Positions 1 through 64,000 of a stretch of DNA of 64,000 nucleotides are shown here, piece after piece. Position 1 is the stretch's first letter. Every line of letters starts with the position of its first letter. The notes beneath the pieces are model-generated. The model did no database searches. It had not been told where the DNA came from and saw nothing but the letters and a program-made list of their open reading frames with translations. The stretch is from Thermomicrobiales bacterium (GTDB lineage: Bacteria; Chloroflexota; Chloroflexia; Thermomicrobiales; UBA6265), in contig DASZAY010000009.1 in assembly GCA_035944555.1 (NCBI GenBank), positions 6,908-70,907 of the forward strand, given 5' to 3'. A program made the position numbers and the translations under genes.

Positions 1-985
1 TGCTGATGGTGACTTCGGTGTCGGCCCGGTCCAGCATCACCCAGACCCGGGTCGCCTCGGCGTGCTTGGCGACGTTGGTCAGCGCTTCCTGCGCCACCCG
101 GTAGATGACCAGTTTGACGTTCTGGGGGACCGCCGCCCGCGATCCCCGGTGCTCGAAGCGAACCGGGACGCCGAGCTGGTCGGCGAATCGCTGGCAGAGA
201 TCGGCCAGGGCGTCAGACAACCCAAGGTCGTCCAGGGCAGGCGGGCGAAGCTCCAATGCCAGCCGGCGGACGCTCTCCAGCGCCTGCACCGTCATCTCCT
301 CCAGTTCGCGGGTCACTTCGGCGGTCGGGACGGACGCCGACGCGCGAACCGTGCTGATCTTCAGCAACTGGGCGAACAGGAGCTGGGCCGTATCGTCGTG
401 CAGCTCCCGGGAGAGCCGGCGCCGCTCCTGCTCCTGCGCCTCGATCACCTGTGACGCCAGCGCCTCGATCTCGCGGCGGTCCCGGGCCAGCTCATCCAGG
501 GTGGCGTCAAAGGTTTCGGAGAGGTGGAGGATCTGCGGGTCGGTGAGGGGAGACGGGTTGGTCCGGGCCGACATATCGCCCATGCGCACGGCATTGGCGG
601 TGCGCTGGAGCGCCTCGATCGGGCGGAAGGCGGCGATCAGGACGAGGTAGTTGACCACGACGCTGAGGGGAAAGCCGATCACGAGAAAGGCGGCGATCAG
701 CGTCGACAGCGTCAGCGGCTCATGGTCGCTGGAGAAGTGGTACGTCACCGTCGTGCCGACGACGGCGCCGGTGACGACGATGGTCGCGTTGGCGATCAGG
801 ACCTTATAGAGAATCGGCAGCGTGTGGATCCACGACAGGCGCGGGTGGTGGGTCAGCCGGATCAGGGCGTTGGCCCAGCCCGGCGCCGGCTCGAACGTCG
901 CCGGGACCACCCGTGCCTGCCTGTCCGGTGCGGGATCGGGGGGCTCGGGGGACCGGTGGTTGCGGTGATCGGTAGCGGTACTCAC
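1..985 (-). CDS. sensor histidine kinase (TM + HAMP-like + HisKA_3 + HATPase_c, NarX/DesK type); C-terminus runs off the window start
   Basis: The ORF is open at the window edge, so it is absent from the ORF track. My reverse translation from GTG at 985-983 gives hydrophobic N-terminal segments. It also gives [15 protein letters not shown] (HisKA_3 H-box) and [21 protein letters not shown] (HATPase N-box). Confidence 0.8.
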
Positions 986-1131
986 GGGTTACCCCCGATG
1001 GTCGCTGGCGCCCTGCCCGCTCCGGGCCGGCGTCACCACGACTGACTGTACAATTCCCGCTTCGTTTCGCCGACCCTGCCGACGATGCCCGTCCGGCATC
1101 GCGGCCGGGGTCGATCTCAGGAGGCAGCCCA

Positions 1132-1623
1132 ATGGCTTCGACCTATTCGTTCGACATCGTCTCCAAGTACGACCAGCAGGAGCTCAAGAACGCCGTCGAT
1201 CAGGCACGTCGGGAGATCGAGACCCGGTACGACCTCAAGGACACCAAGACCGAGCTGGAGCTCAACGACAACGACATCCAGATCAACACCGAGAGCGAGA
1301 TGTCGTTGACGGCGATCCGGGACATCCTCGAGAGCAAGCTCGTCCGCCGGAACCTGTCGCTCAAGATCCTCGATTACCAGGATGAGGAGACCGCTTCCGG
1401 TGGGCGGGTGCGTCAGACGATCAGGCTCCGGGAGGGGATCCCCGACGACGTCGCCAAGTCGCTGACCAAGCAGATCCGGGAGCACAGCAAGAAGGTCACG
1501 CCGCAGATCCAGGGCGACGCGGTCCGGGTCCAGGCCAAGAGCAAGGACGAACTGCAGGACATCATCCAGATGCTCAAGGCTGAGGATCTGTCCGTCGCCC
1601 TCCAGTTCATCAACTTCCGCTAG
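1132..1623 (+). CDS. yajQ: YajQ/UPF0234 family nucleotide (c-di-GMP)-binding protein
   Basis: 163-aa ORF. The sequence [29 protein letters not shown]... resembles YajQ along its full length. GGAGG lies 7 nt upstream of the ATG. Confidence 0.9.
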
Positions 1624-1631
1624 CCCACCTC

Positions 1632-1665
1632 GTCGAAGCCCCGGAGCCGGCTCCGGGGCTTCGAC
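1632..1665. terminator. bidirectional hairpin between convergent yajQ and the acyltransferase gene
   Basis: GUCGAAGCCCCGGAGCC/GGCUCCGGGGCUUCGAC, a 34-nt perfect palindrome. Confidence 0.6.
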
Positions 1666-1666
1666 G

Positions 1667-2821
1667 TCAATGGCTGTCCGGCCAGACGCGCTGGAAGATC
1701 GACCACTGGTCGGGCTCGGCTCCGATCTCCCGCTCCAGAGCCGCGACCATCCGGCGCATACCCGCCTCGATATCGGCTGCGGCATCGCTCGTTCGCTCGA
1801 CCATGAACGGTTCCTGGGAACGAATTACGTGCCGGCGTCCCTCGCGCCGGGCGAAGACGGGCAGGATCGCCGCCCCGGTGTCCCGCGCGATCCGGACGGC
1901 ACCCGGCGGCAGGGTGGTCTCCGAGCCGAAGAACGACACGGGAAGGCCGTTCTGGAAGAAGTCGCGGTCGGTGACGATCCCGACCATCGCTCCGCGGCGC
2001 AGCGAGCGGTACAGCTCCCGGACGCCCGAAGGCGTTGGCTCGACGACGAGAGCGCCGTGCGACCCGCGCAGGTACGCGATCGCGTCGAACAGCACGCGAT
2101 AGGTCGTGCGTCCCGTCAGCGCGGTGCACGGGTAGCCGCGGTTGGTTAATCCGACGCCGATCATGTCGAAGGACCCGAGGTGGCCAGTCAGGACGATCAC
2201 GCCCTTCGTGTCTGATCGGAGCCGCTCCATGCGTTCGATCGTCTCGTCGTCGAAGGTGACATCCCGGGCAAGGTCGTCGGGCGACTGGTGTGGGGTCGTC
2301 AACAGATCGAGGATGTTGTGGATCCCGTTCCGGCTGATGCTCCGGGTCGTGCGCTCGACGAGGGCCGGGTCGGCGTCGGGTCCGAGGACGTGGCGGAGGT
2401 TGTCCTGGATGTTCTCCCGGAACCCGCTGTTCAGCCGGAACACCAGCGACCCGATCATCATCCCCAGCGCCAGGCGGACGCGATAGGGAAGCGCGGCCGC
2501 GAAGCGCGATACGATCCGGACCGTCAGGATGCTCAGTCGGTGGCGGATCGGGTCCCGCTTCTCCCGCCGGAACGCCAACTGAGTCCGGATTCGCGTCGCG
2601 CGTTCCTGGACATTGGCGACCCGGCGATGGGTGTTTTCCTGGACGTCGCTGGCCGTCTGCTGCACCCGATCGGCCTGGCGATGCACCCGTGTGCGCAGTT
2701 CATCGCGGATGATCTCGGGAACGGTCGTTATGGGCCCATCTGTCGGCTGGTCGCCGGTCTCTGGTGGCATGGTCTCCTGGCGGTCGGTCACGGTAGGACC
2801 TGGTTGCAACTGCTCCGTCAT
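1667..2821 (-). CDS. lysophospholipid/lipid A-type acyltransferase (LPLAT, HtrB/PatA-like) with an approximately 80-aa N-terminal extension
   Basis: 384-aa ORF with an HX4D motif (HLGSFD) and an LPLAT-like core (VIVLTGHLGSFD...GIVTDRD...PPGAVRIA). Its ATG overlaps the stop of the upstream CDP-alcohol transferase gene (ATGA coupling). Confidence 0.75.
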   Translation of the reverse strand: MTEQLQPGPTVTDRQETMPPETGDQPTDGPITTVPEIIRDELRTRVHRQADRVQQTASDVQENTHRRVANVQERATRIRTQLAFRREKRDPIRHRLSILTVRIVSRFAAALPYRVRLALGMMIGSLVFRLNSGFRENIQDNLRHVLGPDADPALVERTTRSISRNGIHNILDLLTTPHQSPDDLARDVTFDDETIERMERLRSDTKGVIVLTGHLGSFDMIGVGLTNRGYPCTALTGRTTYRVLFDAIAYLRGSHGALVVEPTPSGVRELYRSLRRGAMVGIVTDRDFFQNGLPVSFFGSETTLPPGAVRIARDTGAAILPVFARREGRRHVIRSQEPFMVERTSDAAADIEAGMRRMVAALEREIGAEPDQWSIFQRVWPDSH

Positions 2822-3525
2822 GTCCGATCGTCCGCAGCGGTCGACACCACACCGGGCTCGGCCGTCGGCGGCGAGGACAATGGCGCTGTCCTGCTTCCCC
2901 GGCTACTGGCGATGATCATGTCCCAGGCATCAAAGATGACCGGCAGACCCCGGATGATGGTCAGCGCGACCGACAGCCAGACCGTACCCCAGCCGATCAC
3001 CAGGTACGGGATGAAGTCGTGCAGGGTCTCGACCCAGGTCCCGGGCGCATCGGGCTGCTGGCTGCCCCAGTACCCGACGAGAAAGACGAAGCCGGCGGCC
3101 TTGGCATATCCGAACAGGGCGCGCATGAACCGGCCGGCGGTCAGCCAGCGCGTGAGGGGGGATCGCATCATGTTGTTCGTGCCGAACGCCGTCATCCCGT
3201 CGGCGTAGGACATCGAGCGCAGCCCATCGACGATGAAGCCGCGGGTCAGGACCAGCAGCGGGACCCAGAGCGGGATCGGCCCGAGGACGGCGAACGTTAC
3301 CCAGAGGACGTTCTCCACAATCCGGTCGCCGACGATATCCAGCACGGCGCCGAAGGCAGACGTGCTGTTCCGCTTGCGGGCCACCCAGCCGTCGACCCCG
3401 TCCGAGGCGAAGACGACGATGATCAGGATCATCGAGATCGCCGTGACGTTCGATCCGCCGAGGGTAAACAGGGCCACGACGGCGAACATCAGGATCAGCC
3501 GGGCAACGGTGATGAGATTCGCCAT
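2818..3525 (-). CDS. CDP-alcohol phosphatidyltransferase (PgsA / phosphatidylinositol-phosphate synthase-like)
   Basis: Contains the motif DGVDGWVARKRNSTSAFGAVLDIVGDRIVE, which fits DG(x2)AR(x8)G(x3)D(x3)D. It is a multi-TM protein. I chose the start at MANLITVARL (ATG 3525) rather than the longer ORF-track start at 3618. Confidence 0.8.
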   Translation of the reverse strand: MANLITVARLILMFAVVALFTLGGSNVTAISMILIIVVFASDGVDGWVARKRNSTSAFGAVLDIVGDRIVENVLWVTFAVLGPIPLWVPLLVLTRGFIVDGLRSMSYADGMTAFGTNNMMRSPLTRWLTAGRFMRALFGYAKAAGFVFLVGYWGSQQPDAPGTWVETLHDFIPYLVIGWGTVWLSVALTIIRGLPVIFDAWDMIIASSRGSRTAPLSSPPTAEPGVVSTAADDRT

Positions 3526-3665
3526 GCGCGACGACTTGCCCTCATTTGCGAACGCGTCCACCGGAGAAGCGTGCGCCTCTGTGAGTCGGGAGGACGGCTG
3601 TGCGCCTGAACACCACAACGGCGTGCGACGTGATGCGAATCACGTCGCGTCGGCGCCAGCTATTG

Positions 3666-4625
3666 CTACCAGAGCAGTGTAACGGCTGCCACCCACGCCA
3701 GGATCTGGACCCAGACACCCATACCAAGCACAAACCGGCCTGCGAATAGCTCGTGACTGGCGACGAGGAGCCCCGTGACCATGCTCATTACACCGAGCAG
3801 CGTCGCCACGACGGGGACTCTCCAGATCGTCGTCGCGTCTCCCATCTGACTCACCAGACCGTCGGCGTCCAGTCCGAGGGCGATCGGCGCCGAGATCGTG
3901 CCCGAGCGAACCCAGACAAGCACCCAGAGTGCCGCAAGCGACAGGACGATCAGCGCCGCCAGCTGCTGTGAGACCGGATCCTCCAGTGCGCCGGACGGAG
4001 CACGTCGCGCCCGGGGCCGGCCACTCCGGCCATCGCTCTGGCCCACTGCCCGGTGACGATCGGACCAGGAGGGCGCCGGGATGACGTCATCGTCGTCCTC
4101 GGCCGGGGCAGGACGTGGGCGAACCTCCGGGGCCTGCTCGGGCCAGGATGCCGGGCGTGAGCGGGTTCGCGGTTGAGGGCGGGGATCGTGTGCCGTGGCT
4201 CCATAGTCTACAGCTCGCCGGTCAGGTCCACCGAGGGGACGCGGGGTCCCTGGCAGTCGGTCATCGGGCAGCGAGTCGTCCCGACGGCGGCCCATCCACG
4301 CCGGGGCACCATCCGGAAGCTCGGCTGACGGAAGGCTGTTGACCGGCGCGGCATAGCGTCCGGTACCACGCCCCCGGCTTGCCGGAGGATCGGTCCAGGA
4401 CGGCTGGGAGGACGGAGGGCGGACATGGCTGCTGGAGCCGGCAACCGGGTCGCGGCGGGTTCGCAGCGGGGGCGCCTCATCGAACCGTCGGTCGTCCCCA
4501 CGGGATGTCCCCCGGTCGTCGGACCAGTTCCGTTCGGGGTTGGCGGGCCGGCCGCGGGACTGGTCGGACATGCCTCTCTCTCGGCGAGTGGGTGCTGGAT
4601 CGGTGGCGGGAACCGGTCCGGTCAT
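3666..4625 (-). CDS. hypothetical membrane protein (Pro/Arg-rich disordered N-terminal region plus C-terminal TM helices)
   Basis: 319-aa ORF. The C-terminal 100 aa form convincing hydrophobic helices (LAALIVLSLAALWVLVWV..., VVATLLGVMSMVTGLLVA, GMGVWVQILAWVAAVTLLW). The start is uncertain, with an alternative at ATG 4571. I recognised no family. Confidence 0.45.
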   Translation of the reverse strand: MTGPVPATDPAPTRRERGMSDQSRGRPANPERNWSDDRGTSRGDDRRFDEAPPLRTRRDPVAGSSSHVRPPSSQPSWTDPPASRGRGTGRYAAPVNSLPSAELPDGAPAWMGRRRDDSLPDDRLPGTPRPLGGPDRRAVDYGATAHDPRPQPRTRSRPASWPEQAPEVRPRPAPAEDDDDVIPAPSWSDRHRAVGQSDGRSGRPRARRAPSGALEDPVSQQLAALIVLSLAALWVLVWVRSGTISAPIALGLDADGLVSQMGDATTIWRVPVVATLLGVMSMVTGLLVASHELFAGRFVLGMGVWVQILAWVAAVTLLW

Positions 4626-4647
4626 GAGTCAGGAGTGGTCGCAGGAT

Positions 4648-4685
4648 AGCACGACGCCCGGCCGAAATCGGCCGGGCGTCGTGCT
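4648..4685 (-). terminator. hairpin terminator after the PPIase gene
   Basis: AGCACGACGCCCGGCC-N6-GGCCGGGCGUCGUGCU, a 16-bp perfect stem 18 nt after the stop at 4703. Confidence 0.6.
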
Positions 4686-4702
4686 CAGGAACCGGAGCGT
4701 CG

Positions 4703-6208
4703 TCAGGCGACGGGTGTAGCGACGGGCGTCCCGGGATCGGCCGTTGCCGGATCGGGCGTCCCACCGATCGTGACCGGGGTGCCGGCGTCGAACACGGGCG
4801 CACTGGCCGCCGCGCCGGTCGGGGCATTGACCGGCGGGGTGAACGCATCAGTGGCGGGCGTCGGCGTCGGATCGAGGTCACCGGACACGTTCGCCTCGGC
4901 TGCGCGGGCGTCCAGCCACTCCTGCACCGCCGCTTCCCGCACGGCGGTCAGCTGGTCTTCCGTGAATCCGCGGTCGGGGGACGATTCGAGGACCTGGACG
5001 ATTTCCCACCCGTATGGCGTCTGGAACGGCTGGGTGATCGTTCCGGGTTCGAGCCCGGACACGGCATCCCACATCGACGTCTCGACGTCGTAGCGGGAGA
5101 ACCAGCCGAGGTCGCCACCATTGGGAGCGGTCGCGGTATCGGCCGACAGTGTCCGTGCCAGCTCGGCGAAGTTGGCGCCGGCGCTCAGCTGGTCGTAGGT
5201 CTGCTGAGCAAGTTCCTGCGTCGAGAGCAGGATGTGCTGCGCATGGACCTGTGGACCGGACTGCCCGACCGAGTCATGGATCGATGCGGACACGCGCTCG
5301 CGGGCGAGGGCCGGCCGGGCGACCCACTGGATGTAATCAGACTCCTCGACGTTCGCCGCCTCGAATGCCCGCTCACGGTACTGCCGGAATCCGGTCTCGG
5401 CCTGATCGCGAGCGGACATCGCGTCTGGCGCCGGGGTTCCTTCAGCGGCCGGCGTGCCGGGGAGCGGGGTGCTGGCCGCATCCCCACCGGCAATCGGGGT
5501 AGCAGCGATCGGCGTACCGGCCCCGTCGACCGCCGGGGTCCCAGCCAGGGGATCTGGCGTGGTCGTCCCGGTCACCGCGGAGACGGCGGCCGTCTGGGTC
5601 GCCCACGAAGCGCGTTCCGGGATCAGCGTCGGCTCAGGAGTCGGCGTGATCAGCGGAGTTCCCTCCGGCGCGAACTGGTTGAGGACGAACGTGTCAACTT
5701 CCTCATCCGTGATATCGATGCCCTGCTCGGAGGCGTACTGGACGAACAGCTGATCCTCGACCAGGGTCTGCAGGAACTGCTGGTTGACGTCCGTGGAGCC
5801 CCAAAGGTCGTCCAGCTCGGCCTGGGCATTGGCGGCAGCGTTCTGATACTGGGAGGCCTGGTCGCCACTGACGACGCCAGCCAGGTAGGAGTACTGGTCC
5901 ACTTGGTTGACCAGGGAGATCCCGCGTGCCTGCCAGTAATCCTCACGCGTAATGTCGGTGCCATTGACACTCGCCAGCGTCTGGCGCGGACGGATGACAT
6001 CGGTCCAGATATAGGTACCGATCAGGATCACGGCGAGCAGACCGGCTACGGCGCCGAGACCGATGTAGAGCTGCTTCTGGCGCCTCGCCTCGCGTTCCGC
6101 GCGGGAGATACGCTTCGGCCGGTTGGGGGCGTTGCGGGACTTGGGCAGGCGCGCCTGCCGGATATCCGTTCGCTGCTGCCGACGGGGCCTTTGCTCTGCC
6201 ACGGTCAT
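4703..6208 (-). CDS. membrane-anchored parvulin-type peptidyl-prolyl cis-trans isomerase (PrsA/SurA-like)
   Basis: Rotamase core HAQHILLSTQELAQQTYDQL...GGDLGWFSRYDV...YGWEIVQV. One N-terminal TM helix and a Pro/Thr/Ala-rich linker. The start was set at MTVAEQ (ATG 6208), which is preceded by GAGGGA. Confidence 0.8.
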   Translation of the reverse strand: MTVAEQRPRRQQRTDIRQARLPKSRNAPNRPKRISRAEREARRQKQLYIGLGAVAGLLAVILIGTYIWTDVIRPRQTLASVNGTDITREDYWQARGISLVNQVDQYSYLAGVVSGDQASQYQNAAANAQAELDDLWGSTDVNQQFLQTLVEDQLFVQYASEQGIDITDEEVDTFVLNQFAPEGTPLITPTPEPTLIPERASWATQTAAVSAVTGTTTPDPLAGTPAVDGAGTPIAATPIAGGDAASTPLPGTPAAEGTPAPDAMSARDQAETGFRQYRERAFEAANVEESDYIQWVARPALARERVSASIHDSVGQSGPQVHAQHILLSTQELAQQTYDQLSAGANFAELARTLSADTATAPNGGDLGWFSRYDVETSMWDAVSGLEPGTITQPFQTPYGWEIVQVLESSPDRGFTEDQLTAVREAAVQEWLDARAAEANVSGDLDPTPTPATDAFTPPVNAPTGAAASAPVFDAGTPVTIGGTPDPATADPGTPVATPVA

Positions 6209-6334
6209 TCCCTCAAGCCGGTTCGCGGGGCTCGAGCCGTGTGGCCGGTCCCCGCACGTAGTAACCATCCCGATACGACGAACGCACCGCCCGGCGGCCC
6301 GGTTCCCCGGCGTCAAGCGGTGCGTTTGTGGCCT

Positions 6335-6361
6335 GGCGACCGGAAGTCGGGTCCGGTCGCC
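6335..6361 (-). terminator. hairpin downstream of ssb (GGCGACCGGA / TCCGGTCGCC)
   Basis: 10-bp perfect stem read directly from the sequence, 13 nt after the ssb stop. There is no clear U-tract. Confidence 0.5.
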
Positions 6362-6373
6362 GGGCGGGTGTCG

Positions 6374-6847
6374 CTAGAACGGAACGTCGTCCATGTCGCC
6401 GTAATCGGCTTCATTTCCCTGCGGCTGCTGGCGGCCACCACCGCCGCGCTGGCCACCGCCACCGTAATTGCCGCCGCCAGCGCCGCCACCCTCACTACCG
6501 CCGCCGCGTCCACCGACGAGCTGGAACTCGGAGGCGTTGACGTCGAGGGAGCTGCGCTGGGTGCCGTCCTGGGCCGTGTACTCGCGGAGTTCGACCCGGC
6601 CCTCGACGTAGATCTCGCGACCTTTGGCGAGTGCGCCGTTCTGGGTGAGCTTGTCCAGGGTCTCGGCGAGCTTGCCCCAGGCGGTAACCCGGAACCAGGT
6701 CGTCGACTCCTGCTGCTGACCATCCCGGTCGTTGAATCGGCGGCTGGTCGCGACGGAGAACTGCACGTTCATCGCGCCGCCCGGGGTGTAACGGGTTTCC
6801 GGATCACGGCCGAGATTGCCGATGATGTGAATCTTGTTGTAGCTCAT
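6374..6847 (-). CDS. ssb: single-stranded DNA-binding protein
   Basis: OB-fold N-terminus MSYNKIHIIGNLGRDPETRYTPGG, a Gly-rich linker and an acidic C-terminal tip DDVPF. Confidence 0.95.
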   Translation of the reverse strand: MSYNKIHIIGNLGRDPETRYTPGGAMNVQFSVATSRRFNDRDGQQQESTTWFRVTAWGKLAETLDKLTQNGALAKGREIYVEGRVELREYTAQDGTQRSSLDVNASEFQLVGGRGGGSEGGGAGGGNYGGGGQRGGGGRQQPQGNEADYGDMDDVPF

Positions 6848-6872
6848 CTGGCCTCCGTGCTACCCGTCACGC

Positions 6873-7715
6873 CTACCGCTCGGTGGCGTCCTCGGACGGG
6901 GTGCTGTCAGTGGCGGACGCGGTGCCCTCGCCGGAGACGGGGTCCGCGGCGGCCGGGATCTCCTCACCGGTCGCGCCGGTGACCGGGGCGGACGAAGCCG
7001 CCTCGCTGATCTCGGTTCCGGCAGCCGGGACATGGTCCGACGCGACCGCGTCGGTCGTGTCAGTCGCCTCGGCGACCTCCGCGGATGCGGCATTGGCCGC
7101 AGCGCCCTCACCCGCAGGAGCGCCGGCAGCAGCCCCCGTGTCGGTTGCTGGCGCGGTCTCGGCGGTCGGCGTGGCGGCCGGAGCAGGCTGCTGCTGCGTG
7201 GGGGCATTCTGCTGGGCGGCGGCCTGCTGGGCAGCCTGCTGCGCGGCAGCGGCCTGGCGCTGAGCCTCCTCAGCCTCGCGGGCCGCGGCGGCGTTGCGGA
7301 GCAGGTCGCCGGCGGCGATCTCGGTGCGCTCGGTCGGGGTGGCGGGCTCGGCGCCCTCCTCACCCTCGCCACCGGCCTTGATTGGCGGAGCCTCGTAGAC
7401 GGTGATCATGTGCCGCAGCACCCGCTCGTCCAGCTTGAGGTCACGCTCCAGTTCCGAGACCTGACCCGGGACGAGATCGAACTGAATCACGCTGTAGAAA
7501 CCGTCGCGGACATCCCGGCCGTTGTGGCGGATCGGGTAGGCGAACCGGCGCCGGCCCCAGGGAGCCTCGTGCGAGATCTGGTAGACGGTTCCACCGGCGG
7601 TGCGGACATAGCCGGTAACGGTCTCGAGCTGATCGAGGACCTGATCGTCGCCGACCTCGGGAGTGAAAATCGTCATCAGCTCATAGCTGCGAGCGGCAGG
7701 AGAGTAGTCGCGCAA
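6873..7715 (-). CDS. rpsF: 30S ribosomal protein S6 with a long Ala/Gln/Glu/Thr-rich C-terminal extension
   Basis: S6 core YELMTIFTPEVGDDQ...GRRRFAYPI...GFYSVIQFD...ERVLRHM. The start was set at TTG 7715, with GGAAGGAG 6 nt upstream. I rejected the longer ORF-track start at 7862. Confidence 0.85.
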   Translation of the reverse strand: MRDYSPAARSYELMTIFTPEVGDDQVLDQLETVTGYVRTAGGTVYQISHEAPWGRRRFAYPIRHNGRDVRDGFYSVIQFDLVPGQVSELERDLKLDERVLRHMITVYEAPPIKAGGEGEEGAEPATPTERTEIAAGDLLRNAAAAREAEEAQRQAAAAQQAAQQAAAQQNAPTQQQPAPAATPTAETAPATDTGAAAGAPAGEGAAANAASAEVAEATDTTDAVASDHVPAAGTEISEAASSAPVTGATGEEIPAAADPVSGEGTASATDSTPSEDATER

Positions 7716-7943
7716 CGGGGGCTCCTTCCCATGGAGTCGCCTCGTCCGCGGGTACCGGGGTTGCGCTCCCGGGCCGGGAAGAGGCGGAAAGGCACGATGC
7801 CGGTTGGCATCTGCGGCTTTACGAAACAGTCGGATGACGCGCACGGCAACGCCGCCGGGCACACAGGCGGGCGACGATCGGCCGAAAGCAGACGGGGGAG
7901 TATAGCACGGGCATGGTATCGCACCTGACCCGTGCCGCCCGGC

Positions 7944-9140
7944 CTACCCCTCGAGGGTCAGTCCGAGGATACCGGCGCAGCGCCCCAGCTCGTTCTGGGC
8001 ATCGCGGACATCGTCGGACTCCGGCGCTTCGAGGATGCTCAGCGCCATCTCCTGCAGGGCCCGGATGGCTTCCGGCGTGTCGAGGTCGTTCTCCAAGGCC
8101 TGGAAGAACTGATCCCGCAGAGTGGAGACGTCGAGCGGTTCATCCGGCCCGTCGGCGGGGAAGTTGAAGGCCTCTTCCAGATCGGCCGCGACCCGGCTCC
8201 ACTCCTCGATCTCGTCGTCGAGGTACTCCCACTCGGTCCGGTAGTGATGCGAGAACAGGCAGAGGCGAATGGTGTCGGCGGAGTAGGTCTCGAGCAGTTC
8301 CCGGGCGAGGACGAGGTTGCCCAGCGACTTGCTCATCTTGGTGCCCTGGTAGGCGACCATCGCGACATGCATCCAGTACCTGACGAACGGTGTCTGGCCA
8401 GTTGCCTTCTCCGTCTGGGCAATCTCCGCCTCGTGGTGGGGAAAGATCAGGTCGCCGCCGCCGCCGTGAATGTCGATCGTGTCGCCGAGGAAATGCGTCG
8501 ACATCGCCGAACACTCGATGTGCCAGCCCGGTCGCCCCGGACCCCACGGACTGTCCCAGGCCGGTTCGCCCTCTTTGGTCGCCTGCCACAGGATGAAGTC
8601 GAGCGGGTCACGCTTGTTCGGGTCGTCCGGGACGTTGCCCCGCTCATTGGCGGCGTCCAGCATCTGATCCCTCGGGATCTTGCTCAGCTGTCCGAAATCC
8701 GGGTCCTTCGCGACCTGGAAGTAGACACTGCCGTTGACCGGGTAGGCGTACCCGCCTTCGACCAGCCGTTCGATGATCCCGATCATGTCGTCGATGTGAT
8801 CGGTCGCCTTGACGTAGTGGTCGAACGGCAGGGCGTTGAGGTCGGCCATGTCCTGCAGGTAGCGCTCGGTCTCGCGGTCGGCCAGCTCGCGCCAGTTCAT
8901 GCCGACTTCGCCAGCCTTGCGGAGGATGTCGTCATCGATGTCGGTGACGTTCTGGACGTACGTCACGTCCAGTCCCTTGTACCGGAGGTACCGCGTCAGG
9001 ATGTCGTACGTGAGGAAGGTGAAGGCATGACCGATGTGGGTGGTGTCGTACGGCGTCACGCCGCAGACGTAAAGCCCGACCGAACCGTCCCGGTCCGTGA
9101 ACGTCTCGAGGCGACCGGTGAGGGTGTTGAACAGCTGCAT
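7944..9140 (-). CDS. class I CysRS-family ligase lacking the C-terminal anticodon-binding domain (MshC-like cysteine ligase, or a truncated cysteine--tRNA ligase)
   Basis: Contains CGVTPYD, HIGH, WHIECSAM, HGGGGDLIFPHHE and KMSKS motifs. The protein ends shortly after ENDLDTPEAI...ILGLTLEG at about 400 aa, which matches MshC architecture. The start was set at MQLFNTLTG (ATG 9140); the ORF track uses TTG 9182. Confidence 0.8.
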   Translation of the reverse strand: MQLFNTLTGRLETFTDRDGSVGLYVCGVTPYDTTHIGHAFTFLTYDILTRYLRYKGLDVTYVQNVTDIDDDILRKAGEVGMNWRELADRETERYLQDMADLNALPFDHYVKATDHIDDMIGIIERLVEGGYAYPVNGSVYFQVAKDPDFGQLSKIPRDQMLDAANERGNVPDDPNKRDPLDFILWQATKEGEPAWDSPWGPGRPGWHIECSAMSTHFLGDTIDIHGGGGDLIFPHHEAEIAQTEKATGQTPFVRYWMHVAMVAYQGTKMSKSLGNLVLARELLETYSADTIRLCLFSHHYRTEWEYLDDEIEEWSRVAADLEEAFNFPADGPDEPLDVSTLRDQFFQALENDLDTPEAIRALQEMALSILEAPESDDVRDAQNELGRCAGILGLTLEG

Positions 9141-9466
9141 CCCGTGGTGCTCCAGCGCCTTCCAGCGTTCGCGTGTGATCAAGCCCGAATGTCGCCCCGC
9201 TGAGGTGCCGGCAGTGACCGGCGGGGGTGGGTGCGACCGGATCTCGTCCCGGACCGGCAGTATATCCGAGCGTTCCCGCCCGCCGGGTCCATCTGCGCAT
9301 GGGCCGACGGGAGATCACTGACCGGCGAGTATCATGGTCACCATCGTCCCGACGACAGATGCCGCGCCGGTCGATCCTGCGATCCGCGGCTGGAACTGAT
9401 CCGGATCTCATGCAACCGCCTTCCCTTCCTACTTGCGTCTGGTGTCATCCCCGGTCGGTCACCTCG

Positions 9467-10126
9467 ATGCGGCTCCGGGTCGTCCGGACGGGGCTGGTCC
9501 TGGTCCTGATGATGGTCGCGTTCGCGTCACTCACGGCGAGGGATCTGCGGGCCGGTTCGGAGGATCCGTCGACCCCTGCGGTGTCGGAGGTCTGTGCCAC
9601 CGGTCGCCTGCACATTGGCCAGATCCCGGACCTCGACGCGCCGTGGTCCATCACGGTCGAGGCAGATCGGTCCCTGGCGGTCGAATGGCGCCCGGATGCT
9701 GTGCTGGTCGCCACGGATCTCGGCTGCGGCTTCCTGACCGACCAGCCGCGAATCCGGACGACCTTCTACTCGGCCGACGCGCGAGGCCTCTGGGACCCGG
9801 AGACGGCGCAGCTTCGCCCGCTCGATCCGGGTGCTCCGGCGCCCAAGGAGCTGCCGGCCGGCGTTGTCGACTGGCCGACCGTGTACGCCGCGATCATCGG
9901 CCTAGGGTTCTCCGACGACGACCAGGTCGGGGCGAGCGGCATAACCGTCCGTCTCAAGACCAACGAGGCGCACTTCGGACCCGATACCATCCCGGCCGAG
10001 ACGGTCGTCGTGCACCTGACGGTCGGCGACGGCGCCGCTACCAGCGACGTCTATGTCGATGCCGAAACCGGCGAAACGTTCTCGTTCAATCCGGACGATC
10101 GACCCAATGACGAGCCTGCGGGATAG
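9467..10126 (+). CDS. hypothetical secreted or membrane-anchored protein
   Basis: The start was set at MRLRVVRTGLVLVLMMVAFASL (signal/anchor, ATG 9467) within the longer ORF that begins at 9227. I recognised no family. Confidence 0.55.
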   Translation: MRLRVVRTGLVLVLMMVAFASLTARDLRAGSEDPSTPAVSEVCATGRLHIGQIPDLDAPWSITVEADRSLAVEWRPDAVLVATDLGCGFLTDQPRIRTTFYSADARGLWDPETAQLRPLDPGAPAPKELPAGVVDWPTVYAAIIGLGFSDDDQVGASGITVRLKTNEAHFGPDTIPAETVVVHLTVGDGAATSDVYVDAETGETFSFNPDDRPNDEPAG

Positions 10127-10153
10127 CAAGTCGCGCTCACCGATGACTACCGC

Positions 10154-11011
10154 TTGGAGATGCACCCCATGACGACCCCGGTCCCCATCGAGACCATCGC
10201 CGAGCGGGCGGTCGCCGTCCTGAGTCGACATCCGTCCGGCCTATTCACCGACATCGACGGCACGATCAGCCGGATGGCTCCCCATCCCGACGACGCTACG
10301 GTCGAGCCGGAGGCGCGGGCGGCGCTGGCGTCGATCGCCCCTCATCTCGACATCTGCGGGATCGTCACGGGCCGGGCTCTGGATGTCGCGATGGGGCTGG
10401 TCCAGCTTGACCAGCTCTCCTACGTCGGTAACCACGGGCTGGAATGGCGGCTCGACGGAACGCACGAGGACAATCCGGCCGCGCTGGCTGGCCGGGATCG
10501 GCTGCAGAAGGCCCTCACGGAGATCGCGGAAGCCGCCGAGCAGCGCGAGCTCACGGAGGGGCTGCTCCTCGAGGACAAGCGCCTGAGCGCGACCGTCCAT
10601 TACCGGCAGTCGCCTGCGCCGGAGCGGTTCTTTGAAGAGATGCTGCCGGTGCTGACGATGACGGCGGCAGCCAACGGGCTCCAGCTCGTACCTGGCCGGA
10701 TGATCATGGAGTTGCGACCAAGCACCGGGATCACCAAGGGAACGGCGCTGCGTGACATCGTTGAAAGTCGCGGACTCAAGGGGGTCGTCTTCTCCGGCGA
10801 TGACATCTCCGACGTCGAAGGGTTCGCGATTCTCAGGGAACTGCGGGACGCCGGGACGATCGACGCCCTGATCATCGGGGTGGTCGGTCCGGACACCCCC
10901 GTCTCCGTCCGCGAACACAGTGATGTCCAGGTGGCAGACCCGGGTGAGATGTCGTCCGTCCTGACCGCTATTGCGAACAGGCTCGATCGGTCAACGGGGG
11001 GAGCTGCGTGA
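10154..11011 (+). CDS. otsB: trehalose-6-phosphate phosphatase (HAD-IIB)
   Basis: Contains FTDIDGTIS (HAD motif I), VTGRAL, GNHGLEW and a C-terminal GDDISD, the pattern typical of OtsB. Confidence 0.8.
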   Translation: MEMHPMTTPVPIETIAERAVAVLSRHPSGLFTDIDGTISRMAPHPDDATVEPEARAALASIAPHLDICGIVTGRALDVAMGLVQLDQLSYVGNHGLEWRLDGTHEDNPAALAGRDRLQKALTEIAEAAEQRELTEGLLLEDKRLSATVHYRQSPAPERFFEEMLPVLTMTAAANGLQLVPGRMIMELRPSTGITKGTALRDIVESRGLKGVVFSGDDISDVEGFAILRELRDAGTIDALIIGVVGPDTPVSVREHSDVQVADPGEMSSVLTAIANRLDRSTGGAA

Positions 11012-11610
11012 TGATGGTGATGACTCCGAACCGACGCGTATCCGGACTGATCGGCGCCCTGGCGTTGATCCTCGCCCTGACCGGACTGGTCGCCACGATG
11101 AGTGTCCGGGCCCAGGAGGCGACACCGGCCACTCAGTCCGGCTCCCTCGTGCCGGCCGCTCCACCCTGGCGCGCCGAACTGGTGCCGAGGAACCGGCCCC
11201 TTGTCGTTACCGTCGGCGACACCGAGGTACCGGTGGAGGTCGCCAACAACGACCGGGAGCGCTCGCTCGGGTTGGGCCAGCGTGATGGCTTGCTGCCGGG
11301 GACCGGCATGCTGTTCGTCTTCGACCAGGAGCCGGAGATCCGCAACTTCTGGATGGGCGGGATGCGGTTCTGCCTGGACATCGTCTGGGTCGACGGCGGC
11401 GAGATCATTGGCGCGGCGCAGAACACCTGTCCCGGGCCACCGGGTGAGGGACAGGACCTGATCCCGCGTCACCAGTCGCCGGGCGTCAGCGAGTACGTCC
11501 TGGAGGTCCCGGCCGGCTTCCTTGCCGAGAATGGCTACGGTGTCGGGACGCCGGTCACGTTCAGTGTCGACCCGTACAGCCTCCCCGTACCGGACGAGGA
11601 CGCGGGGTAG
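11008..11610 (+). CDS. DUF192 domain protein (secreted)
   Basis: Signal-like N-terminus, then RERSLGLGQRDGLLPGTGMLFVF...FWMGGMRFCLDIVWVD...YVLEVPAG, which is typical of DUF192. The start overlaps the otsB stop. Confidence 0.8.
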   Translation: MMMVMTPNRRVSGLIGALALILALTGLVATMSVRAQEATPATQSGSLVPAAPPWRAELVPRNRPLVVTVGDTEVPVEVANNDRERSLGLGQRDGLLPGTGMLFVFDQEPEIRNFWMGGMRFCLDIVWVDGGEIIGAAQNTCPGPPGEGQDLIPRHQSPGVSEYVLEVPAGFLAENGYGVGTPVTFSVDPYSLPVPDEDAG

Positions 11611-11657
11611 TCGCACGAGGCGACGGCGGGACACCTGATTTTGTCTCGTCGGCGCCC

Positions 11658-11686
11658 TTGACACCGGCCTGCACGATGACTACCAT
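11658..11686 (+). promoter_or_regulatory. sigma70-type promoter of the leuS leader (TTGACA-N17-TACCAT)
   Basis: Hexamers read directly from the sequence: TTGACA at 11658-11663 and TACCAT at 11681-11686. Confidence 0.6.
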
Positions 11687-11883
11687 TCGTTGCCGTGCTG
11701 ACTACACGGTCGCACAGCAAGATCTGCGGTGAGCGGGAGTAGTAGGCCGGCACCAAGCGAGTTGCCGGTCGGTGCGAGGCAACACACGCGCCGAACTCGC
11801 CCGTGAGCATCGTCCGATGAGGACGACGGGTCGCCTCCGATAGCAGGCGCTTGAGTGGTCTGGTGAGACGGACGCCCACATCT

Positions 11884-11959
11884 GGGGCTCTAGCTCAATC
11901 GGGAGAGCGCAACACTGGCAGTGTTGAGGTACGGGGTTCGAATCCCCGGAGCTCCACCA
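11884..11959 (+). tRNA. tRNA-Ala (anticodon GGC), CCA encoded
   Basis: Hand-folded cloverleaf. Acceptor stem GGGGCUC/GAGCUCC with G3:U70. D arm GCUC-AAUCGGGA-GAGC. Anticodon arm CAACA-CUGGCAG-UGUUG. T arm CGGGG-UUCGAAU-CCCCG. Discriminator A73 followed by CCA. Confidence 0.95.
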
Positions 11960-12005
11960 GTAGCGCCCGTCGCCAGTCAACCAGGGTGGTAACGCGGGAG
12001 CAGAC

Positions 12006-12049
12006 GCCTCTCGTCCCTGTCATGGGGACGAGGGGCGTTTTGTCGTTTT
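12006..12049 (+). terminator. intrinsic terminator of the leuS T-box leader
   Basis: 12-bp stem GCCUCUCGUCCC/GGGACGAGGGGC with a 7-nt loop, followed by GUUUUGUCGUUUU. Its 5' arm overlaps the 3' arm of the antiterminator. Confidence 0.85.
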
Positions 12050-12080
12050 CGAGCGCTTGACGAGAGAACAGGGGATCGGG

Positions 12081-14594
12081 ATGGCGGAGCAGGGAACGCG
12101 GACGGTCGAGCAGACGGATAGCCGCCGGGTCCAGGAGGGCTACGACGCGGCAGCGGTCGAGTCCCGCTGGAAGCGGCAGTGGCAGGTGGACGATCTGTAC
12201 CGGGTTGACGATGACGCGCCGGGCGACAAGTACTACGCGCTGACCATGTTCCCGTACCCCTCCGGCGTCCTCCACGTCGGGCACTGGTGGGCGTACACGA
12301 TCCCTGACGCCCACGCCCGCTACCGGCGGATGCGGGGTGACAACGTCCTGATGCCGATGGGCTACGACGCGTTCGGGCTGCCCGCCGAGAACGCCGCCAT
12401 TCGGAACAACATTCACCCCGCTGCCTGGACCGTCGACAACATCGAGGACATGTCCGAGCAGTACCGCTCGATGGGTCCAATGATCGACTGGACCCGGAAA
12501 GTCGTGACCTGCACGCCGGAGTTCTACCGCTGGAACCAGTGGCTGTTCCTGCGGATGCTGGAGCGCGGCCTCGCCTACCGCGCCCCGGGGACCGTCTGGT
12601 GGTGCCCGAAGGACCAGACGGTCCTCGCCAACGAGCAGGTCATCGACGGCGATGTCTGTGAGCGCTGCGGATCGAAGGTCTACAAGCGCGAGCTGGAGCA
12701 GTGGTACTTCCGGATCACGGAGTACGCCGACGCCCTGCTGGACGGCCTGGAGACGGTCGACTGGCCTGATCGCGTCAAGACGATGCAGCGCAACTGGATC
12801 GGCAAATCGCGTGGTGCCCGCCTCGGCTTCCGGCTGGATAGTGGCGAGTCGCTGGAGGTGTTCACGACCCGCCCGGACACCGTCTTTGGCGCGACCTTCA
12901 TGGTCATGGCGCCGGAGCACCCGCTCGTGTCCGCAATCACCACGGATCAGCAGCGTGTCGAGGTCGACGCCTACGTCGACCAGGCGCGCCGGCAGTCTGA
13001 AGTTGACCGGATGAAGCAGGACGCCGACAAGCCCAAGTCCGGCGTGTTCACCGGCGCCTACGCGACCAATCCGGTCAACGATGAGCGTATCCCGATCTGG
13101 ATCGCCGACTACGTCCTGATGAGCTACGGGACCGGCGCGATCATGGCCGTCCCGGCGCACGACGAGCGCGACTTCGCCTTTGCCCGGGCCCACGGCCTGA
13201 AGATCATCCCGGTCATCCAGCCGGAAGACGCCGAGCAACTGGACGGCGCGACGATGGAGGCGGCCTACGTCGGACCCGGTCTGATGATCAATTCCGGCCA
13301 GTTCGACGGCACGAGCGTCCCGGAGAGCATCGACACGATCGTCGACTGGCTGGCCGGGCAGGGCCGTGGTCAGGCCGAGATCAATTACCGCCTGCGAGAC
13401 TGGTTGATCTCCCGGCAGCGCTACTGGGGTACGCCGATCCCGGTCGTCTACTGCGACAGCTGCGGCATGGTCCCGCTGTCCGACGACCAGCTCCCCGTCG
13501 AGCTGCCGCTGGACGCCTCGTACACGCCGACGGGCCAGAGCCCGCTGGTGTCGAACGAGGCCTTCCTCCACACCACGTGCCCATCGTGTGGCGGTCCGGC
13601 CCGGCGCGAGACCGACACGATGGACACCTTCGTCGACTCGTCCTGGTACTGGTTCCGGTACACCTCGCCCCACTACGAGGAGGGGATGTTCGACCCGGCC
13701 AAGGTGCGTGAGTGGACCCCGGTCGACCTGTACACCGGTGGGATCGAGCACGCGATCCTGCACCTGCTCTACGCCCGGTTCATCACCCATGTCCTCAACG
13801 AGATGAGTCTGGTCGATCACACCGAGCCGTTCCGCCGCCTCCGCAACCAGGGGATCATCCTGGCCGAGGATGGCACCAAGATGTCCAAGAGCCGCGGCAA
13901 GCAGGTCAGCCCCGATCCGATCGTCGAGCAGTGGGGGGCAGACACGCTCCGGCTCCACCTGATGTACCTCGGCCCGTGGGAGCTAGGCGGCCCATGGAAC
14001 GACAACTCCATCGTCGGCATGAACCGGTTCATCCGCCGGGCCTTCCAGGTCGTGTCCGAGACGGCAGGCCGGCAGATTGACGCCGACGCGACGTCGCCGG
14101 CAGCCAGGGACCTGCGCCGGCTGACACACCAGACGATCCGGAAGGTGACGAGCGACATCGAGGGCTTCGCGACCAACACGATGGTCGCCGCGCTCATCGA
14201 GTTCACCAACGCACTGATGGCGCAGCGGGAGACGGAGGTCGTCCGCACCGGTGCGTGGCGCGAGGCCGTCGAGGCGCTCGTCCTGATGATGGCGCCGGCC
14301 ACCCCGTTTGTCGCCGAGGAGATGTGGGAGCGGCTGGGCCAGACATACTCCGTCCACCATCAGCCGTGGCCCGTCTTCGATTCGGCGCTGCTCGTCGTCG
14401 ACGAGGCCGAGCTGGTCGTCCAGGTCAACGGCAAGGTCCGCGACCGGATTACCGTCCCGGTCGGGCTGGAGCAGGATGCGGCCGTCGAGCAGGTCCTGGC
14501 GCTGCCGAAGGTGCGGGAGTTCGTCGGCGAGAAGACCCTGGCCAAGGTTATCTACGTCCCTGGTCGGCTGATCAATCTGGTCGTCAAGGGGTAG
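12081..14594 (+). CDS. leuS: leucine--tRNA ligase
   Basis: Long ORF with the class I signature MFPYPSGVLHVGH, the KMSKS motif and the CP1 editing domain. The start was set at ATG 12081, preceded by AGGGGA; the ORF track uses TTG 12057. Confidence 0.95.
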   Translation: MAEQGTRTVEQTDSRRVQEGYDAAAVESRWKRQWQVDDLYRVDDDAPGDKYYALTMFPYPSGVLHVGHWWAYTIPDAHARYRRMRGDNVLMPMGYDAFGLPAENAAIRNNIHPAAWTVDNIEDMSEQYRSMGPMIDWTRKVVTCTPEFYRWNQWLFLRMLERGLAYRAPGTVWWCPKDQTVLANEQVIDGDVCERCGSKVYKRELEQWYFRITEYADALLDGLETVDWPDRVKTMQRNWIGKSRGARLGFRLDSGESLEVFTTRPDTVFGATFMVMAPEHPLVSAITTDQQRVEVDAYVDQARRQSEVDRMKQDADKPKSGVFTGAYATNPVNDERIPIWIADYVLMSYGTGAIMAVPAHDERDFAFARAHGLKIIPVIQPEDAEQLDGATMEAAYVGPGLMINSGQFDGTSVPESIDTIVDWLAGQGRGQAEINYRLRDWLISRQRYWGTPIPVVYCDSCGMVPLSDDQLPVELPLDASYTPTGQSPLVSNEAFLHTTCPSCGGPARRETDTMDTFVDSSWYWFRYTSPHYEEGMFDPAKVREWTPVDLYTGGIEHAILHLLYARFITHVLNEMSLVDHTEPFRRLRNQGIILAEDGTKMSKSRGKQVSPDPIVEQWGADTLRLHLMYLGPWELGGPWNDNSIVGMNRFIRRAFQVVSETAGRQIDADATSPAARDLRRLTHQTIRKVTSDIEGFATNTMVAALIEFTNALMAQRETEVVRTGAWREAVEALVLMMAPATPFVAEEMWERLGQTYSVHHQPWPVFDSALLVVDEAELVVQVNGKVRDRITVPVGLEQDAAVEQVLALPKVREFVGEKTLAKVIYVPGRLINLVVKG

Positions 14595-14728
14595 CAACCC
14601 CGGTCAGATGGAGTCCGGGGGAGCCCTGTCCGTTGCCCCCGGACGCTGGCGTCAGCCCCAAACGTCATCATGATGCCGACTATCATCGGGTCGGTTCACA
14701 GGACCGAAGCCCGGTTCATCGAAAACAC

Positions 14729-14763
14729 AGAAGGGGCGGTGCCAATTCGGCGCCGCCCCTTCT
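14729..14763. terminator. bidirectional hairpin between convergent leuS and gcvPB
   Basis: AGAAGGGGCGGUGCC-AAUU-GGCGCCGCCCCUUCU, a 15-bp stem with one G-U pair. Confidence 0.6.
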
Positions 14764-14789
14764 GCTGTCCTGTCGCTGCCGTGGCGCTG

Positions 14790-16310
14790 CTACTCCGCCG
14801 GCACCAGTTCCCGGACCGGGTCGCCGACGACCGACTCGCTCGGGACGACCTGCGAGTGCTCGGGTTCCCAGCGTAGGTTGAGGTTGCGGTTGGCGCCCGC
14901 CTCGTCGAATCGCTTGTACTCGGTCGTGTGCGGCGCCGAGCGGACGATCTCCGGCGTCTCGGTCGATTCCCACGCGATCTGCTTCATCGCGACGACGAAC
15001 TCGTCCAGGACTTCGATCGACTCCGTCTCGGTTGGCTCAATCATCAGACACTCGGGCACGACCAGCGGGAAGTAGGTCGTCGGCGGGTGGATTCCGAAGT
15101 CCAGCAGCCGCTTGGCGATATCGACCGCCTTGACGCCGCTGGCCTTCTGGCGGGTCGCCGAGATGACGAACTCGTGCATGCAGGTCCGGTCGTACGGGAC
15201 GATGTAGTCGTCCTGCAGCTGGCTCTTGAGGTAGTTCGCGGCCAGGACCGCGTCCTCGCTCACCGTCCGCAGCCCCTCGCCACCGTGCATCCGGATGTAA
15301 GTGTAGGCCCGGACATGCATGCCGAAGTTGCCATGGAACGAGTGCAGCCGGCCGATGCTCTCGTTGGGCTGGAACCACTCGTACCGGCTCTCGCCCGCCG
15401 TCTCCCCGTCGACCTTGCGGACCCGGGGTCCGGGCAGGTATTCGACCAGGTGCTCGCGGACGCCGACCGGACCGGAGCCCGGACCACCGCCGCCGTGCGG
15501 GGTCGAGAACGTCTTGTGCAGGTTGAAGTGCATGACGTCGATCCCGAGGTCACCGGGCCGGGCGATGCCAAGGATGGCGTTGAAGTTGGCACCGTCGTTG
15601 TAGACCAGTCCGCCCGCGTCGTGGACGATCGTGATGACGTCCTCGATGCCCTCGTCCCAGAGTCCGAGCGTGTTCGGATTGGTGATCATCAGTCCGGCGA
15701 TGTGCGGCCCGGCCATCTCGCGGAGCTTCCCGAGATCGACGTTGCCCCGCGTGTTGGATGGAACCGTCTCGACCTTGAATCCGGCCATGATCGCCGTGGC
15801 GGGGTTGGTACCGTGGGCGCTATCCGGGACGAGGATCGTGGTCCGGGCGGTGTCACCCCGGGCGGCGTGGTAGTCCCGGATCATCAGCACGCCGGCCAGC
15901 TCGCCATGGGCTCCGGCGGCGGGTTGCAGGGTAACGGCGGAGAACCCGGAGATCTCGGCGAGCATGTCCTGCAGCTCGCTCATCAGCTCCAGGGCGCCCT
16001 GGACGGTCGCGTCCGGCTGATACGGGTGGATGCCGGCGAACCCGGGGTACCGGGCCACGGCCTCGTTCACCTTCGGGTTGTACTTCATCGTGCAGGAGCC
16101 GAGCGGATAGAAGTTGAGATCGATCGCGTGGTTCTTCTGGCTGAGGCGGGTGAAGTGGCGAATGACGTCGATCTCGCTGACTTCCGGCCAGTCGAGGGAC
16201 TCGCGGGCCATGCCTTCGGGGAGCGGTGTTTCGGGGACATCGGGCGCCGGCACGCGGACGCCACGGCGGCCCGGAGAGGCCAGGTCGAAGATCAAGGGCT
16301 CGACCGACAT
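14790..16310 (-). CDS. gcvPB: glycine dehydrogenase (decarboxylating) subunit 2
   Basis: [17 protein letters not shown]...[15 protein letters not shown]...[18 protein letters not shown], including the PLP lysine region. The start was set at ATG 16310 with AGGAG 9 nt upstream. I rejected the longer ORF-track start. Confidence 0.9.
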
Positions 16311-16476
16311 GTCGGGGGTACTCCTGCATCGCCGGGCGGCGATGGTGCGGGCACTGGGGCGTGTGCCCGGATTGGGTGTCACTCTCGCGATGGTAGCACC
16401 GGGCGTGGGCTCGGACCACCAAGACGCGGGTTTGGGACCGGCATGGTGATGGAAGGTTCGGTCCAACGGTACCGGG

Positions 16477-17778
16477 TCAGGGCGTCGCCGGAGCGACGGC
16501 GAGCGGGTCCTCATCGTCACGCGGAGGCTCGCGGTGGGCCTGGCGCTGGGAAGCGGCGAGCACGGGGATCATCAATCCACCCATGACGATCGCGATGACC
16601 AGCGGGACCCGGGGGCCGATCTCGTAGATGAAGCCGGCCAGGATCGGCGCAGTCGAGAAGGCCGTCCCGCCGAGCAGCTCGATCAGGGCGAACCCCCGGG
16701 AGCGGTCGGCCGGACGAGCCTGGGCGCCCATCGCTGACGAGAACAAGGTCCAGGCCGAGAAGACGCAGCCGCGCAGGATGAACGCGACGATCAGCAGTGG
16801 AGTCCAGGCGGTCTGGGTGAAGATGGCGAACCCGGCAATCGTCAGCGCCACCGCGAGCGCCGCTCCGAGGAACTGGTTCTGTTGCATCCAGCGCGACCGT
16901 GAGACCGCAAATCCGAACGAGACGGTACCGATCGCCTGCAGGGCGGCGTACTGGGCGATGCGCGCTTCCGGGATCCCGCGAACATTCTCGAGGTAATAGG
17001 GGAGTAGTGAGATCCCGATGCCGAGCGACAGGATCGTGGCAGCATGCAGGATCACGATCCGGCGCAGGCGGGAGTCGCTGAGGGCCTGCCGGTAACTGGA
17101 CGTCGCCACGGGTTCGACGGCGGCGGAGTCGGCGGTCGTCGTGGTACGCGCGACCCGACGCCGAGCCAGCCAGGCCAGTGGCCTCGGCGCTGCCGGCAAG
17201 TTTCTGAGCGCCGCGAAGCAGCCGACCGACGCCAGGGTGAACATGGCGGTCGTGAAGATCGCGCCGCGCAGCCCAAACTCGCCGATCACGGCGCCGGCGA
17301 CCAGCGGACCAAGACCGAGCGCGACCCCGGGTCCGACGACGAAGATCAGGGCGAAGATCCGGGTGGTATCGCCTTTGGCTTGTCCCGCGACGTGGGCCTG
17401 GATTTGCGGAAAGGCGATCTCGCCGACGCCGAGTGCCGCGACGACCGGCAGAAGCATCCGCCAGTCCTGCGCGAAGACGGCGAAGAAGTAGCCGGCGAAG
17501 GCGATCGTGCGTGCACCGACGAGGACGATGCGCGAGCCGAGGCGATCGGCGATGGCCGCGGACGGCGGCATGATCACCAGCCGGATGATGCCCGACGCAC
17601 CAACGATGAAGCCGACGACGGGAACCGAGGCGCCCAGCGAGGCGATGTAAAGCGGCCAGATGCTCCAGTAGGCGCTGAACGCCGCCTCGACGAAGAACAT
17701 GGCCCAGAAGGCAAAACCAAGCTCTCGCCCGAGACCGAAATGCCACTGCGGGATCTGCACCCGCCCGATCCGATTCAC
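16477..17778 (-). CDS. MFS transporter
   Basis: About 12 hydrophobic segments. The start is uncertain: GTG 17778 was chosen because it sits just before TM1, ATG 17898 is possible, and the ORF track uses 18003. Confidence 0.7.
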
Positions 17779-17968
17779 GTCTTCAACCCCGCCAAGCTGT
17801 CCGGTCCGCCCCGGATCCAACGCGCGCGACGACCTGACGGGCGATACTTCGCGCGCCGGGCGTTCCCTGTGGCCGTTCTGCACAGTTGCGGCGCGCATTG
17901 TCGCGCAAACGGACTGAAGGCGTTTGGCTCCCTGCCGCCGCCGCCACCCCGTGAGACCGAGGAACCGC

Positions 17969-18751
17969 GTGTCCGAGCATCCCGTCGCCAGCGATCCTGC
18001 CACCCTGCCCTTCCGGGTCGACTCCCTTCGGGAGGCCTACGCCTGGGTTGACGCCAATCCGTCAGCTTCTGGGCCATGGACGATCGCGTCCGAGCAACGC
18101 TCGTCCAGCGCGGCGGGAATCCTGACGATGGGATTGACCGCGCCGGATGGGGATGGCGCCACGGTCCGGTTCGAGACCGGGCACTTCGGCGCGTCAGGTG
18201 GTCGGCAGCGTCTCGGTGTGGACCCGACCCAGGCGCTGGACGAACTCATGGCGAAGGTCGCGGAGTACGCCGCGGCCAATCCCCCGCATCACCCGGGTTC
18301 GCTGCCACGCTTTCCGGTCCCGTCACCGCGCTACGCCGGCGCGGTCGAGGTCCCGCTCGCCATCCTCGCCACCGACGATGCCGGCCGGCCGGGCCTGTTC
18401 GCTCCGGCCAAGGTGGTCGTCGTGCGCCTGGAGGACGGACAGCCGATCGGCATCGGCGACTACCCAGGCTTCGATCCTGAGGTCTGGCCGCCCGCCCGGC
18501 TGGGCGACTGGCCCCCATCCGGAACGACCGGCATGAGCCGCCCGCGGCTCGCCGCCACGGTGGCCCGATTCAACGGGGTCTGGCTGCGTCTACTCGAAGC
18601 CGCCGTTGCTTCCACGACATATCCACAGATCCATGCTGAAAGAGACGAAGCCGCTCGCCTGCTCGCGGCGCTCGAACTGGACGGGATGAGCAGGATCTAC
18701 CGGACGCTGAATCCGGCGTTCTGGTCAACCCTGGGCGGCCGTGACGTCTGA
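17969..18751 (+). CDS. hypothetical protein
   Basis: ORF 17924..18751. The start was set at GTG 17969, preceded by GAGGA 5 nt upstream. I recognised no family. It is divergent from the MFS gene. Confidence 0.45.
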   Translation: MSEHPVASDPATLPFRVDSLREAYAWVDANPSASGPWTIASEQRSSSAAGILTMGLTAPDGDGATVRFETGHFGASGGRQRLGVDPTQALDELMAKVAEYAAANPPHHPGSLPRFPVPSPRYAGAVEVPLAILATDDAGRPGLFAPAKVVVVRLEDGQPIGIGDYPGFDPEVWPPARLGDWPPSGTTGMSRPRLAATVARFNGVWLRLLEAAVASTTYPQIHAERDEAARLLAALELDGMSRIYRTLNPAFWSTLGGRDV

Positions 18752-18968
18752 GTTACAGCGGCAACGCATCCGGAGCGACCGCGGAGGCATCGGGTTGCTC
18801 GGGAACCGGGCCGCAGCTGGTGGTCTGGCTGCCTGCAACGGTTAGATGGAGCCGCGCGCATTTCCCGGGCGAGGGCTGGATACTGGTTCGCCACCGTCAA
18901 CGACGTCGTGTCGGGCCGGAAAACCGGTGTCGCCCGGTCGATCTGATCACGCTCGGTGACAGCGATAT

Positions 18969-19013
18969 CTTGACACGGTTCGTATCAACATCTATCCTAT
19001 ACATCGTAGTATA
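18969..19013 (+). promoter_or_regulatory. hspR-clpB promoter (TTGACA-N17-TATCCT) with overlapping inverted repeats (HAIR-like candidate HspR operator)
   Basis: CTTGACA-N7-TATCAAC at 18969-18989 overlaps the -35 hexamer; compare the HAIR consensus CTTGAGT-N7-ACTCAAG. The -10 hexamer TATCCT lies at 18993-18998. A second repeat, TATAC-N6-GUAUA, lies at 18998-19013. Confidence 0.5.
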
Positions 19014-19028
19014 CGGAGGATGAACCCG

Positions 19029-19490
19029 ATGGGACCGCGTCACGCCGAACCCCTCTTCGTTATCAGCGTCGCGGCCCGCCTCGTTGAGATGCACCCCCAG
19101 ACGCTCCGCAAGTATGAGCGTGAGGGATTGATCGCCCCGTCCCGGACGCAGGGCAACCTGCGCCTGTATTCCGACCGCGACATCGAGCGGTTGCGGCAGG
19201 TGAAGTACCTGGTCGAGCAGCGCGGCCTGAACCTGGCCGGCGTCCAGCTTGCCCTCGAACTCACCCAGCGCCTCCGTGAGCGTCGCGCTCGCCTGGGACA
19301 GGCGCTGGTCGATGCCCAGAAGTCGGGGACAAGCGATCCGGCGGCGGCGGGTCTCTTCGATGCGCTAGCTGAGTCCTGGGACGACCTGCACCTTGTGCTG
19401 GCACACCTCGGACATATCGACCAGAACCCTGAGTCCACCACCCGGCCTCGGCGGCAGAGCAGCGAATCAGCGGCGACCGCCCAGGACTGA
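19029..19490 (+). CDS. hspR: MerR-family heat-shock transcriptional repressor HspR
   Basis: LFVISVAARLVEMHPQTLRKYEREGLIAPSRTQGNLRLYSDRDIERLRQVKYL is the HspR-type MerR HTH, and the gene sits directly upstream of clpB. The start was set at the second ATG (19029), 9 nt after GGAGG. Confidence 0.85.
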   Translation: MGPRHAEPLFVISVAARLVEMHPQTLRKYEREGLIAPSRTQGNLRLYSDRDIERLRQVKYLVEQRGLNLAGVQLALELTQRLRERRARLGQALVDAQKSGTSDPAAAGLFDALAESWDDLHLVLAHLGHIDQNPESTTRPRRQSSESAATAQD

Positions 19491-19641
19491 TTCGCCGGTC
19501 AGCCATCCGCGACCAACCTGCCGACTTTTCGTCGAAACGCGTCCACCACTGGATCAGACACTGGGGTCTGCGGCCCGGTCCGATCCAGCGTAGCCATGCC
19601 AATCGCCCATCGTGATCTGAACCTGACTTCAGGAGAGGTAC

Positions 19642-22260
<2,619 letters not shown>

Positions 22261-22298
22261 CGGAATCAACCTGCGCACACGTAACCGATCCTGCATGC

Positions 22299-22328
22299 GA
22301 CGCCCCCGGCCACACGGCCGGGGGCGTC
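22299..22328 (+). terminator. hairpin terminator after clpB
   Basis: GACGCCCCCGGCC-ACAC-GGCCGGGGGCGUC, a 13-bp perfect stem with a weak U-tract. Confidence 0.6.
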
Positions 22329-22519
22329 GTTCGTGCGGGACCGGGTTCAGCCGCCATGGACGGGCAGAATGTCTCCATAGTCATACATTCGTCACAGGCG
22401 GCAGGTACGGTAGGTGGGCAGCAGGCGACCAGGCGGTCGATCCTGGCGCCAGGCGGCGACCTGTCCACTGGTTGGACGGTCATCCGGTGTTGTCTGGCAG
22501 ACGAGACGGAGGAAAGACG

Positions 22520-24544
22520 TTGGACGATTCGCGGATCCGACCAGCACGGCATTGGTCGCTGACTCTCCGGGGGCTCGCGGTAGCGATCCTCCTCTGTGGC
22601 GCGTTCTCCACGACGGTATTCGCCGCCAGCCAGTCCGACGTCAACCAGGGTGCGACGCCCGCGGCAGGCGACGGGACGACCGACTCCACTTCGGCCGCGG
22701 CTCCGGCTGATTCGCAGGCCTTCGTCACGCTGAATCTCGATCCGGAATCCGCCCAGTTCCAGGACAGCGCTGAGCTCTCCGAGCGAGCCGGGTTCAACGA
22801 TCTCGTCGCGTCGTTCCTCGATCTCGGCGACGTCGAGGCTCAGCAGATCGAGGCGCTCCTCTCGACCCTGGCGCTGACCGAAATCGGCGTCGCCATCCCG
22901 CCTGTGGACATCGAGGCGGTCGAGGCCGCGTCGACGGCCGCCGCCAACCAGGACCCCACCGCGGCCACCGACATCGCCGAGACGGCGACCGTCGCCGTGA
23001 TCCTGGCGTCGTCCGACGCAGAGACGGCCTTCGGATTCCTGACCGAGCAGCTTCCGGCTCTGGCCGGTCTGCCGGCCGACGAGGTTTCCGAGTCCGATTA
23101 CGAGGGCGTGACGATCGTCCAGCTCGGCGCGGGCGACGCCGGCGATCTGCCGGTCTACCTGGCCCAGGTCGATGACCTGATCGTCGTCTCGCCGACCGAG
23201 ACCGAGATCCAGGACTCGATTGACGCCGCCCGGGGCAATGCCGACGACATCACCACCAACGCCGGCTACCAGCAGGTGACCGAGGTGATCGGTGGCGAGT
23301 CGATGCTGTTCAGCTACGCGGACAGCGCATCGGCCTTCAATGACCCGGCCTACCAGGAGTTCCTCTCGGGTATGGCGCTCGATCCCGCACTGCTCGGGTC
23401 GTTTGCCGGCTACAGCGGCCTCCGGGTCTATGCCGACATCGCCGCCCCGGGGTTCCGGGTCGATACCGTTCATGTCCCGGTCGGTGCGGCCGGCGGCACG
23501 CCGGTGGCCATCCCCGAGTACTCCTCGGGGATGACCGCGCAGGTGCCGGACAGCACCATGATCTACCTCGGTGGGAACGATCTCGGTGCGATGCTCGCGC
23601 CGATCATCTCGATCGGGATCGCATCGGGAGCCGCCAGCCAGGCGATCTACGCGCTCGACGGATCGTCGGACGATGGCGCTGCGGTGGCGGGGACGCCCGA
23701 ACTGACCGAGGACGAGAACTACGACGGCATCGCGAACCTGATCAACAGCTACGTGACGCTCCTGGCCGGCGAGTACGTCGTCGCCATCGGCGCCCCGGAC
23801 ATGGACACCCTTAACGATCCCAACAGCCTGTTCGCGCTGTTCGCCACCGAAGTCAGCGACTCCGCTCCGTTCGAGCCGCTCATCGACCCGATTGGCGAGC
23901 TCCTGTTCGGCGCAGATCAGACGGTCAGCGTCACCACCGAGCAGATCAACGGCAATGAGATCTACACCGTCGGCTCCGCGGACCGCGAGGCTGGCACTGG
24001 GGACGTGACGTTCTCCTACGGCATCGTCGACGGCCAGCTTGTCCTCGGCCTGGGCGACTCGGTGGAGACGTACATCAACGGTCCGGCAACCTCCCTCGCT
24101 GATGACCCGCAGTACCAGGCGACGTTCGACGCGCTTGGTGTCGACCCCGCTACCGGTGCGGTCGTCTACATCGACTTCGCCACGATGATTCCCTTGGTGC
24201 TGATGGGCGCCGAGGTCTTCGCCACCGAGGGTCCCGCCATTGCCGGCAGCCCCGGCTCCGAAGCGGACGCCGATCCTGCCTGCGCCGAGTACGCCACGCA
24301 GGGCGACGCCCAGGTTGCCTACGATGAGGACCCGGTCGGGCTGGCGGAGCTCGACCTGGACTTCGACGGCGATGCGTGTGAGGACTTCTTCAGCACCGGC
24401 TCCGGTGGCGCTACCCCGACCGCTGGTGGGGCGACCGACCCGCTGGCGATCGACTTCAGTGCCATCCTGTCCTACGGGCAGGTGACGTCCGCAGGTGACG
24501 GGTACACCACTTCCCAGGGCCTGCTGCTGCTCGAAGAGGAGTAG
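22520..24544 (+). CDS. large acidic secreted protein with a C-terminal Excalibur-type Ca-binding motif
   Basis: The start was set at TTG 22520 with GGAGGA upstream. Signal peptide LRGLAVAILLCGAFSTTVFAASQ. The C-terminus DPACAEYATQGDAQVAYDEDPVGLAELDLDFDGDACEDF matches the Excalibur DxDxDGxxCE pattern. The body possibly resembles DUF3352, from memory. Confidence 0.65.
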   Translation: MDDSRIRPARHWSLTLRGLAVAILLCGAFSTTVFAASQSDVNQGATPAAGDGTTDSTSAAAPADSQAFVTLNLDPESAQFQDSAELSERAGFNDLVASFLDLGDVEAQQIEALLSTLALTEIGVAIPPVDIEAVEAASTAAANQDPTAATDIAETATVAVILASSDAETAFGFLTEQLPALAGLPADEVSESDYEGVTIVQLGAGDAGDLPVYLAQVDDLIVVSPTETEIQDSIDAARGNADDITTNAGYQQVTEVIGGESMLFSYADSASAFNDPAYQEFLSGMALDPALLGSFAGYSGLRVYADIAAPGFRVDTVHVPVGAAGGTPVAIPEYSSGMTAQVPDSTMIYLGGNDLGAMLAPIISIGIASGAASQAIYALDGSSDDGAAVAGTPELTEDENYDGIANLINSYVTLLAGEYVVAIGAPDMDTLNDPNSLFALFATEVSDSAPFEPLIDPIGELLFGADQTVSVTTEQINGNEIYTVGSADREAGTGDVTFSYGIVDGQLVLGLGDSVETYINGPATSLADDPQYQATFDALGVDPATGAVVYIDFATMIPLVLMGAEVFATEGPAIAGSPGSEADADPACAEYATQGDAQVAYDEDPVGLAELDLDFDGDACEDFFSTGSGGATPTAGGATDPLAIDFSAILSYGQVTSAGDGYTTSQGLLLLEEE

Positions 24545-24569
24545 CCGTCGCGTCCGGCAAGCAATCTGA

Positions 24570-24608
24570 GTGACGATGCCCGGCCGGGTTTTGGCCGGGC
24601 ATCGTCAC
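24570..24608 (+). terminator. hairpin terminator after the Excalibur-protein gene
   Basis: GUGACGAUGCCCGGCC-GGGUUUU-GGCCGGGCAUCGUCAC, a 16-bp perfect stem. Confidence 0.65.
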
Positions 24609-24738
24609 TTCCCGGTACTCGGTTTACGCGCTCGGACATTGGACCGCGCGAGACAGAGGGAGCGATCCAGAGCCGGAATCCGGGGGGATAACAGGGTTCT
24701 GGTGGGCCCGGAACCGGTGTCCTTTTCACCCTCCAACC

Positions 24739-24768
24739 TTGACAGGAACCGGTCAGAGTGGCTATCCT
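24739..24768 (+). promoter_or_regulatory. hrcA-grpE-dnaK promoter (TTGACA-N18-TATCCT)
   Basis: Hexamers read directly from the sequence. The -10 hexamer is the same as at the hspR promoter. Confidence 0.6.
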
Positions 24769-24775
24769 TTCCGTG

Positions 24776-24802
24776 TTAGCACTCTCGTCGTTAGAGTGCC
24801 AA
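24776..24802 (+). promoter_or_regulatory. CIRCE operator (HrcA binding site)
   Basis: TTAGCACTC-N9-GAGTGCCAA compared with the consensus TTAGCACTC-N9-GAGTGCTAA, which is 17 of 18 positions. It lies between the -10 hexamer and the hrcA start. Confidence 0.9.
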
Positions 24803-24822
24803 CGAGGAGAAGCGCGAGACGC

Positions 24823-26085
24823 ATGACCGACCGAGTTCCAGGTGACCAGCCGAAGAGGGATGTGACACCCGGGCCTTTCCTGCCCGGCCATGCCGGTGTC
24901 CCGCGGGCGCTCGGGCCTGGTCAGCGTACGGTCCGGGCGACGGTATCCACCGTTGCGCCGATGTCAGCCGGCCGTCGCTCGTCCGCCGTCCCGGACGGTG
25001 GCGAATGGACCAGGCCCAGCGTCTTTCGCGATGTCAGCATCTCGGATCGCCAGCGGCTGATCCTGAAGCTGATCGTTCAGGAACACGTCCAGAGTGGCCG
25101 GCCAGTCGGGTCCAAGGCCCTGACCGAGAAGTACGTGCTCGGATTCTCCTCGGCGACCATCCGGAACGAGATGTCCGAGCTCGAGTCGGCCGGGTTCATC
25201 CAGTCACTGCACACCAGCGGCGGACGGGTTCCCACTGACCTCGGCTACCGGTACTTCGTCCACATGCTGATGGACACGCCCGAACTCCCGTCGGGCGACC
25301 AGATCATGATCCGCCACCAGTTCCGGCAGGTGGAGGCACAGCTCGAGCAGTGGGTAGAGCTGGCAGCGGTAGTCCTGGCCGAGACGGCCCGGTCCGTTTC
25401 CGTCGTCACCGCACCACGACCGGCGGTAGCCCGGCTGCGCCACCTGGAGCTGATCTCGCTCCAGCCGCGCCTGGCGCTCCTGATTCTGGTCACCCAGGAC
25501 AGCATGGTCCGGCAGGTCATGCTGCGCTGGCCGGAGGACACGGATCAGCCGGCGCTCAGCCAGCTGGCTGACGAGCTCGTCGGCCAGCTGAGCGGGATGA
25601 CGGTATCCGAGGTCAGGGATCAGGTCGGGCGCTCCAGTGGGGCCAAGCGGTTCGTCATCGAACGAATCGCCGCGACTCTCGGTGCGCTGGACGCAGTCGA
25701 GCAGGTCGAGATCCGGCACTCCGGACTCGAGAACGTCCTGACCCAGCCGGAGTTCGCCGGGGCGGAGTCCCAGGCACTCCTGGAGATCCTCCGGGGTGGT
25801 GGTTTCCTCAGCGCCCTGTTGCCGCAGGTCGAGAACGGTTCCGGCGTGCAGGTGTTCATCGGTGACGAGAACCCTACCTCGGAACTGCGGCGCTTCGGTG
25901 TCGTCCTCGCGACCTATGGGGTCGGCGGAGAGGTCTCCGGGCTGCTGGGTGTCCTTGGGCCGACGAGGATGGCCTATGGCCGCTCCATCTCATCGGTGCG
26001 CTACATGGCCCAGTTGATGAGTGGCCTGGTCGCGGACCTGTACGGAGGCCAGTCCCCAACCATGAACGAGCGATTCGATCAATGA
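24823..26085 (+). CDS. hrcA: heat-inducible transcription repressor HrcA (with an approximately 70-aa N-terminal extension if ATG 24823 is used)
   Basis: SDRQRLILKLIVQEHVQSGRPVGSKALTEKY...SSATIRNEMSELESAGFI...HTSGGRVPTDLGYRYFV. The alternative start is ATG 24961. Confidence 0.85.
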   Translation: MTDRVPGDQPKRDVTPGPFLPGHAGVPRALGPGQRTVRATVSTVAPMSAGRRSSAVPDGGEWTRPSVFRDVSISDRQRLILKLIVQEHVQSGRPVGSKALTEKYVLGFSSATIRNEMSELESAGFIQSLHTSGGRVPTDLGYRYFVHMLMDTPELPSGDQIMIRHQFRQVEAQLEQWVELAAVVLAETARSVSVVTAPRPAVARLRHLELISLQPRLALLILVTQDSMVRQVMLRWPEDTDQPALSQLADELVGQLSGMTVSEVRDQVGRSSGAKRFVIERIAATLGALDAVEQVEIRHSGLENVLTQPEFAGAESQALLEILRGGGFLSALLPQVENGSGVQVFIGDENPTSELRRFGVVLATYGVGGEVSGLLGVLGPTRMAYGRSISSVRYMAQLMSGLVADLYGGQSPTMNERFDQ

Positions 26086-26726
26086 AGGATGGTGACGTGA
26101 CAGACGAGCGAACGACCGGACCTGACGGCGCTGTTGGTGATACGCCCGGCAGCGCCGGGAGCAACGGTTCGGCAGATGACGCCCTCGACCTTGATCTCGA
26201 GGATTTGGTCCCGGCGGACGGCATCGACGATGAGGACATCGACATCGATGCCCTGATCGCCGAGCGCGATTCCTACCAGGACCAGTTCACCCGCGCCCGG
26301 GCCGACTACCAGAACCTGCGTCGCCGGGTCGAGAGCGAGCGGGCCACGGCGCGACAGCAGGTCGCCCGGGACATCCTGCTTCAGCTGCTGCCCGTCGTCG
26401 ACGACTTCGAGCGCGCGATGAGCAACGCCCCGACCGCCGAGGATCAGCAGACCTGGGTCTCCGGTACCCGGATGGTCGGGAAGAAGATGCTTTCGATCCT
26501 CGAGCGCAATGGTGTCCGTCGGTACGAATCCGTCGGACAGCCGTTCGACCCCCGCCGGCACGAGGCTGTGGCGACCGACGGTGCCGGGACCCATGTGGTC
26601 GAGGCGTATCAGGAGGGGTACCTCCTGGGTGACACCGTCCTCCGACCGGCCATGGTCCGGACCGGAGACGCCCCGGCGTCGTCGGGAGAGGATGGCGCGG
26701 CGGAAAGTGACCCGCCCGTCGCATGA
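26082..26726 (+). CDS. grpE: nucleotide exchange factor GrpE
   Basis: QDQFTRARADYQNLRRRVESE...LLPVVDDFERA...GYLLGDTVLRPAMV. The ATG overlaps the hrcA stop (ATGA). Confidence 0.9.
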   Translation: MKDGDVTDERTTGPDGAVGDTPGSAGSNGSADDALDLDLEDLVPADGIDDEDIDIDALIAERDSYQDQFTRARADYQNLRRRVESERATARQQVARDILLQLLPVVDDFERAMSNAPTAEDQQTWVSGTRMVGKKMLSILERNGVRRYESVGQPFDPRRHEAVATDGAGTHVVEAYQEGYLLGDTVLRPAMVRTGDAPASSGEDGAAESDPPVA

Positions 26727-26827
26727 CCGACACGGCGCGGTAACACCTTCCCGTCACTATCGATCCAGTGAATTCATGATCCTGGCGGCGCTGCTGGCGC
26801 CGCCTTCACACAACGAGAGGACCCCCA

Positions 26828-28786
<1,959 letters not shown>

Positions 28787-28837
28787 TCCCCTCTGGCGGG
28801 CGAGGCGTAGCACGCTGACCCGAGAGGCTGACAGAGA

Positions 28838-28881
28838 AGAGGGGCGTCCTGGAATCCCGGGACGCCCCTCTCCATGTTTTT
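28838..28881 (+). terminator. intrinsic terminator after dnaK
   Basis: AGAGGGGCGUCC...GGACGCCCCUCU, a 12-bp perfect stem followed by CCAUGUUUUU. No dnaJ follows. Confidence 0.75.
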
Positions 28882-29074
28882 CATCGTCGACGGTGTGGCT
28901 GCGGGTTACGCTGCCTGCTCCGTTCGTAATCCGGTCGGTCCGCTCGGCGTGTAGTGGGAGTATGCTGAACCAGCCGTTCCCGCGGCCGACGGCGCATCGT
29001 TGCGCCGGTGCCAGTCCCGTCCGGGTGGTCCGTCCCCGTCCCGCCGCCCGCGGGGATCACAAGAGGAGAACGTG

Positions 29075-31165
29075 ATGCCGTCCCGGTACCCCCGCTGGCT
29101 GTTCGGTCTCGTCCTCGCCCTGACCCTGTTCGGGCCCGTCCCGCTCGCCGCTGTGACGGCCCAGACACCGGAGGCCGGTACGCCGCAAGCCGGCACGCCC
29201 ACCATCCCCGCAGGACGCGGCATCGACCTCGACAACATGGACCTGTCCGTCGATCCGACAGAGGACTTCTACCGGTTCGCCAATGGCGGATGGCTGGACA
29301 GTGTCGAGCTGGAAGCGGACCAGGCGTCGTACGGCGTCTTCGACGAGTTGGCGGACCTGACCAACGAGCAGCTGCTTGGCGTCCTGTCCGACCTCGCCGC
29401 CGACGAGTCGGTGATCGCCGGAACGGACGAATGGACGGTCGCCCGGGTCTACGAGCAGGGACTCGACAAGGAGGCAAGGGACGCCGCCGGGATCGACCCG
29501 GTCCGTCCCATCCTGAACGAGATCGCCGGGATCGAGACCGTCGAAGACGCCGGAGCGTTCCAGCACACGGTCAGCCTCTACAACCTCGGCGGTCTGCTGA
29601 GCCTCTACGTCGGACAGAACCCGTTCGACAGCTCCGAGTACATCGTCTATGCGAACAGCCCATACCTCGGGCTGGGCGACCCCGGGTACTACACCGAGGA
29701 CGAGTCGCTTGAGCCGATCCAGGCCGCGTACCGTCAGTCGGTGGCCGGGATGCTGGTGATCACCGGCATGGACGAAGCCGAGGCGTCGGCCATGGCCGAA
29801 GAGGTGTATACCTTCGAGGCGACCATCGCCGGGCAGCTCTACACGCCTGAGGAGTCGCAGAACCAGGCTGACGTACTCGAGGAACTCACGGTCGAGGAGA
29901 TGGCCGAGGCCGTCCCGTTCATCGACTGGGACAGCTTCCTCACCGGACTTGGGCTGAACGAGGTCGACCGCCTGACCGTCTATGAGGGCCGGCAACTGCG
30001 GGAACTGGACACGCTCGTCCGAGAGACCGACGTCGCCGTCCTCCGCGCCTTCATGGCGTCCGAGGTGATGTTCGCCTACGCTCCGTTCCTCGACGCGACG
30101 ACCTATGAGGTGTACTTCGACTTATTTGGACGGACACTGAGCGGTGTCGAGTCGCCGACGCCGAACGAGGAGCGCGTCACCAACAACCTCAGCGCGGTCT
30201 ATGGCGACGTGGTGGGAGAGCGGTACGTCGCCGAGTACTTCCCGCCCGAAGCCAAGGAGCAGATCGAGGCGCTGGTCGACGACGTGATCGCCGCCTTCCG
30301 GGTCCGCCTGGAGAACAACCCCTGGATCAGCGACGAGGCGCGCGAGGAGGCACTGGCCAAGCTCGACGCCATCGTCGTCAAGGTCGGCTACCCCGACCAG
30401 TTCCGGACCTACGAGAACTACGGGATCGGTCGGAACTACGGCGAGAGCATGGTCGCGGCCGAGTACGCGTTCTACCGCGAGAACTTCGCGCTCTACGGGA
30501 CCGAGGTCGACCGGACGCAGTGGTTCGCGACCGCGCAGACGGTCAACGCTTACTACGGTGGCGCGAACAACGAGATCGTCTTCCCGGCGGCGATCCTGCA
30601 GACGCCGTTTTTCGACTACGAAGCCGATCTCGCGGTCAACTACGGCGCAATCGGCATGGTCATCGGCCATGAGATCACGCACGCCTTCGACCGCAACGGC
30701 TCCCAGCGGGACCGGAATGGCAACCTCAACAGCTGGTACACCGACGAGGACGCCGAGGCGTTCGACGAGCTCAACCAGGGCGTGATCGACCAGTACAGCG
30801 CCATCGAGGTAGCGCCGGATCTGTTCGTCAACGGCGACCAGACCGTCACCGAGAACACCGCTGACCTCGGCGGCATGCAGACCGCCTGGGATGCCCTGCA
30901 AATCGCGCTCGAGGAGAACGGCGATCCCGGCGAGATCGACGGGTTCACCCAGTCCGAGCGGTTCTTTATCGCGCAGGCGACGGTCTGGCGCGAAGTCGAA
31001 CGTCCGGAATCCTTGGAGCGGCAGGTCCTGACCGGCGTCCACGCGCCGGGCGTCGTCCGGGGCGTGCAGCCGTCGCGCAACATGGACAAGTTCTTTGAGA
31101 CGTTCGACATCTCCGAGGGCGACGCCATGTGGCTCCCCGAGGACGAGCGGATCACGGTCTGGTAG
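29075..31165 (+). CDS. M13 family metallopeptidase (neprilysin/PepO-like), secreted
   Basis: HEITHAFD zinc motif, NAYY and TENTADLGG. Signal peptide WLFGLVLALTLFGPVPLAAVTA. ATG 29075 has AGGAG upstream. Confidence 0.9.
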   Translation: MPSRYPRWLFGLVLALTLFGPVPLAAVTAQTPEAGTPQAGTPTIPAGRGIDLDNMDLSVDPTEDFYRFANGGWLDSVELEADQASYGVFDELADLTNEQLLGVLSDLAADESVIAGTDEWTVARVYEQGLDKEARDAAGIDPVRPILNEIAGIETVEDAGAFQHTVSLYNLGGLLSLYVGQNPFDSSEYIVYANSPYLGLGDPGYYTEDESLEPIQAAYRQSVAGMLVITGMDEAEASAMAEEVYTFEATIAGQLYTPEESQNQADVLEELTVEEMAEAVPFIDWDSFLTGLGLNEVDRLTVYEGRQLRELDTLVRETDVAVLRAFMASEVMFAYAPFLDATTYEVYFDLFGRTLSGVESPTPNEERVTNNLSAVYGDVVGERYVAEYFPPEAKEQIEALVDDVIAAFRVRLENNPWISDEAREEALAKLDAIVVKVGYPDQFRTYENYGIGRNYGESMVAAEYAFYRENFALYGTEVDRTQWFATAQTVNAYYGGANNEIVFPAAILQTPFFDYEADLAVNYGAIGMVIGHEITHAFDRNGSQRDRNGNLNSWYTDEDAEAFDELNQGVIDQYSAIEVAPDLFVNGDQTVTENTADLGGMQTAWDALQIALEENGDPGEIDGFTQSERFFIAQATVWREVERPESLERQVLTGVHAPGVVRGVQPSRNMDKFFETFDISEGDAMWLPEDERITVW

Positions 31166-31214
31166 ACAGGGGGATCAGTCCCCGTCACACCGATCACGAG
31201 CGATACGGACCAGC

Positions 31215-31246
31215 GACGGCCCCCGCGAATCATCCCGGGGGCCGTC
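31215..31246. terminator. hairpin between convergent M13 peptidase and downstream minus-strand gene
   Basis: GACGGCCCCCG-N10-CGGGGGCCGUC, an 11-bp stem. Confidence 0.5.
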
Positions 31247-31275
31247 GCGTTCACCGGATTGGACTTTGAAGCCGG

Positions 31276-31785
31276 TCAATCCTCGAAGACGGACCAGCAG
31301 ATCTCGTTGCGCAGGCGCTGGTCGTCCAGTACGAGTTCGCGGATCGACGCGGGAAGCTGATCGCGTTGCCACCGGCACTCGTCCCGCCCGGCTTCCCCGT
31401 TCCCGGGCGCCGCGGCACGGGCAGCCTTAATCGCGTAGGCCGCCGCGCCGAGCTCGTGGGCGGCGACATGCGCGACGGCGGCAGCCTGAGCGGCGGCGTA
31501 CGCGGCGAACCGTGGCGCCCCGGCTAGGTCACGCGCCGCGCCGTTGGCGTGGCCGGCGGCCGTGCGGGCCTCGGTCATGGTCACCTCGCCGCGTGCCCAG
31601 GCGCGGGCCATCTCGATCGCGTGGGATGGTCGCGGGTCGTCCGGCCGGACTGTGGAGAACAGATCGAGGACGTGTTCCGCGCTGGTCGCGGCCCACAGGG
31701 CGAGGAGCCGGTGATCGTCGTCCGTGAGGGATCCGCCGCGGCGAATCGTCACGAAGCGCGGATCCCGGACGCTGGGCAGGATCAC
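31276..31785 (-). CDS. hypothetical protein; resembles the Ala-rich helical family often annotated as putative immunity protein or mis-annotated as SbcC
   Basis: RRGGSLTDDDHRLLALWAATSAEHVL...RPSHAIEMARAWARGE...AAVAHVAAHELGAAAYAIKA. The family assignment is from memory only. Confidence 0.55.
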   Translation of the reverse strand: MILPSVRDPRFVTIRRGGSLTDDDHRLLALWAATSAEHVLDLFSTVRPDDPRPSHAIEMARAWARGEVTMTEARTAAGHANGAARDLAGAPRFAAYAAAQAAAVAHVAAHELGAAAYAIKAARAAAPGNGEAGRDECRWQRDQLPASIRELVLDDQRLRNEICWSVFED

Positions 31786-31819
31786 CCGAGGTGTCCCTTC
31801 CGTTCAGATCAGACAGGCG

Positions 31820-32680
31820 TCAGCTCCGCTGTGCTAGGCGTGGCGGCCGGGTTGGTGTCGCGTTGGGGCGGATCTGGTAGTTGAACTTGGTCCGCACCGC
31901 CTCGAAGAAGTTCTGCGACTTGAAGATGATCAGCCGAAACCGGTTGCGTCCCAGCCGGACGTGGATGACGTCATCCTGCTGCAGCACTCGAGACGGCCGC
32001 CCGTCGAGGATCAACTGGGCATCGTGCTGGTTGGTAAGCAGGAGTTCGATCTCCGTGTCCTCGGCGACGATGATCGGGGTGCGGATTGGAGAGTGGCAGG
32101 AGATCGGGACGATCGCGAAGCCCCGGACGCCGCCGGTCAGGATCGGGCCGCCGGCCGCCATGCAGTAGGCCGTGCTGCCGTGAGCCGTCGAGACGATCAT
32201 GCCGTCCCCGGGATACGTGTTGACGAAGTGGCCGTCGACGTAGACCTCGACGTCGACCATCCGGAGGCCGCTCCGGATCACCACATCGTTGATCGCCCAG
32301 CCCTCGTCGCTGAGGTCGCCATTCCGCAGGAGCGAGGCAGCCAGCGTCGACCCCTCCTCGACCTGGAACTGGCCGGAGACGAAGGCTCCCAGTGCCTCCC
32401 GCCAGTCGCGCTGCTCGACCGAGGCGAGGAAGCCGACCTTGCCGAAGTTGATCCCGAGGATCGGGATGTTGGGGTAGCGGTTGGCGCAGCGCATCATCAG
32501 CCCGTCGCCCCCGAGCACGATGATGGCTTCCAGCAGGCCGAAGTGGCCGCGGTTGAGCGTCGCCTCGTCGACGATCGCGTAGTCGTGCTCTCGCAGGAAC
32601 GTTTGGATGTCGTCGGCCAGGCCGGCCGCGCTCTGCTTGCTCTCCGCAACGACGAAGCCGACAGCGTGTTGGGTTGGCAT
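31820..32680 (-). CDS. nadK: NAD(+) kinase
   Basis: GGDGLMMRCANRY, ILGINFGKVGFL, NDVVI and TAYCMAAGGPI motifs. The start was set at the second ATG (about 32680), with GGAG 8 nt upstream. Confidence 0.9.
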   Translation of the reverse strand: MPTQHAVGFVVAESKQSAAGLADDIQTFLREHDYAIVDEATLNRGHFGLLEAIIVLGGDGLMMRCANRYPNIPILGINFGKVGFLASVEQRDWREALGAFVSGQFQVEEGSTLAASLLRNGDLSDEGWAINDVVIRSGLRMVDVEVYVDGHFVNTYPGDGMIVSTAHGSTAYCMAAGGPILTGGVRGFAIVPISCHSPIRTPIIVAEDTEIELLLTNQHDAQLILDGRPSRVLQQDDVIHVRLGRNRFRLIIFKSQNFFEAVRTKFNYQIRPNATPTRPPRLAQRS

Positions 32681-32729
32681 CAGTGATTCTCCGGTCATGC
32701 TGGGAGTGTTGGAGTCGGCGGCTTCGGTA

Positions 32730-33434
32730 TCAGGACTGACTGTTGGACCAGGTCGGGGTGAGATAGCGCCCCTGGTCCTCCTCGGAATCGAACCGGTAGA
32801 GGGCCGCCGGCCGATGACTGCCGTCGCGGCGCTGCCCGTCAGTCTGGGTCAGGATGCCGGTCGCGAGCATACGCCGCCGGAAGTTGCGCTTGTCGAGGGG
32901 CTGGCCGAGGATCGTCTCATAGACATCCTGGAGTTCCCGCATCGTGAACGATTCGGTGAGCAGGTAGCGCCCGATGCTGGTGTACCCGAGCTTGGCCCGC
33001 AATCGCACCAGCGCGTAATCGATGACCTGGCGGTCGATCCGCGAGATGGTCGGAAGATCCGTCACCGGCACCCAGTCGGCACCTGGGGGCAGGGCCGGGA
33101 CGCCGTCCGGTCGCGGAGAGATCAGGGCCATCCAGGCGACCACCAGCTTCCACGATCCACGCGAGGACTGGTCGACACTGATCGTGTAAAGCTGCTCCAG
33201 GTATTGCTCGGCGATGCCGGTCGTCCGGCGGGCGATGGCCGACGCCGTTCGGTCGAGCTCGGTGCCGAAATCCGGTCGACCCCGGGGGAGCCCACGGGCG
33301 AAGGCGGTCCCTGAATCGGGCTCCCGGTCGGCCATCACGACCAGCAGCCGGTCACCGTCGCGGGTCAGGGCCACCACGCGAAGGTCGATCTCCGGGCCGG
33401 TGGCCGGGGCTGGAGGAGCGTCAGGGGCTGTCAT
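32730..33434 (-). CDS. NrtR-like regulator (degenerate Nudix domain plus C-terminal winged helix)
   Basis: C-terminal FTMRELQDVYETILGQPLDKRNFRRRMLATGIL...RPAALYRF is characteristic of NrtR. The Nudix box has lost its catalytic glutamates (ARRTTGI). The gene sits directly upstream of nadK. Confidence 0.7.
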   Translation of the reverse strand: MTAPDAPPAPATGPEIDLRVVALTRDGDRLLVVMADREPDSGTAFARGLPRGRPDFGTELDRTASAIARRTTGIAEQYLEQLYTISVDQSSRGSWKLVVAWMALISPRPDGVPALPPGADWVPVTDLPTISRIDRQVIDYALVRLRAKLGYTSIGRYLLTESFTMRELQDVYETILGQPLDKRNFRRRMLATGILTQTDGQRRDGSHRPAALYRFDSEEDQGRYLTPTWSNSQS

Positions 33435-33553
33435 GGCCGTCGGACCTCCTCAGGGTAGCGGCGGCATTAAGTCGGATGAAGTGTACCCGCCGCCGTAGGC
33501 CCCGGTAGAATGAGGACGTTTGCCGGTCGGACGGGCTCACCCCGTCAACGCAG

Positions 33554-34210
33554 TTGGGAGCGATCATGGCCCGGGTCGATGTCGTCCGAGGAATCGAGGA
33601 GAGTGGGGTCGTGGCCGTCGTCCGGCTGGACGACCTGAGCGATGCCGTCAACGTGGCGAAGGCCCTCGCGGCTGGCGGCGTACGGGGCGTGGAGTACACC
33701 TTCACCAACCCGAAGGCGGCCGAAGCGATCGCCGCGGCACGGGAGGTCCTCGGTGACGAGGTGCTCGTCGGCGCCGGAAGCGTCCTCGATGGGGAGACGG
33801 CCCGGATCGCCATCCTCGCCGGCGCCCAGTTCGTCGTCACGCCGACGACCCGAGTCGAGACGATCCAGCTCTGCACCCGCTACGCCATCCCGGTGATGAG
33901 CGGTGCCTTCACGCCGACCGAGATCCTGACCGCGTGGGAGGCCGGGGCCTCGATGGTCAAGGTCTTCCCGGCGTCGGTCGGCGGTCCCGGCTATCTCAAG
34001 GACGTCCTCGGGCCGCTCCCGCAGATCAAGCTGATCCCGACCGGCGGTGTCTCGGCCGACAACGCTGGCGCGTTCATCGCCGCGGGCGCGCGGGCAGTCG
34101 CGCTCGGCTCATCGCTCGTCGATCCGAAGCTGGTCGCCGCCGGGGCGTGGTCAGAGTTGACGGCCCGCGCGCAGGCCGTCAGTGACGCCGTGGCGGCCGC
34201 CCGCTCGTAG
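33554..34210 (+). CDS. eda: KDPG/KHG aldolase (2-dehydro-3-deoxyphosphogluconate / 4-hydroxy-2-oxoglutarate aldolase)
   Basis: VVAVVRLDD...GVRGVEYTFTNP...GAGSVLD...VKVFPAS...LIPTGGVS pattern. Confidence 0.85.
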   Translation: MGAIMARVDVVRGIEESGVVAVVRLDDLSDAVNVAKALAAGGVRGVEYTFTNPKAAEAIAAAREVLGDEVLVGAGSVLDGETARIAILAGAQFVVTPTTRVETIQLCTRYAIPVMSGAFTPTEILTAWEAGASMVKVFPASVGGPGYLKDVLGPLPQIKLIPTGGVSADNAGAFIAAGARAVALGSSLVDPKLVAAGAWSELTARAQAVSDAVAAARS

Positions 34211-34233
34211 CGATCGAACATCGGCTATCTCAG

Positions 34234-34267
34234 AACGGCCCCTCCCGGCAGACCGGGAGGGGCCGTT
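34234..34267. terminator. bidirectional hairpin between convergent eda and resA
   Basis: AACGGCCCCUCCCGG-CAGA-CCGGGAGGGGCCGUU, a 15-bp perfect stem. Confidence 0.65.
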
Positions 34268-34335
34268 GCGTTCACTCGACCTTCGCTTGTCGTGGGGTAT
34301 GGGAGGGGGAGGTCACCAGGAGGGCGACCCGAGGT

Positions 34336-35055
34336 CTACGCGAGCGTGAGGTCTTCCCGGCGGATCGCCACGGTAATCTCCTCAGTCAGGCTTGCCATCG
34401 CCGTCGACCAGTCGCCCGCGAGGAGCCACTCGCCCCGCTCGATCAGGTCGTCCGCCTTGCCCGGCGCCGTCGAGATGTAGCGAACGACGCCGTCACGGTC
34501 GATGTACATGTGGGTCGGGAAGTTCCGCGTGTCCCAGGTCGAGCCGAAGATCGTCAGGTCCGGGATGTTGTAGACCGGGAACGTCGCGCCGTTGGCATCG
34601 GCGAATGTTTTGGACTGGTCCCACGTCTCCTTGGCGCTGATCGCGAGCAGGACCACGCCCTGCGGCTCGAGCGCCCGGTAGGCCGCTTCGATCTCCGGGA
34701 ACTCCGCCTGGCACGGCGGACACCAACTGCCCCAGAAGTTGATCCAGACCGGTTGTCCCCGGTACTGGCTCAGGAAGGACGTCTGCCCGTTCGCGCCGAG
34801 GAACCCCAGGGTCGGGGCCTGCTCGCCGACCTTGGGCAGGTACTGCCGCGAGATACCACCCGTCCCGATGTCGGCCATGCCGAGTCGTCCACCGGCCAGC
34901 CAGGCGCCGGCGACGATCGCGACCGCCAGGACGAGGCTCACGACGACCTGCGTCCGGGAGAGGACGCGGCCCTTGGGAACAGTCAGTTCGTCGAGACGAA
35001 CCTCTTCCCGCGTCATGGGGCGGTTCGGGGTCGATTCAGGGCGCTGGGCGGGCAT
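34336..35055 (-). CDS. resA: thiol:disulfide oxidoreductase, TlpA/ResA family (cytochrome c maturation)
   Basis: N-terminal TM anchor and a thioredoxin fold with WCPPCQAEFPE. It is the last gene of the ccdA-resB-ccsA cluster. Confidence 0.8.
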   Translation of the reverse strand: MPAQRPESTPNRPMTREEVRLDELTVPKGRVLSRTQVVVSLVLAVAIVAGAWLAGGRLGMADIGTGGISRQYLPKVGEQAPTLGFLGANGQTSFLSQYRGQPVWINFWGSWCPPCQAEFPEIEAAYRALEPQGVVLLAISAKETWDQSKTFADANGATFPVYNIPDLTIFGSTWDTRNFPTHMYIDRDGVVRYISTAPGKADDLIERGEWLLAGDWSTAMASLTEEITVAIRREDLTLA

Positions 35056-35090
35056 CGGGTCGTCCGTCGAGGGTCAGGCGCTGGGTACGC

Positions 35091-35996
35091 CTAGACTCCG
35101 CCGTAGGCGTGCAGGCCGTCGAAGAGGTAGTTGCCGTAGTAGACGAACAGCATGGCGAAGAAGCCGACGATCAGGATCCAGGCGCTGCCACGACCCCGGA
35201 TGCCACGCAGCGTCCGCGTATGCAGGTAGACCCCGTAGACCAGCCAGAGGAACAGCGCAGCCGTCTCCTTCGGGTCCCACTGCCAGTAGGCACCCCAGGC
35301 GTCGTTGGCCCAGATCGCGCCGAGGATCAGCGTCATGGTCAGCAGGGGGAATCCGATCGTCACCGACCGGTAGCCGAGGTCGTCGAGCAGGTCGGCGGAC
35401 GGCAGCCAGGTGAACCGCTTGCGCTCGCCGATCAGGTACAGCACGGCCGCGCCGAAGGCGACGGAGAACGCGGCGTAGGCGGCGATCGCCGAGCCGACGT
35501 GGAACCACATGATCGGGGCGCTCTGCAGCGCCGGGATCACCGGGTTGACCTCGCGCATCCACGCCGGAAGGGACCAGATGTACAGGGCCATCAGGAGCGC
35601 GACCGGGATGACGATGGCGCCGACCTGGCGGACCCGGTAGTAGCGCTCCATCAGCATGTAGATCAGCGCCAGGGCGAAGACGAAGATCAGGCTGAAGTCG
35701 TACATGTTGGTCGGGCCGTGGCGGGTGGCCGAGAACCGGAAGAGGACCGCCATACCCTGGAACAACACGGCGAACCAGCCGAGCGTCGTGGCGAACCGGC
35801 CGAACGCCAGCGGGGCCGGGCCGGTCCCGAGGCTGGTCACGCTCGACGTCATCCCTTGGCCACCGGCGGTCTGGACCTGACCGCGGGCGATGCGGAGAAA
35901 GCCCACGCCAAAGGCGATGTAGCAGATCGTTGCACCGATGAGGGCCAGGGTCGTCGCCGTGAAGAAGTAGAAGGACAGCCGGACGAGTGTGTCCAT
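35091..35996 (-). CDS. ccsA: cytochrome c biogenesis protein CcsA/ResC (System II heme handling)
   Basis: WWD-type motif WGAYWQWDPKETAAL in a polytopic membrane protein. Confidence 0.9.
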   Translation of the reverse strand: MDTLVRLSFYFFTATTLALIGATICYIAFGVGFLRIARGQVQTAGGQGMTSSVTSLGTGPAPLAFGRFATTLGWFAVLFQGMAVLFRFSATRHGPTNMYDFSLIFVFALALIYMLMERYYRVRQVGAIVIPVALLMALYIWSLPAWMREVNPVIPALQSAPIMWFHVGSAIAAYAAFSVAFGAAVLYLIGERKRFTWLPSADLLDDLGYRSVTIGFPLLTMTLILGAIWANDAWGAYWQWDPKETAALFLWLVYGVYLHTRTLRGIRGRGSAWILIVGFFAMLFVYYGNYLFDGLHAYGGV

Positions 35997-36131
35997 GGGC
36001 GCGGTCTCCGGATGATGTGATCGCCCGTGGGGCAGATGGTTCGGGGGCAGGACCGGTACCGGAAGTATACGTCCGGGCTCCCTGGGGCAACCGTCGCGCG
36101 GTGACCGGATGCCGGACGCCGGGCAGGGTCC

Positions 36132-37631
36132 TTAGGCGATCGACGCCGGCCCGGCCGAACGGTCGGGCTCGTCGCGAATGGTGACGGCGGTCCCGGTGGC
36201 GTCGCGGAAGGCCTCCAGGAGCAGGACGAAGTCGCGCTTGCCGCTCCAGTCCCTCCGGGCGAGCGGGGCGATCAGGAGGGCCGAGCGATTAGCCCCGACC
36301 GGCGAGACGATCGCGCGAATCCGGCGGTGCGGGAAGTAGAAGATGGCGATCAGCCCGCCGACTCCGAGCACTGCCGCGGCGCCAAACAGCCAGAGCGCCG
36401 GGTAATAGGCGATCTGCAGCACCGAATACGTTCCGTACCGCTGGAAGGTCACGACCAGGTCCCCGAAGTTCGTCGGCTGGTTCGGAGTGATCACGGCGGT
36501 CGGCGTCACGGTGCCGGGGAAGTCCGGCGATCGGGCCTGGATGTAGATCTCCTGCGACGCCAGCCCCATCGTGTCCAGTTCCGGCTGGTTCTCGGGGTCG
36601 CGGTCGGAGGCGATGATGTTCAGGGTGTAGTTGGTGCCGGGAACGGCCAGAAGGCCAGCCGGCGCGTCCGGGTTGTCGGACGCCTGGTACTCGCCCAGAG
36701 TCACCGCCCCGGTGTAGAGCTCGTTGCCGACCCGGTCGGTCACCAGCAGGGAGACGTTGTAGCCGAACCCTGACTGGTACAGCGTCACCCCGCCGGCTTC
36801 GAGCGGATGGTTGGGCTGGACCGAGCCACTGACCAGCTCGTCGTCGCCGTCGAAGACCGTCACGTCACTGCGGTATTCCGCCGGCGTGCCGTCCGCGTAA
36901 TAGACGTCGGTGAAGCGATTCAGCCGCACGCTGAGATCCGAGTCGTTGCCGACCGCAACCGTCTGCCCCTCGGCGACGACGAACTGGAGGTCCCGAAAGC
37001 CGAACTGGGTGACGAGGATCCCGCCGATGACCACCATGACCAGCGCGATGTGGAACGGGAACGTCCCGAGCTTGCCCCAGCGGTTGCGATCGGCGTAGAC
37101 ATGGACGTCCTCGCCGACCTGCTCGGTGACGACGCGATACCGGCGCCGCTTAAGCGTCTGCGTCAGGTCAGCGAGCAACGCCTGGACCGGCGTGTCGGCC
37201 TGCGTGGTGGCATGCGGGGCGGTCCCGCGGAGAAAGCCCCGTGTCGTCGTGATGGTCGGCCGGACGATCGTCGCCCACAGCCCCGGAATCCGGTTGAGCA
37301 TCCCGCCGATGATGATGCCGATGGCGATCATCGCCATCGTGGCGGCGTAGAGACCGGAGCCGAAGGTATTCCAGCCGTACCAGGCGTCGACCAGTGGCTG
37401 CAGAGCGGGGACGGCTTCGCCGATGTGCTCCGGTACGACACTCCCGCGGAGCGTGCCGATCAGCGTGAGCAGCGTCAGGAACCCGATCATCCAGATCGCG
37501 ACGCGGACGGAGGCGAAGAATCGCCAGACCGACCCGACGATCAGATCGAATGGGCCCTCGGCGGCGCGTCGCCTGGCGCGGGTGGGGCGGTCGCCGGTGG
37601 TCGGGGTGGGCTGGTTGGGAACGTCGACCAC
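36132..37631 (-). CDS. resB: cytochrome c biogenesis protein ResB/Ccs1
   Basis: N-terminal TM region FFASVRVAIWMIGFLTLLTLIGTL, a large soluble domain and a C-terminal TM segment. The start was set at GTG 37631 with GGAG 7 nt upstream, which avoids a 176-nt overlap with ccdA. Confidence 0.8.
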   Translation of the reverse strand: MVDVPNQPTPTTGDRPTRARRRAAEGPFDLIVGSVWRFFASVRVAIWMIGFLTLLTLIGTLRGSVVPEHIGEAVPALQPLVDAWYGWNTFGSGLYAATMAMIAIGIIIGGMLNRIPGLWATIVRPTITTTRGFLRGTAPHATTQADTPVQALLADLTQTLKRRRYRVVTEQVGEDVHVYADRNRWGKLGTFPFHIALVMVVIGGILVTQFGFRDLQFVVAEGQTVAVGNDSDLSVRLNRFTDVYYADGTPAEYRSDVTVFDGDDELVSGSVQPNHPLEAGGVTLYQSGFGYNVSLLVTDRVGNELYTGAVTLGEYQASDNPDAPAGLLAVPGTNYTLNIIASDRDPENQPELDTMGLASQEIYIQARSPDFPGTVTPTAVITPNQPTNFGDLVVTFQRYGTYSVLQIAYYPALWLFGAAAVLGVGGLIAIFYFPHRRIRAIVSPVGANRSALLIAPLARRDWSGKRDFVLLLEAFRDATGTAVTIRDEPDRSAGPASIA

Positions 37632-37683
37632 GGGCGGTCTCCGGGTGAAGTCGTGGCTGCGACGGAGGTGCGAATGGGGCTGG

Positions 37684-38442
37684 TTAGACGGTCGGTTCCC
37701 AGGGCAGCCATGGGGCCGCGCGAACGATCTCGACGAAGAGTCGCTCGTAGATCCCGAGCAGCATGATCGCCCCGACGCCGAGCATGATCGCGCCACTGAC
37801 GGCGACGACCAAGCCCATCCGCCGGTTGATGGCCCGGATGACGGACTGGGACGAGCCAAACGTCGCGGCGATCAGCAGGAACGGGACGCCCAGTCCGAGA
37901 CTGTAGACGACCAGTAGCCAGGCAGCCCGCCCGACATCGCCCGACGAGGCGGCCATGGTCAGGATGATTCCCAGGATCGGCCCGACGCACGGGGACCAGC
38001 CGGCACCGAACGCCAGCCCGATCATGAACGAGGACCCAACGCCGGCCGCCTGCTGGCCCGAAACGGTCCCGGTCTCGATCTGGCGCGTCCGGTCCAGGAA
38101 CGGGATCCGGATCAGGCCGATCTGACGGAGGCCAATCAGGATCAGGAGAGCACCGCCGATCCGGACCAGCCATTGCCGGTACTCCACCACGACATCGGCC
38201 GTCGCGACCAGCGACCCGCCTGCCCCGAGCGCCACTCCCAGCAGGACGAAGACGACCGAGAAGCCGCCGATGTAAGCGAGGGCATTGGCGATAATCGGCC
38301 CTCGGGCGACCGCGACATCCGGTGTGGCGGAGACCCCGGCGATCCGGGCGAGAAAGACCGGCACCAGCGGCAGCACGCAGGGCGAGGTGAACGAGAAGAG
38401 TCCCGCGACGAGAGCGGCAAGCCACGTTACGTCATCTGGCAT
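37684..38442 (-). CDS. ccdA: cytochrome c biogenesis thiol-reductant transporter CcdA (DsbD family)
   Basis: FTSPCVLPLVP and GWSPCVGPILG cysteine motifs in a 6-TM protein. Confidence 0.9.
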   Translation of the reverse strand: MPDDVTWLAALVAGLFSFTSPCVLPLVPVFLARIAGVSATPDVAVARGPIIANALAYIGGFSVVFVLLGVALGAGGSLVATADVVVEYRQWLVRIGGALLILIGLRQIGLIRIPFLDRTRQIETGTVSGQQAAGVGSSFMIGLAFGAGWSPCVGPILGIILTMAASSGDVGRAAWLLVVYSLGLGVPFLLIAATFGSSQSVIRAINRRMGLVVAVSGAIMLGVGAIMLLGIYERLFVEIVRAAPWLPWEPTV

Positions 38443-38620
38443 GTGCGAACGGTAGTGCGTGGATAGGGGAAGGTCAATCTCTCATTGGAGGCCCGTAGGG
38501 ACGCCGCGGCACCCATGCCTGACGCCCGTCCGGTATCGGGCGAATGACCGCAGAGGACAGCCAGATCGGGTAAAATGATAGACATAAACGTAGTACGAAA
38601 ACACCCCTGACGGAGGACGA

Positions 38621-39463
38621 TTGACCGACCAGCCCCAAGCGTCCTCCACCTCCAGTGAGCCGGTCGCCCGCGTCCGTCCGCCGCTCAGTGAGCGGCTCTA
38701 CCGGACCGAGGCGATCGTCCTCGGCAAGCTCAACCTGGGCGAGGCCGATCGTATCCTGACCATCTTCACTCCGCACTACGGCAAGGTCCGGGTCATCGCC
38801 AAGGGGGTGCGGAAAGCCCGGAGCAAGCTCGGGCCACACCTCGAGCTGTTCACCCGCTGCCAGTTGAACCTGACCCGTGGCCGTGACCTCGACGTGGTCA
38901 CCTCGGCGGAAACGCACGATGCCTACGTCACTCTAAGGGACGACCTGGATGTCCTCGGTCACGCCAGCCACATGGTCGAACTGGTCGCGCGGCTGACCGA
39001 AGACCGGCAGGAGCAGGAGCCGGTCTATGACCTGCTTCGTGGCTCGCTGCGCCTGCTGGCCGACGGGCTGGATCCGTTCGCAGTGACCAGGCATTTCGAG
39101 TTCGCACTACTATCCGCCCTGGGCTACCGGCCGGAGCTGTATCGCTGCCTGAACTGCGACCGGCCCCTTGAGGCGGAGCTCAACCTGTTCAGCATCAATC
39201 TCGGCGGCATGCTCTGCCCGGACTGCCGCGCCACCGATCCCCGCGCGGTCGGGCTCTCGCTCAACGCCCAGAAATATCTGCGCGAGATGGACCGTAACGG
39301 GCTGGTCAACGTGATCAAGCTGCGGCTGCCGCCGGACACCCAGCGCGAACTCGAGGCAGTCCTCGGTGGGTATCTGCGCCACCTGACCGAGCGGGATCTG
39401 ACCAGCCTTGACGTCACCCGTGAGATCCGCCGATCCCTCGCCAGCCAGGTCCCGCCAGGCTAG
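38621..39463 (+). CDS. recO: DNA repair protein RecO
   Basis: YRTEAIVLGKLNLGEADRILTIFTPHYGKVRVIAKGVRK is the OB-fold N-terminus. A Cys4 zinc motif is present (CLNC...CPDC). The start is TTG, following GGAGGA. Confidence 0.85.
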   Translation: MTDQPQASSTSSEPVARVRPPLSERLYRTEAIVLGKLNLGEADRILTIFTPHYGKVRVIAKGVRKARSKLGPHLELFTRCQLNLTRGRDLDVVTSAETHDAYVTLRDDLDVLGHASHMVELVARLTEDRQEQEPVYDLLRGSLRLLADGLDPFAVTRHFEFALLSALGYRPELYRCLNCDRPLEAELNLFSINLGGMLCPDCRATDPRAVGLSLNAQKYLREMDRNGLVNVIKLRLPPDTQRELEAVLGGYLRHLTERDLTSLDVTREIRRSLASQVPPG

Positions 39464-40260
39464 TCCTCGAAGCGCTGCTCCCTTGCGGTCAGCAGCTCTG
39501 CCGCGAGGTCTGCCTCTTTTGGCGTCAGTTCACCGTCGTCGAGTGTCCGTCGTAGGAGGTCCGGCCGCACCGCAGCGGTCCGTCGGATGGACTGCTCCCT
39601 GCGCCAGGCCGCGATCCGGGCGTGGTGCCCGCTGAGCAGGACATCGGGAATGCCCCGGCCGCGGAAGTTGGCCGGACGCGTGTAGTGGGGGTATTCCACC
39701 AGCCCGTCCCCGAACGATTCCTGGGCAATGCTCTCGGCGTCGATCACGCCAGCGACCAGGCGGGAGACCGCGTCGATGATGACCATCGCCGGCAGCTCGC
39801 CGCCGGTCAGCACGTAGTCCCCGATCGTCACCGGCTCGGCGCCGATCTCCTCGATCGCCCGCTCGTCGATCCCTTCATAGTGACCGCAGATCAGCACGAC
39901 CTGAGGGGCCGTCGCGAGCTCATGGGCCATCGCCTGGTCGAAGGGACGCCCGCCGGCCGCCATCAGCAGCACCCGCCGGCCCTCGATCACCGGGAGCGAC
40001 TCGAACGCGTCGACCAGCGGTGGCGCCCGCAGCACCATCCCCGCTCCGCCGCCATAGGGCGTGTCGTCGGCCGTGCGGTGGCGGTCAGTTGTCCAGTCGC
40101 GCACGTCATGGACGGCGATCGCGATCCGCCCAGCCGCCTGGGCCCGCTTCAGGATGCTCTCCTGCATCGGGCTGGTGAACATCCCCGGGAACAGCGACAG
40201 CACGTCGAACCGGACTGCCGGCGATGGGGTCGTCTGGGGCGTGGCCCCGAGCTCATCCAC
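39460..40260 (-). CDS. trmD: tRNA (guanine37-N1)-methyltransferase
   Basis: RFDVLSLFPGMF...TPYGGGAGMVL...LICGHYEGIDERA...GDYVLTGGELPAMV. Confidence 0.9.
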   Translation of the reverse strand: MDELGATPQTTPSPAVRFDVLSLFPGMFTSPMQESILKRAQAAGRIAIAVHDVRDWTTDRHRTADDTPYGGGAGMVLRAPPLVDAFESLPVIEGRRVLLMAAGGRPFDQAMAHELATAPQVVLICGHYEGIDERAIEEIGAEPVTIGDYVLTGGELPAMVIIDAVSRLVAGVIDAESIAQESFGDGLVEYPHYTRPANFRGRGIPDVLLSGHHARIAAWRREQSIRRTAAVRPDLLRRTLDDGELTPKEADLAAELLTAREQRFED

Positions 40261-41005
40261 GGGCGGCCGCCTCGCAGGCGAGTTCGAGCAGGGCCGGCCC
40301 GGCGTCGACGAGATCGTCGAGAATCAGGTCGGCCAGGATTTCCATCGGCGGCATGCGGGTGCCTCGCACCCAGGCCGTAGTGACGCCCAGTTGCCGCGGC
40401 GACACGACGTCGAAGTCGTGCGAGTCACCCACGTGCAGGACCTGTCCAGGTGTCGTCCCGAGGCGTTCGGCGGACAGCCGATAGATGGACGGGTCGGATT
40501 TGTAGAACCCGGCCTCGGCCGAGGTCAGGACGTCGCTGAACAGCTCGCGGATCCCGAAGCGGGTCAGCGTCCAGTCGAGGAACGGGGTGTAGACGGCCGA
40601 CGAGACCACCCCGAGCGTCACGCCGGCGTCCGCGAGATAGCGGACCGCTTCGATCGCGCCGTCCCTGGGCGTGACGTCGTTGTCGAACGTGGCGCGCATC
40701 AACTCATCAACGCCGTCGTGGAGGTCCGCGTCCGTCGCGGCAATACCGAGTCCCGGCAGCACGGACCGGAGGCAGGCGACGGCATCCTGCTCGATTCCGG
40801 ATTCCTTGATCTCGGCCCTGAGTCCGGCATAGAGCGCTCGCCCCTCGGACTTCGTCTCCTCGTCGGGCAGCGGGTGCCCGTGCCGGGCAGCGTGCCAATC
40901 GAGGAAGGCGGGGACCAGCTGGCGGATCTCCAGCTGGAACCAGCGATCGCACTGAGCCAGGGTATCGTGGAAGTCAAATGTGACGGTGATGGGAACAGTG
41001 TCCAC
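40253..41005 (-). CDS. HAD-superfamily hydrolase
   Basis: FDFHDTL (motif I), VVSSAV and GDSHDFDV (motif IV). The start was set at GTG 41005, preceded by GGGAG. Confidence 0.7.
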   Translation of the reverse strand: MDTVPITVTFDFHDTLAQCDRWFQLEIRQLVPAFLDWHAARHGHPLPDEETKSEGRALYAGLRAEIKESGIEQDAVACLRSVLPGLGIAATDADLHDGVDELMRATFDNDVTPRDGAIEAVRYLADAGVTLGVVSSAVYTPFLDWTLTRFGIRELFSDVLTSAEAGFYKSDPSIYRLSAERLGTTPGQVLHVGDSHDFDVVSPRQLGVTTAWVRGTRMPPMEILADLILDDLVDAGPALLELACEAAARG

Positions 41006-41273
41006 GCGACTCCCAACCGTGTGTAAATGGGGACGCCGCTCCGGCCCCCTGCAGGCCCGGACGGTAGCACCGACCGCGACTGCGCGGCAACGCCAGGTTG
41101 GGATCACCGGCGGGCGGTTCCCGGATAGCAGGTCATGCACCGGTGGCATCGACTGCTTATGAGCCTGTTGCGGCTCTCATTAACTCCAGGGCCAGCGTTG
41201 CGCCGTGAACCATAGCCGGGCACTCTTCGGGTGTTGCCCTGTGCGCTGGCAGGGCGGGAGGACGGGAGCCATC

Positions 41274-41984
41274 GTGGACGTCGCCATCGAGATCGCTGTC
41301 GCCAAGACCCACAAGTACGCCAGCCGGGAGAGTGGCGACACCGTCGAGGTGGTGGAGCGGCCGGGCGGCGGGCTGACGCTGGTCATGGTCGACGGGCAGG
41401 GCAGCGGCCGCGGGGCGCGGGACATCAGCCAGATGCTCGTTTCCCGGGCGCTCGGGCTGATCAAGGACGGTGTCCGGGATGGCGTCGTGGCCCGGTCCCT
41501 GAACGATGTCCTGTTCGCTCAGCGCCATGGCAAGGTTTCCGCGGCGCTCGATCTCGTCTCGGTCGACCTGCTCGCCGGCGAGGTCGTCGTGACGCGGCAG
41601 GGGAGTGCCGGCGCGGTTGTCCGCCACGGCGACTGGTCCGAGGCGATCGCCGGTGAGGCCGCTCCGCTGGGCCGGTACGCCCGGACGCGACCCGATATCG
41701 CGCAGTACCCGCTGGAAGCGGGCCTGACGGTGGTGGTCGTCTCCGATGGCATCTCGGGCTCGGGTCGGAAAGCCGGACATGCTCCCTTCGAGCTTGAGAG
41801 CTTTCTGATCGACATCGATCCGGACGCCGAAACCCAGGCCGTCGCCGATGCCGTTCTCGATGCGGCCCGGACTCGTGATGGCGGGTTGCCGGGCGACGAT
41901 TCGACCGTCGGTGTCGTTCGCTTGGTCCCGCTACCGGACCCGGACTCGGTCCGCCGGATGTCCGTCCGTCTTCCAATTGTCTGA
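41274..41984 (+). CDS. SpoIIE/PP2C-like serine phosphatase domain protein
   Basis: SGDTVEVV...LVMVDGQGSGRGA...VVVSDGI...DDSTVGVVRL pattern of PPM/SpoIIE phosphatases. The start was set at GTG 41274, following GGGAG. Confidence 0.65.
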   Translation: MDVAIEIAVAKTHKYASRESGDTVEVVERPGGGLTLVMVDGQGSGRGARDISQMLVSRALGLIKDGVRDGVVARSLNDVLFAQRHGKVSAALDLVSVDLLAGEVVVTRQGSAGAVVRHGDWSEAIAGEAAPLGRYARTRPDIAQYPLEAGLTVVVVSDGISGSGRKAGHAPFELESFLIDIDPDAETQAVADAVLDAARTRDGGLPGDDSTVGVVRLVPLPDPDSVRRMSVRLPIV

Positions 41985-42049
41985 CGCCAGCTCCAACGAT
42001 CGATCGCATACCATTCGGTAACCATTGACCGCATCCGGGGAGGACACCC

Positions 42050-42478
42050 ATGGAGGACTCAGGCACCACCGCGCGTAGGTCGACCGGGACCGCTGGCGGC
42101 ATCGTCATCATCGGTACGTGCGCGTCCGGGAAATCGACCCTGGCCGATAACCTCCGGACCCTCGGCTACGACGCCCAGGTCGTCGCGCAGGAGCACAGCG
42201 ATATCGGGCAGCTCTGGGCTCGGACAGGCCCGTCCGTGGTGATCGCACTGGAGAGCAGCCTGGAGACGATCCGGTCCCGCCGGGGACCGCGCTGGTCGTC
42301 GACCGTCTACGAGCGACAACGGCGGCGCCTGGCCCCGGCGATGCACGCTGCGACGGTCGTGATCGATACCGGCACGACGTCACCCATGGCGACCCTGGCG
42401 GCAGCGGCTTCGGCGATCCGGGCGGCCGGCGTGCTCCCCGGCTCGGCGCCCGGCCGTTCCCCGGCTTCACCGTCCTAG
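42050..42478 (+). CDS. small P-loop NTPase/kinase-like protein
   Basis: Walker A motif IVIIGTCASGKSTLADNL. I recognised no further family features. Confidence 0.5.
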   Translation: MEDSGTTARRSTGTAGGIVIIGTCASGKSTLADNLRTLGYDAQVVAQEHSDIGQLWARTGPSVVIALESSLETIRSRRGPRWSSTVYERQRRRLAPAMHAATVVIDTGTTSPMATLAAAASAIRAAGVLPGSAPGRSPASPS

Positions 42479-43173
42479 TTGGGCAGGAACCGCTGGCCGG
42501 GGTGGTCGATCGGGACCCCCGAGGCTCCTGTCGTCCGGAGCAGTCGCTCTTCCCGGCGGATGATCTCGACGAGTCGGGCCAGTCGCGCCCTGGTGTCGGG
42601 CACCTCCAGCAATTCCTGGCGCTCCCAGCTGTTGACCCAGAGTGTCCAGCTCAGCGTGTAGCTCAGGGCAGTCGGGTCCGCCGGGAGCTCCAGGTTGGGC
42701 GTGGCCATGCCTGACGCCGCGGCTGCCAGACCGATCAGCCGGCCCATCCCTGCCGCCGCCTCGCCGGCCAGACCGTCGACCGAATCGATTTCAACGGACG
42801 GATCGGGCAGCCATTCCACCTGACCAAGGAGATACGGTCCGCTCCAGTCGTGCGCCGTGACGCGGAAGCGCCGGGTGCCGCGCAGGAGGATGTCAGCGCG
42901 ACCATCTTCGTAGGGTCGGATGACGACCAGCTCGGCACCGGTGCCGGTCGAGTGAATCTCTGGCTGGTCGCCGACCTCACGCCCGGACCTGGTCAGGACC
43001 ACCCCGAAGATCGGGTCGGACCCTTCCCGGTCGCGGAGGAGCTGGCGGTATCGTTCCTCGAAGATGTGCAGCGGCATGGGCATGCCCGGGAACAGTGGCG
43101 ATGACAGAGGAAAAAGAGGCAGGGCGGCAGCGGGAAGGGCCGCTTCGCGGTCGTTATGGCTGAGGTCGTCCAT
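42475..43173 (-). CDS. LON N-terminal (substrate-binding) domain protein
   Basis: LPLFPLSSPLFPGMPMPLHIFEERYRQLL...GTGAELV...ILLRGTRRFRV. The start was set at ATG 43173 (MDDLSHN) with GGAG 6 nt upstream. The rest of the 535-aa ORF was rejected. Confidence 0.8.
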   Translation of the reverse strand: MDDLSHNDREAALPAAALPLFPLSSPLFPGMPMPLHIFEERYRQLLRDREGSDPIFGVVLTRSGREVGDQPEIHSTGTGAELVVIRPYEDGRADILLRGTRRFRVTAHDWSGPYLLGQVEWLPDPSVEIDSVDGLAGEAAAGMGRLIGLAAAASGMATPNLELPADPTALSYTLSWTLWVNSWERQELLEVPDTRARLARLVEIIRREERLLRTTGASGVPIDHPGQRFLPN

Positions 43174-43296
43174 CCGAGTCTCCGTTTCGCCCGTTGGCCG
43201 CATGAGCGGCGTATCCGTAGCGTCAGGGCGGTATGCTAGCGGGCGATAATCTGGCGACCGCCTGTGCGCGGTCTTTCCGGGGCAAAGCGGCGAACG

Positions 43297-44235
43297 ATGG
43301 TCATTCACCCGAGAACGCGGGGCACTGAGCGAACGGCTGACCGTGGTGGGATCCTCCCGCTCCGGCGGGAAGATGTCGCCGCCCTGCCACTCTCCTGGCG
43401 ACACAAGCTGAGCTACGGCGAGATCCGCGACCTCGTGCGGGCCTTCCCGGGTCGATCGGTCTACCAGCCGCACACCGGTCATTTCGCATTGATTGGGCCG
43501 TGGCGTCACCGGCTCGATATCGTCCAGGTGATCGACGTCAGCGCCTGGAGCGCCGCGCAGGGCGTGTTTGACGGCGCCGCGACGGCGGCGGGTCAACTGG
43601 GTGCCGATCTCGCGGTGGTCGTCGAGAACGACGAGCGTCGGCGGCCATCCCTGTATGCCAGCTACGGGCTGGAGCACATCGAGGACGTCATCACGATGGA
43701 GCTCGACCGTCCGGCGATGCCCGCCCGGCTCAATCCGCGGCTCCGGTTCGTTCCCGTTCTCCCTGGCACGCCCGATCTGCCGGCCATCCGGCTGGTCGAT
43801 GACCTGGCTTTCCCCTGGCTCTGGCGCAACGGATCCGAAGAGTTCGGGCACTACCTGGCGATGGACGACGTGCACGTCTTCCTGGGATTGCTGGACGACG
43901 AGCCCGTCTCCTACTTTGGCGTGACGGTCTACGATGGGTGGGGCCATCTGGACCGGATCGCCGTCCGGCCGGATCTTCAGGGGCAGGGGGTCGGCAGCGC
44001 GACGCTGGGCGAGGCGTTGTCCTTCCTGATCGCCAACGGCGCCCGCTCGGTTGGACTGAGTACCCAGGCACACAACGAGCATTCCCGCCGCCTCTATGAG
44101 CGATTCGGGTTCGTCCGCCTGCCGCAGAACGACTATCGCATCTACGGCCGGGCACTCGGCGGCCAGTCGCTCGACGACCTGCTGGCGCGTCCTCCCATCG
44201 CCCGATCACGCCTCGAGGAGACACCCCGCCCATGA
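43297..44235 (+). CDS. GNAT family N-acetyltransferase
   Basis: C-terminal acetyl-CoA motif LDRIAVRPDLQGQGVGSATL...RRLYERFGF. The start is uncertain (43264 or 43297). The stop overlaps the aroC start. Confidence 0.7.
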   Translation: MVIHPRTRGTERTADRGGILPLRREDVAALPLSWRHKLSYGEIRDLVRAFPGRSVYQPHTGHFALIGPWRHRLDIVQVIDVSAWSAAQGVFDGAATAAGQLGADLAVVVENDERRRPSLYASYGLEHIEDVITMELDRPAMPARLNPRLRFVPVLPGTPDLPAIRLVDDLAFPWLWRNGSEEFGHYLAMDDVHVFLGLLDDEPVSYFGVTVYDGWGHLDRIAVRPDLQGQGVGSATLGEALSFLIANGARSVGLSTQAHNEHSRRLYERFGFVRLPQNDYRIYGRALGGQSLDDLLARPPIARSRLEETPRP

Positions 44236-45329
44236 CCAGTACCTTCGGTCGCCTGTTCCGGATCACGACCTGGGGCGAGAGCCACGGTCCCGCCCTCGGG
44301 GTGGTGATCGAGGGATGCCCGGCCGGCGTCCATGTCACCGAGGCAGACATCCAGGCGGAACTCGACCGCCGCCGCGTCGGGCAGAGCAAGGTGACGTCGC
44401 CGCGGAACGAGCGTGATCGGGTGACGATCCTTTCCGGCGTCTACGAGGACGTGACGACCGGCGCGCCGATCTCGCTGATCTCCTATAACGCGGACGCTGA
44501 CTCGTCCAAGTACGACAACCTCCGGAACGTGTTCCGGCCCGGTCACGCCGACTTCACCTACTGGGCCAAGTACGGTCACCGGGATCACCGGGGTGGCGGC
44601 CGGTCGTCGGCGCGGGAGACCTGGGGACGGGTCGCCGCGGGCGTGCTGGCCCGGAAGGTCCTCGCTTCGGTCGGCTGCGAGGTCTACGGCTATACCCGCG
44701 AGATCGGCGGGATCGCGATGGAGACCTTCGATCGTAACGCGATCGAGCAGAATCTCGTCCGCTGCCCGGACCCGGTCGCGGCGGAGAAGATGGTCACCGC
44801 GATCACGGACGTCAAGGCCGAGAAGGACAGCCTGGGCGGGGTGGTCGAGGTCGTCGCGACGGGCGTGCCGGTCGGCTTGGGAGAGCCCACCTTCGACAAG
44901 CTGGACGCGTTGATCGGGCAGGCCATGCTCAGCATCCCTGCGACAAAGGGCGTCGAGATCGGTGAGGGGTTTGCCGCGGCCCGATCCCGTGGCAGCGTCA
45001 ACAACGACGCCTTCTATCGCCAGGGCGTCCGCGTCCGGACGCGGACCAACACCGCGGGCGGGACGCTGGGCGGGATCTCGTCGGGCGAGGACATTACCGT
45101 CCGGGTCGCGATCAAGCCGACGTCATCCATCGAGCGATCGCAGCCGACCGTGGATACCGAGGGCAACGAGACGGAGATCACCGTCTACGGGCGCCACGAC
45201 CCGTCCGTCGTGCCCCGCGCCGTCCCGGTCTGTGAGGCGATGCTGGCGATCACGCTGGCCGACCTGTTGCTCGTCAACCGCGCCGCCCGGCTGACCGGCT
45301 CCTATACCGGCTTCGCGGATCAGCAGTAG
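44232..45329 (+). CDS. aroC: chorismate synthase
   Basis: FGRLFRITTWGESHGPALGVVIEGCPAG...GGGRSSARET...GGISSGE. Confidence 0.95.
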   Translation: MTSTFGRLFRITTWGESHGPALGVVIEGCPAGVHVTEADIQAELDRRRVGQSKVTSPRNERDRVTILSGVYEDVTTGAPISLISYNADADSSKYDNLRNVFRPGHADFTYWAKYGHRDHRGGGRSSARETWGRVAAGVLARKVLASVGCEVYGYTREIGGIAMETFDRNAIEQNLVRCPDPVAAEKMVTAITDVKAEKDSLGGVVEVVATGVPVGLGEPTFDKLDALIGQAMLSIPATKGVEIGEGFAAARSRGSVNNDAFYRQGVRVRTRTNTAGGTLGGISSGEDITVRVAIKPTSSIERSQPTVDTEGNETEITVYGRHDPSVVPRAVPVCEAMLAITLADLLLVNRAARLTGSYTGFADQQ

Positions 45330-45456
45330 GCCGATCCGGCCGATGGACCGTCCGGAAGCGCATTGGCAAGGGATGGCAGAAAACAGGGTGTTGTCCGAGC
45401 GAGCCACCGGACACTGGGGCGGAGTGGATGGTCGTGGCGGTGACGGGCGGGATGAC

Positions 45457-46101
45457 ATGGTCCGCATCGTCATCGACGACTCCCGTCCACCCGCACGACC
45501 GCTGGAGTTGCTCGATGCGGTCCCCGGCGGGTGTGTCGTCAGGCTGACGACCTCGCTCGCTGACCGACTGGGATTGGCTGGCGAGACCGAAGTGCTGCTG
45601 GATTCGCTCCGATCGGCATTGGCAGCCGCGGGGATTGCGCTCCAGGACAACGACCATCTCTTCTTCCTGCCCATCGCCGAGCAGTCCGTGGTCCGCGACG
45701 AGTCCACCCCTTCCAACGTCCGGCAGCTCACCGCCGACGACGCCGAAGCGTTCACCCGTTTCACTGAGACGGCATCTCCGGCGGAACTTGGCGAAGCCTA
45801 CGTTGAGCTGGACCACTGACGGGTCTTCGGGGCCTTCGACGGCGACCGGCTGGTAGCCGCCGGGAGCATGTACCCGTGGCGTGGGAGCGACCTCGCTGAC
45901 CTCGGGATCCTGACGTTGCCGGGGTACCGGGGGCAGGGGCTGGGCCGGCGGGTCATCCGCGCGATGAGCGCCTCCGCGCTCGCCGAGGGGTTTGAGCCGC
46001 AGTACCGGTGTCAGGTCGGAAACACCGCGTCGGCCAGCCTGGCGGTGAAGCCCGGGTTCGCACGCTTCGGCACGTGGTCAGTCATCGCCGACGGGGACTA
46101 G
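45457..46101 (+). pseudogene. GNAT acetyltransferase interrupted by one in-frame TGA (45817-45819)
   Basis: ORFs 45343..45819 and 45868..46101 are in the same frame. The sequence between the stop and the second ORF reads RVFGAFDGDRLVAAGS, which is a GNAT beta-strand. The acetyl-CoA motif LPGYRGQGLGRRVIRAM lies downstream of the stop. The N-terminal start is uncertain. Confidence 0.6.
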
Positions 46102-46137
46102 CTCGGCTCCGAGATGTCTGGCTGGAATCCGATGCGA

Positions 46138-46166
46138 GATGCCCCGTCCGCAATGGACGGGGCATC
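46138..46166. terminator. bidirectional hairpin between the GNAT pseudogene and convergent glyA
   Basis: GAUGCCCCGUCC-GCAAU-GGACGGGGCAUC, a 12-bp perfect stem. Confidence 0.6.
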
Positions 46167-46214
46167 CTGTCTGGTGGTGAAACGGAGTCTGTGGCAGAGG
46201 GCTGGGCCGCGAGA

Positions 46215-47756
46215 TTAGTCCGCCGCGACGGCCGCGTCGGCCACCTGCAACCACGGTGCGGATGCGAGCAGTTCGGCGTCCAGTTGCGGATAGAGCGGGT
46301 GGGCGGCGGTCAGGGCGCGGACGCGCTCTCGGGCCTGCTCGACGATGCCGTCGGCGGTAACGAACTTCGCCCGGCTCGGCTTGCCGGAGGACGTCGTCGC
46401 GGCCTTGGTGTTCCCTAGGACCAGCGTGATGATCGAGGCGATCTCTCGCATCTCGTCGCTGCCCATGCCAAGCGTGGTCACGGCCGGCGTGCCGATCCGC
46501 AGGCCGCTCGTGTACCAGGGACCGTTGGCGTCGAAGGGCAGGCTGTTGCGGTTCAGGGTGATCCCGGCCGCCCGCAACGCCGACTCGGCCTGCCGGCCGT
46601 TGAGCCCGTAGGTCTTCTCGACGTCGACCAGCAGCAGGTGGTTCTCGCTGGTCCCCGTGACGACCTCGACGCCCTGCTCGACAAGCGCGCCGGCCAGCGT
46701 GGCCGCGTTCTCGACGATCTGCTGGGCGTAGGCGGCGAACTCGGGCCGGCTGGCCTCCTTGAACGCGACGGCCTTGGCGGCCATCACCTGCGGCAGCGGG
46801 CCACCGAGGATCGCCGGGCAGCCCTTGTCGACCCACTCGGCGAACTCGGCCTTGCAGAGCACCATCCCGCCGCGCGGGCCGCGCAGCGTCTTGTGCGTCG
46901 TCGTGGTGACGATATGGGCGTGGGCGACGGGATCGTACGGCCCGTCGAAGACCTTGCCCGCGACCAGCCCGGCGAAGTGGGCCATATCCACCATGAAGAC
47001 CGCCCCGACCTCGTCTGCGATCTCGCGCAGGCGCTGGAAGTTGATCCGCCGGGGGTAGGCGCTATAGCCCGCGAGCAGGACCAGCGGGCGAACCTCGAGG
47101 GCCTGCTGGCGGATCTGCTCCAGGTCGAGAAGACCACTGTCGCGGTCGACGGCGTACTGGTAGACGTCGAACAGCCGGGCCGAGATGTTGTGGCGATAGC
47201 CGTGGGTCAGGTGACCACCGGAGTAATAGTCGAGGGCGAGGAGCTTCTGGCTCGCCAGCTCAACCCTGATCGCCTCCCACTGCTCACGGGTCGCCTTGCT
47301 CGGGTCTTCCAGTCCCATGCGCTCCAGCGCCGGCGCCTGGACCCGTGCCGCGACGATCGCCGAGAACGCGACCAGGTTGGCATCGGCACCGGAGTGGGGC
47401 TGAACGTAGGCGTGGTCGGCGCCGAACAACTCGCAGGCTAGGCGGGCGGCCTCGGCCTCGATCAGGTCGACGTTGTCGCAGCCGGCATAGAAGCGGTGAC
47501 CAGGGTAGCCCTCGGCGTACTTGTCGCTGAACAGGTTGCCCTGCGCGAGCTGGGAGGCAAGCGACGAGTAGTTCTCGCTGGCGATCAGCTTCAGGCTGTC
47601 GCGCTGGTCCTGCAGCTCGCGGACGATTGCGGCGGCGGCGACCGGCGAGACGTCGGCGACGGTGTCCAGAGCGGCGTAGTAGGCGACTGCGGCGGAGTCG
47701 ACCGGGGAGGGAGACGAAGCGAGGTAGCGGCCGAGCAGACCGGTCGTGCTGTCCAT
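46215..47756 (-). CDS. glyA: serine hydroxymethyltransferase (long form, 513 aa)
   Basis: LKLIASENYSS, YAEGYPGHRFYAGC, GGHLTHG and the TTTTHKTLRGPRGG PLP-lysine motif. It has extra N-terminal, internal and C-terminal segments relative to the usual form of about 420 aa. Confidence 0.9.
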   Translation of the reverse strand: MDSTTGLLGRYLASSPSPVDSAAVAYYAALDTVADVSPVAAAAIVRELQDQRDSLKLIASENYSSLASQLAQGNLFSDKYAEGYPGHRFYAGCDNVDLIEAEAARLACELFGADHAYVQPHSGADANLVAFSAIVAARVQAPALERMGLEDPSKATREQWEAIRVELASQKLLALDYYSGGHLTHGYRHNISARLFDVYQYAVDRDSGLLDLEQIRQQALEVRPLVLLAGYSAYPRRINFQRLREIADEVGAVFMVDMAHFAGLVAGKVFDGPYDPVAHAHIVTTTTHKTLRGPRGGMVLCKAEFAEWVDKGCPAILGGPLPQVMAAKAVAFKEASRPEFAAYAQQIVENAATLAGALVEQGVEVVTGTSENHLLLVDVEKTYGLNGRQAESALRAAGITLNRNSLPFDANGPWYTSGLRIGTPAVTTLGMGSDEMREIASIITLVLGNTKAATTSSGKPSRAKFVTADGIVEQARERVRALTAAHPLYPQLDAELLASAPWLQVADAAVAAD

Positions 47757-47879
47757 GACGCGTGATCCTCCGGGTGCCGAAGTGAGCCGGGCGTGTCCAG
47801 ATGACGTGTAGTACTGATGCTACACCGCCGGGGCCAGACGGGATGTTCAGTTCAGGATGGAAACCACCGTGCGCCTCTG

Positions 47880-48707
47880 TCAGAAGGTCTCGATCGGCGA
47901 GGACTGAGCGGGTCGGGCCGTCACGATCAAGCGCTCGCTGGTGTCGGTCAGCGGATCCAGTTCCCATGATCCATAGACCTGGATGTCCTGCCAGCCGGTG
48001 AGTTCCAGCATCAGGAGCAGCTCGGACGGGTAGAGCCACCGCAACTCGAACCCGGTGACGCGGCGTCGCATGGTCCCATCGGGCGCAACCACGTCGTACC
48101 ACATCGTCGTAGCGATGATCTGGTCGGCGGAGGAAATCTTCCGGTCGCTGGTCTTCATCACCCGGGTACCGTCGGGCATCTCCCAGGAGCCGTCGAGCGC
48201 GGTGCCGGCCAGTTGCTGGAGCGCCTCGGGGGACGGGTTGAGGACATCGATGATCAGCTGTCCCTGGTCGTCGCACGCCTGCCGGGCGCCAGCGAGGACC
48301 CGCCGCTGCTCGTCGGCGTCCGTAGCGTGGAGCAGGCTGTTCAGGCCGATGATGACCAGGCCGAACGGGCCGCCGGGCGCTGACGCGGCGTTGGCCATGT
48401 CAAGGGCGACCAGGTGGTAGTCCGGCACGCCAACGATCGACTCCAGCGCGTCGCGAGCCCGGTCCAGCATCGGCTCGGACAGATCGACGCCGGTAACACG
48501 GTAACCGGCCCTGGCCAGGGGGACGAGGATCCGGCCGGTGCCACAGGCCAGCTCCAGGATCGGGTCACCACTGGCATAGGCGAACTGCTTGTAGAGCTCG
48601 ACGTCGTCGGTCAGCCCCTCGTGCTCGAGGTCGTAGAGATCGGGGATGGCGGCGTAGGGGTCCGGGCGCTCACCGGGAAGGGGACGCTCGTCGAGCAGGC
48701 GATCCAT
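47880..48707 (-). CDS. class I SAM-dependent methyltransferase
   Basis: ILELACGTGRILVPLARAGYRVTGVDLSEPML, covering motif I and post-I. Confidence 0.8.
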   Translation of the reverse strand: MDRLLDERPLPGERPDPYAAIPDLYDLEHEGLTDDVELYKQFAYASGDPILELACGTGRILVPLARAGYRVTGVDLSEPMLDRARDALESIVGVPDYHLVALDMANAASAPGGPFGLVIIGLNSLLHATDADEQRRVLAGARQACDDQGQLIIDVLNPSPEALQQLAGTALDGSWEMPDGTRVMKTSDRKISSADQIIATTMWYDVVAPDGTMRRRVTGFELRWLYPSELLLMLELTGWQDIQVYGSWELDPLTDTSERLIVTARPAQSSPIETF

Positions 48708-48750
48708 GCGGTCGGCTCCGGGTGATCAGGGCGTGGTGACGCGAGGACGA

Positions 48751-49323
48751 TCAACCGTGCCGGTCGTCGCGCTCGTCGTCGTAGTAGTCCTCGTCGTCTT
48801 CGTCGGCGGGGCGGTGGCCGCCCGCCTCGTCGATGACTTCGTCCAACCGGGAGACGGCGTCGCGCATGGCGGTGTGAATGAGGTCGAAGCCCTCGCGGAT
48901 GGCGGCCTCGAACTCGGTCAGTCGCTGCAGCGCGAAGACCTCGACCTCGCCGATCCCGCGGCGACGCTCCTCGGCCGCGTGGCGAAGCAGTTGCTCGCTG
49001 CGCTGACGGACCTCGTTGAGGATGGCGTCACCACTGGCCCAGTACTCGCCCCGTGACCGTGCGGCCGTGAGGATCTTCGCCGCCTCGGTCTGGGCCTCGC
49101 CAAGGATGCGCTCCCGCTCGCGGACGATGCGCTGGGCCTGTCGGATCTCGCCCGGGACGGTCTGCCGAAGCAGGTCGACGAGCTCGACCATGCGTGCCTC
49201 GTCGACCATGATGCTGTGCGAGAACGGCATCTTCCGGCTCTCGTCCAGCAGCTCCTGGAGCTGCTCGATGAGATCGACGATGTCGGCGGGCGGTCCCTCG
49301 TACGGCGGGTCGTTGTGGTCCAT
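48751..49323 (-). CDS. hypothetical coiled-coil protein with an acidic C-terminus
   Basis: The start was set at ATG 49323 (MDHNDPPYEG), so the gene does not overlap coaD. The sequence is Arg/Glu-rich and helical. I could not confidently name a family. Confidence 0.55.
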   Translation of the reverse strand: MDHNDPPYEGPPADIVDLIEQLQELLDESRKMPFSHSIMVDEARMVELVDLLRQTVPGEIRQAQRIVRERERILGEAQTEAAKILTAARSRGEYWASGDAILNEVRQRSEQLLRHAAEERRRGIGEVEVFALQRLTEFEAAIREGFDLIHTAMRDAVSRLDEVIDEAGGHRPADEDDEDYYDDERDDRHG

Positions 49324-49378
49324 GCGGCTGGTCAGTCCTCTTGCGGGGCGGACAGGACGGGTCGCGGTCGGGTCCAGG

Positions 49379-49891
49379 CTAGCGGTAGCCAGGGCTGAAG
49401 CGCTGCTCGAGCGCGCGCTGCACGTTAGCCGGGACCAGCCCGGAGACGTCGCCGTTGAGCGACGCGACCTCACGGATCAGGCTGGAGCTGACGAACGCCT
49501 GCGGGGCGTTGGTCATCAGGCAGACGACTTCGATCTCCGGCGCGAGATGGTGATTCATATGCGCCAGCTTGAACTCATACTCGAAGTCGGTCACCGCCCG
49601 CAGGCCACGGACGATGACTCCGGCCTCCCGGCTCCGGGCGAACTCGGTCGACAGGCCAGTGTACCCCTCGACCCGCACCCGGGACAGTGTCGGGTTCGAG
49701 GGGGTCGCGTCACTCACGGCCTCCCGGATGAGCTCGATCCGCGCATCCCCGTCGAACATCCGGCCCGGCTTGGCGGCGTCCAGGTAGACCGCGACGATCA
49801 CCTCGTCGAACAGGCGGGTAGCACGTGACACGATGTCCATGTGACCGAGGGTGATCGGGTCGAACGTGCCGGGGTAGACGGCGATCGTCAT
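49379..49891 (-). CDS. coaD: phosphopantetheine adenylyltransferase
   Basis: MTIAVYPGTFDPITLGHMDIVSRA and a full-length CoaD of 170 aa. Confidence 0.95.
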   Translation of the reverse strand: MTIAVYPGTFDPITLGHMDIVSRATRLFDEVIVAVYLDAAKPGRMFDGDARIELIREAVSDATPSNPTLSRVRVEGYTGLSTEFARSREAGVIVRGLRAVTDFEYEFKLAHMNHHLAPEIEVVCLMTNAPQAFVSSSLIREVASLNGDVSGLVPANVQRALEQRFSPGYR

Positions 49892-50520
49892 CGGTGCCGC
49901 TCCTGGGTCAAGTCGTCGGGTGAGATCGGGGCGGGCGTGGGAGGGGACGCCGTGTCGCTCACATCATCAGTGCGCTCGTAGACAGTGAAACAGCTGTCCC
50001 CGTGGCAGCGGCTCCGGAGCAGTGACAGCCGCCCGGCCCGCTCCGGCGGGGTGAGGCGGGGCCAGTGACCGAGAACGACGAGTGCGCCGGATTGTAGCAA
50101 CGTCGACTCTCCCAGCTGGACCAGCCGCTCGACGATGTCCTCGTCGGCGTAGGGTGGGTCCATGAAGACGAGGTCGAACGGCTCGCTGCCTATGGCACCG
50201 CGGGCGATGAAGGCGGCCACCGACGTCTGATGGGTGACGGTCACGTCGGTGTAGCGGCAGTGCTCGATGTTGGCCCGGACGACCGCCATCGCCTTGGGTG
50301 CCTGCTCGACGAACTCGGCCTGCAGGGCGCCGCGGGAAAGTGCCTCGATCCCGAGACCGCCGGTGCCGGCGTAGAGGTCCAGCACCCGGTCCGGCTCGGC
50401 CCCGAGCGAGGCCAGCATCGAGAAGAGCGCGCTCTTGATCTTGTCGGTCATCGGGCGGGTGCCGCGGTCAGCCGGGCCGCGCAGGCGGAACCCGCCTACC
50501 TCGCCGGCGATCACGCGCAT
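49888..50520 (-). CDS. rsmD: 16S rRNA (guanine966-N2)-methyltransferase RsmD
   Basis: MRVIAGEVGGFRL...TRPMTDKIKSALFSML...LDLYAGTGGLGIEALSRGA...FMDPPY. Only the last 633 nt of the 607-aa ORF-track entry were accepted. Confidence 0.85.
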   Translation of the reverse strand: MRVIAGEVGGFRLRGPADRGTRPMTDKIKSALFSMLASLGAEPDRVLDLYAGTGGLGIEALSRGALQAEFVEQAPKAMAVVRANIEHCRYTDVTVTHQTSVAAFIARGAIGSEPFDLVFMDPPYADEDIVERLVQLGESTLLQSGALVVLGHWPRLTPPERAGRLSLLRSRCHGDSCFTVYERTDDVSDTASPPTPAPISPDDLTQERHR

Positions 50521-50740
50521 GGTCGTTCCCGGGCAATGCGTGTCTGCATCGACGCAGTGTACGCGGCGCCCGGGCGACGTGCCGGGCGGGGCGGTTGCAC
50601 TGCGCCGGCCCGCATCGATGCGGCATACTGTCGGGTGACAGGGCCCGCGGTGATCTCCACCGGCGGGCCGCTCCATGCCGGCCCCGCCGCGATCCCCGCG
50701 GCCGCGCCGGACCACGCATCGCACCCCGGAAGGACCTCCC

Positions 50741-51853
50741 GTGGCCACCCAGCTCGTCATCATTGGTCTGCCCAGTTCCGGCAAGACGACCGTCTTCAAT
50801 GCCCTGACCCGCGCCGAAGCCGCCACCGGCACCTTTGGCGCGTCCGGCGACGAGCCCAACCTGGCGACGGTCAAGGTCCCTGATGCCCGGCTCGACAAGC
50901 TGACGGAAATGTTCAACCCGCAGCGCAAGATGGCCGCCGACGTCCAGTACCTCGACGTGGCTGGTGTCGCCAAGGGCATGGCTGAGAAGGGGATGGGCGG
51001 CAAGCTGCTCGGGCACCTGTCGCAGGCCGACGCGCTGGTCCACGTCGTCCGCGCCTTCGAGGACGAGAACACGCCGCACCCGGATGGCAGCGTCGACCCG
51101 AACCGCGACATCGAGACGCTCAACCTGGAACTGACCTTCTCCGACCTCGGGGTCGTCGAGAAGCGGCTCGACCGGCTCCAGGGACAAATCCCGAAGACGC
51201 GCGGTGCCGAACGCGAGCAGTACGAGCGCGAGCAGGTGATCCTCCAGGGCTTCAAGGAAGCGCTCGAGAACGAGACGCCGATCCGCGAGGTGATTGGCGA
51301 GGTCGATCCCGACGACGTCCGCCTGATCCGCGGCTTCGGCTTCCTGACCCAGAAGCCGCTGCTGCTGCTGCTCAACACCGGTGAGGACCAGATCGGCGAG
51401 GCCGGCGAGAAGCTGGTCGCCGACGCCCGCGAGCGGTTTGGGCGTCCCGGTGTCGCCGTCGAGTCCATCGCCGGCCAGATCGAGATGGAGATCGTCCGGC
51501 TGGATGCTGACGACGCGGCGGTGTTCATGGAGGACCTCGGGATCACCGAGTCCGGCCTGGACCGCGTCATCGCCCGCTCGTTCGATCTGCTCGGCCTGAT
51601 GCCGTTCTTCACCGTCGGACCGGATGAATGCCGTGCCTGGACCATCCGCCGAGGTGCCTCGGCCGTCGAGGCTGCCGGCGCAATCCACTCCGACATCGCC
51701 CGCGGCTTCATCCGGGCCGAGGTCGTCGGCTACGACGACTTCATCGCCGCCGGCTCGATGGCGGAGACCAAGCGGCTCGGCACCTTCCGGCGGGAAGGCA
51801 AGACCTACGTCGTCAATGACGGCGACATCATCAACTTCCTCTTCAACGTCTGA
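50741..51853 (+). CDS. ychF: redox-regulated ATPase YchF
   Basis: IIGLPSSGKTTVFNALT, the helical insertion and the C-terminal TGS domain (...IRAEVVGYDDFI...GKTYVVNDGDIINFLFNV). The start was set at GTG 50741. Confidence 0.9.
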   Translation: MATQLVIIGLPSSGKTTVFNALTRAEAATGTFGASGDEPNLATVKVPDARLDKLTEMFNPQRKMAADVQYLDVAGVAKGMAEKGMGGKLLGHLSQADALVHVVRAFEDENTPHPDGSVDPNRDIETLNLELTFSDLGVVEKRLDRLQGQIPKTRGAEREQYEREQVILQGFKEALENETPIREVIGEVDPDDVRLIRGFGFLTQKPLLLLLNTGEDQIGEAGEKLVADARERFGRPGVAVESIAGQIEMEIVRLDADDAAVFMEDLGITESGLDRVIARSFDLLGLMPFFTVGPDECRAWTIRRGASAVEAAGAIHSDIARGFIRAEVVGYDDFIAAGSMAETKRLGTFRREGKTYVVNDGDIINFLFNV

Positions 51854-51911
51854 TCAGTAGGGTCGCTTGCCGTCCTGGCGGGAGGCGACCCTGACGGCGA
51901 AGGAGGTCCGC

Positions 51912-52658
51912 GTGGTTGACGAATTCGACGAGGACGACGAATCGGTCGACATCACGCTGCGTCCGGCGGCTGAAGTGGCGATGCGGCTGATCGGCCTGAC
52001 GGCGGCCGTCCGGCGCTCGATGCTTGAGCTGGACCCGTCCGGCGATGCCGAGGGGGATCGCTTCGACCTGGCTGCCTGGCTGCGGGAGGAGCGCCTGACC
52101 CCGCACCTGACCGCCGACGAGCGCAAGATGGTCGAGACGAGGCTCGGTGGGCTAGACCCGGATGAGGCTGGCGACGCGGGCTGGCGGATCGAAGCCGTCG
52201 CCGTCCTCGCATGGGCCGCCGGGCTGATCGACGAGCGGCCGCGCTACGACCTGCCGGCACCACCTGCCGAGCTGCTGGCGCTGGTCCCGGAGCCATGGGA
52301 CAAGGCCCAGCCGTTCCGGCAGGCCATCGAGTTGCGACCCGAGGACGAGATCGCCTGGGCCCGCGAGGAAGCGGAGCTGTGGCGGTGGCGGGGTGAGGTG
52401 GAGACGGAAGAGGGAGCCGGCGGGGCGAGCCCGGCCGAGATCCGCCAGCTGATCCGCCAGGTCGCCGCCGACTCCGCACGCACCGGTCTGTTCGAGAAGC
52501 CCGTTGGCAACGACTTCCCGGTGGCCAAGCGCCCGTATCGCGACCTGGGCTCCGACGAGCGCGAGCTGCTGACCGACCTCGCGAGTGAGCGCCTCCGCGC
52601 CCTCAACTGGCTCTGCGGCTTCGGTGAGGATTGGGACGACACGCCACTCGACGTCTAG
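51912..52658 (+). CDS. hypothetical protein (possibly DUF4272-like)
   Basis: The start was set at GTG 51912 with AAGGAGG 5 nt upstream. The protein is acidic and Trp-rich ([15 protein letters not shown]). The family assignment is from memory only. Confidence 0.55.
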   Translation: MVDEFDEDDESVDITLRPAAEVAMRLIGLTAAVRRSMLELDPSGDAEGDRFDLAAWLREERLTPHLTADERKMVETRLGGLDPDEAGDAGWRIEAVAVLAWAAGLIDERPRYDLPAPPAELLALVPEPWDKAQPFRQAIELRPEDEIAWAREEAELWRWRGEVETEEGAGGASPAEIRQLIRQVAADSARTGLFEKPVGNDFPVAKRPYRDLGSDERELLTDLASERLRALNWLCGFGEDWDDTPLDV

Positions 52659-52711
52659 CTTCTGCTCATTGTCGAAACCTGGCGCACTTGTCTGATGTGT
52701 ACCATCGGTCC

Positions 52712-52750
52712 TTGACATTCGATGACGATCTAATAAGATGTACATCGAAT
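52712..52750 (+). promoter_or_regulatory. promoter (TTGACA-N16-TAAGAT) bracketed by an 8-bp perfect inverted repeat ATTCGATG...CATCGAAT (candidate ArsR-type operator)
   Basis: Read directly from the sequence. The -35 hexamer is at 52712-52717 and the -10 hexamer at 52734-52739. The repeat arms are at 52717-52724 and 52743-52750. Confidence 0.55.
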
Positions 52751-52762
52751 AATGAGGAGATC

Positions 52763-53455
52763 ATGAACGAATCCGACAAACCAGAGGTACCGGCTGACCG
52801 GTATGAGGAGATCGCCCGGGCGTTCCGGGTACTATCCGACCCGATGCGATTGCGCATCCTTGGACTGATCGCTGGACGGCCGATGACGGGCGTCGAGATC
52901 GCGGCCGCGTTGTCGCTCTCCACGCCGACGGTGAGCCACCACATGACGCGTTTGGAGAAGGCGGGGCTGATCCGGCACACGGCTGACCGGACGAGCAAGG
53001 TCTACGAGCTGCAGGCCGTCTTTTTCGACCCGCAGACTCTCGGAGCGCCGCCTGCCCGGCGGACGGACGACGGGCAGACCGACGACGAGCGGTTCCGGGC
53101 GCGCACGCTCCGGTCGTTCTTCGATGGCCGGCGGCTGCGAACCATCCCGGCCAAGCGCAAGCAGCTCGTCATCGTGATCCAGGAGCTGCTGACCTGGTTC
53201 GAGCCGGACCGTGACTACGCCGAGCGTGAGGTGAATGACATCCTCCGCGAAGCCCATGAGGACGTCGCGACGCTTCGCCGTGAGCTGGTCGACTACGGGT
53301 ACATGCGCCGCGCCGCCGGGATCTACCGGGTGGCGACGGCGCTACCCGAACGCTCGGTCCAGTTGCGGCAGGAGATGACCGGCGACGAGGGCCAGTGGTT
53401 GGCGCGCCTGCTCGCCGACGCCACGCGCGACGCGATCACCGCCGGGCGGGGCTGA
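52763..53455 (+). CDS. ArsR-family transcriptional regulator fused to a DUF2087 domain
   Basis: FRVLSDPMRLRILGLI...GVEIAAALSLSTPTVSHHMTRLEKAGLI is the ArsR HTH. The C-terminal FFDGRRLRTIPAKRKQ...EREVNDIL is typical of DUF2087. ATG 52763 follows GAGGAGA. Confidence 0.8.
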   Translation: MNESDKPEVPADRYEEIARAFRVLSDPMRLRILGLIAGRPMTGVEIAAALSLSTPTVSHHMTRLEKAGLIRHTADRTSKVYELQAVFFDPQTLGAPPARRTDDGQTDDERFRARTLRSFFDGRRLRTIPAKRKQLVIVIQELLTWFEPDRDYAEREVNDILREAHEDVATLRRELVDYGYMRRAAGIYRVATALPERSVQLRQEMTGDEGQWLARLLADATRDAITAGRG

Positions 53456-54164
53456 CAGCCCCTTCAGGCTCGCGCAGCTCCCGGAACCCGGTCAGGCCCG
53501 CCTCGACGAACGCCCGGATCAGGTTCGGGTCCTTGATCCCGTCACGCTCGACGCCACTGCTGACGTCGACGAATAACGGGCGGACCGTAGTAATCGCCTC
53601 GCCGACGTTTTCCGGCGTCAGCCCGCCGGCGATGCCCAGCGGGTGTCCAGATTCTCTGGAAGCTCTGGAGACGAGATCCCAGTCGGCCCGCACTCCCGTT
53701 CCGCCATGCGCGTGGGGATCGTATCCGTCCACCATGAAGGCCATCGGCGGGTGGTCGATCGAGCGGTGCGCAACGATCCGGTTCTTCAGGTCGGCGGCAC
53801 TCTGACCGGGCGGGATCCGGAAAGCCCTGATCGCCGGTCGGTCGAGCTTGCTGACGAACAGGGCGTCCTCGTCGCCGTTCAGCTGAACGAGATCCAGGTG
53901 GGCAGCGCGGATGGCCTCGTTGACGTTCTCGGCGGACGGGTTGACGAAGACGCCGACGGTGCGTGCCCCGGTGCCGGTCGCGTGGACGGCGTCACTGATC
54001 AGACGGGCCGTCCGGTGATCGACCTGGCGGCGGGTCGGCGCGAAAATCATCCCGATCAGCGTGGCGCCCGCCTGCACCGCGACAACGGCGTCCTCCGGGG
54101 TGCGGATGCCGCAGACCTTGACGGTATCGCGGGCGATCTCAGGTGTCGGCTGGCTAGATGACAC
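53436..54164 (-). CDS. trpF: phosphoribosylanthranilate isomerase
   Basis: VKVCGIRTPEDA...GMIFAPTRRQV...DVSSGVE. It is the last gene of the trp cluster. Confidence 0.85.
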   Translation of the reverse strand: MSSSQPTPEIARDTVKVCGIRTPEDAVVAVQAGATLIGMIFAPTRRQVDHRTARLISDAVHATGTGARTVGVFVNPSAENVNEAIRAAHLDLVQLNGDEDALFVSKLDRPAIRAFRIPPGQSAADLKNRIVAHRSIDHPPMAFMVDGYDPHAHGGTGVRADWDLVSRASRESGHPLGIAGGLTPENVGEAITTVRPLFVDVSSGVERDGIKDPNLIRAFVEAGLTGFRELREPEGAVSPARR

Positions 54165-54990
54165 CGGGCTGTCCTTCCCGGAGGGTCCGGACGGCGGCGG
54201 TGCGGTCGGGCTGAACGATCAGGCTCTCGCCGACCAGGACGGCGCTGACGCCGCAGTCGGCCATCCGTCCCAGGTCGGCGGCGGTGAAGATGCCGCTCTC
54301 GCCGACCAGCAGCGTGCCAGCCGGTACCATCGGTGCCAGCCGCTCGGTCGTCGCCAGGTCGACGCGGAAATCGCGCAGGTCGCGGTTGTTGATCCCGATG
54401 TTGTCAGCACCGGCCGCGATGGCCCGCCGCATCTCCTCCTCGTCGTGGACTTCGGTCAGCACGCTTAGCCCGAGGCCGGTCGCGGTGGACATGAGACGCG
54501 CCAGCGTGGCGTCGTCCAGCGCCGCGACGATCAGCAGGATCACGTCGGCGCCGTAGGCCCTAGCCTCGACCAGCTGGTACTCGTCGAGCATGAAGTCCTT
54601 GCGGAGCACAGGGCGGGGCGGCGCGGCGTCCGCGACCGTATCGACGGCTACCGCGAGGTCGTCCAGCGACCCATGGAAGAATGGCCCGTCGGTCAGGACG
54701 GACAGCGCCGCCGCGCCGCCCGCGACGTAGGCACCCGCGACCTTGGCGACGTCGATGGTGGCCGGGAACATGCCGCGCGACGGCGAACCGCGCTTGATCT
54801 CGGCAATCACCGAGACGCCGGGTCCACCGATCGCGTCCCGTAGCGGTCGTGCGGCGGGTCGATCGGCGGCACGCCGCTCGAGCTCGGTGACCGGGACAGC
54901 GGCCCGCCGGTCCGTCAGATCCGCGGCGGTGCGCTCCAGGATCCGGTCGAGGACGGTGCCAGTCGCCAACCACTGGGCTTCGGTCGTCAT
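54154..54990 (-). CDS. trpC: indole-3-glycerol phosphate synthase
   Basis: VIAEIKRGSPSRG...LRKDFMLDEYQLVEARAYGADVILLI...GINNRDLRDF. Confidence 0.9.
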   Translation of the reverse strand: MTTEAQWLATGTVLDRILERTAADLTDRRAAVPVTELERRAADRPAARPLRDAIGGPGVSVIAEIKRGSPSRGMFPATIDVAKVAGAYVAGGAAALSVLTDGPFFHGSLDDLAVAVDTVADAAPPRPVLRKDFMLDEYQLVEARAYGADVILLIVAALDDATLARLMSTATGLGLSVLTEVHDEEEMRRAIAAGADNIGINNRDLRDFRVDLATTERLAPMVPAGTLLVGESGIFTAADLGRMADCGVSAVLVGESLIVQPDRTAAVRTLREGQPGVI

Positions 54991-56075
54991 GCGTCTACTC
55001 CCACGGGGTCGGCGGTCAGCGCCTGGGAGACCTCAGCCAGCCGTTCGACCCGGGCGAGAGCCGAACCGTCGTCCAGCACCGCCCGCGCCAGTTCGATCCC
55101 GTCGCCTATCGAACTGACCCGATCGGCGGCGTAGATCGCGGCTCCCGCGTTCATTAGCACCACGTCCCGTCGCGGCCCGGACTCACCCTCGAGGATCGCC
55201 ATGGTGATCCGGACGTTGTCGGCGACGTCACCGCCACGGAGGTCGTCCGGGGCGCCACGCTCCAGGCCGAAATCCTCCGGCGTGACGCGGTACTCGCGCG
55301 TCTCGCCGCTCCGGGCGTCGTAATCCGTGACCAGCGTCCCGCCGGCGATGCCGATTTCGTCCAGTCCTTCGTCGGCACGAACCAGGACGGCGTGCTGGCA
55401 GCCGAGGGCCGCGAGCGCCTGGGCCAGCTTCGGGGCGATCCCGTTCTGCCCGACGCCGATGAGCTGGTGCCTGGCCCCGGCCGGGTTGGTGAGCGGGCCG
55501 AGAATGTTGAAGATCGTCCGAATCCCGATCTCGCGCCGGGTCGGGCCGACGTACCGCATCGCCGGGTGGAAGGCCGGGGCGTACATGAAGCCGATACCGA
55601 CCTGCCGGATGCACTCGGCGACCTGCTCAGGGGCCAGCTCGATCGCGATCCCCAGCCCCTCCAGCAGGTCAGCCGAGCCGCACTGGCTGGTGATGGAGCG
55701 ATTGCCATGCTTGGCGATGTTCACCCCGGCGGCGGCGATGATGAACGACGCGGTCGTCGAGATGTTGAAGCTGTTGGAGTGGTCGCCGCCGGTCCCGCAG
55801 GTGTCGACGACGTACTCCAGATTGTCAGGCAGTTGGACGTGAATGGCGTTGTCGCGCATCGCCGAGGCAAAGCCGGCGATCTCGTCGACCGTCTCGCCCC
55901 GGAGCCGGAGCGCCGTGACGAGGGCCGCGATCTGGGCGCCGGTCGCTTCACCCTCCATGATCGCGCCCATGACGGCGGCCGCTCGCTCGCGATCGAGGAC
56001 GTCACCCTCGACCACCGCGGTGATCGCGGTCTTGATATCGGACGCCGCGACGGACGTCGGTGCCGTGACTGTCAT
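54987..56075 (-). CDS. trpD: anthranilate phosphoribosyltransferase
   Basis: VDTCGTGGDHSNSFNISTTA...KHGNRSITSQCGSADLLE...IFNILGPLTNPA. Confidence 0.92.
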   Translation of the reverse strand: MTVTAPTSVAASDIKTAITAVVEGDVLDRERAAAVMGAIMEGEATGAQIAALVTALRLRGETVDEIAGFASAMRDNAIHVQLPDNLEYVVDTCGTGGDHSNSFNISTTASFIIAAAGVNIAKHGNRSITSQCGSADLLEGLGIAIELAPEQVAECIRQVGIGFMYAPAFHPAMRYVGPTRREIGIRTIFNILGPLTNPAGARHQLIGVGQNGIAPKLAQALAALGCQHAVLVRADEGLDEIGIAGGTLVTDYDARSGETREYRVTPEDFGLERGAPDDLRGGDVADNVRITMAILEGESGPRRDVVLMNAGAAIYAADRVSSIGDGIELARAVLDDGSALARVERLAEVSQALTADPVGVDA

Positions 56076-56095
56076 CCCGGATCCTCCCTTCGCGG

Positions 56096-56731
56096 CTAGT
56101 AGCCCAGTGGGACGCGGTCGTCGGACGCTCCGGCGGTGGCCAGTTCCCGCCGGTCGCCGCCCGCAAGGAAGTTCGCCAGCAGGTCCTTGCCTGGCAGCGT
56201 CATGATCGACTCCGGGTGGAACTGGACCCCCTCGATGTCGAGTTCGCGGTGGCGGAAGCCCATTACGAGCCCGTCCTCCGTCTCGGCGGTGACCTCCAGT
56301 TCATCGGGCAACGTCTCGCGATCGACGACCAGCGAGTGGTAGCGGATCGCCTCGAATGGCGTCGGCAGGTCGTGGAACACGCCCTGACCCTCGTGATGGA
56401 CCAGCGACGTCTTGCCGTGCATCAGGCTCGGAGCGCGGACGACGTCGCCCCCGAACGCCGCGCCGATCGCTTGGTGTCCGAGGCAGACGCCGAGGATCGG
56501 GACCTTGCCAGCCAGTTCGCGGACCAGTGGGACGGAGATGCCTGCCTCGGCCGGCGTGCAGGGTCCGGGCGACAGGACGACCTTCTCGATCTCGCCGGAG
56601 GCGACGCGGGCCGCCACCTCGTCGACCGTCGTCTGGTCGTTGCGAACGACTTCGACCTCGGCGCCGAGTTCGCGCAGGTACTGGTACAGGTTGAACGTGA
56701 AGGAGTCGTAGTTGTCGAGCAGGAAGATCAT
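56096..56731 (-). CDS. trpG: anthranilate synthase component II (glutamine amidotransferase)
   Basis: [19 protein letters not shown]...[12 protein letters not shown]...GVQFHPES. Confidence 0.9.
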
Positions 56732-56776
56732 GGCTTAAGCCTCCGGTCAAGATGGCTGGGAATGGGGGAGGGTGGG

Positions 56777-58363
56777 CTAGACGGCGCGGTCGCTGCTCTC
56801 CAGCGTCTCGGCCAGCTCGATGGCCCGCTGGAGCGCCCGCATCTTGTGGAACGTCTCGGCGTACTCGTACTCGGGCGTGGAGTCGGCGACGATCCCGCCG
56901 CCCGCCTGGAGCGAAGCGACGCCGTCGCGGAAGACCAGCGTCCGGAGGGTGATCGCGGTGTCCATCCCCCCGGCGAAGTCGAAGTACCCCAGCGCCCCGG
57001 CGTACGGTCCGCGCCGGTCGGCTTCCTGCTCGGCGATGATCTCCATCGCCCGGACCTTGGGCGCGCCGGAGACGGTCCCGGCCGGGAAGCAGGAGCGGAG
57101 CGCATCCAACCCCGAGAGTCCCGGCGACAGCTCGCCCTCGACGTGGGAGACGAGGTGCATGACCTGGGAGTAGCGCTCGATCTCCATGAGCTTCGGCACG
57201 CGGACGGTACCCGGAGCGGCGACCCGCCCGACGTCGTTGCGCCCGAGGTCGACGAGCATGATGTGCTCGGCACGTTCCTTCTCGTCCTCGGCCAGCGAGA
57301 CCGCCAACGCCTCGTCCTCATCCGGAGTCGCACCGCGCGGGCGGGTACCGGCGATCGGGTGGTTGGTGATCATCCCGTCCTCGAGCCGGACCAACAGCTC
57401 GGGTGAGGCGCCGACCACCTGGTGGTCGCCGAAGTTCACGTAGAACAGGTACGGCGCCGGGTTGACGCTGCGCAGGGCGCGATAGATCGTCAGCGGGTGC
57501 ACGGGCGTGGCGATGTCGACGCGCTGCGACAGCACCACCTGGATGATGTCACCGGCCGCGATGTACTCCTTCGCCGTCTCGACCATCTCCCGGTAGCGCT
57601 CGGCGGTGATGTTGGCCTGCATCCGGTCGGCGACCGGCGTCTCGACGCCCGCACCGCCGCGGGGCAGGGCCGGCGTAGGCGCATCCAGCCGGGCGAGGGT
57701 CTCGTCCAGCTTCGCCGCGGCAGCCGCGTAGGCCTCGTCGACAGGGCCGTCGCCCAGGTGGATCTGGGCCAGGACCCGGACGGTGCGATCGACGTTGTCG
57801 AACACGATCAGGTCGTCGGCCAGCAGGTAGTTGCCATCCGGCAGGTCCAGACCGACGCCCTGCGGCAGGCCGACGCGCGGCTCGAACGCCCGGACCGCCT
57901 CATAGGACAGGTAGCCGACCAACCCCCCGCAGAACCGTGGTCCGCCTGCCCGCTCGGCCGCCCGGAACTCGTCCAGCACGCCTTCCAGGGCAATCAGGGG
58001 ATCCTCATACGTGACGGTCGTCGTTTCGCCGCCGTCGCGGGTGATCGTCATCGTGCCGCGATCAAGGACCAGCCGGGCCGCGGGTCGTCCGCCAATGAAG
58101 GAGTAGCGTGCCAGGCGTGTACCGCCCTCGATGCTCTCGAGGATGAAACCTTCCCCGTCTCCGGCCAGCTTGAGATAGGCGGAGACGGGCGTCTCCATGT
58201 CGGCCATGCGGGTGACGGCGAGAGGGATGGTGCGCGGCGCGTCAGGTAGTGACGCGATCCGGCGGACCTCGTCGAGCGACGGGGTGAGGGTGCCGAGGCG
58301 GGCACGCTCGGGGCGGGGGACAGGCGGAGACATCGTCTCCGCGGGCGGCGTCGAGGTGGTCAT
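56777..58363 (-). CDS. trpE: anthranilate synthase component I
   Basis: Chorismate-binding core ...HIMLVDLGRNDVGRV...GTVSGAPKVRAMEII...RGPYAGALGY... The start was set at ATG 58363 with GGAGA 7 nt upstream. The 5' part of the 618-aa ORF covers the leader and was rejected. Confidence 0.9.
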   Translation of the reverse strand: MTTSTPPAETMSPPVPRPERARLGTLTPSLDEVRRIASLPDAPRTIPLAVTRMADMETPVSAYLKLAGDGEGFILESIEGGTRLARYSFIGGRPAARLVLDRGTMTITRDGGETTTVTYEDPLIALEGVLDEFRAAERAGGPRFCGGLVGYLSYEAVRAFEPRVGLPQGVGLDLPDGNYLLADDLIVFDNVDRTVRVLAQIHLGDGPVDEAYAAAAAKLDETLARLDAPTPALPRGGAGVETPVADRMQANITAERYREMVETAKEYIAAGDIIQVVLSQRVDIATPVHPLTIYRALRSVNPAPYLFYVNFGDHQVVGASPELLVRLEDGMITNHPIAGTRPRGATPDEDEALAVSLAEDEKERAEHIMLVDLGRNDVGRVAAPGTVRVPKLMEIERYSQVMHLVSHVEGELSPGLSGLDALRSCFPAGTVSGAPKVRAMEIIAEQEADRRGPYAGALGYFDFAGGMDTAITLRTLVFRDGVASLQAGGGIVADSTPEYEYAETFHKMRALQRAIELAETLESSDRAV

Positions 58364-58398
58364 CGGTGGCTCTCCGGCCGGGGGGCTGGCTGACCCCG

Positions 58399-58716
58399 AA
58401 AAACAGAAACATCTCCATCCCTGTGGATCAGGGACGGAGATGCGCCAGCACACCCCGCGGTGCCACCCTGCTTGGAACGGGCCAGTCCGGCCGTCCCCGC
58501 CTCGACACGTACGGACCAGCGGGGAACGTCCCGCACCGGTCGATACGCCGCTCCCGGTAACGAGGGAGACATCGTCGCCGCCTACTTGGAGCCCGGATGG
58601 GGCTACCGTTCGGAGCAAGGCTCTCGGAGCCATTCAGCCGGCCAATGGGTCCGGGCTCCCACCTGCCCCGGATCGCTCGTCCCACGCCGCGCGGCCTACT
58701 CGTTCCGATCCACGCC
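58399..58716 (-). promoter_or_regulatory. T-box riboswitch leader of trpEGDCF (specifier UGG = Trp)
   Basis: These elements are on the minus strand. Stem I is GGCGUGGAUCGGAACGAGUAGG..GAGCGA..AGGUGGGAG. The specifier is GAA-UGG (58632-58630). The T-box AGGGUGGCACCGCG matches the consensus perfectly (58469-58456), and its UGGC bulge fits G73 of tRNA-Trp. The terminator is CAUCUCCGUCCCUG-AUCCA-CAGGGAUGGAGAUG followed by UUUCUGUUUUU (58442-58399). Confidence 0.85.
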
Positions 58717-58736
58717 CGTGATCTTCGTCTGGGTGG

Positions 58737-58766
58737 AGCGTATGTCCCGGCGCGGCGGCGTGTCAA
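58737..58766 (-). promoter_or_regulatory. candidate promoter of the trp T-box leader (TTGACA-N18-TACGCT)
   Basis: Hexamers read on the minus strand. The -10 hexamer is weak. Confidence 0.45.
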
Positions 58767-58847
58767 GCCGGGCAGGGCCGTCCACGGTGCGGAGTAAGCT
58801 TCCGGCAGGAGCGGATCGCGGGCGAGGAAAGGTCGGGTGGGGCGGCG

Positions 58848-59597
58848 GTGACGACGTATGCGGTCGTAATGGCACTGGCGATCGGAGCGGCCGTGCTGGT
58901 CCTGCTCGCGATCTGGTGGAGGATGGGCGCTGCCGGCGGGCAACGGGAGCGGCGCTGGGTCGCGCTCGGTGGCTCGTTTACGACGGCGCCCGGCCGGCCA
59001 TCGTGGGTATCGGCGGTCAGGCTGCCGGGTCGGCCAGTCGAGGCCATCGACCTGACCGCTCCCGGCGCGACGCTCGTCGATGTCCTCTCGGCCCAGCTTG
59101 GCCCGGCCCTGGCCGCCCGGCCCGCCGTCGCTGTGATCTGGGTCGGTCCGGACGATCTCCTCAACGGCCGCCCGCTCCCGGCCTTGCTCGCGGACCTGGG
59201 ACACGTCATCGACCGCTGCCGCGAGGAAGGCGTCGCCGTGATCGTCGTCGGGATGCCACGCGTCGGCTGGCCCCAGGGACTGCGAGGCCGTCGCCCGGAG
59301 CGGGTGATGGCGACCGTCCACGGGGAATGGCGGACCGGCATCGCCGACGTAGCCCGGCACGGTGGAGCCGAATTGCTGCCACCCGAACGCGGGGACGACG
59401 CCCCGCCCGCCCTGGTTCGGGACGGCCGCTGGACGCTGCTCACCGATCCGGCCCGCAACGCCGTCGCGGACCGGCTCGCCGACGCGATCACCACGGCCAT
59501 GCGGCGCGGCGTGGCCGTGGACGCCCTGCTCGACGGCCATGACGGGCCCGGCGATCCGGTCGTCCGGCGGCGCCTTGGACTGCCGCCGTTGCGCTGA
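58848..59597 (+). CDS. SGNH/GDSL-like hydrolase family protein with an N-terminal TM anchor
   Basis: TM helix VVMALAIGAAVLVLLAIWW, block I-like VALGGSFT, and VIWVGPDDLL. The assignment is only moderately supported. Confidence 0.55.
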   Translation: MTTYAVVMALAIGAAVLVLLAIWWRMGAAGGQRERRWVALGGSFTTAPGRPSWVSAVRLPGRPVEAIDLTAPGATLVDVLSAQLGPALAARPAVAVIWVGPDDLLNGRPLPALLADLGHVIDRCREEGVAVIVVGMPRVGWPQGLRGRRPERVMATVHGEWRTGIADVARHGGAELLPPERGDDAPPALVRDGRWTLLTDPARNAVADRLADAITTAMRRGVAVDALLDGHDGPGDPVVRRRLGLPPLR

Positions 59598-59715
59598 CCC
59601 GGCTGCTCGTCGGACGTCGGGGCGACCGGATCGCCGGTGCGGGGTACGATGCGGGCTCACGTGAGCCGGTCCCGGACCGGACGCTCATTTGACGCCATGC
59701 GAAAGGGTCACCCTC

Positions 59716-60774
59716 TTGGAGACGCGCGCCATTGACTTCCTCCGCCGACTGCTCGACGCTCCGGGGCCGTCCGGCTACGAGCAGGCACCGTCCCGCGTCT
59801 GGCGGGCCGAGGCAGAGTCCTTCGCCGACGACACTGACGTCGATCTGATCGGCAACTCCTACGCTCGTCTCCGGAAGGAGGGGGCGCCGGTCGTCGTCGT
59901 CGAGGGGCATATCGACGAGATCGGCTTCATCGTCACCTACATCGACGATGAGGGGTTCATCTGGTTCGAGGCGATCGGAGGCTGGGATGCCCCGGTCGTC
60001 GTCGGCCAGCGCATCCGGATTGCCGGGCGGGATGGCGACGTCCAGGGGGTGATCGGGCGCAAGGCCGCGCACCTGATCAAGGCCGAGGATCGTCGCAACA
60101 TCGAGCTCAAGGACCTGTGGATCGACATCGGGGCAAAGGACCGCGCCGAAGCGGCAGAGCGGGTGGCGGTTGGCGACGCCGCCGTGGTGGATACCGGATT
60201 CCTCCAGCTCTCGGACGACCTGGTCGTGTCACGCAGTCTCGACAACCGCGTCGGCGCGTTCGTCGCCCTGGAGACGCTGCGCCTGCTGGCCGAGGATCGT
60301 CCCGCCGTCGAGGTCGTCGCGCTGGCCGCGACGCAGGAGGAGATTGGGCTGCACGGTGCAGCCGTGGCCAACGTCCGGCTGGCGCCACTGGTCGCCATCG
60401 CGCTCGACGTCACCCACGCGACCGACTACCCCGGCGCCAACCGCAAGGCCGACAACGACGTCAAGCTGGGGGGCGGCCCGGTCCTGACGCGTGGTGCCGC
60501 GATCAACCCGGTCGTCTACGACGGCCTCCAGGCGGCAGCCGAACGGCTCGGCCTCACCTGTCCGGTCCAGGCGGCCGGTCGGAACAGCGGCACCGACGCC
60601 GACGCCATGCGGCGGACCGGCCGGGGCGCAGCAACCGGCCTCGTCTCGCTCCCCAACCGCTACATGCATTCGCCCAACGAGGTCTGCAGCCTGTCCGACC
60701 TGGAAAACGCCGCGAAGCTGATCGCGGAGTTCATCCGGACGATCACGCCGGAGAGCGATTTCCGCCCGATGTAG
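59716..60774 (+). CDS. M42 family aminopeptidase (FrvX/CelM-like)
   Basis: IDFLRRLLDAPGPSGYE...VEGHIDEIGFIVTYI...SRSLDNRVG...QEEIGLHGA...NRYMHSP. The start is uncertain (TTG 59689 or TTG 59716). Confidence 0.85.
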   Translation: METRAIDFLRRLLDAPGPSGYEQAPSRVWRAEAESFADDTDVDLIGNSYARLRKEGAPVVVVEGHIDEIGFIVTYIDDEGFIWFEAIGGWDAPVVVGQRIRIAGRDGDVQGVIGRKAAHLIKAEDRRNIELKDLWIDIGAKDRAEAAERVAVGDAAVVDTGFLQLSDDLVVSRSLDNRVGAFVALETLRLLAEDRPAVEVVALAATQEEIGLHGAAVANVRLAPLVAIALDVTHATDYPGANRKADNDVKLGGGPVLTRGAAINPVVYDGLQAAAERLGLTCPVQAAGRNSGTDADAMRRTGRGAATGLVSLPNRYMHSPNEVCSLSDLENAAKLIAEFIRTITPESDFRPM

Positions 60775-60860
60775 GCTTCGGCCGGTCAGTCACAGGGCTC
60801 TGCAGCACGAGAGGGCGCCCGACCCTGGGCGACCTCTCGTCGTTGTTCTCAAGATCCGGA

Positions 60861-61802
60861 CTACGCCTCGTCGCGCTCCGTCAGGGCCGTCTCGGCCTTC
60901 CTGCCCACCTTCGACACGGTCGCGGGAGGCCGGACCCACCCCGGCGGGTCCGGCTGGCAAACTTCGCAGTAGTAGGTGCCTCGCCCACCGACCCGGGTCT
61001 TGACGATCGGCGTCCCGCAGACCAGGCAGGGTTCATCCTGCCGGGCGTGGATGGCCGGAAACCCATCGACGGGGTAGGCCTTGCTCTGGATGATCTTGGC
61101 CCCGCCCTGCTCGATCCCGCGATCCAGCGCCCAGGGAATGGTTTCAATCAGCCGTCCCATCTCGGCGGCGGTGAGGGAGTCGCTCGGGCGGGCCGGGTGG
61201 ATGCGAGCGCGGAACAGCGCCTCATCGACGTAGATATTTCCCAGCCCGGCGATGAGCGTCTGGTCGAGCAGGCTCTGCTTGATCGGGATGGTGCGGCGAG
61301 CCAGGCGGCTCAGTAGGGCCGCGCCGTCCAGCGGGGCCGCGAGCGTGCCCTCCGGGCCGAAGCCGAACGCGCTGATTGTCGCCTCGACCTCGTCCGACGG
61401 CATCAGCCGCATCCACCCGAACTGGCGCACGTCGCTGTAGTACGCGGTCACCTCGCCATCGAAGTGCATCGTGAGGTGGGTGGTCTTGTGCGGGTAGTCA
61501 TTTGAGGGCTTGGGGAACGGGTGACCGGCGTAGGCGCGCTCACCGTCAGCCCGGATGACGGCGAGCTGTCCCGCCAGCTTGAAGTGAACGAGCAGGCTGA
61601 GTTCGTCGTCGAACTCGATCGTCAGGACCTTCGCCCGGCGCCGGGCCGCAAGCAGCTCCCGGCCGATCAGCGGTTCCAGCGTCGGGATGGGTGAGTCACG
61701 GAGCAGCTTGGGGAGCGTGAGGTCGAAGGAGAGGAGCCGGTGCCCGACCAGCTCCCGCTCGACGATCCGCCGCATGGTTTCGACCTCGGGCAGCTCGGGC
61801 AC
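60861..61802 (-). CDS. mutM: formamidopyrimidine-DNA glycosylase (Fpg/Nei family)
   Basis: N-terminal MPELPEVET, an H2TH region and a C-terminal zinc finger CLVCGTPI...YYCEVCQ. It also carries an approximately 30-aa C-terminal tail. Confidence 0.9.
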   Translation of the reverse strand: MPELPEVETMRRIVERELVGHRLLSFDLTLPKLLRDSPIPTLEPLIGRELLAARRRAKVLTIEFDDELSLLVHFKLAGQLAVIRADGERAYAGHPFPKPSNDYPHKTTHLTMHFDGEVTAYYSDVRQFGWMRLMPSDEVEATISAFGFGPEGTLAAPLDGAALLSRLARRTIPIKQSLLDQTLIAGLGNIYVDEALFRARIHPARPSDSLTAAEMGRLIETIPWALDRGIEQGGAKIIQSKAYPVDGFPAIHARQDEPCLVCGTPIVKTRVGGRGTYYCEVCQPDPPGWVRPPATVSKVGRKAETALTERDEA

Positions 61803-61829
61803 GGGCGGACTCCAGGGTGAACGGGGCGA

Positions 61830-62123
61830 TCAGGCGTCGGCGGCCTCGCGGTGTCCGGCCTGCCGCATCCAGCGAGCGGCTTCCTTGCTCGCCCGGACGG
61901 CCTCTTCCTCGTCGCGGCAGGCGCGAATGACCCGGGCCATGAAGTCCCACGCGGCGTGGCGGGCACTCTGGTGGCGGGCCTCATAGACAGCCTGTCGCGG
62001 GCCCAGCAATCTGCCGGCGACGGTGTAGGAGATATGCCAGTTCTCGCCCGCCCGCTGGAGAACGATCTCCGACCGACCCTGGCGCCAGACATAGGCGTCG
62101 GGGTTGACCTGGCTGCTGGCCAT
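61830..62123 (-). CDS. hypothetical small protein (97 aa)
   Basis: The start was set at ATG 62123, preceded by GGAGAGGA. I recognised no family. Confidence 0.4.
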   Translation of the reverse strand: MASSQVNPDAYVWRQGRSEIVLQRAGENWHISYTVAGRLLGPRQAVYEARHQSARHAAWDFMARVIRACRDEEEAVRASKEAARWMRQAGHREAADA

Positions 62124-62224
62124 TCGGCGTCCTCTCCGGCCGGCGGCGGTGCTCACCCGGCTGCGCGTCATCTCGATGGAACCGGAGTTTACCGCAAAGC
62201 CGAACAGACTCAGACTCGGACGGA

Positions 62225-63448
62225 TCATGCTCGCCCCCCGGCAAAGGCGAGGGCCTTACGGATCCGTTCGACGATCGGCGGGTGCGACGAGAGCAGCCGC
62301 TCGCGCCACCGCGGAGGATCGGGATCGACCATGTTGCCCCGGCCGAGACGGGCCATCGCGCGGGCATAGGTCTCGCCATCGCCGGTCAGTTCCAGGGCGA
62401 AGCGATCCGTGCGCCGCTCGATGGTCCGCGAGATGAACGCTGGCAGCGGCGAGAGCGTCATCGCGACGCTGGCCGAGAGCAGCCCCATGACCGCCAGCAC
62501 TGCGACCTCGTCGGTCGACCGGATGCCGGTCGTGCTAGCCGTCCGGCGAAGGACCGGCCGGGTCGCGTAGTGGACGCCCGCGACTAGTGCGGTGAGCTGG
62601 GCGGCCGTAATGGCGGTCAGCGTCCAGATGTCGCGATTGACCTGGTGCCCCAACTCGTGGGCGATGACGCCTTCGACCTCAGCCGGCTCGAACGACCGGG
62701 TCAGCGTGTCGCCAAGGATGATCCGGCGATTGCGTCCCATGCCGGTGAACATGGCGTTGGCCCGCTCGGTCTGCCGGCTCATGTCCATCACATAGACATC
62801 GGCGATCGGGACGTCGACGCGCTCCCCGAGCGCCCGGAGCCGGTTCGTCAATTCCTCGTCGTCCAGCGGGTCGAAGCGATTGAAGCGCGGCATGATCAGG
62901 CGGATGAAGATCGGCTGGGTGAGGACGGAGACCGGGATGAACCCGGCAGCGACGATGACCCACCAGTCGTCCGGTCGACGGCGGAGCAGATGATGGATCC
63001 CCGTCAAGGCCGCGGATCGGAATGCCGTGCCCATCCCGTACGCCAGCAGTCGCTGCCGGAGCCAGTCCGCATCGGACTGTTTCGTCAGCTCGTAGGCTCG
63101 CTCGACGCGATGTCCGGCGAGGTAGGACGCCGGCAGGTCCAGCGCGATCGAGATCGCCGACGTGACGAGGGCATAGGCCGGCGCGACGAGTTCCGGGTGT
63201 GGGAGGTTCCGCCGCAGGGCCGACTCCAGCCCGCTCGCGCCGCCCAGGCCGACGAACGCCACCTGGCGTGCCACCGCGGCGGCAGTCAAGCCCAATCCGA
63301 GCCGGCGTCGGAGCCGGTGATAGCTTCGGGCACGCTCCCGCACCTCCGGGCTATCCCAGATCAGGTCATCGATCTCATTGGTCGTGGCGGGCGCGGCATG
63401 GTCTGACGCCGCGGCGGGCGCGACGGAGAAGGGGGACGAATCGGGCAT
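62225..63448 (-). CDS. M48 family metallopeptidase (HtpX/Ste24-like), membrane-bound
   Basis: Zinc motif IAHELGHQVNRD, several TM helices and a downstream E...RxxDxxA pattern. The start was set at ATG 63448. Confidence 0.8.
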   Translation of the reverse strand: MPDSSPFSVAPAAASDHAAPATTNEIDDLIWDSPEVRERARSYHRLRRRLGLGLTAAAVARQVAFVGLGGASGLESALRRNLPHPELVAPAYALVTSAISIALDLPASYLAGHRVERAYELTKQSDADWLRQRLLAYGMGTAFRSAALTGIHHLLRRRPDDWWVIVAAGFIPVSVLTQPIFIRLIMPRFNRFDPLDDEELTNRLRALGERVDVPIADVYVMDMSRQTERANAMFTGMGRNRRIILGDTLTRSFEPAEVEGVIAHELGHQVNRDIWTLTAITAAQLTALVAGVHYATRPVLRRTASTTGIRSTDEVAVLAVMGLLSASVAMTLSPLPAFISRTIERRTDRFALELTGDGETYARAMARLGRGNMVDPDPPRWRERLLSSHPPIVERIRKALAFAGGRA

Positions 63449-63575
63449 TGGGGCTGGTCTTCCTCGGTCTCGGGCAGCTGACGGGCGGCGGTGGGCCGGC
63501 ACCGCTGGCTGGCCGGTTCAGGCCAGGTTGGGCATGGTCGGTGGTCGGTCTGACGGGCGCGGAACGAAGGTGGAA

Positions 63576-63935
63576 TCAGACCGGAACGAGCTCCCCGTAG
63601 CCGGTGAAACGGCCGTCGGTATCGCGTGCGATGGGACGATACCCCGTCACGGACGCGACGGCGAGGGGACCGTAGATGTGCGGAAAGACCTGTTCCGGGT
63701 CATCGAACCGGACCGGTGAGCCGACCCTGGCGGGATCCAGCGTCAGGAGCAGCATCGATCGCGGATCCGACTGATAGAAGAGATTGGCGACTTCCAGCAT
63801 CCGCTCGTCACCGAGCGTGCAGTGGATGAACCCGTCCGCCGCGAAGGCGTCCGGGACGTACGTCTCCTGGGTCCGGACCGTCGACCAGACGTCTTCGGCG
63901 ATGAGGTGCAGATACGGCTCGGGACTGCTGTTCAA
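63576..63935 (-). CDS. DUF952 domain protein
   Basis: GFIHCTLGDERMLEVANLFY...LLLLTLDPARV...FPHIYGPL matches the DUF952 signature. Confidence 0.8.
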   Translation of the reverse strand: MNSSPEPYLHLIAEDVWSTVRTQETYVPDAFAADGFIHCTLGDERMLEVANLFYQSDPRSMLLLTLDPARVGSPVRFDDPEQVFPHIYGPLAVASVTGYRPIARDTDGRFTGYGELVPV

Positions 63936-64000
63936 GACCTGAACTCCTTGCTGGGGTCCGGATTTGAAGCCCGGACCCCCTGAGATGTAGTGGCCGAGCT

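Follow-up and report, generated by a model that had tools for sequence, protein, structure and literature searches.

A tRNA-Ala(GGC) gene within the Stem III loop of leuS T-box leaders in Chloroflexota, Bacillota and Actinomycetota

The textbook example of an RNA that reads tRNA is the T-box riboswitch. In bacteria, tRNA genes may share a promoter with a protein gene and be cut from the common transcript, as in the E. coli thrU-tyrU-glyT-thrT-tufB operon. In mitochondrial tRNA punctuation, and in the MALAT1 mascRNA, an embedded cloverleaf attracts RNase P and RNase Z and fixes where the neighbouring RNAs end. T-boxes are described as tolerating a large insertion in or near the discriminator domain while their core motifs are kept (PMC7913692, PMC9177973, PMC7583486); Stem III in particular is variable in both stem and loop and accepts insertions (PMC7583486). 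Leader processing is also known: the read-through mRNA of B. subtilis thrS is stabilised when its T-box leader is cleaved immediately before the terminator, and there are riboswitches cut by RNase P (both summarised in PMC7913692).

The locus described here lies in the window, the 64,000-nucleotide stretch of a Thermomicrobiales contig that was analysed. It resembles canonical class I (transcriptional) T-boxes (RF00230; B. subtilis tyrS, glyQS and leuS) in having all modules and a synthetase gene that matches the specifier, but its Stem III apical loop is a complete 76-nt tRNA gene for another amino acid. The core motifs are kept, as in other T-boxes with large discriminator-domain insertions; those insertions, however, are plain hairpins with an unknown or modulatory role, whereas here the insertion is a gene in its own right, with a product and processing enzymes of its own. 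The predicted promoter is shared by the tRNA and the protein gene, as in the tufB operon, but here the tRNA is nested within a regulatory RNA structure, ahead of a conditional terminator, a position that would uncouple tRNA output from mRNA output. Like thrS, the leader is predicted to undergo an endonucleolytic cut that leaves the terminator hairpin at the mRNA 5' end; thrS, in contrast, is cut by general mRNA-decay nucleases at a leader site, while the cuts predicted here are tRNA-maturation events. The likeness to mitochondrial punctuation and the MALAT1 mascRNA lies in a cloverleaf within a longer transcript that would act as a processing signal, although those systems are eukaryotic or organellar and outside riboswitches, and ours is inside one. 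A full-text literature search found no published description of a tRNA gene inside a T-box, and the arrangement is apparently previously undescribed. The features of the locus are as follows.

11658-11686, + strand: sigma70-like promoter, TTGACA-17 nt-TACCAT (consensus scan, 10/12 matches)
11720-12021, + strand: complete T-box leader, interrupted by the tRNA (RF00230 alignment)
11726-11808, + strand: Stem I, with GA/K-turn base GCGGUGAGCGGGAGUAGUA, AG bulge AGCGAG, distal loop GGUCGGUGCGA and specifier loop GAA-CUC-G (covariance-model alignment, sequence)
11796-11798, + strand: specifier codon CUC (Leu), followed by a purine (sequence, covariance-model alignment)
11810-11839, + strand: Stem II (UCGUCC-GAUGA-GGACGA) and Stem IIA/B (CGG-GUCGCCU-CCG) (covariance-model alignment)
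11853-11857, + strand: GAGUG purine string 5' of Stem III, the RRRxG part of the discriminator motif (sequence)
11858-11875, + strand: Stem III 5' strand, comprising closing GUCUGGU (11858-11864), a GA bulge and inner extension GACGGACGC (11867-11875) (alignment, folding)
11876-11883, + strand: 8-nt tRNA 5' leader CCACAUCU, mostly unpaired, with U at -1 (sequence, folding)
11884-11959, + strand: tRNA-Ala(GGC), 76 nt, with G3:U70, A73 and encoded CCA (ARAGORN, Rfam, sequence)
11963-11978, + strand: Stem III 3' strand, comprising inner GCGCCCGUC (11963-11971) and closing GCCAGUC (11972-11978) (alignment, folding, covariation)
11979-11980, + strand: AA after Stem III, part of the discriminator motif (sequence; invariant in 55 loci)
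11983-11996, + strand: T-box sequence AGGGUGGUAACGCG with UGGU bulge (sequence, covariance-model alignment)
11983-12018, + strand: antiterminator, helices A1 and A2 around the T-box bulge (covariance-model alignment)
12002-12050, + strand: intrinsic terminator hairpin (12002-12040) and U-rich tail (terminator scan, sequence)
12081-14594, + strand: leuS (leucyl-tRNA synthetase, 837 aa; Pfam tRNA-synt_1, tRNA-synt_1_2 and Anticodon_1; HEV2527582.1, from a Thermomicrobiales bacterium MAG)

A sequence-only reading of this DNA had proposed that the leuS leader is a complete T-box with a Leu (CUC) specifier and that its Stem III loop holds an intact tRNA-Ala(GGC), and had made the proposal depend on whether a covariance model would join Stem I to the T-box and antiterminator. 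Searching the short region 11550-12150 with an E-value threshold, we obtained a single RF00230 match at 11720-12021 that does so, covering model positions 1-219 of 219 (69.9 bits, E 4.1e-15). Positions 1-103 aligned with Stem I, every conserved motif being present, and the sole large insertion, of 107 nt, falls in the Stem III loop and contains the tRNA. ARAGORN calls tRNA-Ala(GGC) at 11884-11959, where the RF00005 match reaches 62.7 bits (E 3e-13; gathering score 29). The presence of a tRNA inside the leuS T-box of the window is confirmed, and the coordinates of the sequence-only reading all hold, including those of the CUC specifier and the AGGGUGGUAACGCG motif. At the Rfam gathering score of 93 bits the T-box in the window goes unreported; the shortfall is consistent with the penalty from the 107-nt insertion. 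Annotation pipelines that depend on this threshold would miss such T-boxes in high-GC lineages.

The specifier CUC agrees with the downstream gene, leuS, and is found in the same place in all six related genomes and, under a strict pattern, in at least 50 of 71 unique nested loci. The discriminator motif RRRxG-Stem III-AA (as defined in PMC7583486) reads GAGUG / GUCUGGU...GCCAGUC / AA in the window, with Stem III closed, and AGNGG is kept 5' of Stem III in 55 anchored loci. The UGGU bulge of the T-box is complementary to an NCCA end, its final U matching A73 of tRNA-Leu. One base of the bulge, A11992, is unusual, being C in 72 of 75 unique loci and A in a single one, and could weaken the window's own T-box copy. 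The 3' strand of the antiterminator and the 5' strand of the terminator overlap at 12002-12018, so that the two structures are mutually exclusive. Scans recovered both the promoter and the terminator that had been read from the sequence; the number of terminator-like sites expected in shuffled sequence is 0.4. The minimum-free-energy fold of the whole 361-nt leader did not reproduce the T-box architecture and was not used.

The helix that holds the tRNA is Stem III itself. Pairing of the flanks GACGGACGC and GCGCCCGUC had been noted from the sequence and stands, but it describes only the inner extension; the canonical closing helix GUCUGGU/GCCAGUC, directly between the conserved GAGUG and AA motifs, had been missed. 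Folded on its own, the Stem III-tRNA module forms a lengthened Stem III capped by a cloverleaf. The sequence-only reading had also suggested that covariation of the flanks be sought in relatives, and the two strands do covary across the tRNA. With strands anchored by an AGNGG ... AA rule in 55 loci, some remaining mis-anchored rows being retained, the covariation score was 0.63 vs 0.22 in shuffled pairings, a value reached by 0 of 500 shuffles, while slid registers scored 0.07-0.19; 80% of cells were paired vs 58% after shuffling. Likewise, cognate flanks pair at -18.3 kcal/mol and non-cognate flanks at -10.8. The flank helices are often far longer and more stable than an ordinary Stem III, to -38 kcal/mol, and in compact lineages Stem III has just 7 bp.

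The tRNA-in-T-box arrangement recurs in three phyla, Chloroflexota, Bacillota and Actinomycetota, and is widespread and probably ancient. As a single match, the nested architecture was found in six related Chloroflexota genomes (L001-L004, L025 and L035; 53-87 bits), in 17 of 20 sampled metagenome loci (43-90 bits) and, above the gathering score at 111-131 bits, in the Syntrophomonadaceae: Thermosyntropha lipolytica DSM 11003, Syntrophomonas curvata and a contig with an S. zehnderi LeuRS. It is present on at least 60 metagenome contigs, in other Bacillota and in an Actinomycetota MAG; at one metagenome locus, the LeuRS groups with an incomplete sequence of a Pelotomaculum thermopropionicum MAG. 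Presence in cultured organisms, T. lipolytica DSM 11003 and Syntrophomonas species, makes the arrangement directly testable, and its spread over three phyla makes it a marker for early T-box history.

The metagenome scan used a T-loop...T-box pattern that was deliberately not alanine-specific and that under-samples long-trailer forms such as L035. It returned 120 loci, 69 of them with tRNA-Ala(GGC). A T-box 5' half lies directly upstream in most of these 69, and leuS lies downstream in 53; the remaining 16 include short contigs, L154 (1611 nt downstream, no leuS match) and L160, a chance match within a tRNA array. Two loci, L123 and L148, have the tRNA and the T-box motif, yet gave no covariance-model match at E ≤ 0.001. 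Sixteen matches with other tRNAs (Gln, His, Glu, Pro, Tyr, Lys, Ser, Leu, Met and Cys) are chance matches in tRNA arrays; an Rfam scan of thirteen of the sixteen found no T-box (0/13). Within the metagenome sample, nesting is specific to tRNA-Ala(GGC) and leuS. Other relatives keep the parts in different arrangements: tRNA-Ala(GGC) just upstream of an uninterrupted leuS T-box in further Chloroflexota (L005, L008, L010, L012, L015, L018 and L021), tRNA-Ala(GGC) beside leuS with no T-box, or a leuS T-box without any tRNA. The linkage of tRNA-Ala(GGC) to leuS thus occurs with and without T-boxes in Chloroflexota, and is present also in Saccharibacteria.

These results are probably best explained by a canonical transcription-attenuating leuS T-box in which tRNA-Ala(GGC) replaces the Stem III apical loop as a co-transcribed passenger. 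The ligand would be uncharged tRNA-Leu(GAG), read by the specifier CUC, and a single promoter upstream of Stem I would drive the entire unit. Stem I, transcribed first, would capture tRNA-Leu, to be followed by Stem II and Stem IIA/B, and then by the 5' strand of Stem III and the tRNA, which would fold to its cloverleaf. The 3' strand would close the Stem III helix and restore the GAGUG-Stem III-AA discriminator geometry, and the T-box bulge, with the choice between antiterminator and terminator, would come last. Since the tRNA sits at the far end of Stem III, ligand sensing need not be disturbed; since it lies upstream of the conditional terminator, terminated and read-through transcripts would both be tRNA-Ala precursors. 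RNase P would release the tRNA at its 5' end and RNase Z or exonucleases at its 3' end. Leader transcripts that would otherwise be waste could thereby give a constitutive tRNA supply, with leuS alone regulated. Maturation would split the leader in two once the decision is made, and the read-through leuS mRNA would then begin shortly before the T-box and terminator hairpin.

The passenger status of the tRNA is supported by the wide variation in flank lengths among nested loci, the tRNA leader being 2 to about 40 nt long and the trailer about 8 to 70 nt, so that the tRNA has no fixed geometry relative to the T-box core. The Chloroflexota with the tRNA upstream of an intact T-box suggest, in addition, that the tRNA is linked to the leader transcript but does not have to lie within it. 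That the arrangement is conserved could reflect lock-in, in which removing either part damages the other, and not selection for coupling.

Alternatively, processing might be integral to regulation: the tRNA would have been selected as a built-in RNase P/RNase Z site, its excision setting leuS mRNA stability through the 5'-proximal terminator hairpin or leaving a T-box in two pieces joined by the extended Stem III helix. We consider this unlikely, though not negligibly so. The strongest flank helices, at -38 kcal/mol, could keep the halves together after excision, the arrangement has been kept in three phyla, and both the stabilising cleavage of the thrS leader and the RNase P-cleaved riboswitches (PMC7913692) offer precedents; the compact lineages, however, have merely a 7-bp Stem III, and leuS is presumably regulated normally in relatives that lack the tRNA or carry it ahead of an intact T-box. 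It is similarly doubtful that tRNA maturation is either an integral step of the switch, with a two-piece T-box clamped by Stem III and the 5' end and lifetime of the leuS mRNA set by it, or a relic of the origin of the switch. If maturation were integral, tRNA-processing capacity would feed into synthetase expression. More speculative still is an origin within a tRNA operon, whose spacer and terminator would have been the place where this T-box was assembled, an idea based on the ancient linkage of tRNA-Ala(GGC) and leuS and on loci where a T-box 5' domain lies between two tRNA-Ala genes; if true, it bears on T-box origins.

The placement of promoters speaks to a second alternative, that two independent units overlap, the tRNA having its own promoter in the leader and borrowing the T-box terminator, with Stem I transcripts separate or rare. 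The TTGACA-17-TACCAT site is the sole promoter-like site in 11300-12400 (0.1 expected in shuffled sequence). In consensus scans of 66 unique nested loci, 41 have a promoter-like site upstream of Stem I and one has such a site between Stem I and the tRNA, where the window has none; between tRNA and T-box there is no terminator. From these promoter sequences, the locus is predicted to be a single transcription unit. The proposal that every leader transcript is a tRNA-Ala precursor is thereby supported indirectly. A non-canonical promoter can escape a consensus scan, and 25 of the 66 loci have no recognisable promoter upstream of Stem I, as independent units would allow; in six of these promoterless loci, however, Stem I directly follows tRNA-Ala(CGC), a sign of a longer tRNA operon, and covariation of Stem III across the tRNA requires both strands on one RNA. 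Independent units are therefore very unlikely.

The co-transcribed passenger of the preferred reading appears to be a functional tRNA. The 43 unique nested tRNA sequences share 60-99% identity; their acceptor stems have 7/7 pairs, and their stem sequences differ yet remain complementary in the aligned rows. U33-GGC is invariant in all 43, and AlaRS ignores the anticodon, which together indicate selection for decoding. The AlaRS identity elements G3:U70 and A73 are present in the window and in 74 of 79 loci, the other five being consistent with a 1-nt offset in the ARAGORN start that was seen directly for L086 alone. In the minimum-free-energy fold, two bases of the tRNA 5' leader CCACAUCU are paired. 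Of 71 unique loci, 51 have U as N(-1), compared with a T background of 17%, an enrichment that fits RNase P processing. From the sequence comparison, the nested tRNA evolves as a real tRNA, under purifying selection.

Encoded CCA is found in 23 of 45 unique flank pairs. The sequence-only reading had also raised the possibility that the nested ACCA mimics uncharged tRNA in cis; this is not supported, given the partial conservation of CCA, the variable trailer and the need to melt the conserved Stem III for access to the bulge, and cis-mimicry through an encoded CCA was rejected on that conservation and geometry. Any tRNA might in principle stack its elbow on the distal platform of Stem I. A non-decoding, tRNA-like domain, serving as Stem III scaffold, as an ACCA decoy for UGGU or by docking its elbow on the Stem I platform, would draw on that possible stacking and on the complementarity of A73-CCA to UGGU in the window, but is scarcely credible in view of the invariant U-GGC anticodon loop, the incomplete encoding of CCA, the varying leader and trailer lengths, the U(-1) enrichment and the same tRNA outside a T-box, or without one, beside leuS in related lineages.

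Here a T-box, itself a sensor of tRNA, harbours a tRNA gene specific for another amino acid, and does so within the discriminator part of the fold, where aminoacylation is sensed. If the passenger reading is true, leader transcripts that are made constitutively and mostly terminated would supply a housekeeping tRNA, and the leader would be more than a regulatory by-product. During transcription, the riboswitch would have to fold and make its decision around a 76-nt domain that folds independently, and tRNA-processing enzymes would then cut the leader in two. This would provide a natural system for the timing of folding, ligand capture and processing. In some lineages the tRNA leader is only 2-3 nt long, and leader and trailer pair tightly beside the acceptor stem, a pairing that might slow RNase P.

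A search of 11550-12150 with the Rfam T-box model (RF00230), run at an E-value threshold, identified a single match at 11720-12021 (69.9 bits, E 4.1e-15) covering model positions 1-219, that is, the whole model. The two T-box halves that the sequence-only reading had recognised on either side of a tRNA gene are thus joined by one covariance model match, so the first refuting outcome named in that reading did not arise. A scan of the window at the Rfam gathering score (93 bits) did not report the T-box. The sole tRNA predicted by ARAGORN in the window lies in the Stem III loop, where the RF00230 alignment, which is the basis for all parts from Stem I to the T-box sequence except the tRNA, places an insertion of 107 nt made up of the tRNA and its short flanks. 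The features are:

11658-11686: promoter TTGACA-17-TACCAT
within 11720-12021: Stem I, with a GA/K-turn base, AG bulge AGCGAG and distal loop GGUCGGUGCGA
11796-11798: CUC of the specifier loop GAA-CUC-G
within 11720-12021: Stem II and Stem IIA/B
11858-11864 and 11972-11978: Stem III closing helix, GUCUGGU with GCCAGUC, between GAGUG and AA
11884-11959, + strand: tRNA-Ala(GGC), in the Stem III loop
11983-11996: T-box sequence AGGGUGGUAACGCG, followed by the antiterminator
12002-12040: terminator, plus a U run
12081-14594: LeuRS ORF (leuS)

The promoter and the terminator are the only such sites within 11300-12400, and the LeuRS is exactly HEV2527582.1 from a Thermomicrobiales bacterium MAG. Apart from the Rfam gathering score, all sequence-level criteria place the element in the T-box family; its lower score is consistent with the effect of the insertion, and nested homologues in Syntrophomonadaceae exceed the gathering score. 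Position 11992 is an A (T-box bulge GGUGGUAACGCG), where 72 of 75 unique nested loci have a C (GGUGGUACCGCG). Since our metagenome search pattern permitted either base, this difference does not stem from sampling. The replaced C belongs to an ACC trinucleotide that, according to a T-box review (PMC7583486), stabilises the discriminator; therefore the window copy may be weaker than its relatives, or A11992 may be an assembly error.

The same review describes the discriminator motif RRRxG-Stem III-AA, and notes that Stem III has a variable stem and loop and, in some T-boxes, carries insertions. The Stem III tip is the sole discriminator site free to vary, and it is the tip that the tRNA occupies. 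A helix between the tRNA flanks had been proposed at 11867-11875/11963-11971; it exists, but as an inner extension and not as the canonical closing helix. Folded by itself, 11853-11982 is predicted to form an extended Stem III with the cloverleaf on top. We evaluated the pairing across 55 distinct loci, a few mis-anchored rows retained, with the strands set by a fixed rule (8 nt past AGNG-G and 8 nt ahead of the AA preceding the T-box). Paired cells amounted to 80.2% versus 57.8 ± 1.6% when shuffled, and both-sided changes occurred in 120 cells versus 49 ± 6. The covariation score was 0.63 versus 0.22, a value attained in none of 500 shuffles, and it fell to 0.07-0.19 when the register was slid by 1-3 columns. 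Whole flanks paired with their own partner at -18.3 kcal/mol, versus -10.8 with the flanks of other loci (median z -3.3).

The metagenome pattern (T-loop, 32-62 nt, T-box sequence), which is not specific for alanine, matched at least 120 loci. Among the matches listed, 69 had tRNA-Ala(GGC) at the match, with leuS downstream in 53 of them (47-78% identity to the window LeuRS); among the remaining 16 are short contigs, L160, and L154 (1611 nt downstream, no leuS match). About 60 of the matches listed had a T-box 5' half immediately upstream of the tRNA, and Rfam gave a single full-length T-box match across the tRNA in 17 of 20 sampled loci. Two metagenome loci, L123 and L148, had tRNA-Ala(GGC) and the T-box motif with no Rfam T-box match at E ≤ 0.001; leuS was found downstream of L123 alone, and the nhmmer match to the 5' half is weak in L148 and absent in L123. 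Both loci could be leaders that have degenerated or been rearranged. We rejected as chance matches in tRNA arrays the 16 of the matches listed with other tRNAs (no T-box in any of 13 scanned), as well as L160 (1-4900), where over 25 tightly spaced tRNA genes precede a tmRNA (97 bits).

In the nested locus L082, the LeuRS matches a Syntrophomonadaceae protein at 100% identity. Three related contigs, one from Thermosyntropha lipolytica DSM 11003, one from Syntrophomonas curvata and one with the gene for the S. zehnderi OL-4 LeuRS, all have the nested form and reach Rfam T-box scores of 111-131 bits. Exact look-ups placed further nested loci in Dethiobacteria, Peptococcaceae, a cluster including a partial sequence of a Pelotomaculum thermopropionicum MAG, Candidatus Limnocylindria, and an Actinomycetota MAG (L111; T-box of 90.3 bits across the tRNA). 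Given these locations, the predicted nested arrangement is present in Chloroflexota, Bacillota and Actinomycetota. Another look-up gave Candidatus Aquicultor secundus (L205, 914-1150), which has the tRNA, the T-box sequence, a terminator and leuS. The stretch ahead of its tRNA is only ~88 nt long, the T-box model gives just 32 bits, and a clear CUC specifier loop was not seen. Its 5' domain may be reduced or divergent, and its nested status is uncertain.

In species-representative genomes, 30 of the first 43 loci encoding LeuRS relatives have a tRNA-Ala(GGC) immediately 5' of leuS, and four arrangements occur. Nested loci (L001-L004, L025, L035) each have one full-length T-box match (53-87 bits), a 115-133-nt Stem III insertion and a CUC specifier. 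In tandem loci of other Chloroflexota (L005, L008, L010, L012, L015, L018, L021), a gap of 10-130 nt separates the end of the tRNA-Ala(GGC) from a downstream Leu(CUC) T-box without interruption, confirmed by Rfam in L005 (2173-2486, 66.9 bits). The gap is only ~12 nt in L005 and L015, suggesting that tRNA 3' processing generates the 5' end of the T-box there. The tRNA occurs without a T-box across L022-L040 (Limnocylindrales and relatives, Chloroflexota), and the T-box alone in L011 and L016. Linkage of this tRNA to leuS seems to predate its association with the T-box and to extend more widely.

The nested gene is a predicted member of the tRNA-Ala family (62.7 bits with the Rfam tRNA model at 11884-11959). 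Its 43 unique sequences are 60-99% identical; in the alignment rows as printed, stem sequences differ yet stay complementary. The acceptor stem has 7/7 pairs, G3:U70 and A73 are retained, and U33-GGC is invariant. AlaRS does not read the anticodon, so strict conservation of GGC speaks for selection on decoding. N(-1) is U in 51 of 71 unique loci, versus 17% T nearby, matching the known preference of bacterial RNase P. The pattern of evolution of these putative genes is that of a functional tRNA. From Stem III to the tRNA, the leader varies from 2 to ~40 nt and the trailer from ~8 to 70 nt, which argues against a fixed tertiary contact of the tRNA with the T-box core or its ligand.

Because such a contact is disfavoured, and because the tandem form predicted in related lineages shows nesting to be dispensable, the tRNA is probably a passenger, presumably co-transcribed, of an ordinary Leu(CUC) transcriptional T-box. 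Each initiation at the leader promoter would yield tRNA-Ala, irrespective of termination; its supply would thus be constitutive and leuS regulated. Maturation would have to split the leader in two, a cut that would be harmless after the co-transcriptional decision; we infer this order and timing, and any effect on leuS mRNA. Processing could instead be integral, giving a two-piece T-box clamped by Stem III or a stabilising 5' hairpin like that of thrS (PMC7913692). This is plausible and the most interesting rival, and we hold it to be unlikely: compact forms with a 7-bp Stem III and non-nested relatives argue against its being required.

That the tRNA has an internal promoter is very improbable. 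In 41 of 66 unique loci, a sigma70-like promoter (9-12 of 12 matches) occurs no more than 100 nt 5' of Stem I, and such a site in the longer stretch from Stem I to the tRNA was found in only one of the 66; the lone promoter-like site of 11300-12400, the Stem III covariation across the tRNA and a survey of unique flank pairs also count against it. Six loci with no promoter-like site found upstream of Stem I (L081, L098, L100, L118, L142, L154) have a tRNA-Ala(CGC) immediately upstream of it (e.g., L154 461-536, oriented copies); in these loci, the T-box 5' domain forms the spacer within a predicted tRNA-Ala operon. A T run occurs within 90 nt past the T-box in 54 of 68 loci. A structural or decoy tRNA-like domain, including the earlier proposal that the ACCA end of the tRNA mimics uncharged tRNA in cis, is scarcely credible given the invariant anticodon, the variable geometry and a CCA encoded in only 23 of 45 unique loci.

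Unlike its two parts, which are known families, the nested tRNA and T-box together form a new composite; the literature searched yielded no account of a tRNA gene nested in a T-box leader, although a passing mention is possible. The composite would surprise a specialist, is widespread and ancient, and can be tested in cultured strains.

Other features were observed around these loci. A divergent c-di-GMP-I riboswitch (L082 4403-4489, + strand, 84 bits) adjoins the nested leuS T-box, and in a Saccharibacteria MAG (L075, 2885-2961) a tRNA-Ala(GGC) lies 40 nt upstream of leuS. By eye, a GNAT acetyltransferase-like protein of ~185 aa separates the nested T-box from leuS in L092, L133, L145, L151, L177 and L197, in some cases with a methyltransferase-like ORF after it; L144 has a 554-aa AMP-binding enzyme-like protein in this place, and in L005 (2517-3011) leuS is preceded by a 164-aa MgtC-like membrane protein.
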